A stretch of 64,000 nt of DNA from an uncultured virus (IMG/VR IMGVR_UViG_3300025913_000028) (Duplodnaviria > Heunggongvirae > Uroviricota > Caudoviricetes). Numbering within the stretch: the first letter of the stretch is position 1; every line of letters begins with the position of its first letter. Location: the IMG/VR virus record IMGVR_UViG_3300025913_000028; one strand, written 5' to 3'. Position numbers and translations under genes: made by a program. The notes beneath the pieces are model-generated. The model saw nothing but the letters and a program-made list of their open reading frames with translations. It did not search any database and was not told where the DNA came from. Below are positions 1-64,000 of the stretch, piece after piece.

Positions 1-150
1 GTTCCTCCCGCAGCGTGGGCGGAGGCGGAGCGCGTTCAGATCAAGGAGCTCGTGAAGACGTCCACGCTGCGGGAGGAACCGGACTACGATGCCCTCGATG
101 GCCTCTGTGTCCAGCTCCTCGAACAGTTCTGGGCCCGCAATCCGGATTGA
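1..150 (+). CDS. 3' end of a gene (partial), possibly a phage nucleotidyltransferase
   Basis: Frame 1 reads ...KTSTLREEPDYDALDGLCVQLLEQFWARNPD*, with typical codon usage; resembles C-termini of phage nucleotidyltransferases (from memory). Confidence 0.4.
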   Translation, partial: VPPAAWAEAERVQIKELVKTSTLREEPDYDALDGLCVQLLEQFWARNPD

Positions 151-168
151 AGGCTCTTGGAGGCCTCG

Positions 169-201
169 TAGAGGGAATGGTACGCCGTTCCCTCTATTTT
201 T
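169..201 (+). terminator. Intrinsic terminator
   Basis: TAGAGGGAATGG-TACG-CCGTTCCCTCTA followed by TTTTT. Confidence 0.85.
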
Positions 202-214
202 GCCTCACAACGAG

Positions 215-228
215 CTATCAGCAAGATG
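215..228 (+). promoter_or_regulatory. Phage promoter-like motif CTATCAG-CAAG-ATG
   Basis: Recurrent intergenic motif, directly after a terminator. Confidence 0.65.
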
Positions 229-309
229 AGCGAGACGTTTGGCGCATAAGGCTCGCGTATAGTACCAAACCGAATCGAGCCTTCAGAAGCCCCTTTTGAG
301 GAGGATGAC

Positions 310-1164
310 ATGGCGAAAGCAGCGAACGCACCGAACCTTCGAGATGTAGTTGGGATCAGCGTGTCGGAACACGCCCTGGAGAAACTGAGAGAACGCCTAC
401 CTGCGGGCTCTCATTTCCGAGCGATGCCAGACAAGGACTTGATCTTGCGCGTCGAAGATGGGTGGAAGAATGCGAAGCGGGGAGATCTCATCGAAGAGTG
501 GTGGGAGGTAGTGCGAGGCGCACCTCCGAGTGTCGCGGATGGGAAGAGCCCCGTCTGCAACTTCGTGTGTGACCTTCAGGACACCTTCGAGGCAGACCTC
601 GTTGGTCTGTTCCGTGAGGACCGGAAGTACCCGGGGCGACCGACTCTCGTCACCGTGTTGACGCACGACATGGTCGCGCAGAACAAGGCCATCAACAAGT
701 GGGCGCGGACCCCAGACAAGATCGGGGAGCCTTCGCTTCTCGGGAATGCTCTGGGCGCTCAGCTCGCGAAGCTGCCGGCTCTTCCGAAGCCGGAAGTAGC
801 GCCGCAAGATCTTCCCATCGACGACCCGCGCAGCCCGTACCACAACAAGCCCGGCTTCAGGCCTGGTGACCCTGGTGGCTATGGGAGACCTCCTGCTCCA
901 GTGTCGCCTCCGAAGCAGGCGGCTGTTCCTGCGAAACCCGTTCCTCCCCCAGTTCAAGTGGAGAAGACTCCCATGGCCGAAGAGATGATCTTGGTGTCGT
1001 GGCAGGCCGTCGACTCCACTGCGCGCGGGTACATGCCGGTCCCGAAGAGCGAGGTCTCCTCGTTCGTCGATCAGCTTGTCGAGACCGGAGTTGCACAGAG
1101 CTCGGTCGAGTTCTGGGCGAAACGCGAAGCGAAGGTTCGTCGAACCGTCGTCGTCGAGTTCTGA
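310..1164 (+). CDS. Hypothetical protein with Pro-rich linker
   Basis: ORF with GAGGAGG Shine-Dalgarno (SD). Confidence 0.8.
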   Translation: MAKAANAPNLRDVVGISVSEHALEKLRERLPAGSHFRAMPDKDLILRVEDGWKNAKRGDLIEEWWEVVRGAPPSVADGKSPVCNFVCDLQDTFEADLVGLFREDRKYPGRPTLVTVLTHDMVAQNKAINKWARTPDKIGEPSLLGNALGAQLAKLPALPKPEVAPQDLPIDDPRSPYHNKPGFRPGDPGGYGRPPAPVSPPKQAAVPAKPVPPPVQVEKTPMAEEMILVSWQAVDSTARGYMPVPKSEVSSFVDQLVETGVAQSSVEFWAKREAKVRRTVVVEF

Positions 1165-1168
1165 GAGT

Positions 1169-1194
1169 GAGCTGGGGGCGACCCCAGTTCCTTT
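1169..1194 (+). terminator. Hairpin / probable terminator
   Basis: GAGCTGGGG-GCGA-CCCCAGTTC followed by CTTT. Confidence 0.7.
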
Positions 1195-1197
1195 GCC

Positions 1198-1211
1198 CTA
1201 TCAACAACAAG
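1198..1211 (+). promoter_or_regulatory. Phage promoter-like motif CTATCAA
   Basis: TTTGCC-CTATCAA, followed by an AAGGAG SD. Confidence 0.6.
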
Positions 1212-1222
1212 AAGGAGTCACC

Positions 1223-2152
1223 ATGCCCACTGCCAAGTATCAGACGTTCCGCAACTACGCCGGGTTCCTCGTTCGCGGGGAAGTTCGTGTTCAGCCCCCG
1301 GCTCCCGACGCCACACATCTGGAGGGTGCGTTCTACGTCCTCTCGCAAGTCGAAGCTGCATTCTGGGGAACGGTGCAGTCGTACGACGGTGCCGGCATCT
1401 CCGCAGGCCCGCTGCACGCGATCGCCTTTTCTCCTTCCAGCAAGACACAGGGCGCCCTCTGGAAGATGCTCGCGATGATCTTCTCGGCGTGCCCCGAGGG
1501 GACGAGCACCAACGTCGACAAGCTTCGTCAGTGGTTCACCGTGAACGGGGTGACCCTCACTCTGGGTGGTGTTCTCGTGAACAGCAGGGACGCCAAGCCC
1601 GTCACGGGGGAGGCCATCCGGGCGTTCGTTTCGGCTCCGCAGGGGCTCGTTCCGCCCGAGGGTGTGGCGTTCGAGCGTGCTCGGACCATCGCGTTGATGT
1701 TCAACGCCGTCTTCTCGGATTCGGCGACCTTCAAGGCGCAGACCGACTTCACGATCCAGTGGCTGCTTCAGGGCAACCGTGACTCCGAGTTCGCAGCGTA
1801 CGCGAAGTACTCGAAGATGGCGGTGACGGCCTCGAACGTGGAGCACTACCTCTCGTTCGCCAAGCAGCTCGACCTCGGGCCGCATCTCGATCTCGCGATG
1901 GCCGTCTATCACGCCTTCACCGTCAACGCGCCCGCGCCGGCGGCGACCGAGCTCTCGAAAGCGATGGCGATGAAGAGCGTCGAGCAGTTCGCCCAGACCC
2001 TCATCCGTGGTCTCGGGCTTCGGAACTACGCTCGCTGGCACGACACCACCGACAACAGCAGCCGCTACGACCACGTTCGTCTCGCGTGTGCTGCGTCGCA
2101 TCGCTGGGACCCCGCCCTCCTCGCCTACCTGATGCCGGAGAACCTCGTCTGA
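1223..2152 (+). CDS. Possible lysozyme/chitosanase-fold glycoside hydrolase
   Basis: AAGGAG SD; VEAAFWGTVQSYDGAGISAG resembles the E..xxxxYD..lS.G motif of peptidoglycan hydrolase-like proteins. Confidence 0.4.
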   Translation: MPTAKYQTFRNYAGFLVRGEVRVQPPAPDATHLEGAFYVLSQVEAAFWGTVQSYDGAGISAGPLHAIAFSPSSKTQGALWKMLAMIFSACPEGTSTNVDKLRQWFTVNGVTLTLGGVLVNSRDAKPVTGEAIRAFVSAPQGLVPPEGVAFERARTIALMFNAVFSDSATFKAQTDFTIQWLLQGNRDSEFAAYAKYSKMAVTASNVEHYLSFAKQLDLGPHLDLAMAVYHAFTVNAPAPAATELSKAMAMKSVEQFAQTLIRGLGLRNYARWHDTTDNSSRYDHVRLACAASHRWDPALLAYLMPENLV

Positions 2153-2391
2153 TGCCTCCGAAGAAGCAGTACCGGGACTACGACGACAAGAACATCGTGG
2201 TCCCGGTGGCGGAGTGCATTCGTTCGACGACCCAAGCCATCCTCGTCGTCATCGATGGGGCGGAGCACTGGATCCCGCAGTCGCAGATCCATGCGGACTC
2301 GGAGGTCTGGAAGCGCGGTGACAAGGGCAAGCTCATCATCTCGAAGTGGATCGGCGCCAAGCGCGGGCTCTGCGAAGAAGAAGAGGACTGA
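2152..2391 (+). CDS. Small phage hypothetical protein (WIPxSQI motif)
   Basis: TGATG overlap; TQAILV..HWIPQSQI. Confidence 0.7.
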   Translation: MPPKKQYRDYDDKNIVVPVAECIRSTTQAILVVIDGAEHWIPQSQIHADSEVWKRGDKGKLIISKWIGAKRGLCEEEED

Positions 2392-2392
2392 C

Positions 2393-3424
2393 ATGAAGTC
2401 GGCAAGGACTGAGGTCGAGCTCTACGGCGTCGTCCGCGACGTACTGCGGTTCCGCGGCAGCGCTGAGGGCATGGGCGTCATCACCCTCATGGACAAGGAT
2501 GGCGCCCGTCAGAAGGTCGTCGGTGTGTGCGAAGGCATCCGTGCCGGCGACTACATCGAGGTCTCTGGCTACGAGCAAGAACATCCGACGCACGGCATGC
2601 AGGTGCGGGCATCGCGTGTTGTTACAACGTTCCCGGCGACACGGAAGGCTTTCCTCGAATGGATGCAGCGACACTTCCAGGCGCCGTGGAAGAACGCGAA
2701 CGCGCTGGTCGACGACTGGTACGAGAACTTCGCAACGCTCGGACAGATGAAGGGGGCAGGTACCCTTGCTCCTCTCACAGGCCCTGGTGACTTCGAGTTG
2801 ATCAGGTTGTGGAACTTGATCGTCTCGGATCAAGCCGGCGCCCAGCAGGTGTTCGCCAAGCATGGGCTGAGCGCTGAGTTCATCGACATCCGGATCTTCG
2901 TCCAGCGCAAGAACTCGGTGGACAGCCTGATGAAGATGGGTCTCGACACGAAGGAGGCTCACGCCCTCTTCGTGGCCCGAGGCGCTCGTGCAGTGGAGGA
3001 GCTGCGAACCGACCCGTACGTCGTGTTCTACTACCTCGACAACGTCCCCTTCACGAAGATCGACAAGGTCTACCTCGCGCAGCCCGAGAACAAGAAGGTG
3101 GACGACCGACGCGTCAAGGCGGTCTGCCTCCACGAACTACGCCTGTGCACGGAGGAGGGGCACACGGCGATGTACTACTCCGACTTCATCGACTTGGTGG
3201 AGGAGACGTACCCCGAGTTCAGTGCGACGAAGTTGATGAGCAACTTCGATGCCCTCATCCCCGAGTTCGTCACCCTCTACGGTTCGCCGACGATGGTGCA
3301 GCTCACCCCTTACGCCCGCTACGAAGCAGGCATCTCGGAGTTCGTGGTGACTGGTCGCGTGCAGACGCTGCCGCCCGAGCTCGAAGACATCGAGGACGAC
3401 GATGGAACAGCAGCAGGATCGTGA
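2393..3424 (+). CDS. RecD2-like helicase N-terminal subunit (OB plus HhH region)
   Basis: GDYIEVSGYEQEHPTHGMQV; ELRTDPY..F.KIDK..DDRRVKA..EEGHT match the RecD2 N-terminus. Confidence 0.8.
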   Translation: MKSARTEVELYGVVRDVLRFRGSAEGMGVITLMDKDGARQKVVGVCEGIRAGDYIEVSGYEQEHPTHGMQVRASRVVTTFPATRKAFLEWMQRHFQAPWKNANALVDDWYENFATLGQMKGAGTLAPLTGPGDFELIRLWNLIVSDQAGAQQVFAKHGLSAEFIDIRIFVQRKNSVDSLMKMGLDTKEAHALFVARGARAVEELRTDPYVVFYYLDNVPFTKIDKVYLAQPENKKVDDRRVKAVCLHELRLCTEEGHTAMYYSDFIDLVEETYPEFSATKLMSNFDALIPEFVTLYGSPTMVQLTPYARYEAGISEFVVTGRVQTLPPELEDIEDDDGTAAGS

Positions 3425-4643
3425 CGAAGACCAGGAACGCGCGATCGACCTGATCTGCTCGAAGGAGCCGATCGGCATCATCACCGGCGGTCCTGGCACC
3501 GGCAAGACGACGACGTTGAAGAAGGCACTGCGCGACACGCGCCTGATGGGACTGGACGTCGTCTTGGTCGCTCCGACCGGCAAGGCAGCGAAGCGAATGA
3601 CGGAGGTGGTGGGCATGGATGCGTCCACGATCCACCGTCTCACCGGCTTTAACGGAGACCAGTACGGCACCGACCAGTTGCCGCACGACGTCTACATCGC
3701 GGATGAGGCCTCGATGGTGGATGCGCAGATGCTCTACCACCTCCTGGTCGTCATGAAGAAGGGGGCTCGCATCCGTCTCATCGGCGACGCCGATCAGCTC
3801 CCAAGCGTCGGCGCCGGCAGCGTACTTCGAGACCTCATCGACTCGGGTGAGGTCCCCGTCGTACGCCTGAAGACGCTTCACCGCAGCGCGGCGGAGTCGT
3901 GGATCTGTGCGAATGCTCCGAAGATTCTCGCCGGTCAGATGTTCGACACGACGAAGAGGGACGACTTCGAGGCGTTCGAGATGGACTCGGCGTACGACGT
4001 CATCGACCTCGCGAAGCAGTTGTTGGTCCACCAGAAGATCAACTTCTTCCTGGGACGCTTCCAGCTCTTGACTCCGATGAACGTCGGGGACTTGGGCACG
4101 GAGGTGCTGAACCACGAGATCGCTTCCGAGCTGAACCCGAACCGACTCGACGGCGAGCACATCGAGCTTGCAGTGCCGCGTGCTTCGATGCAGCAGTTCG
4201 CAGGTGTGGGAGACAAGGTCATCCACGTCCAGAACAACTACGTCCTGAATGTCTTCAACGGAGAGCTCGGCATCATCGACAAGATCGCGGATGGCAAGGT
4301 CGTCGTGAAGTACCCGGGGAAGTTCGTGGAGTACCCACAGCTCGTCGCGATGCATCAGCTTCGACTTGCGTATGCGTTGACTGTGCACAAGGCGCAGGGC
4401 TCGGAGTGGGAGAGCGTCGGTGTCATCTGTCACGGCATGCACATCCGCATGTGGTCGCGGCAGCTCCTCTACACGGCGGTGACGCGTGCCAAGCGTGGTG
4501 TCACTCTCATCGGCAACGAGGAAGGGATCGGAGTCGCACTCGCACAGAACAAGCCTCGTGAACGCTTCACGACTCTTCCCAACCGGATCATCGACATGAA
4601 GAAGGAACGCGAAGATGGACGACCGCGGACTGCTCACGCCTGA
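3402..4643 (+). CDS. recD2: RecD2-like SF1B helicase motor subunit
   Basis: TGGPGTGKTT, APTGKAAKRM, ASTIHRL, DEASMVD, GDADQLPSVG, LAYALTVHKAQGSE, LYTAVTRA. Confidence 0.95.
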   Translation: MEQQQDRDEDQERAIDLICSKEPIGIITGGPGTGKTTTLKKALRDTRLMGLDVVLVAPTGKAAKRMTEVVGMDASTIHRLTGFNGDQYGTDQLPHDVYIADEASMVDAQMLYHLLVVMKKGARIRLIGDADQLPSVGAGSVLRDLIDSGEVPVVRLKTLHRSAAESWICANAPKILAGQMFDTTKRDDFEAFEMDSAYDVIDLAKQLLVHQKINFFLGRFQLLTPMNVGDLGTEVLNHEIASELNPNRLDGEHIELAVPRASMQQFAGVGDKVIHVQNNYVLNVFNGELGIIDKIADGKVVVKYPGKFVEYPQLVAMHQLRLAYALTVHKAQGSEWESVGVICHGMHIRMWSRQLLYTAVTRAKRGVTLIGNEEGIGVALAQNKPRERFTTLPNRIIDMKKEREDGRPRTAHA

Positions 4644-4827
4644 AGACGGCCAGCGCTACATCGACTTCTGCTATCGCTGGGGTGAGACCCCGCAGGGGGA
4701 GCCCCTGGAAACCTGCGGAGGATGTCAGCGGCTCATCCCACTCGATCACCATGCCCCTGGCTGTCATCAGCCGTGGGGCGGTCTGGGGAAGATCTTGTGG
4801 GGCAAGCTCCTCGACATCCTTCGATGA
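4615..4827 (+). CDS. Small Cys-containing hypothetical protein
   Basis: Overlap-coupled ORF with CxxC. Confidence 0.55.
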   Translation: MDDRGLLTPEDGQRYIDFCYRWGETPQGEPLETCGGCQRLIPLDHHAPGCHQPWGGLGKILWGKLLDILR

Positions 4828-5294
4828 CGCACGGGCATCGACGCAAGAGGAAGTCCTCCCCGACGTACACGTCGTGGAGGATGATGATTCAGCGGTGCAC
4901 GAACCCGAAGCACAAGAGCTACCCGGACTACGGCGGTCGCGGGATCCTCGTCTACTTCGACTGGGTGGGGCCGGGCGGCTTCGCTTCGTTCTTGAATGAC
5001 GTCGGCAAGCGTCCCTCGAAGAAGTACTCGCTCGATCGCATCGATCCAGACAAGGGGTACGAACCAGGCAACTGTCGCTGGTCGACGAAGTCGGTTCAGA
5101 ACTCAAACAAGTCCGGATTCATCTATGAGCTAGATGGAAAACGCTTCACCATCTATGAGAAGGCGGAGGAGCTGGGGCTTCATGATGGCGCTCTGCGCCG
5201 CAGAATCTCCAGGTTGATGCTGACGAAGCGCTACACGTTGGAAGAGGCGAGACGCATCGCCTTCACTACACCGAACCGAAGGAAACGAACATGA
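4824..5294 (+). CDS. HNH-type homing endonuclease-like protein
   Basis: TYTSWRMMIQRC..YGGRGI..SLDRIDPDKGYEPGNCRW. Confidence 0.85.
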   Translation: MTHGHRRKRKSSPTYTSWRMMIQRCTNPKHKSYPDYGGRGILVYFDWVGPGGFASFLNDVGKRPSKKYSLDRIDPDKGYEPGNCRWSTKSVQNSNKSGFIYELDGKRFTIYEKAEELGLHDGALRRRISRLMLTKRYTLEEARRIAFTTPNRRKRT

Positions 5295-6985
5295 AGCATA
5301 AGTGTATGTTCTGCACGTCACCGTGCGAGATCACGCTCGCATTCACGAGCGAAGGCTGCACGAACCCGGCATGCCGGGCGTACGCTGCGCCACCTGCACC
5401 TCCGAAAGAGGAAGCGAAGCAGGAAGAGGCGGCGTTCAAAGCGAACGTGAAGACAGAGCGGCTTTCCTCGAAGGAGCCGCACGTCTCGAACACCCCGAAG
5501 CCGGACCCGGTGAAGGAGGGGCGAGAAAGTGCCAAGCGCCCCTCCTTCATGGCCTCCCTCTACCCGAGGAGCCCGATACCGTTCGCGGACCCATTTCGCC
5601 GTGAGGTGATGGGTCAGTCCCAGGAGCCCATCCTCAAGATGGACTACGCGGAGCTGGAGTGGAGGGTGATCGCTCAGGTCGCTCTTCAGCACTACGGACA
5701 GCACGGACACTCCAGGGAGCTCACGTCCCACATGCTGGGGAAGGAGCCCCACAAGGTGAGGGCCTCGCACATGGAGCAGGTCGAACAGCATCTGGAGCGC
5801 CTTGCTGTGGCTGGCAAGATGCCCACGGATGTGATGCAGCTCCTCATCTTGCTCGATCTCATCAGCGAGGAGTCGATCAACATCGCCAAGGCCAAGGGCA
5901 TCGACCCCAGCATGATCGAGCCGTGGATGAGGAAGCGGCAGGACCCGAGGTCCGTAAGACAACGCCGTCTCTCCCCGAGGCAGCTCGAAGAGCTTCGGCA
6001 GGTGTGGTCTCTGCCCGTGGTTTCTTCTGACCTCCCCTACAGCAGGACATGGGCGGAAGAGCGCGACTTCCACACGCAGATCGCGTCACAGATCTTCAAG
6101 GTCCCTCCGTCGCAGATCACGAAAGAACAGCGCGATGCTGCGAAGTCGACGGAGCTCTCTGCCCTCTACGGAGGTCTGAGGATCATCAGCGGCCTCGATG
6201 CAGGACTGGCGAACTATGCGAAGGCAGATGCAGAGGTCACTCAAGGTCTCTTCTCGGCTCAGCGGCTCGCGGAAGCTCGCATCGCTGGCTTGGAAAAGGA
6301 GATCCCCCTCCGGCACGGTGAATGCCTCACCAACCGACGGGACTGCGGATGCAAGGCGTACGTCACTCGTGTGGGTGTCGACGGAGGGTATCGAAGCGAG
6401 CCTGCCATCCTGTCTCGCAGAGATGCGAAGGAGTGCGAGCACTGTGCGGGCTCGTTGCTCGAAGGCACCAAGGCGGCCTTGCTGAAGTGGTGGAAGAGGG
6501 ACTCGGAATCCCTGGAGGCTTTCTACTCCTCCCCGCAGATGTACAAGGTCCACCGCCTTCGCTGGGCGCAGACGCTGCGTGTCACCGATCGGAAGCCTGG
6601 GATCTCGAAGAACAGCTTGGGGGTGAAGCTGCTTGGAGTCATGTCCCTCGTCGATGTTCCGAAGCGCTTCAACGGCCTGACGGCGGTCTACGAGTACGTC
6701 TCCATCGAGTACCCGACCACTGGGCGCTTCCGCTTCACCATCTCCAAGGGTCCGGGTCCTCAGAACGAACGAGGGGTCGTGCTGGATCGTACAGCTTGGG
6801 GCCTCACCATCCGCTTCCTGCGCCTCGATGCGGAAAGCAAGATGAACATCGCCAACATCCACTGCCCCGCCATCCTCAGTGAGGTCCACAAGGACCTCGA
6901 CATGAATCGCCCAGTTCGCACGCCCTCCGAGGCGGAGATGGCGATGTTCGCGATGATGCGTGGGCCGCACGACAAGAAGGAGTGA
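5291..6985 (+). CDS. Mosaic protein containing fragments of a family A DNA polymerase
   Basis: MDYAELEWRVIA (motif A-like) and DFHTQIASQIF..ITKEQRDAAK..ALYG (motif B-like); no motif C. Confidence 0.6.
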   Translation: MKHKCMFCTSPCEITLAFTSEGCTNPACRAYAAPPAPPKEEAKQEEAAFKANVKTERLSSKEPHVSNTPKPDPVKEGRESAKRPSFMASLYPRSPIPFADPFRREVMGQSQEPILKMDYAELEWRVIAQVALQHYGQHGHSRELTSHMLGKEPHKVRASHMEQVEQHLERLAVAGKMPTDVMQLLILLDLISEESINIAKAKGIDPSMIEPWMRKRQDPRSVRQRRLSPRQLEELRQVWSLPVVSSDLPYSRTWAEERDFHTQIASQIFKVPPSQITKEQRDAAKSTELSALYGGLRIISGLDAGLANYAKADAEVTQGLFSAQRLAEARIAGLEKEIPLRHGECLTNRRDCGCKAYVTRVGVDGGYRSEPAILSRRDAKECEHCAGSLLEGTKAALLKWWKRDSESLEAFYSSPQMYKVHRLRWAQTLRVTDRKPGISKNSLGVKLLGVMSLVDVPKRFNGLTAVYEYVSIEYPTTGRFRFTISKGPGPQNERGVVLDRTAWGLTIRFLRLDAESKMNIANIHCPAILSEVHKDLDMNRPVRTPSEAEMAMFAMMRGPHDKKE

Positions 6986-6987
6986 AC

Positions 6988-7566
6988 ATGAACAAGATCT
7001 TCGAGGCCGCGAAGTTCGCGGCCAGTCGCCATGCCAAGCAGGCGGGTCGGGGGCCGAAGAACGAGCCCTACGTCACACACTGCTTCGACGTCGCGCAGCG
7101 TCTCGTCGCTGCTGGTGTCGACGACCCTTTCACTCTCGTTGGGGCCATCCTCCACGACACCCTGGAGGACACGGAGACGACGTACGAGGAGCTCCACGAG
7201 AAGTTCGGCTACTCGGCCGACCTCGCTCGTGACCTGACGCTTCCTCTCGACTGCCGAGATGGCAACCACGAGAAGAAGACGGCTCACCAGGTCATGATGA
7301 TGAAGATGATGGACATCGGGGGTGTCCTCATCAAGATCGCGGACAAGACCTCGAACGTGAACGACATGGTCGACAACCCTCCGAAGTGGGGGCTGCGTGC
7401 CGTTCGTGGCTACTGCGACTCGGCGGAGGCAGTCGTCGATGCGGGGAAGGATGCACGCCAGCGTCTTCGTCTCACCGAGGAGCAGGAGCGCAGCCTCCAA
7501 ACCCTCATCATCCGCTTCTACGAAGCCTACCAGAAGGCGGCGAAGCACTACGGATGGGCACCGTGA
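6988..7566 (+). CDS. Mesh1/SAH-like HD-domain (p)ppGpp hydrolase
   Basis: AAKFAASRH..Q, EPYVTH, AILHDTLEDT, LIKIADKTSN. Confidence 0.9.
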   Translation: MNKIFEAAKFAASRHAKQAGRGPKNEPYVTHCFDVAQRLVAAGVDDPFTLVGAILHDTLEDTETTYEELHEKFGYSADLARDLTLPLDCRDGNHEKKTAHQVMMMKMMDIGGVLIKIADKTSNVNDMVDNPPKWGLRAVRGYCDSAEAVVDAGKDARQRLRLTEEQERSLQTLIIRFYEAYQKAAKHYGWAP

Positions 7567-7997
7567 GTCGGGGAGAGAAGATCTTGGAGAAGCTCTCCAA
7601 GAACGTCGTCCCCAACCCACACACGCTGACGAAGGACTCCGCCTTCCACGATCTCCTCTCGCTCGTCACGGAGGAGTACGTCATCGACGACTTGATCTCC
7701 GAGCTCACCCCGGAGGAGCGCTACACGATCGCGCACTGGGCGTCGTTGGTGCACGTCGCTGCGGGATCGGAGGACCCTCCGTTGCCCATGCCGAAGGAGC
7801 CGGAGGTGGCGGCGAAGGTTCTGCTGAAGCCGGGCAGGCACGTCATCATCGACGGGTTCGGTGCAGGGATCGTCGAGAGATACGACTACCCTGCCTCGAA
7901 GCCCCATCAAGGACTTCTGCCCAAGAGGCCGGTGGTGAAGCTGGACGGCGGCGGGTATGCGTACCCGAAGCTGGAGGAGATCATCGGTGTCGAGTGA
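7554..7997 (+). CDS. Hypothetical protein
   Basis: Coupled ORF; start at 7554 or 7563. Confidence 0.7.
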   Translation: MGTVSRGEKILEKLSKNVVPNPHTLTKDSAFHDLLSLVTEEYVIDDLISELTPEERYTIAHWASLVHVAAGSEDPPLPMPKEPEVAAKVLLKPGRHVIIDGFGAGIVERYDYPASKPHQGLLPKRPVVKLDGGGYAYPKLEEIIGVE

Positions 7998-8265
7998 GGC
8001 GAAGTACCCGGAGTGCGAGAAGCTCCGGGTGGCACGGCCCGAGATGTTGAAGATGCTCCAGTTCCTCGAATGGTTGCAGGAGCAGGGGCTCTCGCTCTGC
8101 ACGCACGACCCCAAGAAGTTCGCGCAGTGGGGCGGGCTCTTCGAGGTGACCCGAGAGCCGCAGGAAGCGATGTTGCTGCGCTACCTCGGCATCGATGCGA
8201 AGAAGCTCGAAGATGAACGTCGAGCAATCCTCGAAGACGCACAGGAGAAGGCGAATGGTTCGTAA
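7987..8265 (+). CDS. Hypothetical protein
   Basis: GTG start after GGAGGAG. Confidence 0.7.
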   Translation: MSSEAKYPECEKLRVARPEMLKMLQFLEWLQEQGLSLCTHDPKKFAQWGGLFEVTREPQEAMLLRYLGIDAKKLEDERRAILEDAQEKANGS

Positions 8266-8482
8266 GACGCTGTTGAGGGCCGCTCTTCGTGTGGTGAGGT
8301 CGGCGCGTGTGAAGCTGGCGGAGGTGGATCAGAGCCTCAGCCAGCTCTCCTTCTGGATGAAGGCGCACGAGACCATGCTGGCAGTCGAGGAACTCAACCA
8401 GCGCATGCGCAGGGAAGGGGTGCAGATCGACTACCTCGATGAACTGGACGAGGAGTCCGAAGAGCTCGAACCTGTTGGATGA
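8255..8482 (+). CDS. Hypothetical protein
   Basis: AGGAG SD; ends just before a terminator. Confidence 0.65.
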   Translation: MVRKTLLRAALRVVRSARVKLAEVDQSLSQLSFWMKAHETMLAVEELNQRMRREGVQIDYLDELDEESEELEPVG

Positions 8483-8483
8483 G

Positions 8484-8508
8484 GAGGGGCCTTCGGGCCC
8501 TTCTTTTT
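8484..8508 (+). terminator. Intrinsic terminator
   Basis: GAGGGGCC-TTCG-GGCCCTTC followed by TTTTT. Confidence 0.9.
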
Positions 8509-8530
8509 GCCATTTTTGCCCCAGAATCCC

Positions 8531-8544
8531 CTATCAGTAAGATA
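8531..8544 (+). promoter_or_regulatory. Phage promoter-like motif CTATCAG-TAAG-ATA
   Basis: Recurrent motif followed by an AAGGAG SD. Confidence 0.7.
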
Positions 8545-8558
8545 GAAGGAGAACGAAT

Positions 8559-9815
8559 ATGAAGCTGAACATCGTGCTGATGATGGTTCTGGTCGTCGGC
8601 TGCGGGGAAGGCATGCCGGTCGCGTACACCGACAGCGGTGTGCCGGCCGCGGATGCTCAGCCTATGGGCGACGCTCAGATGGAGGTGGTGGCGGATGCTG
8701 GAGTCGACGCACAAGCAGACAGTGGCTCGGACGCAGGGGTCGACAGTGCGACCTCCGACAGTGGCCCGATGGTCACTGACGACGGCGGGGTTGATGCTTC
8801 CACCGGGACTCCGGATAGCGGAACTTCGACCGCAGACGCCGGTGTCGACGCAGCGATGACGGATGCGGGTCCCTCGGGGCCTGGGTCCATCGTCGAGCTC
8901 GGCGTGAATGGCAACACGTCGTGTGTGCTCACGAGCACGAACCAGATGTGGTGCTGGGGTGGTGGCTCTTCGACGCCCGCACACGTTGCGGATGCCGTCG
9001 ATCTCGAAGGGAACTGCGGCATCGGCCTCGATGGCCGTGTGCTGTGCTGGACCGCAGCCGGTGGTGTCACGTACGCCGTGGGGTCGACACCTTACGGTTC
9101 GGACGTCTCCGTGCTGGGTGTCCAGGCGTACGTCGGCCGTACGGATGGTCTCGTCCACCCGTTCAACCTGATGTCGCCCACCTACTCGCCGGCGACGGCG
9201 GTCGACAGCATGCCGGCGCTGAACTGTGCCATCGACATCAACGGCGGCCTGCGCTGCTGGGATCGTGTTGTCACGTCGCTTCCGGGTCATCCGGTGACGA
9301 CCGACTACGCGAACTTCTGGACGGCGGTGGATGGTGCGGCGACCTACGACGCAACGGATGTCGCACGGACCGGCACCTTCAATGCGAACGACCTCGTCGC
9401 ATGCTTCACGTGGACGGGCACGATGCCGAGCTCGGAGACGGGCCCGAGTGTGTCGTGCTCGACGTCAGGTCATCCGGTGCTGACGCCGACGTGGACTGGT
9501 GCCACTGAGGTCGACCTCGATGGTGGCCGTGCGTGCGTGATGATCCCAACTGGAACATCGACTCGTGCAGCCGGCATCTACTGTTCGTCCTCGACGCCGT
9601 CGACCTTCACGGGTCCGGCCACCTTCAACGCGCTGCCGGCTTCGGATGCGGTAGGTACCTACACCAACATCGTCGGCACCAGCCTTCAGCTTGGGACGAA
9701 CCACGCCTGCATCATGCAGAGCGGGGTGGTCATGTGCTGGGGCGACAACTCGCAGGGTCAGCTCGGTAACGGGACGACCACATCAACATCGACTCCTACG
9801 CCCATGGTGTGGTGA
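8559..9815 (+). CDS. Lipoprotein with DAG/DSG low-complexity linker and RCC1-like beta-propeller repeats
   Basis: Lipobox VVGC; repeated DAG; TSC....WCWG and HAC...GVVMCWGDNSQGQLGNG repeats. Confidence 0.85.
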   Translation: MKLNIVLMMVLVVGCGEGMPVAYTDSGVPAADAQPMGDAQMEVVADAGVDAQADSGSDAGVDSATSDSGPMVTDDGGVDASTGTPDSGTSTADAGVDAAMTDAGPSGPGSIVELGVNGNTSCVLTSTNQMWCWGGGSSTPAHVADAVDLEGNCGIGLDGRVLCWTAAGGVTYAVGSTPYGSDVSVLGVQAYVGRTDGLVHPFNLMSPTYSPATAVDSMPALNCAIDINGGLRCWDRVVTSLPGHPVTTDYANFWTAVDGAATYDATDVARTGTFNANDLVACFTWTGTMPSSETGPSVSCSTSGHPVLTPTWTGATEVDLDGGRACVMIPTGTSTRAAGIYCSSSTPSTFTGPATFNALPASDAVGTYTNIVGTSLQLGTNHACIMQSGVVMCWGDNSQGQLGNGTTTSTSTPTPMVW

Positions 9816-9817
9816 GC

Positions 9818-9853
9818 AAAGAGCAGGGAACCTCCGGGTTTCCTGCTCTTTTT
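9818..9853 (+). terminator. Intrinsic terminator, possibly bidirectional
   Basis: AAAGAGCAGGGAACC-TCCG-GGTTTCCTGCTCTTT followed by TT. Confidence 0.9.
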
Positions 9854-9855
9854 GC

Positions 9856-9869
9856 CTATCAGAGTCATG
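9856..9869 (+). promoter_or_regulatory. Phage promoter-like motif CTATCAG-AGTC-ATG
   Basis: Recurrent motif right after a terminator. Confidence 0.65.
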
Positions 9870-9904
9870 TACGAGCACTCGCTCGAACATGAACTGGAGG
9901 TAAG

Positions 9905-10513
9905 ATGAGCAGGTCATACTTGATGGGGGCAACGGATGCAGACCCCGAGATGGGGGCGTTCCTGGAGCTTCGTAACGCGTGGGGCAACCAGCCGATGATC
10001 TGGGATGCTCTGGTGAAGAAGTACGGCAAGGAGTTCGGAGCGACTGGGTTCAGCTTCGAGGACTGGGGGAAGCTCATGAAGTGGGTCTACTTGCCGTCCA
10101 GCAAGATGGAGCCCTTCGAGCTCAACGTCTACGCGATGGCAGACGAGGGCAACTACATCGAGGGTGCCGAGGACATGCTCCTCTACGCACAGTCGCTGCG
10201 GAAGTTCACTGCGGTCCACGAGAACCGCGAGCAGATCTGCCACCTGCTGGCGGCTGCTGGTCGCATCGAGCAGCTCGTGAGCGAGAAGCAGGTGCGCTGG
10301 CTGGCGTGGTACGGGACCTCGGTCAACGCGAACCCCTGGCAGGTTCAAGACCCGGACGACGAGGACGAGCGCAAGCCGTACAACATGGTGAAGGACCTCG
10401 GGAAGCCGCTCTTCGACAGCGGTGCAGTGGTCGAGCAGATGAAGATGCTGCCTCTGGAGCACGAACCTGCACCCTACTCCGCGGTTCGCACAGGCCTTCC
10501 GGCACGTGCGTGA
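9905..10513 (+). CDS. Hypothetical protein
   Basis: GGAGG SD. Confidence 0.85.
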   Translation: MSRSYLMGATDADPEMGAFLELRNAWGNQPMIWDALVKKYGKEFGATGFSFEDWGKLMKWVYLPSSKMEPFELNVYAMADEGNYIEGAEDMLLYAQSLRKFTAVHENREQICHLLAAAGRIEQLVSEKQVRWLAWYGTSVNANPWQVQDPDDEDERKPYNMVKDLGKPLFDSGAVVEQMKMLPLEHEPAPYSAVRTGLPARA

Positions 10514-10516
10514 TCT

Positions 10517-10542
10517 GAAGCAGGGCTCGTCCCTGCTTCTTT
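10517..10542 (+). terminator. Intrinsic terminator
   Basis: GAAGCAGGG-CTCGT-CCCTGCTTC followed by TTT. Confidence 0.8.
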
Positions 10543-10545
10543 GCC

Positions 10546-10559
10546 CTATCAGATAGATG
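10546..10559 (+). promoter_or_regulatory. Phage promoter-like motif CTATCAG-ATAG-ATG (possibly leaderless)
   Basis: Motif ends 4 nt before the gene ATG. Confidence 0.65.
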
Positions 10560-10892
10560 AAGGACGGGTTTCACATGGACATGAACTTGCCGGACTACAA
10601 GAGGGCCGACCCCAAGGGGTGGTGCGGCGACCCCAAGCGCGGAGCGGCCTTGGGCAGACCCTCGATCCATCTCGCACCGCCCACCTTCTCGGGCGACATC
10701 TTCTTGAAGGAGTCCGAGCTCGATGAGGGTGGCTACGATTCCCTCGGCACATACTTCGGCATCGGGCCCCCTCTTTACTGGGCGGCGACCGTCGACGGAG
10801 AGATCGACTTCATGCTGAGGGCACTCAGCATCGAGGAAGCTGAGAAGAAGGTGAAGGAGCGCTATCCAAGCGCTCAGGTTGTGCGGACATGA
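10557..10892 (+). CDS. Hypothetical phage protein (GGYD..GTYFG motif)
   Basis: ORF directly after the promoter motif. Confidence 0.75.
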   Translation: MKDGFHMDMNLPDYKRADPKGWCGDPKRGAALGRPSIHLAPPTFSGDIFLKESELDEGGYDSLGTYFGIGPPLYWAATVDGEIDFMLRALSIEEAEKKVKERYPSAQVVRT

Positions 10893-11086
10893 GCCCCAAC
10901 TACACGACCGCCATCGAGCCTGAGCCTCCGCGCTGGGCCCGCAGGGGTCGGGAGTACATGCTCCTCGTCCTCTTCTTCTGGTTCGGCGAGATGATCGTGT
11001 GGATGCTGCTGTCTCCAGCCCCACAGGCTCCCGAGCTTCACCCCGACCCGGAGACCCGAGCTCTACAGGAGATGAAATGGGAATGA
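10889..11086 (+). CDS. Small membrane protein
   Basis: ATGA overlap; hydrophobic stretch. Confidence 0.65.
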   Translation: MSPNYTTAIEPEPPRWARRGREYMLLVLFFWFGEMIVWMLLSPAPQAPELHPDPETRALQEMKWE

Positions 11087-11445
11087 GGGAAGAGGTCGAG
11101 AAGGTCGTCAAGAAGTACTTCCTCGATCAGATGGACGAGCGCACGCTCAAGCTGCGCAACTGCGCCAACTACGACCTGCACTTCGGTCCGCACAACGCCG
11201 AGTACTACAGAGACTCCGCAGAGCTGGAAGACTGGCCTGGCTACGTCACGGCGACCGATCAGCTCACCGAATGGGCGCAAGAGAAGATGCAGACGGTGTG
11301 GGTGGACATCCAGACGATGGAGGTTCTCACCACCGAGCCTGACGAGATGGAGTTCAGTGGCGAGGACATCTACAAGTTCGAGCGTAGAGACCTCGGCAAG
11401 ATTGTGTTCGGCAAGTTGATCACGGATGGAGGAATGTCGGTATGA
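11083..11445 (+). CDS. Hypothetical protein
   Basis: ATGA overlap. Confidence 0.75.
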   Translation: MREEVEKVVKKYFLDQMDERTLKLRNCANYDLHFGPHNAEYYRDSAELEDWPGYVTATDQLTEWAQEKMQTVWVDIQTMEVLTTEPDEMEFSGEDIYKFERRDLGKIVFGKLITDGGMSV

Positions 11446-11856
11446 GGATCTGGAACAGGAAGATGGAGCTGCCGAAGGCAGACGAGAACTTCACGTACAC
11501 CGAAGAAGAGAAGGTCGAGATCGAGCAGGCGAAGCTGCACATGCAGGAGTGCACGATCGCCCGGCGCAACGCGAACGCGACATGGAAGACCTGGCTCAAC
11601 ACCACCACGGTGCTGCCTCTCTCTCCCGCCGATCCAGGTTGCCTCCAAGGTGGCGCAGGTCAAGCACCTGCGGGCCCAGACCCGCCGGCTCTTGCACAAG
11701 GCGTACGTCCGCTACTACGACGCAGTCATCCCGTTCCGTCTTCGGATGGACCGCGCCGCCAAGATGATGGGCGGCTACATCAAGGATCGACTCAGCCAGG
11801 AGTCCTTCGCAGAGAAGCTCTTCACGGTCACGTCTGTGACGGAGGCTCCCAAGTGA
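11442..11856 (+). pseudogene. Gene interrupted by a frameshift in a (CT)4 tract at 11617-11625
   Basis: Coding-like codon usage moves to the +1 frame after CTCTCTCTC; one extra CT unit restores a single ORF ending at 11856. Confidence 0.6.
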
Positions 11857-12284
11857 AGGAGGGGGTCGTCAGCGACGGTCGAACCACCACGTACTACGGC
11901 AACGCTGCGAACCTGGTGATGGCGCAGATGTCGATGCAGTACACGAACTCGCAAGAGGAGGCCGAGGAGAAAATCCTCAAGGCTGGTGGCGTCTATCAGT
12001 TGGCCTTGATGGAGGTCGCTCCGAAGTACGGCTTCACGATCACCGACGAGCTCAAGGCCCAGGTCGAGAAGAAGCAGGCCGAGTACAAGGCTCAAGAGGA
12101 AGCCTTCCGGATCGACGCCATCAAGAAGAAGCTGGGTGCTCGTCCTGTGAAGGTGGCCAAGCGCCTCCTCTCCCAGAACTGCGTTCTCTGCAAGCAGCCC
12201 ATCACGCCTCTTCAGGGCTACCACGATGGGACCAAGGCCAAGGCGCACTCCGTGTGCGTCAGCAATCCAAGGACTGGAACATGA
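11853..12284 (+). CDS. Hypothetical protein with a C-terminal CxxC..HxxC zinc finger
   Basis: GTG start with GGAGG SD; GTGA overlap. Confidence 0.7.
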   Translation: MKEGVVSDGRTTTYYGNAANLVMAQMSMQYTNSQEEAEEKILKAGGVYQLALMEVAPKYGFTITDELKAQVEKKQAEYKAQEEAFRIDAIKKKLGARPVKVAKRLLSQNCVLCKQPITPLQGYHDGTKAKAHSVCVSNPRTGT

Positions 12285-12874
12285 ACATCGACAAGATCAC
12301 GATGCCGCAGGATGAAGCTCGCAGGGCCTTCCTCGACTACAAGCATGCAGTCGAGGCCCGCCACAACGACGAGGACGTCGCCATCATGAAGGGCTACAAG
12401 GCCCTCGCCGAAGGCTCCGCTCTCCTCGATCTTCGTAGCGCCTTCCGAGCCACGGGGCTGGATGCGAAGGGGATGCCCAGGATCGCGGTGTGTCGCGCCG
12501 ACTTCAAGTGGTGCTGGTTCAGCTTCGTGGATACTGCAAGAGGCACCTTCATCGGAACGAATGACACCACCACCTTCGGGGGCAACCTGAAGGCGCACGG
12601 CTACAACTCGGTGAAGCTGCCCGAGGGAGTTCTTGCGAAGCCGGCGGGAAGCTGGCCGCGTGCACGTGCACTGCTGCCGAGCGTCCCTCCGCAGTTCCGC
12701 CCGAAGCATCATCTCCGCAACTACCACATCATGTGGGAGGCGGAGTGGCAGCCGGTGCCTCCGACCGACCCGCTGCTTCTGAAGCACCTGGGCGGCACCT
12801 TGTACGTCGTGCTGGCGCAGTGGGACCTCACTGAGGTCGAGCGCGCCGTTCTCGCCAACAGGATCTCGCAGTGA
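12281..12874 (+). CDS. Hypothetical phage protein
   Basis: ATGA overlap. Confidence 0.85.
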   Translation: MNIDKITMPQDEARRAFLDYKHAVEARHNDEDVAIMKGYKALAEGSALLDLRSAFRATGLDAKGMPRIAVCRADFKWCWFSFVDTARGTFIGTNDTTTFGGNLKAHGYNSVKLPEGVLAKPAGSWPRARALLPSVPPQFRPKHHLRNYHIMWEAEWQPVPPTDPLLLKHLGGTLYVVLAQWDLTEVERAVLANRISQ

Positions 12875-13125
12875 GCTCGATCCCGCTCCTCAAGGAGAAG
12901 GTCAAGGTCAAGACGGTCACGACCTCCACCTTCGATTCGGAGCTGAAGCTCACCAACAAGCTGCTCGTCGAGCTCATCCGCCACGCCGGGTACGAGATCC
13001 CTGATGATGCGACGTTCAAGGTCGATGGTGTCTGCGACAAGTTCGGCGCCGACATCCTCATCGACGAGGGTACGACTCTCGATGCGACCTGGAAGACCGT
13101 CCATCGTTCGGAGAGGGAAGAGTGA
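12871..13125 (+). CDS. Hypothetical protein
   Basis: GTGA overlap. Confidence 0.7.
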   Translation: MSSIPLLKEKVKVKTVTTSTFDSELKLTNKLLVELIRHAGYEIPDDATFKVDGVCDKFGADILIDEGTTLDATWKTVHRSEREE

Positions 13126-13346
13126 CGGATCGTGTCCGGACCCTGGTGGTTGTCCTCGACGACGACTACCGGGATGGCGCCGGCGAGTACTTGGAGAACA
13201 TCAAGACGAGCCTGCTCATGACTCGTGGTGTCAGCCGGGTCGAGAACGGGGATGTCGTCACCAGCACCGACCACATCAACCGAAGCATCGCTCGCAGTGA
13301 GCTCCTGACGGAGCTCATCGAGTTCGCGAAGAAGTGGAGACGTTGA
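13122..13346 (+). CDS. Hypothetical protein
   Basis: GTGA overlap. Confidence 0.7.
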   Translation: MTDRVRTLVVVLDDDYRDGAGEYLENIKTSLLMTRGVSRVENGDVVTSTDHINRSIARSELLTELIEFAKKWRR

Positions 13347-13678
13347 TGTCCGAGACCATCAGCATCGAGTCAGTGAAGAGGGCCGTCGACAAGCGCGGCG
13401 GATACCTCGTGCACGTGTGCCGAACCAAGGTCACTGGTCGCATGGGTGCTTCTCGCTGGGTGGACCTTCGCCTCTTGAACGGCAAGTTCGAGAAGTGGAA
13501 CAGCCGCTGGTCCAAGACCCTGGAGCCCACGGTTCTGACCCAAGCTCTCGCGTTCATCGAGCTGAATGCGGGAGAGCTGGCGAAGGACAATGAGTTCGGA
13601 CGTCCCATGGAGGTTCGCTACCGGCCTCCGATGAGGAATGCTCGTGACCTCCTTCGCGACATCGAGGCCGTGGAGTAA
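13346..13678 (+). CDS. Hypothetical protein
   Basis: TGATG overlap. Confidence 0.7.
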   Translation: MSETISIESVKRAVDKRGGYLVHVCRTKVTGRMGASRWVDLRLLNGKFEKWNSRWSKTLEPTVLTQALAFIELNAGELAKDNEFGRPMEVRYRPPMRNARDLLRDIEAVE

Positions 13679-13701
13679 GCTCGAATCAACGCCGGAAACC
13701 C

Positions 13702-13715
13702 CTATCAACAAGATA
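13702..13715 (+). promoter_or_regulatory. Phage promoter-like motif CTATCAA-CAAG-ATA
   Basis: Recurrent motif followed by an AAGGAGG SD. Confidence 0.7.
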
Positions 13716-13728
13716 GAAGGAGGGTCAC

Positions 13729-14448
13729 ATGACCAACAACATCCCCAGCTCCCTGCTCCTGCTCCCGGCTCGTGAGATCGTCGCTGGATCCAGCGAGGAC
13801 CTCTACGGAGTGATCTCGTTCTACAAGGGCACCCTGAAGGGCGGGCTCTTCGACAACCTGCGTTCGCTCTCCAACATCGCGTTGGGGGTCGTGAAGGCGC
13901 TCGCCGAGCGCGAGGACCCCTACGACACGCCCGACGGTGCTTCGTGGGTGCTCCCCGGTGCGCACAGCCTCTCCATCGGGTCTGGCTACTGCATGTTCAT
14001 CAACCCGCACGAGAGCTTCCGGCTCATCGATGGTGGTGAAAGCCTTCGTGACATGCTCGATGGGGCGGCGGTGAACCGCCTCACCGGAGGCAGCGTCGCG
14101 GAAGCTCTCGACGACGACGAGCCTGCGGTCATCAGCTTCCCGCAGTGGTACCAGAGCATGGCCGACACCGATCTCCTCCCCCAGAAGATGAAGGAGATCG
14201 ACTTCTGGAACATGCTCGTAGGCGGAGCACAGCGCAGTGAGCTCGATCGGCTCACCCTCACGATGGGCGGCCCCTACCAGGTGAAGCGTGGAGTTCCGCT
14301 CACGTGGATCCGTCCCGAAGAGCAGTTCATGTTCTGCTTCGAGTCCCTCGCGAAGCACGCGGATGGGATGTCGTACGAGACGGAGCCCCTCTCGCTTCCG
14401 AAGGTCCTCGGGACGGTCTCCGATGCCGTCATCTCTCTGAACGGCTGA
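13729..14448 (+). CDS. Hypothetical protein
   Basis: Strong SD. Confidence 0.85.
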   Translation: MTNNIPSSLLLLPAREIVAGSSEDLYGVISFYKGTLKGGLFDNLRSLSNIALGVVKALAEREDPYDTPDGASWVLPGAHSLSIGSGYCMFINPHESFRLIDGGESLRDMLDGAAVNRLTGGSVAEALDDDEPAVISFPQWYQSMADTDLLPQKMKEIDFWNMLVGGAQRSELDRLTLTMGGPYQVKRGVPLTWIRPEEQFMFCFESLAKHADGMSYETEPLSLPKVLGTVSDAVISLNG

Positions 14449-14465
14449 CACCATAGACGTGAGGT

Positions 14466-14508
14466 GGGCGCGGTAGGTCTGGCACTTGGTGCTGGGTCTG
14501 CCGCGCCC
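14466..14508 (+). other. 20-bp intergenic RNA hairpin with G.U pairs
   Basis: GGGCGCGGTAGGTCTGGCAC-TTG-GTGCTGGGTCTGCCGCGCCC. Confidence 0.8.
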
Positions 14509-14526
14509 TTCTTGTTGGAGAAGTAG

Positions 14527-14709
14527 ATGTTCAACTTGAGCGACATGATGTCCTCGGTGCTTGCGGGGTTCGACCTCGCGAACATCAACTCAGCCAAGTA
14601 CGGCCAGGACCGTCCTTGGAAGGTCTTGGAGATGAAGCGCGACGAGTTCGTCGTGCTTCACATGCCTTCGGGCAAGAAGTTCCGCGTGAAGATGAAGGAG
14701 GAGCCCTGA
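14527..14709 (+). CDS. Small hypothetical protein
   Basis: GGAG SD. Confidence 0.7.
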   Translation: MFNLSDMMSSVLAGFDLANINSAKYGQDRPWKVLEMKRDEFVVLHMPSGKKFRVKMKEEP

Positions 14710-15401
14710 TGTTCTACTGCGAAAAGTGTCGAGTCGAGAACAAGTACCCCGAGGCGATCATCAAGAGCTACGGAAGGTGTGAGATCTGCGAGAAGACCGC
14801 CGACTGCCATGACGTCCCGAGCCGTCACCTGCCGTCCCCACCCACGCCCGCTCCTGTGAAGGCGGAAGGTCCCAAGCTGGACTTCCTGACGGGCGGAAGG
14901 CTGGAGTACACCTTCGCCCTCATCAAGCCGGACGCCATCCAGGCCCGCAAGGCTGGAGCGATCATCCATCAGATCGAGGACAACTTCTTGATCGGTGACA
15001 TGCTCTGCTCGCGTTGGGATCCAGCGGACGTTTCCGAGTTCTACGGAGAGCATGCTGGGAAGGCCTTCTACTGGGACCTCGTCAAGTTCATGTCCAGTGA
15101 ACGGATGATCGCCCTCACCATGGTCGCCCCGGATGCCGTCAACAAGTGGCGAAGCCTGATGGGCCCCACGGACCCGATGAAGGCGTCGTCCGGGACCATC
15201 CGAGGACTGTTCGCCGCCAAGGACGGCGTCATGATGCACAACGCTGTGCACGGCAGCGACAGTGACGAGAGTGCGCGCCGCGAAGTCAACTTCGTTCGCA
15301 GCACGTTGCGCGTAGCCCCGCGCTTCGGCGAGGAGGCCTATCGCCTCATCGAGAAGTACAAGAACCAGAAGTGGACCGCCGAAGGGCTTCGGGCTGTCTG
15401 A
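14709..15401 (+). CDS. ndk: Nucleoside diphosphate kinase with an N-terminal Cys-rich module
   Basis: TFALIKPDA, WRSLMGPTDP, GTIRG, HNAVHGSDS (catalytic His). Confidence 0.93.
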   Translation: MFYCEKCRVENKYPEAIIKSYGRCEICEKTADCHDVPSRHLPSPPTPAPVKAEGPKLDFLTGGRLEYTFALIKPDAIQARKAGAIIHQIEDNFLIGDMLCSRWDPADVSEFYGEHAGKAFYWDLVKFMSSERMIALTMVAPDAVNKWRSLMGPTDPMKASSGTIRGLFAAKDGVMMHNAVHGSDSDESARREVNFVRSTLRVAPRFGEEAYRLIEKYKNQKWTAEGLRAV

Positions 15402-15982
15402 TGACGGTCTGGAAGAGGCTTCGGCCGGACTACTCCATCGAGTTCACGCACGCTCCCCCGAAGGTGGTCTGTGATGCCGAGATCATCCCGCTGCTTCATC
15501 AGTCGTGGGAGGTCGCGGCGTCCGTGGAGGGGCTGAAGAACAAGCCCGGGGTCAAGCTCGCGAAGATGATCGAGGAAGACGCCGACGGGATTCTTCTCGA
15601 CATGGGCGGCATCATGTGGACGGGGCGGCACGAGTACAACTTCGTCGTCGATGATCTGAAGATGAAGATCCCGGCTATCGATGTCGGGTCCTTCATGGAC
15701 ATGGTGGAGAACGCCAAGAGCGAGGTCTTTCACGGACATCTCGCCAACACCGAGTACGTGTCCCGTGAGATGTATCGCATCCACACCATCATGGACTGGC
15801 GGATCCTCCTCTCTCCCAAGAACCGCTTGGCGCTGTTCATGGAGCTGAAGAAGCTCGAAGAGAGTGGAGCCTCGGCGATTGCGTCGATCGAGAACGATCG
15901 TTTCAACAAGGACTTCGTCGACAAGCCACATCCACACGTAGCGACGAAGCGACGACCCGTTGGTCCCATTCTCAAGGGCTGA
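15401..15982 (+). CDS. Hypothetical protein
   Basis: TGATG overlap. Confidence 0.75.
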   Translation: MTVWKRLRPDYSIEFTHAPPKVVCDAEIIPLLHQSWEVAASVEGLKNKPGVKLAKMIEEDADGILLDMGGIMWTGRHEYNFVVDDLKMKIPAIDVGSFMDMVENAKSEVFHGHLANTEYVSREMYRIHTIMDWRILLSPKNRLALFMELKKLEESGASAIASIENDRFNKDFVDKPHPHVATKRRPVGPILKG

Positions 15983-15990
15983 GGAACAAC

Positions 15991-16347
15991 ATGAACACGA
16001 ACACGAAAAAGAAGTCGAAGCAAGAGAAGCTCGCAGAGGCGTCGGTGACGCTGTTCGCGAAGGCGATGGCCTCCATCAACCTGACCGGAGGTCCGAACCC
16101 GCTCATCACGAGCAGGGGACAGAAGTCGCAGGAGAAGCAGAAGGTCGTCATGCAGAAGGACGACTGGGTCCGCGTGAAGAACGGACGCTATCTCGATGGT
16201 GCGGAAGGCAAGGTCGAGAAGGTCCAGAAGACGGGCCTCGTCACGATCCTCACCATCCGGCAGCTCAACGGCAACGAGATCCGCCTTCCACGCTCCCACT
16301 TCGAGTTCGCGGCATACCCCAAGCCCCGCGACCTCGACCAAGGATGA
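15991..16347 (+). CDS. KOW/SH3-like domain protein
   Basis: DWVRVKNGRYLDGAEGKV. Confidence 0.55.
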   Translation: MNTNTKKKSKQEKLAEASVTLFAKAMASINLTGGPNPLITSRGQKSQEKQKVVMQKDDWVRVKNGRYLDGAEGKVEKVQKTGLVTILTIRQLNGNEIRLPRSHFEFAAYPKPRDLDQG

Positions 16348-16733
16348 GGGTCATCATCGCCGGCAGCAGGTCGTTCACGTACTTGGACTACTCCATGGTC
16401 GAGAACGCTTGCCTGAGCTCCGGCTACTGGTTCACCACCGTCGTGTCGGGACAGGCGGAGGGTGTCGACAAGCTCGGCGAAGAGTTCGCTCGTCGCATGG
16501 GCATCCCCATCGATCCCTTCCCGGCTGACTGGGCGAAGCATGGAAACGGTGCCGGTATCAAGCGGAACCTGGAGATGGCGAAGAAGGCGCAAGCCCTCGT
16601 TGCGATCTGGGACGGCAAGAGCCCTGGCACCCAACACATGATCTCGGCTGCGCGAGCGGCTGGTCTTCTGGTACACGTACGACGTGCAGATCCGACGCCG
16701 TCCATGCCGACGGCGACGTACAGAGGACTGTGA
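16344..16733 (+). CDS. SLOG superfamily protein (YspA/DUF2493-like)
   Basis: MRVIIAGSRSF, VVSGQAEGVD, FPADW..HG.GAG..RN.EM, WDGKSPGTQHMI. Confidence 0.9.
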   Translation: MRVIIAGSRSFTYLDYSMVENACLSSGYWFTTVVSGQAEGVDKLGEEFARRMGIPIDPFPADWAKHGNGAGIKRNLEMAKKAQALVAIWDGKSPGTQHMISAARAAGLLVHVRRADPTPSMPTATYRGL

Positions 16734-17125
16734 TGCCCAAACACGAACAGAAGAATCGCGACAAGTACACCTTCAAGGTCCCGCAGACCATGGCCGAAGC
16801 GAAGAGCCGCCTCGATGACGCAACGATGGGCGTACTGAACGTCGAGAAGCAGTTGGGTGACCCCCGACGTGCCGATGAGCGGTGGAGAGAGTCAGCGAAG
16901 TCGTCTCGTATCTTCATGACCATGGAGATGCGTTACTTGAAGGAGTGGATTCGCGAGCGGCGTCAGCAGCTCGATGCGAAGAAGCTGGACATCTTTCCGG
17001 TCGATGACCCGCGAGCCATGCTTCAGCGGACCGTCATCGAGGGCGCCAAGTACATCAAGGGCGAGGAGAACAACCTCGAACAGGTGCTGGCGTACGCGAA
17101 GGAATACCTCACGCACAAGGCGTGA
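16733..17125 (+). CDS. Hypothetical protein
   Basis: TGATG overlap. Confidence 0.75.
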   Translation: MPKHEQKNRDKYTFKVPQTMAEAKSRLDDATMGVLNVEKQLGDPRRADERWRESAKSSRIFMTMEMRYLKEWIRERRQQLDAKKLDIFPVDDPRAMLQRTVIEGAKYIKGEENNLEQVLAYAKEYLTHKA

Positions 17126-17130
17126 TTCCG

Positions 17131-17137
17131 CTATCAG
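17131..17137 (+). promoter_or_regulatory. Phage promoter-like motif CTATCAG
   Basis: Intergenic; 7 nt before an ATG that has no SD. Confidence 0.55.
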
Positions 17138-17144
17138 AGCTACG

Positions 17145-17609
17145 ATGAGACACGTAGAACTCCTTCTTCCGCACCCTGAGCCGGTCGTGGTCCTGATGGC
17201 GCCGCGCATGCGGAACACGGGACGCGACTACGACGTCTTGGAGTACTTCCTCTACGACCTCCGGGTCCTTGGTCGCCCCGTCACCTTCAGGGTCAGCGGG
17301 ATGATCACGGGCCCGGAGGAGTTCATAGAGAGGCTCGCTCCTGAACATGGTCATCGCGTTGAGGTGTACGGCCCTGGGCCTGATGAACCCGCAGATCGTG
17401 TTCGACGCCTGAACAAGAGCGACGATCACGAGCGAGATGTCACCTGCCTGCTCGGAGCTCACGCTCTGTGGGTATGGGCACTCACCTCTCAGCTCGACCC
17501 CAGCAGCACTCTTCTCGACTACGAGGTCATCACGGTGGCGCAGGACCTTCAAGTTCCTGTTCTGCTGTTCACGCCCGAGTCTGAGAACTACGACATTCTG
17601 GAGATCTGA
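17145..17609 (+). CDS. Divergent SLOG-like protein
   Basis: VSGMITGPEEFIERLA..HG..VEVY..ERD..L..AHALWVW parallels the SLOG gene at 16344. Confidence 0.45.
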   Translation: MRHVELLLPHPEPVVVLMAPRMRNTGRDYDVLEYFLYDLRVLGRPVTFRVSGMITGPEEFIERLAPEHGHRVEVYGPGPDEPADRVRRLNKSDDHERDVTCLLGAHALWVWALTSQLDPSSTLLDYEVITVAQDLQVPVLLFTPESENYDILEI

Positions 17610-18205
17610 TGCCCGTCAGCCCTGAGATCCAAGAGATCGCTGAGCGCTACGAAATCACCATCCACATCATCCCCGAGTACTTGGTTGAGCCCGTCACGCT
17701 CAAGAGCGTCCCCAAGGACATCGAGACCGGGTTCGGGAACGGGCTTCACATCGAGAGGCGTGAGGTCTATCTCTACGGAGGCAACAACATCGAGTCGCAT
17801 CTTCACGAGATGATGCACATCATCACGCACCCCACCGGCTGCTTGATCGACAGCGTTCGCGAGAACTGGCTGCTCATGCAGGTGGAGCGTGAGGTGGCAC
17901 GCACGATGCTGCGTCCACGGGACTTCAAGCGAGTGGTGGGGTGGCAGCAGGGAACCCACGTCAGCGATGCCGAGGACCTCTACTACAGCCGTAGCCCGAG
18001 GAAGTACTGGCTTCTCAACGACATCTGGAAGGATGGCTACGCACGTGCGAAGAGCGTGGGGCTACTGAGCTCGGAAGGGCTCCCCACCTTCAAGTACCCG
18101 ACGTGGCCTCGTGATCCTGTCGACATGTACTTCGAGTGGGCGGTGGACAATGACGTCTCCCTGCCGTTCAAGACGAGAGAAGAACTGAGAGGGCTCCGCG
18201 CGTAG
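17609..18205 (+). CDS. HExxH-motif protein (putative zincin)
   Basis: HLHEMMHII. Confidence 0.6.
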   Translation: MPVSPEIQEIAERYEITIHIIPEYLVEPVTLKSVPKDIETGFGNGLHIERREVYLYGGNNIESHLHEMMHIITHPTGCLIDSVRENWLLMQVEREVARTMLRPRDFKRVVGWQQGTHVSDAEDLYYSRSPRKYWLLNDIWKDGYARAKSVGLLSSEGLPTFKYPTWPRDPVDMYFEWAVDNDVSLPFKTREELRGLRA

Positions 18206-18222
18206 CGGGGCTCTTTCTTTTT
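18187..18222 (+). terminator. Intrinsic terminator overlapping the stop codon
   Basis: GAGAGGGCTCCGC-GCGTA-GCGGGGCTCTTTC followed by TTTTT. Confidence 0.75.
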
Positions 18223-18232
18223 GGAGGACGAG

Positions 18233-19051
18233 ATGACCGAACGATTCCCTGGGGTGCTCATCAAGCCGAAGAGTGCCAACCGGAAGCTCGGCCCTGTCGA
18301 CATCGTGCGTGGTCCGACGCTGAAACGCCCGCGGCTTGTGCCGAAGGGTCCGTTCGTGGCCTCGACCTACGTCACGATTCGCGGGACGTGCGACGACGTG
18401 TGCAAGTTCAAGGACGCCGGCTGCTTCGCTGACGCCGGCTACACCGGACTGATGGTTCACCGCCTCGATGATGAGGTGAAGAAGAACAAGGAGAACATCG
18501 GTGTCATCGAGGCAGCAGCGATCGACAACTTGTTCGTGAACGGCGTGCCGAAGGACGGAGGCAAGTACGGCAACGCAGGTCGAGACCTGCGCCTTCACGT
18601 CAGCGGTGATGCCCAGAACGACATCGCGGCGATGGCGCTGTCGAGCGCTGCCATCCGCTATCGAGGTCGTGGCGGCGGCATCGTGTGGACGTACACGCAC
18701 TCGTGGAGGCGGATCGTCCGATCGCTGTGGGGACCCATCCAGGTCCTGGCTTCGGTGGAGACGGCGAAGGAAGCCCACCGAGCTCGCTACATGAAGGGGT
18801 ACGTCCCCGCACTCGTTGTTCGTGAGTTTCCTTCAAAGAAGGCGTTCACGATCCCGGACTGCGACATCAAGTTCATCCCGTGCCCTGCGGAGACGAACAA
18901 GGTGACCTGCACCCAGTGCCGGCTCTGCTTCGACACCGATCGCCTCTACAAGGAGAAGCTCGGTATCGCATTCGCAGTCCACGGTCGGAGCGGAACGAAG
19001 GCGAAGAAGAAGTTGCCGATCTACGACACACTCTTCGGGGTGATTCCCTGA
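18233..19051 (+). CDS. Phage gp88-like Cys-rich (radical-SAM-like) protein
   Basis: SANRKLG, TCDDVC..GCFA, RLHVSGD, WTYTH, CPAE...TCTQCRLC, FAVHG. Confidence 0.7.
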   Translation: MTERFPGVLIKPKSANRKLGPVDIVRGPTLKRPRLVPKGPFVASTYVTIRGTCDDVCKFKDAGCFADAGYTGLMVHRLDDEVKKNKENIGVIEAAAIDNLFVNGVPKDGGKYGNAGRDLRLHVSGDAQNDIAAMALSSAAIRYRGRGGGIVWTYTHSWRRIVRSLWGPIQVLASVETAKEAHRARYMKGYVPALVVREFPSKKAFTIPDCDIKFIPCPAETNKVTCTQCRLCFDTDRLYKEKLGIAFAVHGRSGTKAKKKLPIYDTLFGVIP

Positions 19052-19575
19052 TGTACTCGCGCGGCATGTACGGCATCACGCCGCTGACCGCGAAGGACCG
19101 AGACCGCGTCATGGGCCGGAGACGCCCCATCGAGTCGGTCATGCGATCCACGGAGAGACTGCTGGCGAAGGTGAACGTTGAGACCATCACCGTCACGACC
19201 ACCAACGACCAGTACGTCACGAAGAACTACATGCACATTCGGTTCGAGGAGGTTCTTCACGAACTTGCGCACCACGTCTGCTTGGAGGGCAAGACCGTCT
19301 TTGACAAGAGGACCAGGTCCCTGAGCGCAGTGCTCAGCGACATGTCGCCGGTCGCCGCAGATGGGAACGAGCTGGACTCGATCGCTGTCGAGCTTCATGC
19401 GGCGTGGTGGCTCGGGCACCCGTTCAGCAAGAAGGACTCAGTCAAGGGAGCCATCGAGAACATGAGCTACTTCAGCTTGAACGCGGCGAATCGAGTAGTC
19501 TCGGAGCTCCTGACCAACTCCATGATCATGGACATGGGGCGGGAGCTGGCAAAGAAGATCCGAGACACGAGGTAG
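19051..19575 (+). CDS. HExxH protein (ImmA/IrrE-like zincin motif)
   Basis: VLHELAHH with a downstream NE..SIAV. Confidence 0.6.
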   Translation: MYSRGMYGITPLTAKDRDRVMGRRRPIESVMRSTERLLAKVNVETITVTTTNDQYVTKNYMHIRFEEVLHELAHHVCLEGKTVFDKRTRSLSAVLSDMSPVAADGNELDSIAVELHAAWWLGHPFSKKDSVKGAIENMSYFSLNAANRVVSELLTNSMIMDMGRELAKKIRDTR

Positions 19576-19577
19576 CA

Positions 19578-20276
19578 GTGCCCAGAAAAGTGAACGTAGA
19601 GAAACTCAACGAGCTGGACCGATGGCGTCGGGCCCTCAACGACATCATCGACAACAGCGGCAACATCACGCACCTGGTCGGCATCGACGAGAGCGGCACA
19701 GGTGCATGGGCAGGGCCCTTCTATCTCAGCGCGGTGCTGGCTCCGCGGAGATGGGACCTGGAAGGAGTGAAGGACTCGAAGAAGACGACACCAGAGCACA
19801 GAGAACGGATGATCGAGCTGATCGACGACAGCACGGACGTCTTCCATGCCGAAGGGGCAGCAACGCCCGACGACATCGAGAAGCACACGCATGCGGGAGC
19901 GTACGTTCGAGCGATGCACATCGCGATGAAGTCTCTGATGCAGCACTGCAAGGTGTTGCCGAAGAACCTCGCGATCATCGTCGACGGTGTGCGGTCTGCG
20001 AAGGTCCACGACATGCTCATGACCTTCGCGTGCATCAACATCTTGTACGTCCCGAAGGCGGACGAGTTCGTTCCTCATGTTGGAGCGGCCTCGATCTTCG
20101 CCAAGTTCAACCGGGACGTCGAGATGAACTTGCTTGACAAGAAGTTCCCGAGGTACTACTTGAAGACGTCCGCGGGTTACGGCACGGACGAGCACGCAGG
20201 TGCGATCAAGAAGTACGGACCCATCCCGCACGTTCACAGACCCCTGGTTCGAGACCTGAACAAGAAGAAGAAATAG
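19578..20276 (+). CDS. rnhB: Ribonuclease HII
   Basis: VGIDESGTGAWAGP, VKDSKK, IVDG, PKAD...VGAASIFAK..RD, GYGT..H. Confidence 0.93.
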   Translation: MPRKVNVEKLNELDRWRRALNDIIDNSGNITHLVGIDESGTGAWAGPFYLSAVLAPRRWDLEGVKDSKKTTPEHRERMIELIDDSTDVFHAEGAATPDDIEKHTHAGAYVRAMHIAMKSLMQHCKVLPKNLAIIVDGVRSAKVHDMLMTFACINILYVPKADEFVPHVGAASIFAKFNRDVEMNLLDKKFPRYYLKTSAGYGTDEHAGAIKKYGPIPHVHRPLVRDLNKKKK

Positions 20277-20285
20277 GAGAGTCCC

Positions 20286-20594
20286 ATGGCCACGAAAAAG
20301 AACACGAAGACGCCCGCGAAGAAGACCCCCGCCAAGGCGAAGGCGAAGCTCGGCTCCTCGACCGGCAACGGCGAGGCCCGCAGCGCGGCCCGCGGCGGCA
20401 CCGTCGCCGTCGAGCGCTACGCGAAGGACCCGAAGTCGGTCGTGACGCGCCTGAAGGAGAAGGTCGCCAGCATCGAGACGCAGGCGGCGAACGCCGTTCT
20501 CCGCGCCGAGAACGCCGGTCTCGACAACCCGCACGTCGTTCGTCTCCGCAAGGTCCTCGAAGGCGCCGCGGCGCTGAAGAAGGTCTTCGCCTGA
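20286..20594 (+). CDS. Basic Lys/Ala-rich protein, possibly DNA-binding
   Basis: MATKKNTKTPAKKTPAKAKAK; strong SD. Confidence 0.6.
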   Translation: MATKKNTKTPAKKTPAKAKAKLGSSTGNGEARSAARGGTVAVERYAKDPKSVVTRLKEKVASIETQAANAVLRAENAGLDNPHVVRLRKVLEGAAALKKVFA

Positions 20595-20632
20595 TCGCTG
20601 CGGTCAGCTTCGGCTGATTCGCGCTCGTGACT

Positions 20633-20667
20633 ACGCCCTCCTCGCTGATGCTCAGTGGGGAGGGCGT
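20633..20667 (+). other. 16-bp intergenic hairpin, preceded by a UUCG hairpin at 20604-20617
   Basis: ACGCCCTCCTCGCTGA-TGC-TCAGTGGGGAGGGCGT. Confidence 0.7.
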
Positions 20668-20685
20668 TGTCGTTCCTGGAGGTAC

Positions 20686-21696
20686 ATGATGAAGAAGCGA
20701 ATGGTCCTCTTCGCGGTGGTGATGCTCTCCTGCACGGGCTCGATGGCTCGCGACGCAGGGGTCATCGTCGACGATGAGCCTCAGCCCCTCGCAGTGGCCC
20801 CTCAGCCCGTGGTTCCTGCTCCTGCTCCGATCGAAGTTCCTGTTCCTGTGGCTGACCCTGTGGTCGAGGAGCACCTCGTCGTCGACAGCACGCAGTACAT
20901 GCCGCACGAGATCCACTCCTACATCCACGTGGCGACGCCTGTGTCTCTGGCTCCGCACATGTACCCGGACGCGACGTCTCTGCTGCCTGGTGTCCGCCGA
21001 CGCTTCCTGAGCTCCTTCAACAGAGGGTTCGAGGAGGATCGGCTCATCCGGTTGATCGGCGAGGATTGGGAAGAGCTGCGTGCCGTCACCGTCTTGGTGC
21101 TTTCGCGCATCTGCGTGTCGGAGGCGAACTGGCTGCACGACGACATCAAGGATCCGAACGATGACGTGAACCACGCCGAGCTCGACTGCCCGGCCATCTA
21201 CCGTGTCCTGCGTCGAACCCGCGCTCGTGGGGAGACCTTGATCGGCACGATGCGCAGGCATGTCCACTACGTCACGGAGCAGTGGGAGCCCCACTCCCCG
21301 CGGACTCAGTGGCTCGTCGAGCTCAACGCGGAGGGCACACGTCCTCCTCACTTCCAGGCCACGGACTCTGGGGGCCGTCCTCTGAACTGGGATCGCGATT
21401 ACCGTCCGCGGTGGATGGCGATGCAGCAGTTCGTGTCGGAGCTCCTCGATGGCGAACACCTCGGTCCATGTGCTGATGCCCCCATCATCGCGTGGGGTGG
21501 TCGGTGTGACGATGAAGGCGGTGCCTGCGATGATCATCATGCTGAAGACCGAGGCCTCGTCCCGTACGAGCATTGCGGGCTGGAAGCATCAGGCGGCCGT
21601 CATCCTGCGAACAGGTTCTGGTGTCGTCCGGGAGAGGATGGGTGCGACCCACCTCCGCAGGAGATCATCCCGCAAGTCGAAGTCGTGATGGAGTGA
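20686..21696 (+). CDS. Secreted protein or lipoprotein, possibly cell-wall-hydrolase-like
   Basis: Signal peptide ending MLSC; Pro-rich linker; LSRICVSEA motif. Confidence 0.5.
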   Translation: MMKKRMVLFAVVMLSCTGSMARDAGVIVDDEPQPLAVAPQPVVPAPAPIEVPVPVADPVVEEHLVVDSTQYMPHEIHSYIHVATPVSLAPHMYPDATSLLPGVRRRFLSSFNRGFEEDRLIRLIGEDWEELRAVTVLVLSRICVSEANWLHDDIKDPNDDVNHAELDCPAIYRVLRRTRARGETLIGTMRRHVHYVTEQWEPHSPRTQWLVELNAEGTRPPHFQATDSGGRPLNWDRDYRPRWMAMQQFVSELLDGEHLGPCADAPIIAWGGRCDDEGGACDDHHAEDRGLVPYEHCGLEASGGRHPANRFWCRPGEDGCDPPPQEIIPQVEVVME

Positions 21697-21698
21697 CT

Positions 21699-21726
21699 GA
21701 GGGGCCTACGGGCCCCTCTTCTTTTT
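21699..21726 (+). terminator. Intrinsic terminator
   Basis: GAGGGGCC-TACG-GGCCCCTC followed by TTCTTTTT. Confidence 0.9.
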
Positions 21727-21736
21727 GGAGGCGAAA

Positions 21737-21937
21737 ATGGGAAAGTTCATGCTGGAGATCGAGTTGGGTGACGACGAGATGCGTACCCCCGCCAACGTTG
21801 CGGCCGCACTTCGAGAGCTGGCTCTCAAGTTCGATGAGATGGATCCGGGTGCGACGAACGAAGAGGGGAAGATCATCGACGACAACGGCAACTCGTGTGG
21901 TGAGTGGTCGTTCGAGAACGAGTCCGAGGACGACTGA
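21737..21937 (+). CDS. Small acidic phage protein (DxNGN motif)
   Basis: GGAGG SD. Confidence 0.75.
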   Translation: MGKFMLEIELGDDEMRTPANVAAALRELALKFDEMDPGATNEEGKIIDDNGNSCGEWSFENESEDD

Positions 21938-21954
21938 AAAGTCGCGTATTCCTC

Positions 21955-21968
21955 CTATAAGGAAGATG
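21955..21968 (+). promoter_or_regulatory. Phage promoter-like motif CTATAAG-GAAG-ATG
   Basis: Recurrent motif; core identical to the copy at 39682. Confidence 0.7.
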
Positions 21969-22006
21969 AAAGAGGCACTCCGCCCCTTCAACCGGAGAAC
22001 ACGAAC

Positions 22007-23209
22007 ATGAACATCGACAAGAACAAGCTCCTCAAGCGGTCGACCCTGCTCGACATCATCTTCAGCGCCCTCATGGCGGAGATCGGCTCCAAGAAGGTCG
22101 AGCAGATCGTCGAGTACGCCCTGACCGGCCTCAATCCCGAGCAGCCGGTGGTCACTGCTCTCTCGGAGCTGATGGAGCTGACGCACGAGCAGCTCGCGAT
22201 TCTCAGCGAGGGTGAGCACGAGCGTGGTGGGCATGGCATGCGCCTCATCGGGAATGTCATCACGGCACACCGCGAGGGGGACAAGCTCACCTCCATGGAC
22301 GCAGTGGACGAGCACGACATGCTGCTCACCGCCCTCGCGTTCCGGGTCCCCCAGCACGTGATTCGTGAAGTGTTCGACGACATCGAGCAGCATGTCTCGG
22401 TCAAGGCCGGCGTCGCCGTCCAGGAGCTCTTCCAGGAGCTTCGGGAGAAGAAGGTCTCGAAGCTGGAGATGCTGCGGCTGTTCAAGGTGGGTCTGGATCC
22501 GAGCCTTCAGGGCCCGACCTCGATCGAGCAGCAGGCCAGTCGTCGAAGTGGTGGCGCCCGAGGCAGCAGCATCGTCTCGGTGCTGATGTCTCTGCTCGGT
22601 GCCGGGGGTGCTTCTCTCGGTGGTCGTGGCGTTCGCGTCATGAGCCTCGACGACCTGTTCGGCGATGGTCCCGGGATCGACTTCGATGACCTGCTGAGCA
22701 GCGCCGAGGGAAGGAAGTCTGCGGCGAGCGAGCCCGATGGCTCGATCACGGTGGGCGACCTCTGGCGTGAGGAGAACCAGACGTTCGGGCTGATCACGAG
22801 CGTCGAGGACTTCCTGCGCCGGAACCGTCCTCGTACCGATGCTGTCGACATGGACGGCGTTCGGAAGCTCCCGCTCCGGCTGTTCAAGGACATGAAGGAC
22901 CTGGATGCCCGCTACCGCGAGGTGTTCGGGTACGACGGCGAGCTCGCGGAGATGCTGGTGGTGATCGTCAACCTCATCCACGCAGACCTCGTGCAGCGCT
23001 ACAAGACGGTCGACGAGGCGATCGCGACCGTCCTCGCGAAGCACCCCGAGCGTGCCGAGGGCGAGCTCAAGGCGGCGGAGCGGCAGAAGGTCGTCGACGC
23101 TGCTGTGGCGAAGGGTGAGCCGACGCCTGACTGTGGCTGCAAGGCGTGCAACGCCAAGCGGCGGGCACGTGGGGAAGCCCCGGTCATCGAGCGTTCGACG
23201 CAGCTCTGA
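22007..23209 (+). CDS. Hypothetical protein
   Basis: 400-aa ORF with SD; C-terminal CxCxxC. Confidence 0.85.
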   Translation: MNIDKNKLLKRSTLLDIIFSALMAEIGSKKVEQIVEYALTGLNPEQPVVTALSELMELTHEQLAILSEGEHERGGHGMRLIGNVITAHREGDKLTSMDAVDEHDMLLTALAFRVPQHVIREVFDDIEQHVSVKAGVAVQELFQELREKKVSKLEMLRLFKVGLDPSLQGPTSIEQQASRRSGGARGSSIVSVLMSLLGAGGASLGGRGVRVMSLDDLFGDGPGIDFDDLLSSAEGRKSAASEPDGSITVGDLWREENQTFGLITSVEDFLRRNRPRTDAVDMDGVRKLPLRLFKDMKDLDARYREVFGYDGELAEMLVVIVNLIHADLVQRYKTVDEAIATVLAKHPERAEGELKAAERQKVVDAAVAKGEPTPDCGCKACNAKRRARGEAPVIERSTQL

Positions 23210-23216
23210 CATCGAT

Positions 23217-23260
23217 GTGTGCGGCAGTTCGGTGCCTTCGGGTATCGGACTGCCGCACGC
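23217..23260 (+). other. 20-bp intergenic RNA hairpin with UUCG loop
   Basis: GTGTGCGGCAGTTCGGTGCC-TTCG-GGTATCGGACTGCCGCACGC; 4 G.U pairs; no U tract. Confidence 0.85.
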
Positions 23261-23283
23261 CTCAACATGAAAAGGAAATCAAC

Positions 23284-25389
23284 ATGACCCTCTTTCTCTC
23301 TTTCTATCGCACGGTCGCCGAGTCCTTCCAGAAGATGGTGAAGGACAACACCAACATCTTCGTCGCCGACATGGACGGTGACGCCCTCTGGGCGCTGTAC
23401 CTGGCCTCCTTCCCTCCGGGCACCGATCCCATCTTCAAGACGCGCACCGAGCACGACTGCTCGTGCTGCAAGCAGTTCATCCGCCGCGCAGGATGCGCGG
23501 TCACCATCTCGGACGGGAGGGTGACCACCGTCTGGGACAAGGCTGTCGAGCAGGCGTCGGCGGAGCCGTATGGCATCGTCGCAGCAGCACTTCAGAAGGC
23601 TCTGCGCGGCGTGGGCATCCGCGACCTCTTCCGTGTCGGAAAGAGCGAGACGCAGTTCGGTGCGATGCAGACGCGTCAGCTCGACAAGGCAACGGAGAAG
23701 GTTCTGGTCTGGAACCACTTCCACACCGGGGAGATTCCGCGTGGCCTTCGCTCGGCGACCCCGGACGCTGATCGTGGCAACTACCGCACGACGGTCCAGG
23801 TCTTCGAGCGTGGGCTTGTCGAGCTGACTCCCGATGCGGTCGATACCGTCTTGTCCTTGATCGAGGCGAAGAGCTTGTACCGCGGTGACGAGCACAAGCG
23901 TGCCGTCATCGAGTTCAAGAAGATGCAGGGCGAGTACCTCGGGAAGAAGGCGACGTGGCCTTTCAACACCGAGCGCTCCCTCTTCGTGTGGGCGAACGCC
24001 AACAGCCCTGCGGCCCGATTCCGCAACACCGTCATCGGTACGCTCGTCCAGGACCTCTCCGAAGGTCAGGAGCTCGAACGTGCGGTGAAGAGCTTCGAGT
24101 CGAAGGTGGCTCCGCAGAACTACAAGCGGACGACCGCCCTCATCACGCCCGGCATGGTGAAGAAGGCGATGGAGACCATCGAGTCCTTGGGACTCGAACC
24201 GGCTCTCGAACGTCGGTTCGCCGTCATGGCCGACGTGTCGGTGAACGACGTGAAGTGGGTCGACGGTGCTGCACGCTCGCTCATGAAGGGCGGGATCGGT
24301 GACGTCCTCATGCAGCATGCTGCGGCCTCGACTCGATCTTCGGCGAAGGACGAGGACCGTGCCGAAGCCATCTCGCTCGACGACTTCATGACGGAGATCG
24401 TCCCCAAGGCGCAGGCCATGGAGATGTTCTTCTCGGGGAAGCATCTCGGGAACCTGATGGCTCTGACGGCGCCGGTGCATCCGGAGCCGAAGCAGCTCTT
24501 CAAGTGGAACAACGACTTCGCGTGGTCCTACGGCGGCAACGTCGCGGACTCCATCAAGGAGCGCGTGAAGAAGGCGGGCGGCAAGATCAACGGTGTCCTC
24601 CGCATCTCGCTGTCGTGGTTCAACTACGACGATCTCGATCTTCATGTTCACGAGCCCAAGGGCTCCGGACGAGCTCGTGGATCTCTCGGTCTGCCGGGAC
24701 AGCACATCCACTTCCGCAACAAGGTCGGCTGGACCGGAGGCACCCTCGACGTCGACATGAACGCCGGGCACGGTGCGACGCGTGAGGCTGTCGAGAACGT
24801 GGTGTGGTCCGTCAAGCCGCCGGACGGCCCGTACCAGATCATCGTGAACAACTTCGCCCAGCGCGAGACCAGCAACCCTGGGTTCGTCATCGAGACGGAG
24901 TGTGAGGGCAAGATCTCGCACTACTCGTACAACAAGCAGGTCCGGAACCAGCAGGACATCGTCGTGGCGACGCTGCACATGAAGAACGGCGCCATCGAGC
25001 GCGTCGAGGCAGGAGATCCCGGCATCACCTCGACCAACATCTCGCAGGAGAAGTGGGGACTCACCACGGAGCGCTACGTCAAGGTCAACACGGTGATGCT
25101 CAGCCCGAACTACTGGGGCGACAACGCCGTGGGGAACAAGCACACGTTCTTCGTCTTGGAGGGGGCGAAGAGCGACGAGGACATGCGCGGGTTCTACAAC
25201 GAGTTCCTCCACTCGCGTCTCGAAGAGCACCGGAAGGTGTTCGAGGTCATCGGGGACAAGACCAAGTGCCGCCCCACGGAAGGGCACCTGGCCGGTCTGG
25301 GCTTCTCCTCCACGAAGCCGGATGAAGTCCTCGTCCGCGTCCAGCAGGGCAAGAAGCAGCGCATCTTCAACATCTACATCGGTGTCTGA
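23284..25389 (+). CDS. Large phage protein with a YfaP/DUF2135-like domain
   Basis: HDCSCCKQFIR; RISLSW..DDLDLHVHEP; LDVDMN; VENV. Confidence 0.75.
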   Translation: MTLFLSFYRTVAESFQKMVKDNTNIFVADMDGDALWALYLASFPPGTDPIFKTRTEHDCSCCKQFIRRAGCAVTISDGRVTTVWDKAVEQASAEPYGIVAAALQKALRGVGIRDLFRVGKSETQFGAMQTRQLDKATEKVLVWNHFHTGEIPRGLRSATPDADRGNYRTTVQVFERGLVELTPDAVDTVLSLIEAKSLYRGDEHKRAVIEFKKMQGEYLGKKATWPFNTERSLFVWANANSPAARFRNTVIGTLVQDLSEGQELERAVKSFESKVAPQNYKRTTALITPGMVKKAMETIESLGLEPALERRFAVMADVSVNDVKWVDGAARSLMKGGIGDVLMQHAAASTRSSAKDEDRAEAISLDDFMTEIVPKAQAMEMFFSGKHLGNLMALTAPVHPEPKQLFKWNNDFAWSYGGNVADSIKERVKKAGGKINGVLRISLSWFNYDDLDLHVHEPKGSGRARGSLGLPGQHIHFRNKVGWTGGTLDVDMNAGHGATREAVENVVWSVKPPDGPYQIIVNNFAQRETSNPGFVIETECEGKISHYSYNKQVRNQQDIVVATLHMKNGAIERVEAGDPGITSTNISQEKWGLTTERYVKVNTVMLSPNYWGDNAVGNKHTFFVLEGAKSDEDMRGFYNEFLHSRLEEHRKVFEVIGDKTKCRPTEGHLAGLGFSSTKPDEVLVRVQQGKKQRIFNIYIGV

Positions 25390-25421
25390 TCCACAACCAC
25401 AACAAGAAAGAGAACAAGAAC

Positions 25422-25835
25422 ATGTCCGAAAACATCAGCCTCTTCGAGTCCGCCACCCGCAAGAAGTTCCGCTTCACGTCCCCGCGTGGCGAGCTCACCG
25501 TCGAGCAGCTTTGGGAGCTCCCGCTGCTCTCGTCCGATGGCCTCAACCTCGACGCCATCGCGAAGACCGTCAACAAGGACCTCAAGGCGGCGACCGAGGA
25601 GAGCTTCGTGGCGACGGAGCGGAGCCCGTCCCATGGAGCCATCGAGGCGAAGCTCAACGTCATCAAGCGCATCATCGAGGTCAAGCTCAACGAGCAGGCC
25701 GAGGCGAAGAAGCGCGCGGAGACCAAGGCCAAGCGGGAGAAGATCATCGCGGCCCTCGCCGACAAGCAGGAGGTCAAGCTCACGAAAATGTCGGAGAAGC
25801 AGCTCCTCGCCGAGCTCGAAGCGCTCGACGACTGA
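25422..25835 (+). CDS. Coiled-coil phage protein
   Basis: FESATRKKFRF..RGELTVEQLWELPL. Confidence 0.8.
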   Translation: MSENISLFESATRKKFRFTSPRGELTVEQLWELPLLSSDGLNLDAIAKTVNKDLKAATEESFVATERSPSHGAIEAKLNVIKRIIEVKLNEQAEAKKRAETKAKREKIIAALADKQEVKLTKMSEKQLLAELEALDD

Positions 25836-25851
25836 GCATGCCGCACATCTG

Positions 25852-26088
25852 ATGGATGAGGTCTTGATGTTCGTCTACAGCCTCCCCTTCCTCGGGGCGG
25901 GATGGGTGATCATCAAGACCCACTGGTTGCGGCTGAAGCGGCGTCTGGAGGCGTCCTCACACCACCGTCGATGCCCAGCAAGAACCTGGCATCCGGTTCG
26001 AGACATCGAGACGGGGTGGGTCTGCGAGTGCGCGGAGCACGAAGCTCAAGACCGCGCCGAGCAGACACGGAAGATGTACAGGAAGTGA
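25852..26088 (+). CDS. Small membrane protein
   Basis: TM stretch plus Cys/His motif. Confidence 0.6.
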   Translation: MDEVLMFVYSLPFLGAGWVIIKTHWLRLKRRLEASSHHRRCPARTWHPVRDIETGWVCECAEHEAQDRAEQTRKMYRK

Positions 26089-26089
26089 G

Positions 26090-26118
26090 GGGAGGGGTGG
26101 GCAACCACCCTTCTCTTT
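26090..26118 (+). terminator. Intrinsic terminator
   Basis: GGGAGGGGTGG-GCAA-CCACCCTTCTC followed by TTT. Confidence 0.8.
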
Positions 26119-26122
26119 GCCC

Positions 26123-26136
26123 CTATCAGTAGGATG
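26123..26136 (+). promoter_or_regulatory. Phage promoter-like motif CTATCAG-TAGG-ATG
   Basis: Recurrent motif after a terminator. Confidence 0.7.
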
Positions 26137-26164
26137 AAGACATGAACTTCCAGTGGAGAACAAG

Positions 26165-27358
26165 ATGAAGTATACCCGGGCACCGCTCTACAAAGAGACC
26201 AGCACTGGAGCAATCCAGAAGTGGTGGATGGAGCAGGATGGGGCGAAGTATCGCTCCCATAGCGGTCAGATCGAAGGGAAGATCACGACGTCTGAATGGA
26301 CGATCGCTCAGCCGAAGAACGTGGGGCGCTCGAACGCCACCACCGGCGAGCAGCAAGCTTCCGCGGAGATCGACTCCGAGTACGAGCTGAAGGTGAAGAA
26401 GGGCTATCGCGCCACGCCGACCGAGGCGAAGGAGTCGGAGCGCTTCCAGTGCATGCTGGCCGAGCACTACAACCAGAAGGCCAAGGAGCCGGATGCTTCG
26501 TACGCGAAGAGGATGGCCAAGATCTTCACCCCCGACGGCAGAGTGATCGGGGACGCCCTCTACTTGCAGCCGAAGCTGGACGGCATCCGCTGCATCGCGA
26601 ACAAAGATGGCCTGTGGTCGAGGGAGGGGAACCCCATCCTCGCTGTTCCGCACGTCTTCGAGAGCATCAAGCACATCTTCAAGGCGAGGCCGAGCATCAT
26701 CCTCGACGGCGAGCTCTACAACCACGAGCTGAAGTACGACTTCAACAAGATCGTGTCGCTCGTCAAGAAGCAGAAGCCGACTGTCGAGGACCTCAAGCTC
26801 TCAGCGGAGATGGTGCAGTACTGGGTGTACGACTGCTTGATCGAGGATCGGCAGGCCAACTTCATGAAGCGCTACGAGCAGCTCATCCTGATGGAGAACG
26901 TGGTGACGGGCACCCGCAGCAGGAAGGCGTTCGTGAGGGTGGTGACGTACCCGGCGTTCTTTCGCGAAGAGGTCGATGGCTTCTATGAGGTCTTCCTCGA
27001 AGAGGGCTACGAAGGTGGCATGGTTCGGAGGAACGTCCCGTACGAGAACAAGCGGACCCAGGCCCTGCTGAAGCGCAAGGAGAAGCTGGACGCCGAGTTC
27101 AAGATCATCGCCTTCGAGGAGGGTGTCGGCAACGCCTCGGGGATGGCGAAGATCGCTCACATGGAGATCATCATCGACGGCAAGAGGGATGCCTTCAAGG
27201 CCGACATCTGTGGAACTCGCGAGGAGTGCCGGGAGTATCTGAAGCACGCCTCGAAGTATGAGGGCAAGGAGGCCACCATCGAGTTCCAGAACTACACCCC
27301 CGATGGCAAGCCCCGGTTCCCGAAGCTGAAGGTTGCGCATCTGACGAAGAGGTGGTGA
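26165..27358 (+). CDS. lig: ATP-dependent DNA ligase
   Basis: QPKLDGIRC (KxDG), LDGELY, GYEGGMVR, LLKRK, PRFP; start at 26153 or 26165. Confidence 0.95.
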   Translation: MKYTRAPLYKETSTGAIQKWWMEQDGAKYRSHSGQIEGKITTSEWTIAQPKNVGRSNATTGEQQASAEIDSEYELKVKKGYRATPTEAKESERFQCMLAEHYNQKAKEPDASYAKRMAKIFTPDGRVIGDALYLQPKLDGIRCIANKDGLWSREGNPILAVPHVFESIKHIFKARPSIILDGELYNHELKYDFNKIVSLVKKQKPTVEDLKLSAEMVQYWVYDCLIEDRQANFMKRYEQLILMENVVTGTRSRKAFVRVVTYPAFFREEVDGFYEVFLEEGYEGGMVRRNVPYENKRTQALLKRKEKLDAEFKIIAFEEGVGNASGMAKIAHMEIIIDGKRDAFKADICGTREECREYLKHASKYEGKEATIEFQNYTPDGKPRFPKLKVAHLTKRW

Positions 27359-27789
27359 TGACGAAGCTAGGCGCCAAGAAGAGGCGTGAGAACAACACCT
27401 GGACACTCAAGCCGCTCGAACGTGAGGAGGGGCAGACCATCTGCTTCACGGGGCCGAGCGGCATGATGGCCACAGGAGGCAGTCGGAAGGTCATCGACGA
27501 GCGCGAGTACAGCGAAGAGGAAGTGAAAATCGCTTGCGAGTGGACGCTGGTCTTCATGTTGCTGTTTCACGACCGCAACAGCTCTCGCTGGGCAATCAAG
27601 TGCATGGAGCTCTCGTGGGAGTACCCACAGGGCTCATACCGAAGCATCTTCTGGTGGTCGGCTCGCACCCTCTGCAACGAGCGAGGGCATGACCCCTTCA
27701 CCCTCGAAGACTTCCGCCAGTACATGGCGAACAAGACCCTCGACTTCGAGCCCACGGGCTGGATCAGGAAGGATGGACCAACATGGTGA
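27358..27789 (+). CDS. Hypothetical protein
   Basis: TGATG overlap. Confidence 0.7.
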   Translation: MTKLGAKKRRENNTWTLKPLEREEGQTICFTGPSGMMATGGSRKVIDEREYSEEEVKIACEWTLVFMLLFHDRNSSRWAIKCMELSWEYPQGSYRSIFWWSARTLCNERGHDPFTLEDFRQYMANKTLDFEPTGWIRKDGPTW

Positions 27790-28073
27790 ACACGAAGAAG
27801 ATGGGTGGCACTCAGGCCGCGTACATCGAGAAGATTTACGAGGTCGTCTGCCGTCAGCTCGATGTCGAGCGCGAGAAGGTCACGGCCGCATCGAAGATCG
27901 TCGATGACCTCGGGGCAGACGACCTTGCCTTGATCGAGATCATCCTCGACTTCGAGGAGCAGTTCGAGATGGACATCCCTGATGCCGAGCTCTTCTCTGC
28001 GGGCGAGACGACCCAGGAGACGATGCAGGACGTCATCAACTACCTGCTCACGCGGGTCGAGTTCACGGAGTAG
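27783..28073 (+). CDS. Acyl carrier protein-like protein lacking the attachment Ser
   Basis: QLDVEREKVT..IVDDLGADDL.LIEIIL.FEEQFEMDIPD..TMQDVINYL; DSL replaced by DDL. Confidence 0.85.
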   Translation: MVNTKKMGGTQAAYIEKIYEVVCRQLDVEREKVTAASKIVDDLGADDLALIEIILDFEEQFEMDIPDAELFSAGETTQETMQDVINYLLTRVEFTE

Positions 28074-28820
28074 ATGATGTCTTCCGGTGACGCACTCGGC
28101 GATCGCATGAAGATGTACGAGGGTCAGCCCCGCTCCTCGCTGGTGCCGCGGATGCCGACCCTCGTTCGTATCGATGGCAAGGCCTTCCACAGTTACACGC
28201 GTGGGCTGCCCTCCTTCGATCCCAACCTCCTGGAGGCGATGAACCAGACCGCCATCACGCTCTGCAAGGAGCTCCAGACCGTTCAGTTCGCGTTCGTCCA
28301 GAGCGACGAGATCTCGTTGCTCCTGCATCCCTACAAGAAGTACGGGACGCAGGCGTGGTTCGACAACTCCATCCAGAAGATGGTGAGCGTGTCGGCCTCC
28401 ATCGCAGCCGCGACCTTCACGCTCCTGTCCCCAACGCTGTGGGGTCCGGGCATCTACAAGCCCGCGTACTTCGACAGCCGTGTGTGGGTGGTGCCGGAGG
28501 TCGAGGTCGTCAACTACTTCCTGTGGCGTCAGCAGGACTGGACGCGCAACTCCGTTCAGATGATGGCGAGGCAGCACTACTCGCAGAAGCAGACCCACAA
28601 GAAGAACAACTCCGAGCTCCAGGAGATGATTCACCAAGCCGGTGAGAACTGGAACGACCTCCCCACGCATCTGAAGCGGGGTCGCTGCATCATCAAGGAG
28701 ACGTACGAGGTCGGGCTGGCTCAGCGTTCGCGCTGGGTGGTCGACAACAACCCGCCGATCTTCTCGGCGGACCGCAACTACATCGAGAAGTACCTCGCTG
28801 TCGTGGAAGAGGGTGTCTGA
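28074..28820 (+). CDS. thg1: tRNA(His) guanylyltransferase Thg1-like protein
   Basis: LGDRMKMYE, VRIDGKAFH, VQSDEISLL, FDSRV, NYFLWRQQD..RNS. Confidence 0.93.
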   Translation: MMSSGDALGDRMKMYEGQPRSSLVPRMPTLVRIDGKAFHSYTRGLPSFDPNLLEAMNQTAITLCKELQTVQFAFVQSDEISLLLHPYKKYGTQAWFDNSIQKMVSVSASIAAATFTLLSPTLWGPGIYKPAYFDSRVWVVPEVEVVNYFLWRQQDWTRNSVQMMARQHYSQKQTHKKNNSELQEMIHQAGENWNDLPTHLKRGRCIIKETYEVGLAQRSRWVVDNNPPIFSADRNYIEKYLAVVEEGV

Positions 28821-28844
28821 TGCCGAGAATCGCGAAGAAGGAGG

Positions 28845-29057
28845 ATGGTCATGGGACTGATCAAGGTTGAGCTCGACAGCGACGTCAAGACGCACCTGCA
28901 CCGCTTCATGAAGTTCATGGGGACGGAGTGGGCGAACAAGAACGTGGATGGCAACCTGGGCCTCAAGGGTGGCGAGCAGCTCGGGGACTCCCCGGAGGCG
29001 ATGAACGCCCTCATCGCCAAGTACGTGGAGTGGTTGGAGGCCGGGGAGCCCGCATAG
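28845..29057 (+). CDS. Small hypothetical protein
   Basis: AGGAGG SD. Confidence 0.7.
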   Translation: MVMGLIKVELDSDVKTHLHRFMKFMGTEWANKNVDGNLGLKGGEQLGDSPEAMNALIAKYVEWLEAGEPA

Positions 29058-29068
29058 GGCAGAAACCC

Positions 29069-29075
29069 CTATCAT
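29069..29075 (+). promoter_or_regulatory. Variant promoter-like motif CTATCAT
   Basis: GAAACCC-CTATCA context identical to the copy at 13702. Confidence 0.55.
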
Positions 29076-29111
29076 CAACTAGAAGGGCGTCGTTTCGCCC
29101 TGGAGATGAAC

Positions 29112-29397
29112 ATGATCAGAGAGATGTACTTCAGCGTCGACATGGAAGCGGATGGTCGTGCTCCAGGGCTTTCCTCGATGCTCAGCATTGGGGGTGGTCG
29201 CCGTGGCTAGAGAGGATGACGAGACCAAGGAGATGCCCCTTCCAGTGAAGAAGCTCTCCAAGGTCCGCCTCGCCGTGCTGAAGAAGGAGGCTCAACTCCA
29301 GGGCGGTGGCACGACGTGCTTACCCGGAGACGAGCTCGAAGCGATCATCAGCGAACTCGAAGACTTGCGGTTTCGCATGGAAGGCCTGGAGAAATGA
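29112..29397 (+). pseudogene. Remnant of a DEDD 3'-5' exonuclease N-terminus, frameshifted at a G5 run, abutting a small ORF
   Basis: MYFSVDMEADGRAPGLSSMLSIG then TAG at 29208-29210; removing one G gives SIGVVAV. Confidence 0.55.
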
Positions 29398-29582
29398 AGA
29401 ACCGCTTCCGCTTCCACAAAGATGATGTCGAGCGCGCGAAGAAGGAGAAGAAGCCCTTGATCGCGATCGTCTTCGACACCCGCCCCTCCTCGAAGGGCAA
29501 GGGTGCTCGCATCGAGTACCACGGCGTCGGTGACATGAAGATGGTGAAGACCCTCGCCAGACTCATCAAGAAGTTCGGCTGA
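29394..29582 (+). CDS. Small basic protein
   Basis: ATGA overlap. Confidence 0.65.
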   Translation: MKNRFRFHKDDVERAKKEKKPLIAIVFDTRPSSKGKGARIEYHGVGDMKMVKTLARLIKKFG

Positions 29583-30361
29583 TGCTGCCGGTCGTCACCT
29601 ACGTCTCGGCAGAGCTGCAAGAACGGATCGATCGCTGGGACCACTTGTCGTGGCACATCGCGCACTACGGGCAGACGCCCAGTACGCATCACACCATGCG
29701 GTGGCTCTGGGACGAGCATACAAGGAACATCCTCGTCTTCGCTGACGTCAAGACGCACGAGCCCCAGAACTGCATGGCGAGGATCCTGATGCCCTCGGGG
29801 ATCTGGCTTCAGACGAGGTCGGTGGGGATGCCGGAGGCTGACTTCAAGGTCATCGAGAACAACATGGGGCTGAAGCGCGGCACCCTTCTGAAGCTCGACT
29901 ACAAGCACCGGACCCCGTTCCGCATCAACGTGATGCACTCGCGTCATGAACTGCGGCCGGGGAAGGTGCTGAGCCAGTGGGTGCGGCATCTCAAGCACGA
30001 GCGCGGGTTCGATTACAAGGCCTACTACGCAGAGATGCGCAAGGAGGTCCCCGGCTTCGTGATGCACGAGATGATGCAGAAGATCAGCGAGGAGAGGTTC
30101 GCCGTTCACCAGGAGCAGAACCGCCTCGATTGGCGCAGGACCTATGCTCACGTGCTGGGCCAGATCGAACGCGCCTTCGAGCACGAGATCAGCGACATGG
30201 GCGCTACGTGCGTCGACAACATGAGGGTGGCGAGGGTGGGCGATCGTCAGCACCATCATCGCTACATGAGACAGAAGAAGCACGGCTGCTGCGGCAGCCA
30301 CGATTTCATCGTCACGCTGTCCGACGGGCAGTACCACTTGGGGTTCAACTATGGGCACTGA
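29582..30361 (+). CDS. Hypothetical protein (C-terminal GCCGS..GFNYGH)
   Basis: TGATG overlap. Confidence 0.8.
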   Translation: MLPVVTYVSAELQERIDRWDHLSWHIAHYGQTPSTHHTMRWLWDEHTRNILVFADVKTHEPQNCMARILMPSGIWLQTRSVGMPEADFKVIENNMGLKRGTLLKLDYKHRTPFRINVMHSRHELRPGKVLSQWVRHLKHERGFDYKAYYAEMRKEVPGFVMHEMMQKISEERFAVHQEQNRLDWRRTYAHVLGQIERAFEHEISDMGATCVDNMRVARVGDRQHHHRYMRQKKHGCCGSHDFIVTLSDGQYHLGFNYGH

Positions 30362-30914
30362 CAGAGGTCTCTCGAACGTGTGGGTTCAGCGGGCAAACGC
30401 ACCCATCACGCAAGTCATGATCAACCTCGAACAGTTCGAGGACCGCAAGGTCGAAGAGGGTCCGGTCTCTCCCGACATCTTGCTGAAGGAAAGCTCCGAG
30501 GAGCCGGAGTGTTTCGAGCTGCGCGCCGAGTGCGGCTTCGTCGTTCTCAACAAGGGGGAGCTGAAGAAGCTCGGGAAAGCCTTCCTGGAGCTCGCCGATG
30601 AAGAGGACCTCGGGTGTTGCTGGCTCTGCCGGACCCCACTCACACGTCCCGGCCCAGGACGCATCGGCTGTCTTCGCTGCGACGACTCGATGGATGATGC
30701 CCTCTTCGAGAAGAAGGTGAAGGAGCTGGAGCGGATGTCCTTGCTGATGGAGGCGGTGAAGAAGATCGACAGCAAGAAGAAGTACCTCTCGTTGCACAAG
30801 AGCGAGACCGGGAACCCCAACAGCAGATGGTCGGCGGAGTACCCCGGTGACGCCTTCGGGAACTCCAGTCCGTCGTTCGAGGCGTTGCTCCTCTCGCTTG
30901 CAGAAGACCTGTGA
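30351..30914 (+). CDS. Hypothetical zinc-finger protein
   Basis: CxxC..CxxC. Confidence 0.75.
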   Translation: MGTDRGLSNVWVQRANAPITQVMINLEQFEDRKVEEGPVSPDILLKESSEEPECFELRAECGFVVLNKGELKKLGKAFLELADEEDLGCCWLCRTPLTRPGPGRIGCLRCDDSMDDALFEKKVKELERMSLLMEAVKKIDSKKKYLSLHKSETGNPNSRWSAEYPGDAFGNSSPSFEALLLSLAEDL

Positions 30915-31348
30915 CCAGCTTCTTCCCTTCGTTCGCAGAGACGATACGGAGGAGCGGGTACCAGGTTCGCAACGATCAGGACGCTGCTCACGAGCTCTAC
31001 CACGCCCTCACGTGCGGGATCTATCTGCCGGGTGGAGGCATGCTTCAGCGAGAGAACCTGAACGACGTCATCGAGGAGCGCTTCACGGGCCTGGACCGAT
31101 GGTGGAACGAGGTGGAGGCACGCGCTGTAGAGCGCCTGATGTGTGAACGTCTCGGTACCATCCACCAGCTACTGAGCTTCGACCGAGCGCTCCTTCTCTC
31201 GATCGAAGAGGCAGAGCACTTCGGTGTTCCTGTCGTTTCGTTCGAGAAGACGAAGAAGTACGCCCTCAAGTTCATCGAGTCGAAGCGTGCCAAGTCAGCG
31301 GTGGACCTCATGCTGGCGTACGCTCGAAGAGAGGAACTCGCAAGATGA
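30911..31348 (+). CDS. Hypothetical protein
   Basis: GTGA overlap. Confidence 0.75.
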   Translation: MTSFFPSFAETIRRSGYQVRNDQDAAHELYHALTCGIYLPGGGMLQRENLNDVIEERFTGLDRWWNEVEARAVERLMCERLGTIHQLLSFDRALLLSIEEAEHFGVPVVSFEKTKKYALKFIESKRAKSAVDLMLAYARREELAR

Positions 31349-31668
31349 AGTCCTGGCCCTACTATGGCGATGGCAAGCTCGAAGGTACGGGCCGCAACAC
31401 GAGGATCATCCACGTCGGGTTGCTCTACGACAACCCGAGCTATCCTGCGCAGAACTCCGAGAAAGAGAAGCAACTCGAAGCTGCGTTGAACGCGGCACGA
31501 GGTATCCTCGCCTCATCGCCGGCGGTCAGGTTCTACGCCTCCAAGCGGTACTGGAATCAAGTTCATGACCTGTGGTTCGAGGGGAGGCCTGGCAAGGAGC
31601 TCCGTGAGGTGCGTCGCAAGGTGGAGGAGTTGTTGAAGGACTTCAACGTGAGGGCAGGCTACCCATGA
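31345..31668 (+). CDS. Hypothetical protein
   Basis: ATGA overlap. Confidence 0.7.
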   Translation: MKSWPYYGDGKLEGTGRNTRIIHVGLLYDNPSYPAQNSEKEKQLEAALNAARGILASSPAVRFYASKRYWNQVHDLWFEGRPGKELREVRRKVEELLKDFNVRAGYP

Positions 31669-32216
31669 TCGAGTACGACATCATCGAGTCCGTGTTCAGG
31701 TACAAGAAGGCGAAGCGTACAGGTCTCCCCTACATCCGCCACATCGACCAGGGCCTGCACCTGCTTCGGCATCTGAAGGCAAGCCCTGTGGTCCAGGGGG
31801 CGTGGTGCTTGCATCCTCTCTTCCAGTTGGATGAGCAGTTCCTTCCCCTGATGAAGGGGCACGGAGCATCTCTCCTTCATGGCGTCAACTTCATGGTGGT
31901 CGCACTGGCCATGGAGTACAGGGCCTCGGCGAACTCGTACCTCACGAAGGACGCCATGTACATCGACCGGCATCCCATCTTGAGCCCGGTGCCCGAGGTG
32001 AACCTGATGTTGGGTGTCGACAAGGTCCAGAACTTCCGAGACGCCAAGCTCCACCTCTATCAGCACATCTCGCGAAGCGAGCAGGATGTCTTGGAGGGCT
32101 ACTTTCGTAGTTGGCTCAGAGCGCTGAGCCTGAGCTTGAACGACATCGAAGAGATGGTGGCCGAGCTCGGCAAGCACGACCAGAGGTTGCCGGGATGGCT
32201 GACCCCACCGAAATAG
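31665..32216 (+). CDS. Divergent HD/RelA-hydrolase-like protein (HP instead of HD)
   Basis: RTGLPYIRHI, AWCLHP, LMLGVDKVQN. Confidence 0.5.
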   Translation: MIEYDIIESVFRYKKAKRTGLPYIRHIDQGLHLLRHLKASPVVQGAWCLHPLFQLDEQFLPLMKGHGASLLHGVNFMVVALAMEYRASANSYLTKDAMYIDRHPILSPVPEVNLMLGVDKVQNFRDAKLHLYQHISRSEQDVLEGYFRSWLRALSLSLNDIEEMVAELGKHDQRLPGWLTPPK

Positions 32217-32488
32217 AGAAGCTGAAGAAAGAGATCGCTGAAGGCGAGGCTGAGCTCAGCAAGAAGAAGCTCCGCCTCGCCACCATCAGCGGCGAGGGCT
32301 ACTACGTCGATGGCATCCGCGACCCGCAGTTCCCCTGCGAGTACTACATCAACGGAAAGCCGAACGGTGGGCCTCACGGCTGTGAGAGTGATGGCCACTA
32401 CATCTGTGGTACATGCGTCGCTCGCGTGTCCTGCCGCGGGTGCGGCAAGCACCCCGAGGACTGCAAGTGCGTTCCAGAGGAAACATGA
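32195..32488 (+). CDS. Cys-rich hypothetical protein
   Basis: GAGG SD; multiple CxxC. Confidence 0.65.
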   Translation: MADPTEIEKLKKEIAEGEAELSKKKLRLATISGEGYYVDGIRDPQFPCEYYINGKPNGGPHGCESDGHYICGTCVARVSCRGCGKHPEDCKCVPEET

Positions 32489-32652
32489 TCATGGGACACA
32501 ACGATCACGAACTCGATCCTCCTAAGACGAGGGAGCGCAAGACCCCTCCCAAGAACGAAGCAGACAGACAGCGTAGGGAGCGGATCGATCGTGCGGCCCG
32601 GAAGAGCCACAACGATCGAACCTTCCGGAAGTGGGTCGAACGTGAGAAATGA
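32485..32652 (+). CDS. Small basic protein
   Basis: ATGA overlap. Confidence 0.55.
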   Translation: MIMGHNDHELDPPKTRERKTPPKNEADRQRRERIDRAARKSHNDRTFRKWVEREK

Positions 32653-33310
32653 GAAGTTCAGAACCGTGCAGCTCGATCCGCCATGGATGGAGCGAGGTGG
32701 CGGGAAGAGCGTGCGTGGTGCCCAGCGCCACTATCCTCTTTTGCCGACCCCCAAGATCTTGGAGGTGGTGAGCGAGTGCCCCTACTTCCAGTTCGAGGAC
32801 AACGCCCACATGTTCATGTGGGTCACCGACAACTTCATGAAGCAGGGCTTCTGGTTGATGGAGAACTTGGGCTTCGAGTTCATCCGCACCTTCCAGTGGA
32901 CGAAGGTGAAGGGGAAGCCCAAGAAGTTGGACTTCGAGACCGGCCTCGCAGTGGAGCTGGAGCATCCTCCGCACTGTGCGAGCAAGGTGAACCTGGCCTG
33001 CGACTGCGGAGCTGACATCGAGCTGCGCTACGGCATCGGCCAGTACGCACGTGGTGCCCACGAGATGATGCTGTTCGGTGTTCGAGGCAAGGGCCTCGAT
33101 CCCAGCGTCTACAGTGGCAGGCGCGACATCCCCTCGGTGTTCTTCGCACCAGTGCCGAGGGATGCGAACAACAAGCGGATCCATTCCCGAAAACCAGATG
33201 CGACGTACGAGCTCATCGAGGCGCGGTCGAAAGGCCCGTACTTGGAGATGTTCGCACGTCGAGAGCTTCCCGGCTGGACGAGCTGGGGCAACGAAGTCGA
33301 GGCAGCATGA
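32642..33310 (+). CDS. MT-A70 family adenine methyltransferase
   Basis: DPPW, RHYP, MFMWVTD, HSRKP, YLEMFAR..GW..WGNE. Confidence 0.92.
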   Translation: MRNEKFRTVQLDPPWMERGGGKSVRGAQRHYPLLPTPKILEVVSECPYFQFEDNAHMFMWVTDNFMKQGFWLMENLGFEFIRTFQWTKVKGKPKKLDFETGLAVELEHPPHCASKVNLACDCGADIELRYGIGQYARGAHEMMLFGVRGKGLDPSVYSGRRDIPSVFFAPVPRDANNKRIHSRKPDATYELIEARSKGPYLEMFARRELPGWTSWGNEVEAA

Positions 33311-33870
33311 AGGTCATCATCACGAAGCAGCAAGTCGCCGAGGCGTTGGCGAAGGAACCTCTCTTCCGGTTGAGGCCGGGTGAGTGGATGACGCCCATCA
33401 GCTCCAACCCCGAGACTTGTCCCCGATGCGCCGTGGGCTGTGTCCTTGCGACTGTGCTGTCCGAGGACAGCGATCGTTCTTTCGCCAACATCGTCTGCGA
33501 GGTCGCGAAGACGGCCACCGCGGGCACCTACAGCACTCCCGACTTCTTTGATGAGGAGGATGAGGGGCCGAAGGAAGAGCAGCTCGTCGGGATGGCGCTC
33601 GCTCTTCTGAATGATGGATGGCCCGTTGCTGCTCTGTCGGTGTTCTTCGAGGGGAGCTGCGAGCTCAGGCAGGAGGAGTTCGTGAAGGCTGGCAAGTTCG
33701 AGCCGAAGCCCTACACGAACCCGCACAACTTCAGGAACATCACCGACGACATGGTGCAGGCGGCTCGGGCGGACACCATCGAGTTCGTGATGAGCCACTT
33801 CCCCGACACCATCACCGTCGACATCAATGGCTTCGAGCCGATGGCCGACATCAAGATCGCGGAGGCGTGA
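33307..33870 (+). CDS. Hypothetical protein
   Basis: ATGA overlap; CPRCAVGC. Confidence 0.8.
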   Translation: MKVIITKQQVAEALAKEPLFRLRPGEWMTPISSNPETCPRCAVGCVLATVLSEDSDRSFANIVCEVAKTATAGTYSTPDFFDEEDEGPKEEQLVGMALALLNDGWPVAALSVFFEGSCELRQEEFVKAGKFEPKPYTNPHNFRNITDDMVQAARADTIEFVMSHFPDTITVDINGFEPMADIKIAEA

Positions 33871-34085
33871 TGAACTTGCCGAGGCTGGTCAAGCTCCTTG
33901 TAGGCGGCGGGATCTGGGGACGCTTCGCCAAGGAGCTGCCTGATGGCGAAGTGGAGTTCTCCGAAGACCTCGCTTTCTATGCAGGCGCTGGCATTCAAGT
34001 AGTTCTTGCGACGAGCAAGGACTGGCCACCCACGGCGATCATCGGGGAAGACGACAAGGGGCGGCGATACCTGCTCCAGGAGTAG
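33870..34085 (+). CDS. Small hypothetical protein
   Basis: TGATG overlap. Confidence 0.6.
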   Translation: MNLPRLVKLLVGGGIWGRFAKELPDGEVEFSEDLAFYAGAGIQVVLATSKDWPPTAIIGEDDKGRRYLLQE

Positions 34086-34089
34086 AGAG

Positions 34090-34272
34090 ATGGATCCGAA
34101 GGCATGCCTGGACCGCATGGAGTCTGCAATCGAGGCAGGGGATGAGGACGAAGCGCAGGAGGCGTACGTCGACTACTGGGCGTGGAGGAACAAGGGCGGC
34201 TTCGAGCCCGAGGGTGGTGACCAGCGCGCCCAGGTCCTCCAACAGAAGTGCTCGTGGAGCACCGAAGGCTAG
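34090..34272 (+). CDS. Small phage protein (MDP.ACL..W..KGGFEP)
   Basis: AGGAG SD. Confidence 0.7.
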   Translation: MDPKACLDRMESAIEAGDEDEAQEAYVDYWAWRNKGGFEPEGGDQRAQVLQQKCSWSTEG

Positions 34273-34667
34273 TCGTGGATGAACTTGGAGCGATGGATCC
34301 CAGTACGTGGGCCGGCATCGATGCAGCCCGGCTTCGTACCGGGGGTTCGTGGAGCAACATGAAGACGCTACGCATCAGGTTCTCTGATGATGTACTTGGT
34401 GATGACGACTTCACTGTCCTTGAGATCGGCATCAAGGGCGGCGAGGTGTGCCACATGCGCATCATCCAGAAGGGTCGCTACTCCTACAAGGTGAAGGATG
34501 GTCCCTTCTTGCTGTGGGGCCTCGACATGTTCTTGCCGTGGTTCTTGCAGGGCAGCCCGCAAGAGGAGACACCACGCGGCATGAAGGAAGTGTGGTGCCG
34601 CAACAAGTGGTCGGAAGGACAGAGCGCCCTCGTTGAGGTCAACGAAGCGTTCGTGGAGGCAACATGA
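34248..34667 (+). CDS. Hypothetical protein
   Basis: ORF; start uncertain. Confidence 0.65.
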   Translation: MLVEHRRLVVDELGAMDPSTWAGIDAARLRTGGSWSNMKTLRIRFSDDVLGDDDFTVLEIGIKGGEVCHMRIIQKGRYSYKVKDGPFLLWGLDMFLPWFLQGSPQEETPRGMKEVWCRNKWSEGQSALVEVNEAFVEAT

Positions 34668-34885
34668 ACTCCGAGCAAATGAACAAGGAAGGGCTGACCT
34701 GGAGCGAGTGGGCGTACGCCGCTGCGATCGAAGAGCCTCCGACGCGGGGCATCGGTCTCGGTGCCAACACCAACATCATCCACCGTACCCATCACGGGAT
34801 GCGCGGATACGCCAGGCACTTTCGCAACGAGCGCAAGGCGTGGCGCAACGGGGAAGACCCCACGGAGTGGAGGGCGAGCGCATGA
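34664..34885 (+). CDS. Small hypothetical protein
   Basis: ATGA overlap; GGAGG SD. Confidence 0.7.
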   Translation: MNSEQMNKEGLTWSEWAYAAAIEEPPTRGIGLGANTNIIHRTHHGMRGYARHFRNERKAWRNGEDPTEWRASA

Positions 34886-35250
34886 CGGAAAGCATCTGGA
34901 CTCGCGGCAAGGTGACCTGGGACACCTCCTTCAAGGACTTCTTCTTCCACAAGGAGATGAACTACCAGTCCATCCGCACCGGGGACAAGACGCCGTACAT
35001 GGTGGTGTCGCTCCACCGCAACGGCTCCAACCTCATGGGCGAGCTCGGGCTGGTCGAGGTCACGCTGATCACCGAAGCGAACCAGATCACGGGTGACGAG
35101 AACGAAGAAGAGCTCTTCATGAAGCTCGCCGACAACCAGAGCCAGGTCGTCTACAGCGGTCCGCTCGAAAAGGCGGAAGGCTTCGCCCAAGGAATCGTCG
35201 ATGGACTTCAACTCGGCGCTGGTCTTGCCGGCAGTACTTCCTCACGTTGA
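34882..35250 (+). CDS. Hypothetical protein
   Basis: ATGA overlap. Confidence 0.75.
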   Translation: MTESIWTRGKVTWDTSFKDFFFHKEMNYQSIRTGDKTPYMVVSLHRNGSNLMGELGLVEVTLITEANQITGDENEEELFMKLADNQSQVVYSGPLEKAEGFAQGIVDGLQLGAGLAGSTSSR

Positions 35251-35776
35251 TGATGGAGTAGGGCGGCTAGACCTTGTTCTTCTGACCCAAGGTCGTCTGC
35301 TTCCAGGGCTGAGTGTCAAGAAGTTGGAGCTGCGCTCGAAGAGGCTGCTGAAGTATTTGAGGTGCGGGAAGCTCCAGGGCTCGCAGACTGCGGGATCGGA
35401 CTATCCGTACTACACGGAGATGATCAGCCACGAGCTTGCACACGCCAGCCTGCTAGGTGTGCCGTGGGAAACCAAGTACCTGGCTACCGTCATCAGCGTC
35501 AAGACGAAGAAGCTGGGGACGGTCGTCTCGAACACCCAGGAGCACCAAGCCGCGGCCGTCACGATGTTGGTGTTGGAGTACCTCGGTCTTCACTACGACG
35601 TCTTCAAGCTGATCTTGAGCACCTCACAGAATCTTCGTCGTGAGTACATCACGGCCAGGGTTGTCTATCTGGCCGTCAAGATGTGGAGAGGAGACCAGAT
35701 GGTGCAACGAATCGCTCGACAGATCGCATGCCGTCTGCTCAAGATGAAGTATGTCGAAGCCGAAGAAGCGTCCTGA
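35201..35776 (+). CDS. HExxH protein (ImmA/IrrE-like zincin motif)
   Basis: ISHELAHA with a downstream QEHQAAAV. Confidence 0.6.
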   Translation: MDFNSALVLPAVLPHVDDGVGRLDLVLLTQGRLLPGLSVKKLELRSKRLLKYLRCGKLQGSQTAGSDYPYYTEMISHELAHASLLGVPWETKYLATVISVKTKKLGTVVSNTQEHQAAAVTMLVLEYLGLHYDVFKLILSTSQNLRREYITARVVYLAVKMWRGDQMVQRIARQIACRLLKMKYVEAEEAS

Positions 35777-36605
35777 CTTCTATCAACCCCCTCCTCCGGA
35801 GCTTGCTCACTGCGCTCCGGAGCAGGCCCTCTGCTACGAGTTCATCGAGCAAGCGATCGCCGCGGGGTGGAAGGTGATCCCGGAGTACCCAAACTCGCGT
35901 TTCGACATGCTGCTCGTCGCTGAGGAGGGGTGCTCGACCTCGGGGGTGGCCTCCGGTACCCAGATCGGGGTTCAGGCCAAGATGAAGCTGAACGTCGAGG
36001 TGTGTGGTCAGCTCTTGCAGTCCACACGCCACACCCACTACCCCGGCCCCGACTACGTCGTCGCGCTGGTGCCGGGGAAGTCGCGTACGGATAGTGAACG
36101 GACGCTGGAGGAGATGATCAAGAAGCTGGGGTACGGCTTCTTCTACATCTACGACCACTTTGATGGGCATGACGCGCAGTGGAACAAGAAGCGCAACAAC
36201 CTCGATCACATGCTCGGCTTCGGGGAGCGGACCAAGTTCAAGAAGCAACTGAAGCTGCCGGAGGTCCACTTCTGGGTGGAACCTGGCATCGCATCGCCGA
36301 GCTCGGTGAGCACCTGGAAGATCAATGCGGTCAAGTTCTGCATCGCGCTCGATCGTGCGGGCGGCATGACCTACAAGGATTTCGCCAAGGCCCGCATGAC
36401 GCTCAAGACGTGGCGGGATGCGGGCTGGGTGGTCGAGAAGAACGAAAAATCGGGGAGGGCACAGATCTACATCCTCAACCCCGACAGCAACGAGCGCCCA
36501 GATAGACGACACCCAGACCTTCGCAAGCAACTGGAGGGACATGAAGAAAAAGAAGAAGGCGTCCTCGAAGCCCCGAAGGATGGGGAAGACGTACTCGGAG
36601 ATTGA
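35751..36605 (+). CDS. PD-(D/E)xK nuclease-like protein
   Basis: GWKVIPEY..FDMLLV..IGVQAK; PDY. Confidence 0.55.
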   Translation: MSKPKKRPDFYQPPPPELAHCAPEQALCYEFIEQAIAAGWKVIPEYPNSRFDMLLVAEEGCSTSGVASGTQIGVQAKMKLNVEVCGQLLQSTRHTHYPGPDYVVALVPGKSRTDSERTLEEMIKKLGYGFFYIYDHFDGHDAQWNKKRNNLDHMLGFGERTKFKKQLKLPEVHFWVEPGIASPSSVSTWKINAVKFCIALDRAGGMTYKDFAKARMTLKTWRDAGWVVEKNEKSGRAQIYILNPDSNERPDRRHPDLRKQLEGHEEKEEGVLEAPKDGEDVLGD

Positions 36606-36888
36606 GGAAGATGTGCAGCACTTCCTGCGTGTCGGCGGGAAGGCGGTGAAGGCGATCAGCGGCATCGATCGCTTGATCCGGGGTGGGGTCGATCATGTCC
36701 TCGGCTCTGTGGTCCGCGAGAACATGGAAGCCCGCCTCCAGCATCTGGAGCATGAGAACCAGGCGATGCGGGAGGTGCTGATCGCATTGGTCCAGGAGGG
36801 AGGCGAGATCGTTGTGTTGGCCCCCACCAAACTCTTTGCCCTCACCCTCCACAAGAGCCAGGGGCACATCACGGTACGTCGAACATGA
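36541..36888 (+). CDS. Hypothetical protein
   Basis: GGAGG SD. Confidence 0.7.
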   Translation: MKKKKKASSKPRRMGKTYSEIEEDVQHFLRVGGKAVKAISGIDRLIRGGVDHVLGSVVRENMEARLQHLEHENQAMREVLIALVQEGGEIVVLAPTKLFALTLHKSQGHITVRRT

Positions 36889-37016
36889 AGTATGCCTTCA
36901 TCTGCCTCGTCCTAATCAACTTGATGTTGATTGCTGAGTGTGAACCCCGGCACCGCTGTGTGGATACACCCGCCTGTATCTGCCGTAATGACGGCAGTAT
37001 GTGCTGGGACCGGTGA
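36885..37016 (+). CDS. 43-aa Cys-rich peptide with a signal-like N-terminus
   Basis: MKYAFICLVLINLMLIAECEPRHRCVDTPACICRNDGSMCWDR; ATGA overlap. Confidence 0.55.
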   Translation: MKYAFICLVLINLMLIAECEPRHRCVDTPACICRNDGSMCWDR

Positions 37017-37020
37017 GGCT

Positions 37021-37027
37021 CTATAAG
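37021..37027 (+). promoter_or_regulatory. Phage promoter-like motif CTATAAG
   Basis: Intergenic copy of the motif. Confidence 0.5.
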
Positions 37028-37115
37028 GGGACGTACGTGGGCAGGGGGAGCTGGAGGACATGCCATGCCTTCCCCTGCCTCTCGCGCCCGTGAGGGAGCT
37101 GGAACGGAGCAACAC

Positions 37116-37289
37116 ATGGACGACAAGACACGGGAACCCGACTTCCTCAGCGCTCTGGCGTGGCTGGACGTCGAGTACGGCACCCATAGCCCTCCGGAGG
37201 ATCCTGAATGGGACGATCCAAGTGAACGCCGGGCGCATGTCGCTCACGCCCGGATGATGGGGTGGAAGCCACCAACAGGAACATCATGA
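37116..37289 (+). CDS. Small hypothetical protein
   Basis: GGAG SD. Confidence 0.55.
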   Translation: MDDKTREPDFLSALAWLDVEYGTHSPPEDPEWDDPSERRAHVAHARMMGWKPPTGTS

Positions 37290-37783
37290 GCGAGCCGGTC
37301 TACTTCCCCAGGCCCGCCGACTGCGGCAGCGGCTGGAGGGTGTGTCGCCACAACAAGAAGGGCTACCTCTTCCAGATCTGCGACAAGCGAGGCCGGCCCA
37401 TCACATTCAGAACATTCGAGGGTGCGCAACGTCGCGCCGATGAGAAGAACATGAGCAACGAAGACTTCGTTCGCGGCAAGAAGGCCGCGGACACAGCGAC
37501 ACTCCTGATGATCCCGGAGAAGTACCGGGTGACACCCACGACCGACGAAGCCTCCTCGATTTCGATCGCGGTGGCTGCCAGCATCAAGTCGATGCTGGGT
37601 GCTCTCGAAGAGCACTACATCCTCACCAAGAATGAGGACACCGACGAGCTGTACTGGAAGGGTGGCCCGGGTAGTGATTCCGATGAGTCGGATCTGGACC
37701 CTGGTCAGCCCATCGTCCTGAACGTCAACGGCTGGCCGGTCGGAACCGCCGTCACGGCTCGAACTCCACGGAGCACAACATGA
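37286..37783 (+). CDS. Hypothetical protein
   Basis: ATGA overlap. Confidence 0.75.
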   Translation: MSEPVYFPRPADCGSGWRVCRHNKKGYLFQICDKRGRPITFRTFEGAQRRADEKNMSNEDFVRGKKAADTATLLMIPEKYRVTPTTDEASSISIAVAASIKSMLGALEEHYILTKNEDTDELYWKGGPGSDSDESDLDPGQPIVLNVNGWPVGTAVTARTPRSTT

Positions 37784-38286
37784 AGCACCCCGAAGACATC
37801 GTTCATCCCAACTTGAAAGTGCTGGACATCCCCATCACCACCAACGATGGCGACTTCGAGAGCATGGCGTTCTGCGAGACGCCGCTCGGCCGCGTCTACT
37901 TCAACCGCATGGCAGCCCCCGGCAAGCCGGCGGTGCACTATGGGTACTGGCAGTGGGGCATCGAGACTGCTCACCGCCAGGTCGATGACTTCGACACCCT
38001 CGACGACGAGAACAAGTACGTCGGTCTCGAACTTGCTGTTAAGCGGTGCGACCAATCGCTGCGAGGCATCATCAAGAACCTCGCCGATGCGAAGAAGATC
38101 AACACCCGCGTCTTCGTGAAGCAGCGCATCCCGAACGGGGACGATGGCTGGGGCTGGGGCACCGACTACTGGCACGTCTACGTCAAGAACAAGCCTGGGA
38201 TCTCCGACACGATCGTGCACACCAGCACCTCCGAGCTCATGGCGAACGAGTTCGCGAAGCTGCTGCGGGAGCTGGAAGTTGGATGA
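37780..38286 (+). CDS. Hypothetical protein
   Basis: ATGA overlap. Confidence 0.8.
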   Translation: MKHPEDIVHPNLKVLDIPITTNDGDFESMAFCETPLGRVYFNRMAAPGKPAVHYGYWQWGIETAHRQVDDFDTLDDENKYVGLELAVKRCDQSLRGIIKNLADAKKINTRVFVKQRIPNGDDGWGWGTDYWHVYVKNKPGISDTIVHTSTSELMANEFAKLLRELEVG

Positions 38287-38648
38287 CCAAGTCGGAGTCG
38301 CCTCTGGCGCGACTGTTCAAGGTAGAGCAAGGAGAGGATGGGCTCGCCTCTTGCGCGTACTGCCGTGATCGGTTTCCACAACAACTGCTGACGACCGATC
38401 ATGTGAAGGCTCGTGCGAATGGTGGGCGCAATGCTCGGAGGAACCGCGTGTTAGCCTGCGAACCTTGCAACAAGATGAAGGGTGCACAGCCCGAGGCGGT
38501 GTTCAGGGCGTGGCTTGAGTCAGAGGAAGGTCGGATCTGGGTCCTGTTTGGACCGGCGAGGAATGCCTCGGTGAAGAAGCTGAGGAAGTGGATCTCGGCT
38601 TGGAAGGACCTACATGAAGTGCTCGAACATCGACTGTATGGATGCTGA
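38283..38648 (+). CDS. HNH endonuclease
   Basis: CAYC..TTDHV...GG.N...N.V.AC..CN..KG. Confidence 0.88.
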   Translation: MTKSESPLARLFKVEQGEDGLASCAYCRDRFPQQLLTTDHVKARANGGRNARRNRVLACEPCNKMKGAQPEAVFRAWLESEEGRIWVLFGPARNASVKKLRKWISAWKDLHEVLEHRLYGC

Positions 38649-38793
38649 TGACTTGGTGTTCGGAGAACAACGGACGTGCGACGAGACGAAGTGCTCGTAC
38701 AGGTGCGCGACGTGCAAGAAGTGCGGCCGCATCCAGATGCTCGTCTACCAGCCCGTCGAGATCAAGTACATCAACCTCACGATCCGGGTATGA
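38638..38793 (+). CDS. 51-aa Cys-rich protein
   Basis: MDADD..CDETKC..CATCKKCG; stop overlaps the next ATG. Confidence 0.55.
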   Translation: MDADDLVFGEQRTCDETKCSYRCATCKKCGRIQMLVYQPVEIKYINLTIRV

Positions 38794-39137
38794 AGATCGA
38801 GGGGACTGAGGTCGTTGGTGAGGGTGCTCTCTTCCCGGAAGCCCTCATCATCGTGCGCCTGCGGCTGATGCGGCTGTGGCCGGACGGCATCGTCTACGAC
38901 GACTGCCCGATGTCGGGGCCGTGGAAGCTGAACGAACTGACGGATCTGTGGGCGCTCCCGTGCACCCTCTTCGTGTATCGAAGCGAAGAAGCTGCATTGC
39001 AGCCGGAGTACCCCGTCGAGATGCTCCAGGTCCTGGCGACGCACACCAGCATCACGCTGGTGGTTCAACAGGATGTAGATGAGAAGGCGGCGCAGGAGAT
39101 CATCCAAGCGCTGCGAGACAACTTGCTGTTGGTGTGA
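38790..39137 (+). CDS. Hypothetical protein
   Basis: ATGA overlap. Confidence 0.65.
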   Translation: MKIEGTEVVGEGALFPEALIIVRLRLMRLWPDGIVYDDCPMSGPWKLNELTDLWALPCTLFVYRSEEAALQPEYPVEMLQVLATHTSITLVVQQDVDEKAAQEIIQALRDNLLLV

Positions 39138-39139
39138 AC

Positions 39140-39679
39140 ATGAACGACAAGACCAAGGCTCAGTACTTCCCTCCGATGGTGCTCGTCGAGTGGGGTGACA
39201 AGCTCATCCGCAGGGTGGGTTCTCGCATGATGCGGGAGTTGATGGTGAGTGGGGTTCCGATGCCCGTGATGGTGGAGGACGCCATCAAAGAGATCGGCCC
39301 TCCACCTGTTAGTGGGGTCGATGTCACCAAGGATACGGACAAGTACAAGTGGCTGATGGGCCTCATCAACCACGCCCGGCGATTCGATCCGCAGGCGATG
39401 TCTGACCATGGGTTGCTGACTCATTACACGTCTGTGATGGGCGAGTACCTGCCCGACAACTCGCTGGAGGTAGGTCTCAGGGCCATCTTGGGCCTGGAGG
39501 TCCCCGACAAGGACGCGGTGGTCGCTCTCAAGTTCTTGATCCAGGACCGCAAGGACGAGCAGGAGAGGTCGAAGCAGTTCGCCGATGAAGTCAGGCGCCT
39601 CACCAAGATCATCCTCGACTACTCGAACGCCAAGGACGCCTTGCTGCGCGTGGTGACTCACGTTCCTGAGCGCGTTTAG
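39140..39679 (+). CDS. Hypothetical protein
   Basis: GAAC-ATG start context. Confidence 0.75.
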   Translation: MNDKTKAQYFPPMVLVEWGDKLIRRVGSRMMRELMVSGVPMPVMVEDAIKEIGPPPVSGVDVTKDTDKYKWLMGLINHARRFDPQAMSDHGLLTHYTSVMGEYLPDNSLEVGLRAILGLEVPDKDAVVALKFLIQDRKDEQERSKQFADEVRRLTKIILDYSNAKDALLRVVTHVPERV

Positions 39680-39681
39680 CC

Positions 39682-39695
39682 CTATAAGGAAGATG
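39682..39695 (+). promoter_or_regulatory. Phage promoter-like motif CTATAAG-GAAG-ATG
   Basis: Identical core to the copy at 21955. Confidence 0.7.
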
Positions 39696-40055
39696 GAGAA
39701 CAACATGAAGGTTGCATCTGACGACAAGAATGAGATGAGCCCGAAGGAGCGTGTCCGCCGCGACATGGAGATCCTCCAGTCGACGCGCAAGATGTGGGTC
39801 GACAAGGCCGAGACGTCCTACAAGCGGATGACGGATCGGCTGCGGGACTTCACGCAGTACCCGCTCCCCGACCACGCCAACAGCATCGCGCGCTACGCCA
39901 ACGAGCTGTCGGTGTACGTGACGCGAGTCGAGATGTGCAACGAGCAGATGGACGTCCTGCTTCGCATCATGAAGTCGCTCGGCGGCACGATGCCGGTCGG
40001 CATACGGCTTCACGTGGATCCGCGCTACAAGAAGCGCAGCACGGTGAACAAGTGA
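39693..40055 (+). CDS. Hypothetical protein
   Basis: Start at 39693 or 39705. Confidence 0.75.
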   Translation: MENNMKVASDDKNEMSPKERVRRDMEILQSTRKMWVDKAETSYKRMTDRLRDFTQYPLPDHANSIARYANELSVYVTRVEMCNEQMDVLLRIMKSLGGTMPVGIRLHVDPRYKKRSTVNK

Positions 40056-40318
40056 AGATGCAGCAGGTGTTGCAGGCTCTTCGTGAAGCCGGCTACGCCA
40101 CTGTCATCGAGAACAACATCGGGGCAGCGAAGAAGGACGATCGCTTCGTCTTCACCGTGAAGCGCATCCAAGACCTCGCCTGGTGGACGTTCGGCATCTC
40201 CACACTCTCGGGGCACGAAGCCGTGACGGTGATCCCCGAGGAAAGGCTCGACATCAAGAACATCGCGTACTACGAGTCCACCTTGAAGACCACTCTTCAG
40301 ACCCTGGAGGCCGTATGA
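40052..40318 (+). CDS. Hypothetical protein
   Basis: GTGA overlap. Confidence 0.7.
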   Translation: MKMQQVLQALREAGYATVIENNIGAAKKDDRFVFTVKRIQDLAWWTFGISTLSGHEAVTVIPEERLDIKNIAYYESTLKTTLQTLEAV

Positions 40319-40683
40319 AGACCACGACGACAGTGCAGGTTCCGGCAGGTGAGCGCACCGTCGAGAAGACGACGTGCAGCCTGTGCGGCAAGCCGTGCGG
40401 AGACGACGAAGAGCTCGATGGCGCCTACCAGGTGAAGGAAGCGGAGATCGTTCTCTCGCCGACGCACCGTGCCAAGCTCGTGGCGGGAGAAGGCGTCGTC
40501 TTGAGCCTCCACCACGCCCATCGCATCAAGATCTCCGGCAAGGAGGGCGACTCCTACGGGGGCGATGGCGGCCACGTCGAGCACAAGATCATCGACTGCT
40601 GCTACGACTGCTTCAACAGCGCCGCGATCCCGGCGTTGGAGGCGGCGGGCTTCTCGGTGCGGACCGAGATCCGGGACTACTGA
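40315..40683 (+). CDS. Zinc-finger hypothetical protein
   Basis: CSLC..CYDC. Confidence 0.75.
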   Translation: MKTTTTVQVPAGERTVEKTTCSLCGKPCGDDEELDGAYQVKEAEIVLSPTHRAKLVAGEGVVLSLHHAHRIKISGKEGDSYGGDGGHVEHKIIDCCYDCFNSAAIPALEAAGFSVRTEIRDY

Positions 40684-41069
40684 TGCGCTGCCTGAGCTGT
40701 CAGAATGAGGTGCGATCGACAGATGCCAAGTTGGTGTTGTCGATCGCTCTTTGCCCTGGGTGCGCCGCGATGGCGGAGAAGGGGATCAAGGAGCTGGAGC
40801 TGGAGACGGCTCGCGCCTTGGTGTTGGCGAAGAACACGTTCCAGCAGCACATCCTGAAGGGCGGGCTGATGCGGACGACTATCGGTGAGATCGAGCCCAT
40901 CATCACGAACTGCCCGAAGTGCGGTCTCCAGCACATCGACAAGGGCGAGTGGGCGACCAAGGCCCACAAGACCCACCTCTGTGAAGGATGCGGCACGAAG
41001 TGGCGTCCCAAGGAGACGGCAACGGTCGGGGTGAAGGAGGTTGCCGGTGGCACGAAAGAAGTCGCGTAA
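40683..41069 (+). CDS. Double zinc-finger hypothetical protein
   Basis: CLSC..CPGC; CPKCGLQHID..HLCEGC. Confidence 0.75.
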   Translation: MRCLSCQNEVRSTDAKLVLSIALCPGCAAMAEKGIKELELETARALVLAKNTFQQHILKGGLMRTTIGEIEPIITNCPKCGLQHIDKGEWATKAHKTHLCEGCGTKWRPKETATVGVKEVAGGTKEVA

Positions 41070-41598
41070 GGAGCTGCTGAAGGGAGTCGTCAAGATCCCG
41101 CGTGGCAAGTTCCCCGAGTACGACACCATGCTCGTGGCGGATGCACGTGAAGAAGTGCTTCGTGCCGTAGAGGATGGAGACACAGTCTCATGTCCGTGTT
41201 GTCAACAAGGGGCTGCGCCGTGGCCGCGAACCATGTACGTGTCGGTTGTGAAGGCGTTGATTCGTCTCTACCGTCTCAGCAAGGGCCGTCCCGGGATCTA
41301 CTTCCATGTGCAGAACGACCTTCACTCCAACGCGGGCGGCGACTTCTCCAAACTGACGCTCGGACATGGTCTCACTCGCGTGAAGAACGTGCGGACGGCG
41401 GATGAGAACGCCATGGGTATGTACTGCCTCACAGCGAAGGGCAAACTCTTCATCGAGAGGAAGGTCTCGTTGCCCAAGTACCTCGTGTTCTACAACGGCG
41501 AGATCGTGGGACGTCCAGCACTGCCGAAGGTTGGTGTTGAGGACTGCTTGGGGAAGGAGTTCTCCTACCAAGAGCTTCTGCACGGCGCATTGCTGTGA
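41047..41598 (+). CDS. Hypothetical protein (zinc ribbon plus possible winged helix)
   Basis: AAGGAGG SD; CPCC; YCLTAKGK. Confidence 0.7.
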   Translation: MARKKSRKELLKGVVKIPRGKFPEYDTMLVADAREEVLRAVEDGDTVSCPCCQQGAAPWPRTMYVSVVKALIRLYRLSKGRPGIYFHVQNDLHSNAGGDFSKLTLGHGLTRVKNVRTADENAMGMYCLTAKGKLFIERKVSLPKYLVFYNGEIVGRPALPKVGVEDCLGKEFSYQELLHGALL

Positions 41599-41834
41599 TG
41601 TCTGACGAAGACGAGGCCCTCAGCCAGTACGTGACGAAGCTGCCCGCGGGCTATGCAGCGATCATCGTCGACGAGAACGGCACGATGGTCGAGGGCATCT
41701 TCGATGATGGTGGGGACGACGTCATGTCGCGCGGCCAGGTCATCGCGATGATGATCCACACGATGCCCAAGGAAAAGCTCGACAACTTGATCCAGGAGTT
41801 CCTCATGTCCCACGACGTCGAAGGTACGGGGTGA
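41598..41834 (+). CDS. Small acidic protein
   Basis: TGATG overlap. Confidence 0.7.
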   Translation: MSDEDEALSQYVTKLPAGYAAIIVDENGTMVEGIFDDGGDDVMSRGQVIAMMIHTMPKEKLDNLIQEFLMSHDVEGTG

Positions 41835-42538
41835 GCGGATACGTCAAGCGCAGGGCGAACAACCAACGCCGGCGCATGTTGAAGAAGAGATGGAACTCGG
41901 GATGGAGGCCGTACGACCAAGTTCCTGTTGCGATGGAGCTGAACGGTCTCTACAAGAGCCTCACCGGCCTCATGATCGGAGTAGATGGCTCCATCGTCGT
42001 CACTGGCATCAACGAAGAGGGCAAGCTCATCGAGGAGATCACTCGCTTCCAGAACAAGGAGGTCGAGAGCTTCGATGCAGTGCTGGCTCGCTACGGGTTG
42101 AAGAACATCTTGATGTCATTCTCGCGGGCACACCTACAGATCGCACATGTCCGCGCGAAATCGACTATCAGAGAGGTAGGAGAGAGCCTTGTCGACGACC
42201 TCATCCGTGGTCGGAAGATCGACTACATCATCGAGGATGAGCTGGCTGACTTCAACGACGGAGCCTGGGATGCCTGGACGAAGGCGAGAGAAGACGCAGC
42301 AGACAAGCTCATCTTGGGAGCTGTGATCAAGGACCTCGACAAGCTGATGGAGGAAGTGATGGACACGAAAAAGCCGGTGGAAGAGAAGGCCGAGACCACG
42401 CAGTGTGCGAACTGCTTGGCGCTGGTGGAGGGCAAGACCCTCACCTGCATGACGTGCGGCATGGAGGACCTCGGTCCCTGTTGCATCGCGGTGGACGATC
42501 ACCCTTGCGAGGACGCAGAGGAAGAAGACGAAGGATGA
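41831..42538 (+). CDS. Mosaic hypothetical protein with a Walker-B-like fragment and a C-terminal zinc finger
   Basis: IRGRKIDYIIEDELADF; CANC..CMTC. Confidence 0.6.
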   Translation: MSGYVKRRANNQRRRMLKKRWNSGWRPYDQVPVAMELNGLYKSLTGLMIGVDGSIVVTGINEEGKLIEEITRFQNKEVESFDAVLARYGLKNILMSFSRAHLQIAHVRAKSTIREVGESLVDDLIRGRKIDYIIEDELADFNDGAWDAWTKAREDAADKLILGAVIKDLDKLMEEVMDTKKPVEEKAETTQCANCLALVEGKTLTCMTCGMEDLGPCCIAVDDHPCEDAEEEDEG

Positions 42539-43131
42539 ACATCGAGTTCCCGCAGTTCTCTGGACTGCGCTGCCTGATGATGCCCTACATCCAGGGCAAC
42601 CCCGATTCCGTGCCGGACGAATACGGCGCCTACCGCGACATCATCTCGATGGTGTTCGTGAGTCGCGACTCCGTTGGCTATCTCACCATCGACGAGTCGC
42701 GGGTGGAAGCTGGTGCAGCACACCGCGGAGCTCGCGCCAAGCACGGCCGTGCTCTGCATACCGAAGCTGGCATCATCCCGGGCACTGCTGGTTGGGGGTC
42801 ACCTCCGGGTTGGGGCCGTCGACACCATGTCACGCTCGAACGCGACGTTCGCATCCTGCTCGCCAACAACTTGGACAAGAGCTGTGCGCTCTGGGACGCC
42901 GAACACTTCGACACCTCAGAGGATGGCGACATCGGCCATCTCGCCGAGCAGTACCCGTACGATGCGGCAACGCTGATGCGCGCCGGCGACGTCCACAACA
43001 TCGGCATCTTCACGCCGCACGAGAGCCTGCCGGTGAAGACGAGCTTCGACCGCCAGTTCCTGCGCATCGTGGGTGCGGGCGTTCATGGTCGTGAGCCGTA
43101 CTTCACGAAGAATCCGAAGTTGGAGGTCTGA
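42535..43131 (+). CDS. Possible 2OG-Fe(II) oxygenase-like (DSBH) protein
   Basis: LHTE ... TPHESLP ... RQFLRI metal and 2OG ligand pattern. Confidence 0.45.
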   Translation: MNIEFPQFSGLRCLMMPYIQGNPDSVPDEYGAYRDIISMVFVSRDSVGYLTIDESRVEAGAAHRGARAKHGRALHTEAGIIPGTAGWGSPPGWGRRHHVTLERDVRILLANNLDKSCALWDAEHFDTSEDGDIGHLAEQYPYDAATLMRAGDVHNIGIFTPHESLPVKTSFDRQFLRIVGAGVHGREPYFTKNPKLEV

Positions 43132-43132
43132 G

Positions 43133-43243
43133 ATGGGCAACGACAGCGACTTGCTCGCCCTCATCGCGGGCTCCTTCATCGCCGGTATGCTCGTCGGCAG
43201 CTACACCATGCAGATCCTGCTCGCCATCGGCGTGGTGCACTGA
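43133..43243 (+). CDS. 36-aa membrane peptide
   Basis: GGAGG SD; hydrophobic. Confidence 0.6.
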   Translation: MGNDSDLLALIAGSFIAGMLVGSYTMQILLAIGVVH

Positions 43244-43623
43244 TGGCTGAGCGGTGCACCGGGCACTGCTGCGAGGACTTCATCTTGATGTACTCACCTT
43301 CAGAGCTTCACACGCTGACGAGCCACAAGGATGACGCCCTCATCGCGAGGATGGTGTTGTACAAGGGCAAGTACCGTGCGCCAAACTCCAACTTCCCTGG
43401 CGAGCCAGAAGCCCACCACTACACGTGCCGGTACTTCGACAGAGAGACTCGCGACTGCACGATCTACGAGCAGCGGCCGGACATGTGTCGTGACCACCCC
43501 TACAACAGGCCGTGTACGTTCAAGGGCTGCGAGCTCACGCCCGAGCTACGGCCCGATGTTCTTGTTCACCGTGTTCGCGGCAGGCTGAAGTACGCCCGAA
43601 AACACGAAAGCGTAGAGGAGTAA
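43243..43623 (+). CDS. YkgJ-family cysteine cluster protein
   Basis: CTGHCC..CRYFD....CTIYEQRP.MCR.HP. Confidence 0.85.
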   Translation: MAERCTGHCCEDFILMYSPSELHTLTSHKDDALIARMVLYKGKYRAPNSNFPGEPEAHHYTCRYFDRETRDCTIYEQRPDMCRDHPYNRPCTFKGCELTPELRPDVLVHRVRGRLKYARKHESVEE

Positions 43624-43625
43624 GT

Positions 43626-44069
43626 ATGCCGTTTCCCGGAGAACGCCTCGCACCTCGGGGCAACCCGAAGTCGTGGTCAGTCAAGGGAGTGAAGAGGCTC
43701 GACAACTTCAACATGCGGGTGCGCACCTTCGTCAACGGAACGACGGAACGCTGTGATGTCGAGATCGAGGATGGAGCCCACAAGCGTCGCATCCACGCCT
43801 ACGAGGGCCCGCACGCCGAGATCCATGGCGATGGGTTCGTCGCCGGCTATGCCGCCGGTGTGGCCTCGGTCGAGCTGAAGCCGCTGACGCCGCCACCCAA
43901 GCGGACAACACGGAAGCGAACGCCGGTGAAGAAAACCCTCGACGACATGTCGAAGGAGGAGCTTCTGGCTGCTCTTCGGCTCGCCGTGAAGGAGTCTTTC
44001 CCGGACGACACCTACGACGTCGAAGTCAACGCCCTCGACCTCGTCGAGCGTGCCAGAAAGGGGATGTGA
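43626..44069 (+). CDS. Hypothetical protein
   Basis: GAGGAG SD. Confidence 0.75.
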   Translation: MPFPGERLAPRGNPKSWSVKGVKRLDNFNMRVRTFVNGTTERCDVEIEDGAHKRRIHAYEGPHAEIHGDGFVAGYAAGVASVELKPLTPPPKRTTRKRTPVKKTLDDMSKEELLAALRLAVKESFPDDTYDVEVNALDLVERARKGM

Positions 44070-44419
44070 TGCCTTCCATGCCGCCGACCTCCTTCGAGGT
44101 CAGAAAGAGCGATCCCACGAAAGTGGCCGAGCTCTACATCAGGATCAGCGACATCGAGTTCTACGGGGACAAGCCCTTCAACACCGACGAGCTCATGAAG
44201 AAGCTCACCGAGGAAGTGACGAACCACGTCATCGGGAAGCTCCACGTCGGCAACGGTGTGTGGGTTCAGCGATGCACTGTCAGCGTCGGGGTTCACGAAG
44301 ACAAGATCATGCGAGAGCTTCAGGTCCTCAAGTCCGTGATGGGGATGCTCATCGATGTCGGCAAGGAGTCCCGGGACCGCATCCTGGGCTACGCGCTGTC
44401 CTTCTTCGGGAACAAGTAG
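44069..44419 (+). CDS. Hypothetical protein
   Basis: TGATG overlap. Confidence 0.75.
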   Translation: MPSMPPTSFEVRKSDPTKVAELYIRISDIEFYGDKPFNTDELMKKLTEEVTNHVIGKLHVGNGVWVQRCTVSVGVHEDKIMRELQVLKSVMGMLIDVGKESRDRILGYALSFFGNK

Positions 44420-45067
44420 ATGTCCATCAAGAGACCGCACGGGGTCTACGGTCGCAACATCGCGGAGGAGTTTGGCGGAGGAGAGGCTCAGGTCCCCTTC
44501 GCCATCTTCTTCGATGGAAACACCCTCACCGCCTACTGCCCCGAGTTTGAGATCCAGCACACGAGCACCGACATCCGTGAGCTTCGGACCAAGATGCTGA
44601 AGGCGATCGACGAGAAGGTCTCCTTCAAGTGGGAGCCGTGGCTGGAAGTTCAAGTCAACGACTTCAAGAACGAGAAGGACATGTTCTTGGCGAACGGCGA
44701 CAAGATGCAGCTCTCCATCGAGGTCGAACGCTTCGAGACAGCGGTTCGCAACGGTGAGCACTACTACCGCCACCCTGGCTCGACGAAGTTCATGAAGGGG
44801 AAGAAGGAGCCGAAGTCGCGGAAGGTGTACAGCCAGCACTCCGGCATGCATGGAGGCACCGAGTACTACAGCGTCGCGATCATTCGAGACACGCCAGAAG
44901 CGCGTGAGGCGCTGAAGAAGCTCCAGGCGGGAATGGAGACACTCTCGTCCCGCGTGATGGACCTGCTGTCCCAAGACAACATCAACAAAGCGATCGCCGG
45001 GCTACTCACGGGTGGCTCGTTGCTCGCGCTTCCTGCTCCAACAACGAAACGAAAGAAACGAACATGA
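44420..45067 (+). CDS. Hypothetical protein
   Basis: ORF directly after a TAG. Confidence 0.8.
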   Translation: MSIKRPHGVYGRNIAEEFGGGEAQVPFAIFFDGNTLTAYCPEFEIQHTSTDIRELRTKMLKAIDEKVSFKWEPWLEVQVNDFKNEKDMFLANGDKMQLSIEVERFETAVRNGEHYYRHPGSTKFMKGKKEPKSRKVYSQHSGMHGGTEYYSVAIIRDTPEAREALKKLQAGMETLSSRVMDLLSQDNINKAIAGLLTGGSLLALPAPTTKRKKRT

Positions 45068-45597
45068 CCAAGAAGATCACGCCCGCCTCGAAGGAACCGC
45101 GCTACCAGACCTCGGATCTCATGATCCGCATCATGCGGCTGCACGCTGCCATCGAGGAGTACACCTGGACGCCCGAGGAGCAGCGCAAGCACCAGGAGGC
45201 GATCAGTCAGGGCAAGCAGTACGTCAGCCCGCCGTTCCACGAGCTCGACGACAACAAGATGGTGGAGCGTCTCCGCCGTGCAGCGAAGAAGGCCACCCTC
45301 AACGAGGCCGACGAGACGCAGAAGGACCTCATTCACGAAGCTGGCATCGCGTCAGGGTGGACCAGCGCTGCTCAGTACGTCCTGAACAAGGCGATCGCCA
45401 AGTTCACCGAGGGTGCTCTTCCCGAAGCGGAGGCTCTTCGCTTGGTGTCGGTCGACGTCAACGAAATGGGCAGCAAGCTCTACATGGACTACGTCGAGCA
45501 GCGTGAGAAGCACGCCGGCGAGAAGATCGCGGTGATGAAGATCGCGGTGATGGTCCCGGCGCCCGCGAAGCCCAAGCGATCCCACAAGAAGAAGTGA
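45064..45597 (+). CDS. Hypothetical protein
   Basis: ATGA overlap. Confidence 0.8.
   Translation: MTKKITPASKEPRYQTSDLMIRIMRLHAAIEEYTWTPEEQRKHQEAISQGKQYVSPPFHELDDNKMVERLRRAAKKATLNEADETQKDLIHEAGIASGWTSAAQYVLNKAIAKFTEGALPEAEALRLVSVDVNEMGSKLYMDYVEQREKHAGEKIAVMKIAVMVPAPAKPKRSHKKK
45522..45551 (+). repeat. Perfect 15-bp tandem duplication (KIAVM x2)
   Basis: GAAGATCGCGGTGAT repeated twice. Confidence 0.9.
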
Positions 45598-46523
45598 TGG
45601 GCTACGGAATCAGCAACGTCTGGCCCGACTGGGTCAACAACCTCGCCAACTGGTACAGGAACGCAACCATGGGTCCCACGAACAAAGAAGTCGCGCAGGG
45701 CATGCTCCTGCGTGAGGTGTACGCAGAGATGCTGCACCGCGCCGTCACCAACAACTACTTCGACCGAGAGCACCCCGTGCGTTCCACGCACATCCGGGAC
45801 ATCCCCGTCGACGTCATCCTGAAGTACTACGTGAACCTGCACACGTTCATGTACGAGATGTCGAAGGAGCAGCGGAAGGAGTGCGCCTCGAACCTCCTCG
45901 ACAAGGTCCTCGCCGAGCTCTACGCCGACCAGTCCACGATCTCGAAGGCGGTGCCGGAGCGATGGCTGAAGGTGCCAGTGGACGAGCCCAACACCGGCAA
46001 GCTTCTGCCGAGCAAGCGCGTCAGCATCATCTGCTGCGACTTCGATGGGGTCCTGCACTCCTACACGTCGGGCTGGATGGGCGGCGCCCACATCATCGTG
46101 GATGACCCGGTTCCGGGAGCGATGGCGTGGCTCGCCCAGATGGCGCACGACGATCGCTTCCAGGTCTGCGTCTACAGCAGCCGAAGCAAGGACGCCGGCG
46201 GCATCGAGGCGATGAAGGCGTGGTTGCTCAAGCACCTCATCGTCTTCTACGAGAAGGAAGTCGGCGGACTCGACCTGGAGGAGCTTGCACCGGCCTCTCA
46301 GTTCGTCATCGACGCTCTGGAGTTCCCGACCCAGAAGCCCGCCTCCAACATGATGATCGACGATCGTGCCTTCTGCTTCGAGGGCAAGTTCCCGAACGTC
46401 GACTGGCTGCTCTCGTTCAAGCCGTGGAACAAGCGGCCGCCTCCCGAGTGCATCGGATGCACCGAAGAGACGGGGCCGGATCCCGAGTGCCCGAAGTGCG
46501 GTCCTTCGACGGCGGCAGGCTGA
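45597..46523 (+). CDS. Fusion protein with a C-terminal HAD-like phosphatase domain
   Basis: CDFDGVLHSY, PVPGA, VYSSR, KP...IDDRA. Confidence 0.8.
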   Translation: MGYGISNVWPDWVNNLANWYRNATMGPTNKEVAQGMLLREVYAEMLHRAVTNNYFDREHPVRSTHIRDIPVDVILKYYVNLHTFMYEMSKEQRKECASNLLDKVLAELYADQSTISKAVPERWLKVPVDEPNTGKLLPSKRVSIICCDFDGVLHSYTSGWMGGAHIIVDDPVPGAMAWLAQMAHDDRFQVCVYSSRSKDAGGIEAMKAWLLKHLIVFYEKEVGGLDLEELAPASQFVIDALEFPTQKPASNMMIDDRAFCFEGKFPNVDWLLSFKPWNKRPPPECIGCTEETGPDPECPKCGPSTAAG

Positions 46524-46720
46524 TGCCCATCCCTCACGAGTTCGAGGGCGGTGCCACGATGGCTGATCACATCGGCCCCGAGGACCGCCTCTGTCGCTGG
46601 TGCGGCGAGGAAGTCGAACACACCAACCACAAGAACGCGGACAGCACCGACTACTTCGATACGGACACCGTGTTCGACCGGATGCGTGCCGATGGCTCCA
46701 TCGCCCCGAAGGTAGGATGA
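46523..46720 (+). CDS. Small hypothetical protein
   Basis: TGATG overlap; CxxC. Confidence 0.65.
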   Translation: MPIPHEFEGGATMADHIGPEDRLCRWCGEEVEHTNHKNADSTDYFDTDTVFDRMRADGSIAPKVG

Positions 46721-47274
46721 ACATGCCGAGGAAGAGCAAGCTCGAAATCAAGATCGAGGAGCTGGAGAAGGCAACGAAGGCAGAGCGGAACACGCTGCAC
46801 GAGCGCATCCGGGAGCTGGAGCGCGAGAAGGTCTCAATGATCGCTGACCATGGCACCGCCAAGCTGCGCTTCGAGGAGATGTTGCGCGACCAGCGCGAGG
46901 AGATGAATCAGTACGTTCTCGCCGGCATGCTTCTGATGCGGGAGACGATGCGGGCCAAGCTGCGGATGAACAGCACCGTGGAAGCGATCGCGATGCAGCA
47001 CACATACGTCGGCATCAAGGCCCTCATGCCGTACATCGACACCGGCTTGCTCGGGCTGAACGTCCAGAGCCTCACCATCTTCGCCGATCGCGTCGCCGAG
47101 CTGCTCGACAAGGGCAAGCTCGTCCCTCCGAGCATGGGCGATCTGGTGAAGGCGCTCGGTGGCAAGGACGCCATCGAAAAGGAGATGCTCGACCTGATGG
47201 GTGAGAACTTGGAGTTCCCGCCTTGGCACGACAAGTCCTACCGTGAGCCCGTGAAGAAGAAGGAGACAGCATGA
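46717..47274 (+). CDS. Coiled-coil hypothetical protein
   Basis: ATGA overlap. Confidence 0.75.
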   Translation: MNMPRKSKLEIKIEELEKATKAERNTLHERIRELEREKVSMIADHGTAKLRFEEMLRDQREEMNQYVLAGMLLMRETMRAKLRMNSTVEAIAMQHTYVGIKALMPYIDTGLLGLNVQSLTIFADRVAELLDKGKLVPPSMGDLVKALGGKDAIEKEMLDLMGENLEFPPWHDKSYREPVKKKETA

Positions 47275-47579
47275 CCGAGAAAGTCATCGAGCTCACGATG
47301 GAGCAGGTCGAGAAGAAGTTGCTCGACACCGGGATCGTCTACGCCATCAACAAGCTGATCCTGCATCCGCTGGGGATGGCGCTGTCGATCACCACCAACG
47401 ACGAGGGCCGGACGTATCTCGCCATCGTTCAGACCCCTGGCGGCAACGTGTGGTCGTTCACCAAGGAGGCGGAGCAAGCCGGCAAGGCCAAGCTCCGCGC
47501 CTTCCTCGACAAGGCGGCGCTCCCACCACGGATCTTCAACCGCCTCAATCTCCTGACGAAGGCGAACTACCGTGGCTGA
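47271..47579 (+). CDS. Hypothetical phage protein (IN..ILHPLG.AL)
   Basis: AAGGAG SD. Confidence 0.75.
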   Translation: MTEKVIELTMEQVEKKLLDTGIVYAINKLILHPLGMALSITTNDEGRTYLAIVQTPGGNVWSFTKEAEQAGKAKLRAFLDKAALPPRIFNRLNLLTKANYRG

Positions 47580-48009
47580 TGCTCTTCAGGAGCTCGAAGA
47601 GCTCTTCGAGCAGCAGCCCACGGAAGAGCCCTGGGAGCACGTCGACATTCACGAGAGCGGGCACCGCACTGAGTCGTGGACGCGGGTCTACACCAGCAAC
47701 CACTACTCGTTCGATGTCAGCTTCGAGCGGGACGCCAAGCTCATCGTGGCGCTGCGGAACAACGTTCCCGAGCTTCTGAAGGAGTTGAAGAAGTTGCGGG
47801 AGTTCCATGCGCGGATGACGAAGAAGCACCCCACGCCTCAACATGGCTTCGGCTACGTCAGCGTGGCCGATCTACGGGAGAGGGCGGACCTGGACCACAT
47901 CAGTGCCGGAGAGGCGCAGGCGTGGTCCCAGGCTGCCGATGCTCTCGAAGCGATGGAGGAGCGTGCCAGCAAGGCTGAAGAGGCGCTTCGTGCGAGAGGA
48001 ACATCATGA
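47572..48009 (+). CDS. Ead/Ea22-like hypothetical protein
   Basis: PTEEPW..DAKLIVALRNNVPELL. Confidence 0.55.
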   Translation: MADALQELEELFEQQPTEEPWEHVDIHESGHRTESWTRVYTSNHYSFDVSFERDAKLIVALRNNVPELLKELKKLREFHARMTKKHPTPQHGFGYVSVADLRERADLDHISAGEAQAWSQAADALEAMEERASKAEEALRARGTS

Positions 48010-48134
48010 CCGCACGTCTCGTCTTCGGCGGGCTGGTGACCCTGGGCTTCATCCTGATGCTCGCCGCCGCCTTCCACCACTTCGACCAGGAACCACGACA
48101 TGAAGAACCCGTTCAAGAGCGCAGCAACGGCTGA
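48006..48134 (+). CDS. Small membrane peptide
   Basis: ATGA overlap; TM segment. Confidence 0.55.
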   Translation: MTARLVFGGLVTLGFILMLAAAFHHFDQEPRHEEPVQERSNG

Positions 48135-48666
48135 CGAGTTCCTCTCGATGCTTCGCAAGGAGGCCGAGAGGATCCGCGGCAAGAAGTTCAGGTACTGGAA
48201 GGTCAGCCAGGTCTGGATGGACACCGATCGCTTGGTCTTCACCATCGATGCCGACTACATCTCCAGCAAGGAGCGGCACCGGCACATCGACTGGCTGGAG
48301 CTGGTGACGGGGACTCACTACTACGAGTTCCCGGGGAACTCTCGGCTCGGGAGGTGGCACGGCTACTCCGACTTCGAGATCCACAGCTCCAGCGGTGGGA
48401 GCGGGAAGTACGACAGCACGTACAGGAAATCGGCGTACGTCTACCTCAAGCATCTTCCGAAGCTCAAGAAGCTGGTCGAGCGCAACGAGAAGATCCGCAA
48501 GGGCGAGGGCATGGCTGTCTCGAAGAACGCCGAGCTCAGAAGGATGGACACCGAGCTCAGTGTCCTTCAGGCCAACCACGCCGAGCTCATGCAGAAGATC
48601 CGAACCGAGTACCGCTCGGAGAACCCAACGACCGACCCCATCAACGGACGGTTGATCCGCGGGTAG
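48100..48666 (+). CDS. Hypothetical protein
   Basis: ORF with SD. Confidence 0.8.
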   Translation: MKNPFKSAATADEFLSMLRKEAERIRGKKFRYWKVSQVWMDTDRLVFTIDADYISSKERHRHIDWLELVTGTHYYEFPGNSRLGRWHGYSDFEIHSSSGGSGKYDSTYRKSAYVYLKHLPKLKKLVERNEKIRKGEGMAVSKNAELRRMDTELSVLQANHAELMQKIRTEYRSENPTTDPINGRLIRG

Positions 48667-48912
48667 GTGCCTCGTCCCAAACAACTTGATGTTGACGGAG
48701 TAGATGTGACCGAAGAGCAGTACGACCAAGAGAAGGCCTACCTCATCATCGTGTTCCTGCTCATGGCGATGGCCTTCATCGGCTACGCCCGCTACCACGA
48801 CGACCATGAACGCCAGAAGTGCGTCCGGGATGGTGGGTACGTCGAGCAGGTTCTGGATGAGCAGGGGCGGCCTACCGAGGACTGGACCTGCCGGATGGAA
48901 GACAGGGATTGA
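48667..48912 (+). CDS. Small membrane protein
   Basis: TM segment. Confidence 0.65.
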   Translation: MPRPKQLDVDGVDVTEEQYDQEKAYLIIVFLLMAMAFIGYARYHDDHERQKCVRDGGYVEQVLDEQGRPTEDWTCRMEDRD

Positions 48913-48914
48913 AC

Positions 48915-49139
48915 ATGAGCAACTTGAAGATCGAGATCGAGCAAGAGGAAGATGGGCGCTGGATCGGGGAGGTGGATGCCCTTCCCGGTGCCATGGCCTA
49001 CGGAGACAGCCAGGAGCAGGCGGTCGTTCACACGCGGGCGGTGGCTCTCCGTACGCTCGCCGATCGGCTGGACAACGGAGAAGCCCTGCCCGAGGGCGTC
49101 GATCGCTGGCTGATGGAGATGCTCCCGAGGCGGACGTGA
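48915..49139 (+). CDS. hicB: HicB-family antitoxin (N-terminal domain only, orphan)
   Basis: IEIEQEEDGRWIGEVDALPGAMAYGDSQEQA..LADRL..GE.LP. Confidence 0.85.
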   Translation: MSNLKIEIEQEEDGRWIGEVDALPGAMAYGDSQEQAVVHTRAVALRTLADRLDNGEALPEGVDRWLMEMLPRRT

Positions 49140-49633
49140 AGCAGCCCATCAAGCTCCTCATCAAGATCGGAACCATCAGTTCCGTGATCGACATGATGCG
49201 CTACGACATGTGCTTCCCGGCGACCGAGGAGGACTCACGGAAGCTGGAGCGCGCCCAGATGGGTGGTGGGCCACGGTCGCGAATGGATCACCTCGTGAAG
49301 TTCCTCGCCGTTTCTCAGAGTGCTCCCACCGAAGCCCGGTGGCGGTCTTTCGGCTGCGAGGTGCTGGCGGTCGGCGAGAAGGCGGTCAACAAGGAGTACG
49401 AGCGTCTGTACGAGCTGGAAAGGGACTCCGTGAAGAAGGCCAACAAGACCCTCACCAAGAACGAGGCGATGCGCTTGCACGAGGAGGCTCCCGCCCTCAC
49501 CGTCAAGGAGCTCCGACGACTGAACAAGCTGCACTTCGGCAGCGAGTTCTTGTCTTCGGCGGACAAGAAGACCATCGTTCGGGTGTTCCGACAGTCGCTG
49601 GACAAGTTCATGGTGGAGGCCACGAAGTCATGA
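49136..49633 (+). CDS. Hypothetical protein (DMMRYD.CFP, RW.SFG)
   Basis: GTGA overlap. Confidence 0.75.
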   Translation: MKQPIKLLIKIGTISSVIDMMRYDMCFPATEEDSRKLERAQMGGGPRSRMDHLVKFLAVSQSAPTEARWRSFGCEVLAVGEKAVNKEYERLYELERDSVKKANKTLTKNEAMRLHEEAPALTVKELRRLNKLHFGSEFLSSADKKTIVRVFRQSLDKFMVEATKS

Positions 49634-49926
49634 ATGACGAGGAGCTCAAGAAGCTGAAGCACATGCTCGATGCCGCCGTCGAGCACTGCCGGCTCCAACA
49701 CCAGGAGTTGCGGTACGAGGTCGTCACCTTCGAGGATGACGCCATCGTGAACTTGGTGTTGAAGCTCCCGATGGCTCTCGGCCGAAATCGGCTTCCCGAC
49801 TACGACTTCAAGCCCGAGCTCCACATCAAGGTCCGCGGACACACGCGGAACGCTGTGCTCGGGGACATCACGTCCCGGATGCAGGAGACGCTGACGGGCC
49901 TGAAGTCGTTCCTCGGCGTTCCGTGA
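49630..49926 (+). CDS. Hypothetical protein
   Basis: ATGA overlap. Confidence 0.75.
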   Translation: MNDEELKKLKHMLDAAVEHCRLQHQELRYEVVTFEDDAIVNLVLKLPMALGRNRLPDYDFKPELHIKVRGHTRNAVLGDITSRMQETLTGLKSFLGVP

Positions 49927-50013
49927 CGGTGGGTCGCAGGTGGGGCGTGGCTGTCACGCCTGCGACCCGGGAACGCTGTGATTCGCCGGCCCGCTCTGTG
50001 CGTTGCGGGAGGC

Positions 50014-50202
50014 ATGACCCTCCTCACCCTCATCGCGATTCTTCTCGGCTTCGGTGTCCTTCTGTGGGCGATCTCGATGCTCCCGTGGATCGACGCCAAC
50101 ATCAAGAAGGTCATCTACGTGATCGCTGTCGTCTTCCTCGTGTTGTGGCTGCTCTCGGCCATCACCGGGCACAGCGCGGTGCTGAACCCGCGGCTGTGGT
50201 AG
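50014..50202 (+). CDS. Thivi_2564-like two-TM small membrane protein
   Basis: GGAGG SD; GVLLWAI..P.ID.NIKKVI..V..VLWLL. Confidence 0.65.
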   Translation: MTLLTLIAILLGFGVLLWAISMLPWIDANIKKVIYVIAVVFLVLWLLSAITGHSAVLNPRLW

Positions 50203-50211
50203 CCTCCATGC

Positions 50212-50490
50212 ATGGCTGAAACCAGGGAAGGCGCCCCCACAGTCGGTTGGAAGCTCGGCGATCCTCCGCCGGGCTACTACCGTTTGCAGCTCACGTGCGA
50301 GTTCTGCGGAGCTCGCAACGGCTACATCTGGCCGACCTCCTCTTCTTTTGCCCTCGGCATGAAGATCGAGGCGCCCCCTGGTTCGAGTGACTTCGGCATC
50401 TGCCGTCGTTGCGGAAAGAGCGATCGATGCGTGGTGACAACGGCTCCCCCGACTCCTCCGCCCAAGGCCCCGGAGCCCTGGTCGTACTGA
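50212..50490 (+). CDS. Zinc-ribbon protein
   Basis: CEFC..CRRC. Confidence 0.7.
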   Translation: MAETREGAPTVGWKLGDPPPGYYRLQLTCEFCGARNGYIWPTSSSFALGMKIEAPPGSSDFGICRRCGKSDRCVVTTAPPTPPPKAPEPWSY

Positions 50491-50810
50491 GCCCTGAGCA
50501 CGGTCAGATCGCGAAGGCGACGACGTGGCTCGTGCAGGAGCACGAAGGTCAGCGTCTCGTCGCGATCCCGCAGCTCCGTGTCGAGCAGCAAGCCTCTCTC
50601 CGCATCATCACGGGGACGGGGCTCTCGCAGATCTTCAAGGACTGCACGCTCAAGACCGCGGAGTGGGAAGAGGAAGCTGGCTTCGTCGGCGGTTCCTGGC
50701 AGCTCTGGCGTCGGAGCATGCCCGACCTCGCGAAGAGCGGCTTCGTGCTGGGCACACAGAACTTCAACATCGAGCGCGCCGTTCGTGGCCTGAGCATCAT
50801 GTTGCGGTGA
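50487..50810 (+). CDS. Hypothetical protein (start uncertain, possibly CTG)
   Basis: Coding-like frame begins at a CTGA overlap. Confidence 0.55.
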   Translation: MSPEHGQIAKATTWLVQEHEGQRLVAIPQLRVEQQASLRIITGTGLSQIFKDCTLKTAEWEEEAGFVGGSWQLWRRSMPDLAKSGFVLGTQNFNIERAVRGLSIMLR

Positions 50811-50824
50811 GCTGACGAAGGCCC

Positions 50825-50853
50825 TTGACCGGGCTGTATGCTCTCTGTATTCT
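50825..50853 (+). promoter_or_regulatory. Sigma70-type promoter, probably leaderless
   Basis: TTGACC-17 bp-TATTCT; ATG 7 nt downstream with no SD. Confidence 0.65.
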
Positions 50854-50860
50854 CCTTCGC

Positions 50861-51865
50861 ATGACACCTCCGCGAAGGCCTGGAACTCCCAGCCCCGGTC
50901 CTGTTGGCCGCCTAGCTGCTGCCGTGGGCTCTCGCCCGAACGTTCCGCCGCGACCCACGAACCCGCACGTGCGGGACTACACGAAGGGTCTCGCGGAGCG
51001 CGCCAAGGGCCTCGGCCAAGAGCAGAAGGTGCCGATCCCGAACCTCGCGGCGGCTCATGCGGAGTACCGTCCGGAGAAGGACGGGCCGATGACGCTGTCG
51101 AGCATCGCCGTAGCCCAGGAGAACATCAGGAACATGGACGAGAACGACCGCAAGCCCTCCCTCAGCCCCGAGACCATCGCGGGGTTGTCCGCCCTCCACC
51201 AGCAGACGGCCGCTCAGCAGAAGCCGCCTGCGCCGCCTCCTCCGCAACAGCCGGTGCCGCAGGACACCGCCGCAGCGGAGGCGAAGCCCGCCGAAGCGAA
51301 GAAGAGCGTCACCAAGCTCTCGGACGACGAAGCTCAGCGTCTCACGGAGACGTCGGACATCGACTTCGACCTGATGATGCAGCGTCTGCGCAACGACGTC
51401 CTCAACAACGAGGAGGAGCGCAAGGCGGTCGAGAGTCGTGTGAAGGAGATGAACCTCGCCGACGGTCTCGCCAGCGGTGAGTTCAGGCAGCACGTTCCGA
51501 TCAAGCCGGGTGCGCTGGAGGTCGTGTTCCGCTCGATCTCGCCGCTGGAGAACGAGGAGATCCGTCAGAAGCTGCTGGAGCAGCAGCTCGAAGACGAGAA
51601 GCTCGCGAACTCCTCGGTGCTCAGCGAGCGCTACGGCTTCATGCAGACCGTCGCGGCGGTGCACTCCATCAACGGCCAGGAGATGCCGAAGCACATCGGT
51701 GTCGAGAAGGGCATGCGCGTCTTCAAGTGGGACGTGTTCACCAAGAAGGTGCAGCTCTTCATGGGCTACCCGAGCCCGTTCATCCACTCGCTCTCCACCC
51801 ACGCGTACTGGTTCGACCTGCGGGTGCGCAAGCTCTTCAGCTCGACCTCGCTAAAAAATGGCTAG
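50861..51865 (+). CDS. Putative tail assembly chaperone (gpG-like) with a slippery end
   Basis: Ends CTA AAA AAT GGC TAG; low-complexity N-terminus. Confidence 0.55.
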   Translation: MTPPRRPGTPSPGPVGRLAAAVGSRPNVPPRPTNPHVRDYTKGLAERAKGLGQEQKVPIPNLAAAHAEYRPEKDGPMTLSSIAVAQENIRNMDENDRKPSLSPETIAGLSALHQQTAAQQKPPAPPPPQQPVPQDTAAAEAKPAEAKKSVTKLSDDEAQRLTETSDIDFDLMMQRLRNDVLNNEEERKAVESRVKEMNLADGLASGEFRQHVPIKPGALEVVFRSISPLENEEIRQKLLEQQLEDEKLANSSVLSERYGFMQTVAAVHSINGQEMPKHIGVEKGMRVFKWDVFTKKVQLFMGYPSPFIHSLSTHAYWFDLRVRKLFSSTSLKNG

Positions 51866-52272
51866 CGACTTCTGTGGGGTGGGCTCTCGGGAACGTCATG
51901 TACGACAAGTACCCGGGCCTTCCCCCGCCGAACTCCCCACAGGAGTCGCTCTTCATGCTCATCGCTCTTCGGCGGATGGAAGCGGAACTTCTCTCGACCC
52001 GAGCTCTCGTTCACGCAGGCATCACGTCGGAGTCGCAGGTCGAACCCATCGTCAAGGCGTTCCAGGAGTACGCCGACAAGACCCTCCCGTTCTTGGCCAA
52101 CGCCCAGAACCTCGATCAGCAGGCCGAGAAGGAAGCCCTGCTTCGCTTCACGAAGATCAAGGCGCGGATCAACAAGACCGAGCTCTACAAGAAGAAGGCT
52201 GCCCTGCTCCGTAAGGGAGCATCGAAGCCACCCGACAAGTTCAAGCTCCAGCCCCGCATGCCGGGCCTCTGA
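51859..52272 (+). CDS. -1 frame extension (gpT-like)
   Basis: Open -1 frame with coding-like codon usage starting at the slippery site. Confidence 0.55.
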   Translation, partial: WLATSVGWALGNVMYDKYPGLPPPNSPQESLFMLIALRRMEAELLSTRALVHAGITSESQVEPIVKAFQEYADKTLPFLANAQNLDQQAEKEALLRFTKIKARINKTELYKKKAALLRKGASKPPDKFKLQPRMPGL

Positions 52273-52281
52273 GGAAACAAC

Positions 52282-52620
52282 GTGCGCGAGATCAACATCT
52301 ACGGTGACCGGATGGATGGCGGCTTCCAGGACTTCTACGAGAGGGCCTTCGAGCCGGAGTTCATCCCGACGATCGACTTCGAGTTCAAGTGGCCCGCGGG
52401 CTACTGGGAGGAGTACGACAAGCTCGCACTCCAGGCGAAGGCCGTCTCGAAGTCCGATCAGGTCCGCATCGTGGTCTTGCTCAACGGCAAGTACCAGGTG
52501 CGGGCGAAGAAGGCGCGGGGCTCTCAGTTCCAGTCCTTCAGCGGGCCGGAGTCTCACGACCGTCTCATCGCGTGGAACGAGTTCATCAAGCTCGTCGAGC
52601 GCACCAACGGGAGGCAGTGA
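52282..52620 (+). CDS. Hypothetical protein
   Basis: GAGG SD; GTG start. Confidence 0.75.
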   Translation: MREINIYGDRMDGGFQDFYERAFEPEFIPTIDFEFKWPAGYWEEYDKLALQAKAVSKSDQVRIVVLLNGKYQVRAKKARGSQFQSFSGPESHDRLIAWNEFIKLVERTNGRQ

Positions 52621-52622
52621 AC

Positions 52623-53120
52623 ATGGACAACCAGCAGCTCTACACGCACGAGGCCTTCGCGAAGCTCTCCACCAGTGAGAAGCGCGCTGCTCTCCACTAC
52701 GTGTCGCCGACGCTCGCGGAGTACGGCAAGGATGCCGACGACGTCGAGCTCATCGACCTCTACAAGCAGGCCGCCAACACCGACTCGGTGCCGGTGGTTC
52801 CTCTCGTTTTGGCGAGCGACGGCAAGCACTTCGCTCTCGGTGAGGCTCTGCACTCTCCGCCGGAGCTCTCGACCAATGCAGGGTGGACGGCGGAGGACCA
52901 GGAGTACTACAGCGCCGTGGCGATGGACATGTACATCTCTTCGGCGGAGATGGCCGGACTCGGCTTCTTCGACACCACGTACCAGTACTCGATCCCCGAC
53001 ATCTTGCTCGAAGCCAGCCGAAGGCAGCGTCTGGGTCAGCCGGCCCCGACGAAGGAAGAACTCGATGCGCGCTGGAAGGCGTTTCGTGCACGGCTCGAAG
53101 CCGAGAAGCGGGGTGTGTGA
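52623..53120 (+). CDS. Hypothetical protein
   Basis: GGAGG SD. Confidence 0.75.
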   Translation: MDNQQLYTHEAFAKLSTSEKRAALHYVSPTLAEYGKDADDVELIDLYKQAANTDSVPVVPLVLASDGKHFALGEALHSPPELSTNAGWTAEDQEYYSAVAMDMYISSAEMAGLGFFDTTYQYSIPDILLEASRRQRLGQPAPTKEELDARWKAFRARLEAEKRGV

Positions 53121-54151
53121 TGGATCAGCAGGTCTACATCTGCTCGAAGTGTGGCTGCCCCGACCTGGAGATGTCCAAGTCGAGCATCATCGTGAGCGCG
53201 GATCAGAAGAAGGTCCGCTGCCCGAACTGCAAGTGGGAGGGCACTCTGTCGGAGACGACGGGCATCCTCACCACCGAGAAGATCTTCGACGTGAAGGCGG
53301 TGCTGAACCTCCTCCTGTTCGTGACGACGAAGCACGCCGCCGGCCCGATCGCGCAGGCGCTCGTCTTCATCGGCCTCATCGAGAAGGGCGACCAGGAGGG
53401 CATCGACTCCGTGATGCGTGCCGCCACCGAGGGCATCATCGAGAAGGCCTTCATGGCGGCTGCCGAGCACGCAGCGAAGAAGGGCAACATCGGGGAGGAG
53501 AAGCCCGTCGGCAAGATCGATGCTCCTCCGGGCTCGGAAGTCGTCGCCGGCGAGTCGATGGGCATCATCAACACCAACGCGATCCACAAGCTGGAGATCC
53601 TCGGTGGTGACGACCCTCGCTCCGACATCCAGGAGCAGGTGAAGAACCGCGACTCGGGGGCTGCGCTCGATCTCCCCGACATCCCTCCCAAGGACCTCAA
53701 GCAGCTCATGAAGCTGCTCGACGCCCCCATCACCGGCCCGATCCTCATGGCCCAGGACACGGCGAGAGACATGGGCATCGACGTCGATGGGCTGAACGCC
53801 GGCAAGGAGACCGTTCCGTTCCCGCCCGAGATGACGGCGGAGAACGCCGAGCTCTTCAACATCTACACCGGCGAGTACGACCCGGACTGGCTGAAGCGTG
53901 AGAACGCGAAGGTGCCGGTCGCGAAGAGGGCGATGAACCGGCTGTGGGAGTTCTACATCGCTCCCCGTCTCCTGCCTCGCTTCTTCGAGGCCGAGAAGAC
54001 CGAGGGACAGGAGATCGCCGGCATCCTCGTGCCCGAGTTCATCTTCCGGACGTGGACGGAGGTGTACGGGGAGGACGCCACGATGCTCGGGCACAAGATC
54101 ATCATCGATCTCGGAGGAGACTTCAGGATCGCCACCAGGAGCTCGACGTGA
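53120..54151 (+). CDS. Hypothetical protein with an N-terminal zinc ribbon
   Basis: CSKC..CPNC. Confidence 0.8.
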   Translation: MDQQVYICSKCGCPDLEMSKSSIIVSADQKKVRCPNCKWEGTLSETTGILTTEKIFDVKAVLNLLLFVTTKHAAGPIAQALVFIGLIEKGDQEGIDSVMRAATEGIIEKAFMAAAEHAAKKGNIGEEKPVGKIDAPPGSEVVAGESMGIINTNAIHKLEILGGDDPRSDIQEQVKNRDSGAALDLPDIPPKDLKQLMKLLDAPITGPILMAQDTARDMGIDVDGLNAGKETVPFPPEMTAENAELFNIYTGEYDPDWLKRENAKVPVAKRAMNRLWEFYIAPRLLPRFFEAEKTEGQEIAGILVPEFIFRTWTEVYGEDATMLGHKIIIDLGGDFRIATRSST

Positions 54152-54345
54152 AGCTCCTCATCGAGGAAGTCGAGAACGGCTTCGTGGTCGAGGAGATCAC
54201 GGAGATCAAGTTCGGCAAGGAGCCCTTGCCGGGCAAGAAGTACGTGTTCACCAACTCGGCGGACACGACTGCCCTCGAAGCGATGCAGAAGTTCACCACG
54301 GACTTCTACTCGAAGCGCCCCCACAAGAACGCCCGGAAGGAGTAG
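54148..54345 (+). CDS. Small phage protein (IEEVENGFVV)
   Basis: GTGA overlap. Confidence 0.7.
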   Translation: MKLLIEEVENGFVVEEITEIKFGKEPLPGKKYVFTNSADTTALEAMQKFTTDFYSKRPHKNARKE

Positions 54346-54348
54346 CTC

Positions 54349-54627
54349 ATGGACTTCCCGCCCACGTCCCACGGAATCCCCAAGTCGGAGATGAAGTTCA
54401 TCGTCTCCGACAGCGTGCGGGTCTACCTCGATGGCAAGCTCCAGAGCTACGTCACGAAGCTCGACACCAAGCTGGGGACGCTCACTCGTCTCGTGCCCGA
54501 GACGAAGCCGGACGAGCGAGGCCTCATGGGATTTCACACCGAGGAGGTCCACGGTGTCATCCGCGTCGTCTATGACGAGGCGTGGCAGCGGAAGGGCCCT
54601 CCGACCTCTGACTTGGAGCCAGAGTGA
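54349..54627 (+). CDS. Hypothetical protein
   Basis: AAGGAG SD. Confidence 0.75.
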   Translation: MDFPPTSHGIPKSEMKFIVSDSVRVYLDGKLQSYVTKLDTKLGTLTRLVPETKPDERGLMGFHTEEVHGVIRVVYDEAWQRKGPPTSDLEPE

Positions 54628-54971
54628 TGGACCGCGATCAAGAGCTGGAGCAGCTCGAAAAGGAACTGCGTGGCAAGCCCACGCCGCATCTCCACAAGCC
54701 GGACGAGCTCCCGATCTCGGACGGCACGACCTGCTTCATGAACCAGGAGCGCATGTGCGCTTCGGACTGCCGGGCCTACAACATCGACTCCAAGCCGGGT
54801 GAGGGTGCGGACTGTTGTCTCATCCTCGCTTCGGTGCTGGACATCGGCGCGAAGATGGACGGCGTGCTCTCAGCCGTCTCTCTTTTGCGTAAGCAGAGAG
54901 CAGACGCCACTCGCGTCAGTGCCGGCAAGGCGCCGGTCCCCGATCCCCGGGGAGGAAAGAAGCCAACATGA
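54627..54971 (+). CDS. Cys-cluster hypothetical protein
   Basis: CF....C..DC.AY..CC. Confidence 0.7.
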   Translation: MDRDQELEQLEKELRGKPTPHLHKPDELPISDGTTCFMNQERMCASDCRAYNIDSKPGEGADCCLILASVLDIGAKMDGVLSAVSLLRKQRADATRVSAGKAPVPDPRGGKKPT

Positions 54972-55531
54972 AGATCACGGCGAACGTTCTCGGTGTCGAG
55001 CAGGCCCTCAACTTCGACACGATGGAGCAGACGTGCCTGCTCGTCTTCGAGCTCTTCGGGCAGACCATGCGCATCCCGATCACCGAGGAGCAGATGGAGG
55101 AGCTCACCCTCAGCGCGGTGCGGGAGAAGACCTCGGGCCCCACCGAGCCGGTTCTGCACACCGCCACGACCACCTTCGAGGATGCTCGGGTCGGTCTCGA
55201 TGGTGCGCCCCCGTCGCTTGGAGCTCAGGAGGAGGCGGAGGAGCGGCCCTTCAGCCTCGTCGGCTCTGCGGGCCCCGTCATGGCGTCGCTCAGCGAAGCT
55301 CCGCCGGACAGCGAGGGCTCGACACCGGGAGGCCTCGAAGGAGTCTTCGGCGACGAGGAGGAGAAGGTCCGCACTCTTCGAGCTCGGAGCCGTCCGACGC
55401 GCACCATCACGCAAGATGAAGCTGGCAACCCGCTCATCAACGGTTCGCCGGCGGAGCCTCCGCCGGTTCAGCAGAAGAGCAACATGCCGCAGCTCCCGGG
55501 CTTCGGTGACGAAGACTTCCCGCCGGGCTGA
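54968..55531 (+). CDS. Acidic, largely disordered protein
   Basis: ATGA overlap. Confidence 0.75.
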   Translation: MKITANVLGVEQALNFDTMEQTCLLVFELFGQTMRIPITEEQMEELTLSAVREKTSGPTEPVLHTATTTFEDARVGLDGAPPSLGAQEEAEERPFSLVGSAGPVMASLSEAPPDSEGSTPGGLEGVFGDEEEKVRTLRARSRPTRTITQDEAGNPLINGSPAEPPPVQQKSNMPQLPGFGDEDFPPG

Positions 55532-55533
55532 AC

Positions 55534-55884
55534 ATGCGCCACATCACGATCGACCTCCGGAAGAAGCCGGAGGACACGGACCCGAAGGAGCTGGAGGCCG
55601 ATCTCATCATCGAGATCGACCTCTACGACGACGGCTACATCGCGGGCTACCACCGACGCGTCGAGGCTGGGAAGTACGAGCCCTACAACGTCTGGAACCG
55701 CATCGATCGCGCCGAAATGGTCAAGCACCACGTCAGCGTCATCCGTGATGTGAAGCCCAAGACGGTCGTGATCCGGACGGGGAAGTACTCGACCGGCCAC
55801 ATCAAGGACATCCCGATCCACCCCTCGGTGGTCGCCAACATCATCAACGGTACGTTCGACGCCGACAGTCTCACGCTCGGCTAG
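55534..55884 (+). CDS. Hypothetical protein
   Basis: GAAC-ATG start context. Confidence 0.75.
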   Translation: MRHITIDLRKKPEDTDPKELEADLIIEIDLYDDGYIAGYHRRVEAGKYEPYNVWNRIDRAEMVKHHVSVIRDVKPKTVVIRTGKYSTGHIKDIPIHPSVVANIINGTFDADSLTLG

Positions 55885-55903
55885 CAAAGAAAGAGAGAAG
55901 CCC

Positions 55904-56317
55904 ATGGCCCAGGTTCAGGATCCCACGCGTGTCGGTCACTACCCCGAAGGTCGGCCCAACCGCATCATCTCCATCACGCCCGCGCAGCACGTCATGGTCC
56001 GCTACGTCAACCCGGACGGGAAGGAGACGATGGCGTTGATCATGGCCTTCGGTGAGGCCAACTACGGCAAGGGCGGGCAGGGAGGCCCGGTGCTCCCCGG
56101 CATCTTCATCCTCGCCAACGAGCAGCAGCTCGGCGCACAGCTCCGTCTCGCCCCGATCGATCACGCGAAGTCGATCATCGCGGCGATGGAGGAGAAGGGC
56201 CTCATCGTCGACGGCAAGCTCGCCGGATCGACTCCGGCGGCTCTCCCGCAGCTTCCGGACGTCAGCGACGTCTTCAAGCTCGACGGTGAGGAGGAGAAGG
56301 CCGACAAGAAGGGGTGA
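55904..56317 (+). CDS. Hypothetical protein
   Basis: ORF with strongly biased codons. Confidence 0.8.
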   Translation: MAQVQDPTRVGHYPEGRPNRIISITPAQHVMVRYVNPDGKETMALIMAFGEANYGKGGQGGPVLPGIFILANEQQLGAQLRLAPIDHAKSIIAAMEEKGLIVDGKLAGSTPAALPQLPDVSDVFKLDGEEEKADKKG

Positions 56318-56347
56318 GCTTCTGCACGGTCCTCGTGCAACTTCGCC

Positions 56348-56377
56348 AGGTCCCATGCCTACGTAGGTGTGGGACCT
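56348..56377 (+). other. 13-bp intergenic hairpin with G.U pairs
   Basis: AGGTCCCATGCCT-ACGT-AGGTGTGGGACCT. Confidence 0.7.
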
Positions 56378-56393
56378 CAACAAGGACACGAAC

Positions 56394-57416
56394 ATGAACT
56401 ACACGTACTACGACGGGTACAAGCCCAAGCCCGACGCGCGGAATCTGCTGGACACGATCATCACGATCGTCCTGGATTACCAGCGCCAGGGCTTCAAGCT
56501 CACGCTCCGTCAGCTCTACTACCAGCTCGTCTCGAAGGACCTCATCGCCAACAAGAAGGAGGAGTACGACCGCATCGGCAACCTGGTGTCGCGTGCTCGC
56601 CTCGGTGGGCTGATGGACTGGTCGTCGATCGAGGACCGCATCCGTGTCCCCGAGAAGCCTCCCGAGTTCAGGTCGCTCGACAGCCTCGTGAATGCCGCCT
56701 TCAGCAGCTTCCGGCTGCCACGGCTGATGGGGCAGGAGCGCTACGTCGAGCTCTGGGTGGAGAAGGATGCCCTCGCCGGCGTTCTCGCCCCGATCGCGGA
56801 CGAGTACCACGTCACGCTGATGGTCAACCGCGGGTACAGCTCGACGTCGGCGATGCGCGAGTCCGGGCTTCGTGTTCGCTCCGAGTGCGACAAGATCGGT
56901 GCGACAGAGGCGGTCATCCTCTATCTCGGCGACCTCGACCCCTCGGGCGAGGACATGGTTCGAGACATCGACGATCGCCTCTCGCAGTTCATGAACCATG
57001 GTCTGGACATCACGTACTCGGCTGGCCGTCCGTATCGTGGTGGAGAAGTCACGGTCGAAGAGCCTGTCGCTCAGCGCGAGCGCATGCCGATACTCGGCCT
57101 CGAAGTGAAGAAGGTCGCTCTCACTCCCGAGCAGGTCGAGGAGTACGACCCTCCGCCGAACCCTGCGAAGATCACAGACAGCCGTGCCGAGAAGTACATC
57201 GCGATGCATGGCGAGAACTCGTGGGAGGTGGATGCTCTCCCGCCGCGAGTGCTTCGCGAGATCATCGAGACCGAGCTGAGGGAGATCATCGACCCGGATC
57301 TCGTCGAGGTGATCAAGGAGAAGGAAGAAGCTGACAAGCAGCGCCTCCGTGAGGCCCTCCTCAGTCTCGAACGGAAGTCGGAGCCCGAGAAGCCCAAGGG
57401 CAAAAAGAAGAAGTGA
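56394..57416 (+). CDS. Spo11/topoisomerase VI-A-like TOPRIM protein
   Basis: TLRQLYY (WHD Tyr), VELWVEKDAL, RGYSS, YLGDLDPSG, WEVDAL. Confidence 0.8.
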   Translation: MNYTYYDGYKPKPDARNLLDTIITIVLDYQRQGFKLTLRQLYYQLVSKDLIANKKEEYDRIGNLVSRARLGGLMDWSSIEDRIRVPEKPPEFRSLDSLVNAAFSSFRLPRLMGQERYVELWVEKDALAGVLAPIADEYHVTLMVNRGYSSTSAMRESGLRVRSECDKIGATEAVILYLGDLDPSGEDMVRDIDDRLSQFMNHGLDITYSAGRPYRGGEVTVEEPVAQRERMPILGLEVKKVALTPEQVEEYDPPPNPAKITDSRAEKYIAMHGENSWEVDALPPRVLREIIETELREIIDPDLVEVIKEKEEADKQRLREALLSLERKSEPEKPKGKKKK

Positions 57417-57440
57417 CCTCGACGCGGGTCGTGGAAGCTC

Positions 57441-57454
57441 CTATCAGGAAGACG
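57441..57454 (+). promoter_or_regulatory. Phage promoter-like motif CTATCAG-GAAG-ACG
   Basis: Recurrent motif followed by a GAGGAG SD. Confidence 0.65.
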
Positions 57455-57467
57455 AGGAGACAACATC

Positions 57468-58121
57468 ATGTGGGATTTCATCAAGAGCTGGAAGTTCATG
57501 GCCATCATCATCGGCATCTTCACCGCCGTCGTGATCGGTCTCATCGTCTACGGCGTCACGACGCACACGGAGGCTGGTCTCGACCCGCACTTCAACCTGA
57601 TTCCGGATGACGTGACGGCTGGTCGGCTCACTGTGCCGGTTGGGGTCTGCGCGAACACGTACACGACCGATCTACACATCGCCGAGGTGCTTCAGCATGT
57701 GGCCGGGATCGGGGAAGACGAGAACGCCTGGACCAACGCGACGCACGAGGATGCCCAGGCCGTCGCGGATGCCGTCAACACCATCAACCAACGCCTCGGC
57801 CGTCAGGTGCTGCGTGCTGGCGACCAGTGTTCGATCCACATCATCGTCGGTGTCCCTCTCGATCCGAGCTGGCGCCACGAGCCGGGAGGACGGGCCTGGC
57901 GCTGCCACGACTCCTGCTGCATCGAGACCGCCAACACGGGGACGACAGAGATGTTGGACCTCGCTCTTCAGCACGAGCTCGGGCACTGCCTCGGCTTGGC
58001 GGACGAGACCGACGTCAACGACGTCAGCATCATGTCACCGGACCTGCATCCTACGGGAGGCGGGTTCCCTCCACACATCACGGACTCCGACCGGAGCCTT
58101 CTGCTCAGCATCTACCACTGA
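57468..58121 (+). CDS. Membrane-anchored matrixin-like (metzincin) metallopeptidase
   Basis: N-terminal TM; HELGHCLGLAD plus SIM Met-turn. Confidence 0.8.
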   Translation: MWDFIKSWKFMAIIIGIFTAVVIGLIVYGVTTHTEAGLDPHFNLIPDDVTAGRLTVPVGVCANTYTTDLHIAEVLQHVAGIGEDENAWTNATHEDAQAVADAVNTINQRLGRQVLRAGDQCSIHIIVGVPLDPSWRHEPGGRAWRCHDSCCIETANTGTTEMLDLALQHELGHCLGLADETDVNDVSIMSPDLHPTGGGFPPHITDSDRSLLLSIYH

Positions 58122-58133
58122 CGGGTACACAAC

Positions 58134-58526
58134 ATGAACACGTTCCAGCTCCACGATGGCCGCACGGTGCGCGTCATCGGCAACAACATCCTGGTCGAGC
58201 GGGTCAAGCTCCCCGAGACCTACAAGAACACCAAGATCATCATCGACCGTCAGAAGGAGGACGCCACCGCGATCGGCATCATCCGGGCGGTGGGTACGCT
58301 CGCAGTCGTGAAGCCTGGCGATGGTCCCCAGCGCATGCCCCTCTTCGGTCTGGAGCCGGGGATGAAGTGCGCCTTCCTCTGGTTCTACGCGGAGCGGCAC
58401 ACGAACCTCCAGATCCAGGAGCGGCTCGGCCAGAGCCTCATCGTCCTGAAGTGGGAGGACATCTCCTTCGTCTGGCCGGGCAACGAAGAGCACGACGTCT
58501 CGGGCATCTGCTCGATGGGCGCCTGA
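58134..58526 (+). CDS. GroES-like co-chaperonin
   Basis: RVIGNNILVE..KIII..GIIRAVG..LEPG..IVLKWEDI. Confidence 0.75.
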   Translation: MNTFQLHDGRTVRVIGNNILVERVKLPETYKNTKIIIDRQKEDATAIGIIRAVGTLAVVKPGDGPQRMPLFGLEPGMKCAFLWFYAERHTNLQIQERLGQSLIVLKWEDISFVWPGNEEHDVSGICSMGA

Positions 58527-58553
58527 CCCTGCTACGCTAGGACTGGAGCCGCC

Positions 58554-58856
58554 ATGGACTTGAACATCGTCGCCTACCTCTCAGCTCTCGTGCTTCTCGC
58601 CGCCGTCGGTGCGTGGATGCACGTGCGCCTCTCCGCCATCAGGGTGAAGAGCAGGACCGTCGACTTCAACTTCGAGCGGCTTCAGTTCGCGCGGAAGCAG
58701 CACGACTTCGCGGAGCAGCAACACAAGGACATGATCACGATGCGCCGCGAGCACATGCGCACGATGGGGAATCTCCCGAGCCCAATGATGGGTCCGGGAG
58801 GTCCTCTCGGTGGTCCGCCTCGCCGGCGTGGCCCGGGAGAGGACATGGACTCATGA
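58554..58856 (+). CDS. Small membrane protein
   Basis: N-terminal TM; extended -10-like TGcTACGCT upstream. Confidence 0.7.
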   Translation: MDLNIVAYLSALVLLAAVGAWMHVRLSAIRVKSRTVDFNFERLQFARKQHDFAEQQHKDMITMRREHMRTMGNLPSPMMGPGGPLGGPPRRRGPGEDMDS

Positions 58857-59083
58857 TCACCTTTCGCATCGTGACGCCTCGCGTCACCAAGGACATCGTC
58901 TTCGAGGATCACGCCAAGGGGAACGAGTGGCTGAAGAAGCTCTACTCGGTCATCGGGCGGGCGAAGGAGTTCCGCATCCACGACGTCGACAAGAGCATGC
59001 ACACCGTGCACATCGACATGCCCATCAAGGACCTCTCCGACAAGGGGATCTCCTTCTTCGGGGCCACCACGGTGGCTCGCTGA
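58853..59083 (+). CDS. Small hypothetical protein
   Basis: ATGA overlap. Confidence 0.7.
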   Translation: MITFRIVTPRVTKDIVFEDHAKGNEWLKKLYSVIGRAKEFRIHDVDKSMHTVHIDMPIKDLSDKGISFFGATTVAR

Positions 59084-59101
59084 TTCTTTGCCCCAAGGAA
59101 C

Positions 59102-59404
59102 ATGAACATGACGAAAGCAGAGCAGCTCAGTGATGACTTCCGTGCGTCGTGGCGTGAGCTCGCCAAGACGATGTATGAAGCCTACGGCGACAGCGTCGAC
59201 TGGAAGGCCGTCAGCGGGCATCCGATGCCGAAGTTCGAGGACGTCGGCGTCCGTGTCGAAGGTGCGTGGTGCGTCGCGGCCAGTGCTGCGGTCGGGGCGC
59301 TCACCAAGATGAACCCGGCTGGGGCGGTGGAGGAGGCTCGTGCTCTCGGGCGCGAGATGGCCGACAGCTTCCTGGCGCGGATGAACGAGGCTACGAAGGA
59401 CTGA
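59102..59404 (+). CDS. Hypothetical phage protein
   Basis: YEAY..SV.WKAV.G..MP.F. Confidence 0.75.
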   Translation: MNMTKAEQLSDDFRASWRELAKTMYEAYGDSVDWKAVSGHPMPKFEDVGVRVEGAWCVAASAAVGALTKMNPAGAVEEARALGREMADSFLARMNEATKD

Positions 59405-59784
59405 TGGAACAGCTTCTCGCTCACGTGTTCGGCGACTACATCCTCCAGAGCGACTGGATGGCGCTGAACAAACGCAAGTCGTACATGGTCGCGTTCATCC
59501 ACGCCGTCACGTACTCGCTGCCCTTCGTGCTGCTGCACCCGTCGTTCGTCGCATGGTTCGTCATCATGCAGACGCACGCTCTGATCGACCATCTCGCGGT
59601 GGCTCGCTACGTCTGCTTCGCGAAGAACTTCCTGGCCCCTCCGAGTGCGTGGCCGGTGTGGGCGAAGACGAACGCGACCGGGTACGATGAAGAGAAGCCG
59701 ACGTGGATGAGCACGTGGCTTTTCATCATCGCCGACAACGCGCTACACCTCGCCATCAACTACGCAGCCCTTCGCTGGCTGTAA
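59404..59784 (+). CDS. DUF3307-like membrane protein
   Basis: LAHVFGDYILQSDWMA..K; H..ID; DN.LH. Confidence 0.8.
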   Translation: MEQLLAHVFGDYILQSDWMALNKRKSYMVAFIHAVTYSLPFVLLHPSFVAWFVIMQTHALIDHLAVARYVCFAKNFLAPPSAWPVWAKTNATGYDEEKPTWMSTWLFIIADNALHLAINYAALRWL

Positions 59785-59794
59785 GGAGGATCCC

Positions 59795-60556
59795 GTGAGC
59801 AAGAGCATCCATCGCAAGTACACCTGGCGCCCCGACGTCCCCGATCACCGGGATCAGTACTTCATCGACGGCGCGGTCGCACTGCCCCCGGCGGTCGACC
59901 TCCGCAGCGAGTGCCCGCCGGTCTACGACCAGGGACAGCTCGGAAGCTGCACCGGCAACGCGATCGCGGCGGCCCTCGCGTTCGCCGACCACAAGGAGCA
60001 CCTCGGGCTCTTCTTCACACCGTCGCGGCTCTTCATCTACTACAACGAGCGCAGCATGGAGGGCACGGTCGCCTCCGACGCTGGCGCTCAGATCCGGGAC
60101 GGCATCAAGAGCGTCGTGAAGCTCGGGGCGTGCGCGGAGACGACGTGGCCGTACCGCATCACGAAGTTCAAGCTGAAGCCCACGGCGAAGGCGTACAAGG
60201 AAGCCGCCCTCCATCAGGCGCTCTCATACAAGCGCATCGTCAGCACCAGCCTCAGCGCGATGAAGAGCTGCCTCGCGGCGGGCTTCCCGTTCGTCTTCGG
60301 CTTCTCCGTCTACGAGAGCTTCGAGAGCGCCGAGGTCGCCAAGACCGGCGTGCTCAACCTTCCGGCGGTCGGCGAGCAGATGCTGGGCGGTCATGCCGTC
60401 CTGTGTGTCGGCTACGACGACAGCACCGAGCGCTTCATCGTCCGCAACTCGTGGGGCTCGGCGTGGGGCCAGGCCGGCTACTTCACGATCCCGTACGGGT
60501 ATCTCACCAACCCGAACCTCGCGGACGACTTCTGGACCGTCCGCACCGTGGAGTGA
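59795..60556 (+). CDS. Papain-like C1 cysteine peptidase
   Basis: DQGQLGSCTGNA, SRLFIYY, GGHAV..VGY, RNSWG..WG..GY. Confidence 0.93.
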   Translation: MSKSIHRKYTWRPDVPDHRDQYFIDGAVALPPAVDLRSECPPVYDQGQLGSCTGNAIAAALAFADHKEHLGLFFTPSRLFIYYNERSMEGTVASDAGAQIRDGIKSVVKLGACAETTWPYRITKFKLKPTAKAYKEAALHQALSYKRIVSTSLSAMKSCLAAGFPFVFGFSVYESFESAEVAKTGVLNLPAVGEQMLGGHAVLCVGYDDSTERFIVRNSWGSAWGQAGYFTIPYGYLTNPNLADDFWTVRTVE

Positions 60557-60558
60557 AC

Positions 60559-60795
60559 ATGAACACGTTCACGAAGGGTGACATGGCGATCCTCAAGAGC
60601 GGCGGGCCGCGGATGACGGTTCGTCGTGTCGAGGCCGACATGATCACCTGCACGTGGTTCGAGACGAAGCCAGGTGGCGTGGACATGTTCACGCTCGGCG
60701 CGGCGTACGGGGAGCTCCGCAGTGCGGATTTCCACAGCGCCATGCTGGTCGCCATTCCGCCCAAGACCGAAGGGGGCGAACATGAAGTGGGCTGA
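60559..60795 (+). CDS. YodC/DUF2158-family protein
   Basis: F.KGD...LKSGGPRMTV..C.WF. Confidence 0.85.
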   Translation: MNTFTKGDMAILKSGGPRMTVRRVEADMITCTWFETKPGGVDMFTLGAAYGELRSADFHSAMLVAIPPKTEGGEHEVG

Positions 60796-61492
60796 CAAGC
60801 CGACGGCACATCACACGCACAGCGTCTTCAAGCTTCCCAGCGAGGAGGTGGTGTGGCGTCCGCCCACCGACGAGATCGGCCAGGACGGCTACCCGCGGAT
60901 CTTCCCGTGGAGGACGTGCAGCTACTGCGGGAGTATCCATCCGGAGGATCTCGTCGAGCTCGCGAAGACGATCCCGTTCTGCGACACCTTCGAGTCGTAC
61001 GAGTTCAAGACCGGCAAGCCCCACATGGAGCTCGCCGACATGAAGTACGGCTTCCCGCACAAGATCTACGTCGACACGCAGATCACGCTCAAGCCCGACG
61101 TGGAGTTCAAGCACGGGTCGCGCACCGAGAACGGGGTTCAGATCCCGCTCATGGGCAAGGGCTACAAGCCCTTCATCAAGTTCTACACCGTTCACACGAA
61201 CGATGAAGGGATCGACGACGAAGCTTTCGCCGCGATCGCGAAGGTGATGCACGACCACGCCGGCGTCATCCTCGAACGAGACGACAAGGGCGTGAAGTGG
61301 AGAGGCAGGCCCCGCATGATGAAGAAGAACGCCGACAACACCCCGACCTTCAGCCCCGGCGAGCGCGTGAAGGTCGCTGGCCAGGAAGGCAAGGTCACGG
61401 GCACCGCCGAGGACGGCCGCGTCCAGATCACCTTCGACGACAGCAACGTCCCGGCGCAGGTGATCGAGCCCGACAAGGTCGAGCGGACGTGA
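60782..61492 (+). CDS. Hypothetical phage protein (CSYCGSIHP) with a C-terminal SH3-like domain
   Basis: ORF motifs. Confidence 0.75.
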   Translation: MKWADKPTAHHTHSVFKLPSEEVVWRPPTDEIGQDGYPRIFPWRTCSYCGSIHPEDLVELAKTIPFCDTFESYEFKTGKPHMELADMKYGFPHKIYVDTQITLKPDVEFKHGSRTENGVQIPLMGKGYKPFIKFYTVHTNDEGIDDEAFAAIAKVMHDHAGVILERDDKGVKWRGRPRMMKKNADNTPTFSPGERVKVAGQEGKVTGTAEDGRVQITFDDSNVPAQVIEPDKVERT

Positions 61493-61950
61493 GCCCTGAG
61501 CAGGCGATGCTCGCGTACAGCCCGAGGGCTCTTCCCTCGGGCTGGTCGGCCCTCACGGGCGGACGCATCGTTCGTCGAGAAGGGCCCGTCAAGTTCCCGC
61601 TCGATGGTCTTCGAGAAGACCTCTGGCCTAGCTCGCCAGGTCCCGTGTTCGTCTTGCCCTACGCCGGCTTCGGTCTTCGTGTGACCGCTGACCTTCGACG
61701 TGTGAGCGACGCTCTCGGAGGCGGCTGGATCTACGGCGCGAGCATCAGGCGTCGCGATGGTGGTGTCGTTCGAGCCGAGGACGCCAAGCCGGCGGTGTTC
61801 GGGCTCTATCGCAACAGCTACTGGAAGGACGAGCTTCGAGAGATCTGGTACGGGCTGGTCGGCAGCACGACTCGGCAGTGGAACCAGGATCTCTCCTTCG
61901 CCACCGAGCGGATCCCGCTGGACCTGAGCTCGCTGCCCGGCGTACGCTGA
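61489..61950 (+). CDS. Hypothetical protein
   Basis: GTGA overlap. Confidence 0.65.
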   Translation: MSPEQAMLAYSPRALPSGWSALTGGRIVRREGPVKFPLDGLREDLWPSSPGPVFVLPYAGFGLRVTADLRRVSDALGGGWIYGASIRRRDGGVVRAEDAKPAVFGLYRNSYWKDELREIWYGLVGSTTRQWNQDLSFATERIPLDLSSLPGVR

Positions 61951-61987
61951 ATCCTCACGCCCCAGGAGCACTTGGCTCGCTAGGGTA

Positions 61988-62027
61988 GAAGCCCTCACGT
62001 CAGGCGCGACGTGGGGGCTTCGTCTTT
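61988..62027 (+). terminator. Hairpin / probable terminator
   Basis: GAAGCCCTCACGTC-AGGCGC-GACGTGGGGGCTTC followed by GTCTTT. Confidence 0.6.
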
Positions 62028-62054
62028 CGGGGTGTGTCGGGCTATCCTGCCGGC

Positions 62055-63872
62055 ATGCCGGCACAGTTCCGCATCGACCAGGTCACCCCCGGCGCAGGGG
62101 TAGCGGGACGCTCGCGCCACGATCTCATCCCCGGCGAGATCATCACGCTCAACGCGACGAGTCCGGCTCCGGGAGCTGGTGTCACGTACACGTGGGAGAT
62201 CATCGACAAGCGCGGCTCCTCCGCAGTGCTGTCGAGCAGCACCGGGCAGACGGTCACGATCGGCATCGCTGGGCTGATCGTGCGCCCGAGCTCGTTCTTG
62301 ATCGAGCTCACCGTCAACGACAACGGCGTCATCACGAAGTCTCGTCGCATCGCCTCGGTGCGCACGTTGAACGCTCAACTTCGTGTTCCGGTCTACGTCG
62401 AGACCGCTCCGGAGGCGAACAAGCTCAGCGTCCACGATGCTGACCTCGCCACCGACAACGCTCTCTACCCGAACCGCTCAGGCCTCGGCGTCTCCGAGCA
62501 GAACTGGGCGGGCTGGTCGGAGTGGGCGTGGGAGATCGTGCAGGCTGTCGAGAGCTCGATCGGCTCCTCGGGCCCTCCATCCGGTCCGGCTGGTGGTGAC
62601 CTCGCCCTGACGTACCCGAACCCGCGGGTCGCCAAGCTCTACGGCATCGCGATCGACCCTTCAGCGGCGTCGCCGGCGACGGGCTCAGTGCTGAAGTACG
62701 ACGGCACCAACTACAAGCCCGTCCAGGTCAGCGGCAAGAAGTACAACAAGGTCGTGGTGGGCTGCTCGGGTCAAGGAGACACGGCTGCTGACTGCGACTT
62801 CCTCGACAACGGGAACTGCCTCGGCATCGTCGCCGCACTCGCTTCTCTCGGTGGCCAGGGTGGTGACGTTTTCGTTCGCCCAGGCAACTACACGTTGAAC
62901 GCAAGTGACAGTGCTTCCACGCCGCTCGTCATCAACAATGCCCGCCTGATCTTCGCCAGTAAGGCAAGCTGCACCCTCACTGCCCGGATGACCCCGGGGG
63001 TCGGCCAGTCGATGTCGATCTTCAACATCCAGGGCGGGTCCGTCGAGAACCTCACGATCTTCATCGACGCCCCAGGCTCCATGAACGGAGGCTCTGAAAC
63101 CACGTTCGTCGATGTGAGCAGCGTCAGCCGGATCAAGAACATCGACATCTACATGGGGACGATCCTGACCGGAGCTTCGGTGAACTTCGGCAACATCCAC
63201 AGCGTCGTTCAGTTCGCGGGAGGGGCGATTCTCGAAGACGTCGTGATCTACGGGCCGCCCAGCTTCATCACTTCGGGTAGCGGCGTCCTCACCTGCTTCT
63301 ACGGAACAGGAACTTCGGGATTCGACCCGTTCTACGTCATCCGCTGCCGTACCAGCACCTTCGACATCACGCGCGGAGGAGACATCGGCTTCTCTTCCGA
63401 CTACGGCCCGGGCTACTTCGTGGAGTGTGCACCGACGGATGCACTGGAGACGGGCTTCCTCCTCTACCGACAGGCGCAGGGAGTGCAGATCATCTCTCCG
63501 ACGGTGGTGTGGACGGCCACTGATGCCTTCGGTCGAGCTGCCTTCTCTTTCGGCGATGGTGACCCTTCCGACCGAGTCATCGATTGCAGCGTGCGGGGTG
63601 GCTACGTCGACGGGATGTCCTCGCTCGGCACGGGGGCAGTGCTCTTCGCCACCGATTCCGGGGGCAACCTGAATCGGAACAAGATCCACGGGCTGAGCAT
63701 CAGGAACTTCTCGAAGGCAGTGCTAGTTGCGAGCGGTGGGTTGGGCACCATCGACTCGAACGACATCCAGTTCTGCACCTTCAAGGGTGTCACTACCCCC
63801 TTCGACACAGACGGTACGGATACCAACACCGTGTTCGACAACAACATCAACGACACGGGTGGTGGAGCATGA
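62055..63872 (+). CDS. Tail fibre/spike-like virion protein (Ig-like N-terminus, beta-helix C-terminus)
   Basis: TYTWEI; GPAGGDL..YPNP.V; GGDVFVRPGNY beta-helix entry; G/S/T/N-rich. Confidence 0.65.
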   Translation: MPAQFRIDQVTPGAGVAGRSRHDLIPGEIITLNATSPAPGAGVTYTWEIIDKRGSSAVLSSSTGQTVTIGIAGLIVRPSSFLIELTVNDNGVITKSRRIASVRTLNAQLRVPVYVETAPEANKLSVHDADLATDNALYPNRSGLGVSEQNWAGWSEWAWEIVQAVESSIGSSGPPSGPAGGDLALTYPNPRVAKLYGIAIDPSAASPATGSVLKYDGTNYKPVQVSGKKYNKVVVGCSGQGDTAADCDFLDNGNCLGIVAALASLGGQGGDVFVRPGNYTLNASDSASTPLVINNARLIFASKASCTLTARMTPGVGQSMSIFNIQGGSVENLTIFIDAPGSMNGGSETTFVDVSSVSRIKNIDIYMGTILTGASVNFGNIHSVVQFAGGAILEDVVIYGPPSFITSGSGVLTCFYGTGTSGFDPFYVIRCRTSTFDITRGGDIGFSSDYGPGYFVECAPTDALETGFLLYRQAQGVQIISPTVVWTATDAFGRAAFSFGDGDPSDRVIDCSVRGGYVDGMSSLGTGAVLFATDSGGNLNRNKIHGLSIRNFSKAVLVASGGLGTIDSNDIQFCTFKGVTTPFDTDGTDTNTVFDNNINDTGGGA

Positions 63873-64000
63873 CGGCCAAGTCCCTCCCGGCCCAGCAGAA
63901 CCGCTTCTGGCCGCCCTCCACCACGGACTACGGTACGGCTGCGGCTGAACCACTTCTGCGACAGGGCGACATCTACTACAACACGACGAGCTTGCTCTAC
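63869..64000 (+). CDS. Start of a probable tail-fibre-associated protein (partial)
   Basis: ATGA overlap; GDIYYNTT motif. Confidence 0.55.
   Translation, partial: MTAKSLPAQQNRFWPPSTTDYGTAAAEPLLRQGDIYYNTTSLLY

Follow-up and report, generated by a model that had tools for sequence, protein, structure and literature searches.

What use would a phage have for an acyl carrier protein (ACP) that has lost the serine to which the phosphopantetheine group is attached? The question is raised by a small gene in the 64,000-nucleotide stretch of DNA analysed here (the window), which comes from an uncultured virus of the Caudoviricetes (IMG/VR record IMGVR_UViG_3300025913_000028). Few proteins of a bacterium are as highly connected as ACP, its partners including FAS enzymes, lipid A and phospholipid acyltransferases, AcpS, IscS, and MukB. 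A reading of the DNA letters alone (the sequence-only reading) had taken the gene for an ACP homologue with Asp in place of Ser, and had suggested that its product might be an unmodifiable decoy for proteins that bind ACP.

An ACP-like gene with aspartate at the phosphopantetheine site

The gene (27783..28073, plus strand) encodes a protein of 96 amino acids with a net charge of -14 and a pI of 4.1. The first 7 nt of the gene, from its ATG at 27783, run into the end of the upstream ORF, whose stop is TGA, and the Shine-Dalgarno-like sequence AGGAAGGA (27766..27773, plus strand; read from the sequence) lies 9 nt before the ATG; its own stop, TAG, directly abuts the ATG of the downstream gene at 28074. 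GC content by codon position (GC3 0.88, GC2 0.28) is like that of the neighbouring genes. Where ACPs read DLGADSL, the protein reads DLGADDL, and Asp47 stands at the start of helix II, where the phosphopantetheine Ser would be, as seen in the sequence and in the clade alignment described below. Direct reading of its codon, GAC at 27921..27923 (plus strand), bore out the earlier statement that it is two substitutions from any Ser codon, the nearest being AGC and TCC.

Membership of the ACP family was confirmed by a match to PF00550 (35 bits against a gathering score of 20.8, E 1.8e-8 in Pfam), by matches to PHROG 5934 and 4154, both of which are named "acyl carrier protein", and by the AcpP fold of the predicted structure. 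The AlphaFold2 model, a check that had been proposed along with the sequence-only reading, was built from a 65-row alignment and has the four-helix ACP fold (mean pLDDT 77.5; helices at residues 11-26, 47-60, 67-70, and 81-91); its best Foldseek matches in the PDB were all ACPs (AcpP structures), with TM-target values of 0.80-0.88. Helix II of the model begins at residue 47, and the Asp thus occupies the place that Ser has in ACPs. The protein nevertheless scores below every curated NCBIfam cut-off for the housekeeping AcpP equivalogs (TIGR00517 and NF002148-51), at 55.3 versus 70.45 for TIGR00517 and 65.2 versus 71 for the best of them, NF002148; and the Ser of the D-S-L motif at the start of helix II, which in a holo-ACP receives 4'-phosphopantetheine, is replaced by Asp47.

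Conservation of Asp47

A word-indexed search returned three relatives, at 75, 68, and 55% identity, each with DLGADDL. A clade profile search then separated nine proteins scoring 126-175 bits from everything else, which scored at most 80 bits. We define the clade as these nine (P0001-4, P0007, P0157, and P0158-160), to which P0161 was added as an intermediate form. Pairwise identity among the nine is 44-80% (mean 57%), and 21 of the 96 columns are invariant across the clade, D47 being one of them. The sequence-only reading had asked for just such an alignment of homologues, and had named as the outcome against it that close relatives retain Ser while this copy is under relaxed selection. What was found is Asp at the site in 10/10 proteins (the nine plus P0161) and a dN/dS of 0.22 at a dS of 0.87, the latter from a single DNA pair, the window gene and that of a sister phage (L001/G001). 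Between these two the Asp47 codon itself differs synonymously, the window having GAC and the sister phage GAT.

The ORFs are intact in all nine members, the contigs of which include ones of 195,355, 195,774, 196,746, 141,375, 138,331, 82,481, and 69,174 bp. Because its members lie on large contigs, the clade looks like a lineage of ~195-kb phages. On these comparisons, Asp47 is judged to be neither a sequencing error nor a product of decay, and the Asp-ACP to be under purifying selection, with the caveat that the dN/dS value comes from one pair.

Gene content and the carrier function

Known PPTases transfer phosphopantetheine onto the Ser hydroxyl, and an ACP without that Ser cannot be phosphopantetheinylated at the site. 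The same point in the sequence-only reading therefore stands by established chemistry, and no other conserved Ser column exists in the clade alignment (10 members); the sole column made up of Ser or Thr throughout, T80, is also present in the two cellular AcpPs that were aligned. No PF01648 PPTase was found in the complete 195,355-bp phage genome (G000), which has a single PP-binding gene, nor in Ralstonia phage RP13, the sister phage, or two further viral records. Among 195 ORFs scanned against Pfam, comprising 12 + 69 inside the window and 114 outside it (the latter being those of at least 80 amino acids that a codon-composition filter retained), none matched a FAS, PKS, NRPS, or lipid family; genes for replication and nucleotide functions are abundant in the genome. 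The cognate PPTase and acyl-handling enzymes that would be expected alongside a holo-ACP are thus missing from the phage genome as scanned. Lacking the Ser, and encoded by a phage in which neither a PPTase nor acyl-handling enzymes were found, the protein is, from sequence, very unlikely to be a carrier.

Relationship to the AcpP of Myxococcota

All nine of the organism-named matches among the best 120 profile matches were to Myxococcota (9/9), the names being Sandaracinus, Sandaracinaceae, Polyangiales, and "Myxococcota bacterium". A scan of prokaryotes, using one genome per species and the patterns FE[EK]QFE or VDDLGADD, yielded 45 confirmed loci, of which 37 were in Myxococcota lineages, five in "Deltaproteobacteria", and one each in a Bacteroidetes MAG, a Pseudomonas, and an Actinomycetota MAG; since the scan was driven by motifs, it shows the Polyangia AcpP signature and is not an unbiased taxonomy. 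Ser is retained in 43 of the 45 (38 by pattern and five as read from tails), including all 42 from Myxococcota and "Deltaproteobacteria". The two that do not have it are the Pseudomonas locus, with Glu, and the Actinomycetota locus, with Asp.

The phage protein and the AcpP of Polyangia/Sandaracinaceae have in common the four-helix fold, the DLGAD loop, and an acidic helix II. They also share the helix II/III motif, which in Polyangia reads DSLAIVE…FEEQFE-DIPD and in the phage retains FEEQFE-DIPD, with Asp for Ser. The phage stretch DDLGADDLALIEIILDFEEQFEMDIPDAE matches the Polyangia AcpP core, even to the unusual Ala at the position of E. coli AcpP Asp38; the canonical D38 of the recognition helix is therefore Ala in both. 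Identity is ~44% overall, and 20 of the 30 residues from 40 to 69 match. Features found only on the phage side are the Asp in place of Ser, the N-terminal KKMGGT, a five-residue insertion, and the RVEFE tail; in addition, unlike a bacterial housekeeping acpP, the phage gene has no fab neighbours and its product falls below the AcpP equivalog cut-offs. From these sequence likenesses, the gene was probably acquired from a Polyangia-like host, with the alterations following, and the phage itself may be assigned, provisionally, to a Polyangia-type host. No host was taken from isolate-phage relatives because the PolA-like ORF of the phage (5291-6985, 564 amino acids) gave no tblastn match in a collection of 50,697 phage records.

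The serine-less Pseudomonas sp. ORF reads DLGADEL (L133, 4001-4201) and that of the Actinomycetota MAG reads DLGADDM (L135, 4001-4225). Two longer serine-less ORFs with DLGADDL or DLGADDV were seen on cellular or unclassified contigs (L085, 386-865; L086, 1642-2550).

Recognition region and clade-specific additions

The DLGAD loop, helix II, and the start of helix III form the surface that ACP partners recognise. In the phage protein, this region (residues 42-67; 27906..27983, plus strand; delimited on the clade alignment) holds 15 of the 21 invariant columns, and at 14 of the 15 the residue is that of Polyangia AcpP, the one exception being the Ser-to-Asp change itself. Were the protein an ACP freed from all of its partners, drift in residues 42-67 would be expected. 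However, no part of any ACP is better conserved than this region, which is important for folding as well, and its conservation is therefore no proof of partner binding.

Three elements set the clade apart. The N-terminal extension KKMGGT (27783..27812, plus strand) was delimited by alignment and is predicted by DSSP to include a short strand at residues 5-7 (pLDDT ~61). An insertion of five residues between helices III and IV, F71-E75 (27993..28007, plus strand; from alignments), is missing from cellular AcpP, and its F71 and G74 are invariant in the clade. The C-terminal R-[VI]-E-F tail (RVEFE; 28053..28070, plus strand) has a predicted strand at residues 92-94, according to the model and the alignments, and within it E93 and F94 are invariant. 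In the AlphaFold2 model these elements are paired as short strands, at lower, only moderate confidence. A decoy is a plausible reading of the way in which host-like conservation is concentrated in the recognition region, whereas the conserved additions could mean a new, non-host partner.

The intermediate form, P0161, has 88 amino acids, Asp at the site, and KKFPG and RVECAS at its termini, and is without the five-residue insertion. Its sequence suggests either that the insertion came after the change from Ser to Asp or that P0161 once had the insertion and lost it.

Genomic neighbourhood

Gene context could be seen for two of the nine clade members, the window phage and the sister phage (G001), the 195,774-bp genome of which has terminal repeats and is rated complete. 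The gene order of the latter is a large phrog_1735 protein, a phrog_2018 protein, a ligase, a homologue of the ORF upstream of the ACP gene (ORF145), and the Asp-ACP, with extra ORFs inserted on both sides of the Asp-ACP. In the window, the gene lies between ORF145 and a Thg1-like 3'-5' nucleotidyltransferase (28074..28820, plus strand; PF04446 at 91 bits, phrog_4717), and an ATP-dependent DNA ligase (26153..27358, plus strand; PF01068, phrog_114) is nearby. The sequence-only reading had placed the gene in a "ligase/Thg1 unit". That unit is not a functional one because the complete sister phage, otherwise syntenic, keeps the Asp-ACP with no Thg1 anywhere in its genome and has other genes beside the Asp-ACP; a functional link to Thg1 was accordingly rejected. 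The same reading had drawn attention to an alarmone hydrolase. A SpoT-type HD_4 hydrolase domain does exist (6982-7566; HD_4 at 47.7 bits), directly after the PolA-like ORF, and it is its connection to the ACP that is weak, the two genes lying 20 kb apart.

ORF145 (27352..27789, plus strand; from the ORF list) is an ORFan of 145 amino acids, whose last 7 nt are shared with the start of the ACP gene. A homologue in the sister phage, at 79% identity, is the only one it has; ORF145 belongs to no Pfam, PHROG, NCBIfam, or PADLOC family, and there was no match in the phage database and no usable one in the ESM Atlas. Prediction of a complex from the ACP clade alignment and the ORF145 alignment (score 0.00, mark 0.32) is evidence neither way.

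The large phrog_1735 protein and its phrog_2018 partner (window 23146-25389 and 25422-25835, assigned by PHROG) are encoded 2.4 kb upstream of the ACP gene, and 555 phage records give tblastn matches to these proteins. An annotated ACP of 163 amino acids in Pseudomonas phage pf16 (L088, 7963-8454 and 9001-10998) lies 0.5 kb upstream of a phrog_1735 homologue; this ACP keeps Ser and has a C-terminal extension. Out to 8 kb, no ACP-like ORF accompanies the phrog_1735 homologue of Caulobacter phage Karma, nor was a phrog_1735 protein found around the RP13 ACP. A link between the ACP and the phrog_1735 protein is thus a weak lead.

ACP-like proteins of other viruses

Viral contigs were scanned with the pattern [LIV]V[DG]DLGAD plus a second pattern for helices II/III, leaving the site residue free. 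The site residue of the 73 loci obtained was Ser in 43, Tyr in 11, Glu in seven, Pro in six, Asp in three, and Val in three; 30/73 viral ACP-like loci are thus without Ser. Counted as 61 distinct sequences, the distribution is Ser 37, Tyr 8, Pro 6, Glu 5, Val 3, and Asp 2. A scan of metagenomes used a pattern in which Asp was fixed (DLGADD), and its matches give no frequency.

Grouping of the non-Ser loci at 55% identity or more gave the window clade, two further groups (B and C), and a singleton with Glu (L079). Group B consists of 19 loci of low GC content, encoding proteins of ~71 amino acids (e.g., L053, 5001-5216; also L037, L039, L043, L046-48, L050-55, L061, L065, L068-70, and L078), and its site residue is Glu in six, Pro in six, Val in three, Ser in two, and Asp in two; because it varies among close relatives, the identity of the residue looks unconstrained. 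The flanking genes are for a virion structural protein (phrog_11591) and a tail sheath or sheath stabiliser (phrog_11196/227). Group C consists of 11 loci, all with Tyr (DLGADYL), which encode proteins of 82-87 amino acids on contigs of ~60% GC, at least one of them classed as provirus (e.g., L062, 4992-5240; also L057, L063-67, and L071-76); even without Ser, it scores above the TIGR00517 cut-off (73.5 versus 70.45). Like the window clade, groups B and C belong to the ACP fold family and are without Ser, but there is no link to that clade at 55% identity or more. The three also differ at the site, which is fixed as Asp in the window clade, variable in group B, and Tyr in group C, and group B is located in a tail/virion module.

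Three isolated phages, RP13, Bajun (Brevundimonas), and pf16, keep Ser in their ACPs. These are small ACP-fold genes of large phages (PHROG 5934/4154) and are functionally uncharacterised; the RP13 ACP is 39% identical to the window protein, and none of the three has the insertion and tails of the clade. One paper describes ACPs as rarely found in phage genomes, and one as detected in virions (PMC7760394).

A putative binder of ACP partners

The reading that we favour, with a probability of roughly 0.45, is that the phage protein behaves like apo-ACP and binds host ACP-partner proteins, one or several. A phage would have captured a host housekeeping AcpP, those of Polyangia-type Myxococcota being the most similar, and converted it to a permanently cofactor-free protein in which the phosphopantetheine Ser has given way to Asp47 and the site retains a side chain that caps the helix and bears a negative charge. 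Asp is a good helix N-cap, and holo-ACP carries a negative phosphodiester at the Ser site; these two properties may account for the fixation of Asp rather than of some other residue. Host-like character would have been maintained on the acidic surface of helices II/III, which partners recognise, and the N-terminal KKMGGT, the five-residue loop insertion, and the C-terminal RVEFE would have been gained. We infer that this cofactor-free protein, unable to shuttle acyl groups, would bind host ACP partners during infection, and that the bound partners, whichever they are, would be inhibited or redirected to the benefit of the phage. A more specific proposal can be made tentatively: in this clade of ~195-kb phages, AcpP may have become a phosphomimetic (Ser to Asp), non-acylatable decoy effector acting on a specific ACP-dependent host machine (acyltransferase/lipid synthesis or an ACP-binding SMC-type complex) and so taking over or disarming the cell, and many "phage ACPs" (30/73 loci) may be non-carrier binders.

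The mACP of Plasmodium falciparum is eukaryotic and organellar, has a known partner and no viral relation, and its replacement residue is Phe. Like the phage protein it is a conserved ACP homologue unable to carry phosphopantetheine; it is described as essential and as working by binding, and stabilising, Isd11-Nfs1 (PMC8547962). The apo-ACP of E. coli, which also has no prosthetic group, binds partners and blocks lipid synthesis, inhibiting glycerol-3-phosphate acyltransferase and halting growth (PMC3896788). That effect is an artefact of overexpressing the cell's own protein, whereas the cofactor-free state of the phage protein is fixed genetically, in a virus. The ATPase of MukB is stimulated equally by apo- and holo-AcpP (PMC8602292).

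The main rival to a host-partner binder, possible in our view if rather doubtful, is that the ACP fold has been co-opted to serve, structurally or as an accessory subunit, some protein or complex that the phage itself encodes, and has no role with host ACP partners, ORF145 or the phrog_1735/phrog_2018 pair being the candidates to which it would belong. Conservation of the N-terminal, loop, and C-terminal elements (F71, G74, E93, and F94 invariant) and their pairing as strands in the model are in its favour, but the recognition region is host-like instead of drifting. The overlap of the ACP start with the ORF145 stop, and the retention of ORF145 in the sister phage, point to ORF145, but a 186-amino acid ORF separates its homologue from the ACP gene there. 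For the phrog_1735/phrog_2018 pair, the spacings of 0.5 kb in pf16 and 2.4 kb in the window are suggestive, but the pf16 ACP keeps Ser and Karma offers no counterpart. The detection of an ACP in virions of Erwinia jumbo phages (PMC7760394) also counts for the subunit reading.

Other alternatives fare worse. A generic acidic mimic of DNA or another polyanion, aimed at restriction or DNA-binding defence proteins and using the ACP fold as a mere scaffold, would suit a protein of such low pI encoded among early or replication-type genes. We judge it unlikely, as cellular AcpPs are about as acidic (P0190 has a net charge of -11), all of the strong fold matches are ACPs and none is a known DNA mimic, and no resemblance in fold or family to the Ocr/ArdA type was found; nor was there a match in PADLOC, the library of which holds defence proteins and no anti-defence proteins. 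It is highly improbable that the protein is still a carrier, bearing a group on another residue or through other chemistry on the Asp. An unrecognised modifying enzyme might, formally, be present among the many ORFans, but the PPTases that are known use the Ser hydroxyl, the phage has none of them, partner genes of the FAS, PKS, or NRPS kind were not found either, no Ser is conserved elsewhere, and T80 is shared with cellular AcpPs. We give hardly any credence to a decaying or neutral relic of a captured acpP: the defining Ser has indeed been lost and the score is below the AcpP equivalog cut-offs, but the low dN/dS, the invariance of the Asp and 20 other columns, nine intact ORFs on contigs of up to 196,746 bp, and normal codon statistics all speak against loss of function.

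A literature search, with many subscription papers outside its scope, found no serine-less or decoy ACP described in phage. ACP-fold binders without phosphopantetheine are already known; what would be new is that such a protein, here a putative binder, is encoded by a virus and derived from a host AcpP. A viral ACP that is under selection and locked in the cofactor-free state would serve as a probe of which ACP interaction a phage must control. If the host-partner reading is true, the protein would represent a new class of host-takeover or counter-defence protein, and ACP mimicry would be an unrecognised, recurrent viral strategy. Phage genes annotated as "acyl carrier protein" or "auxiliary metabolic gene" often cannot be carriers.

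Other features of the phage genome

Several other genes were noted. The PolA-like ORF has only a short match to PF00476 (residues 244-295), and a second, full PolA is encoded elsewhere in the phage genome (L136, 6823-8820). A papain-family cysteine protease (PF00112; 59795-60556) adjoins a DUF3307 protein (59266-59784) in the window, and RP13 has a DUF3307 gene ~2.5 kb upstream of its ACP. An ORF of 2028 amino acids on the minus strand (G000:C1 ~175836-181919; L142, 13836-19919) contains Rpb2_6 and Rpb1_1/2/5 and is thus a fused RNA polymerase beta/beta-prime of the multisubunit type. Also on the minus strand, a histidine kinase (HisKA + HATPase_c) is followed by two response-regulator receiver proteins (G000:C1 ~58403-61085; L139, 4403-7085).
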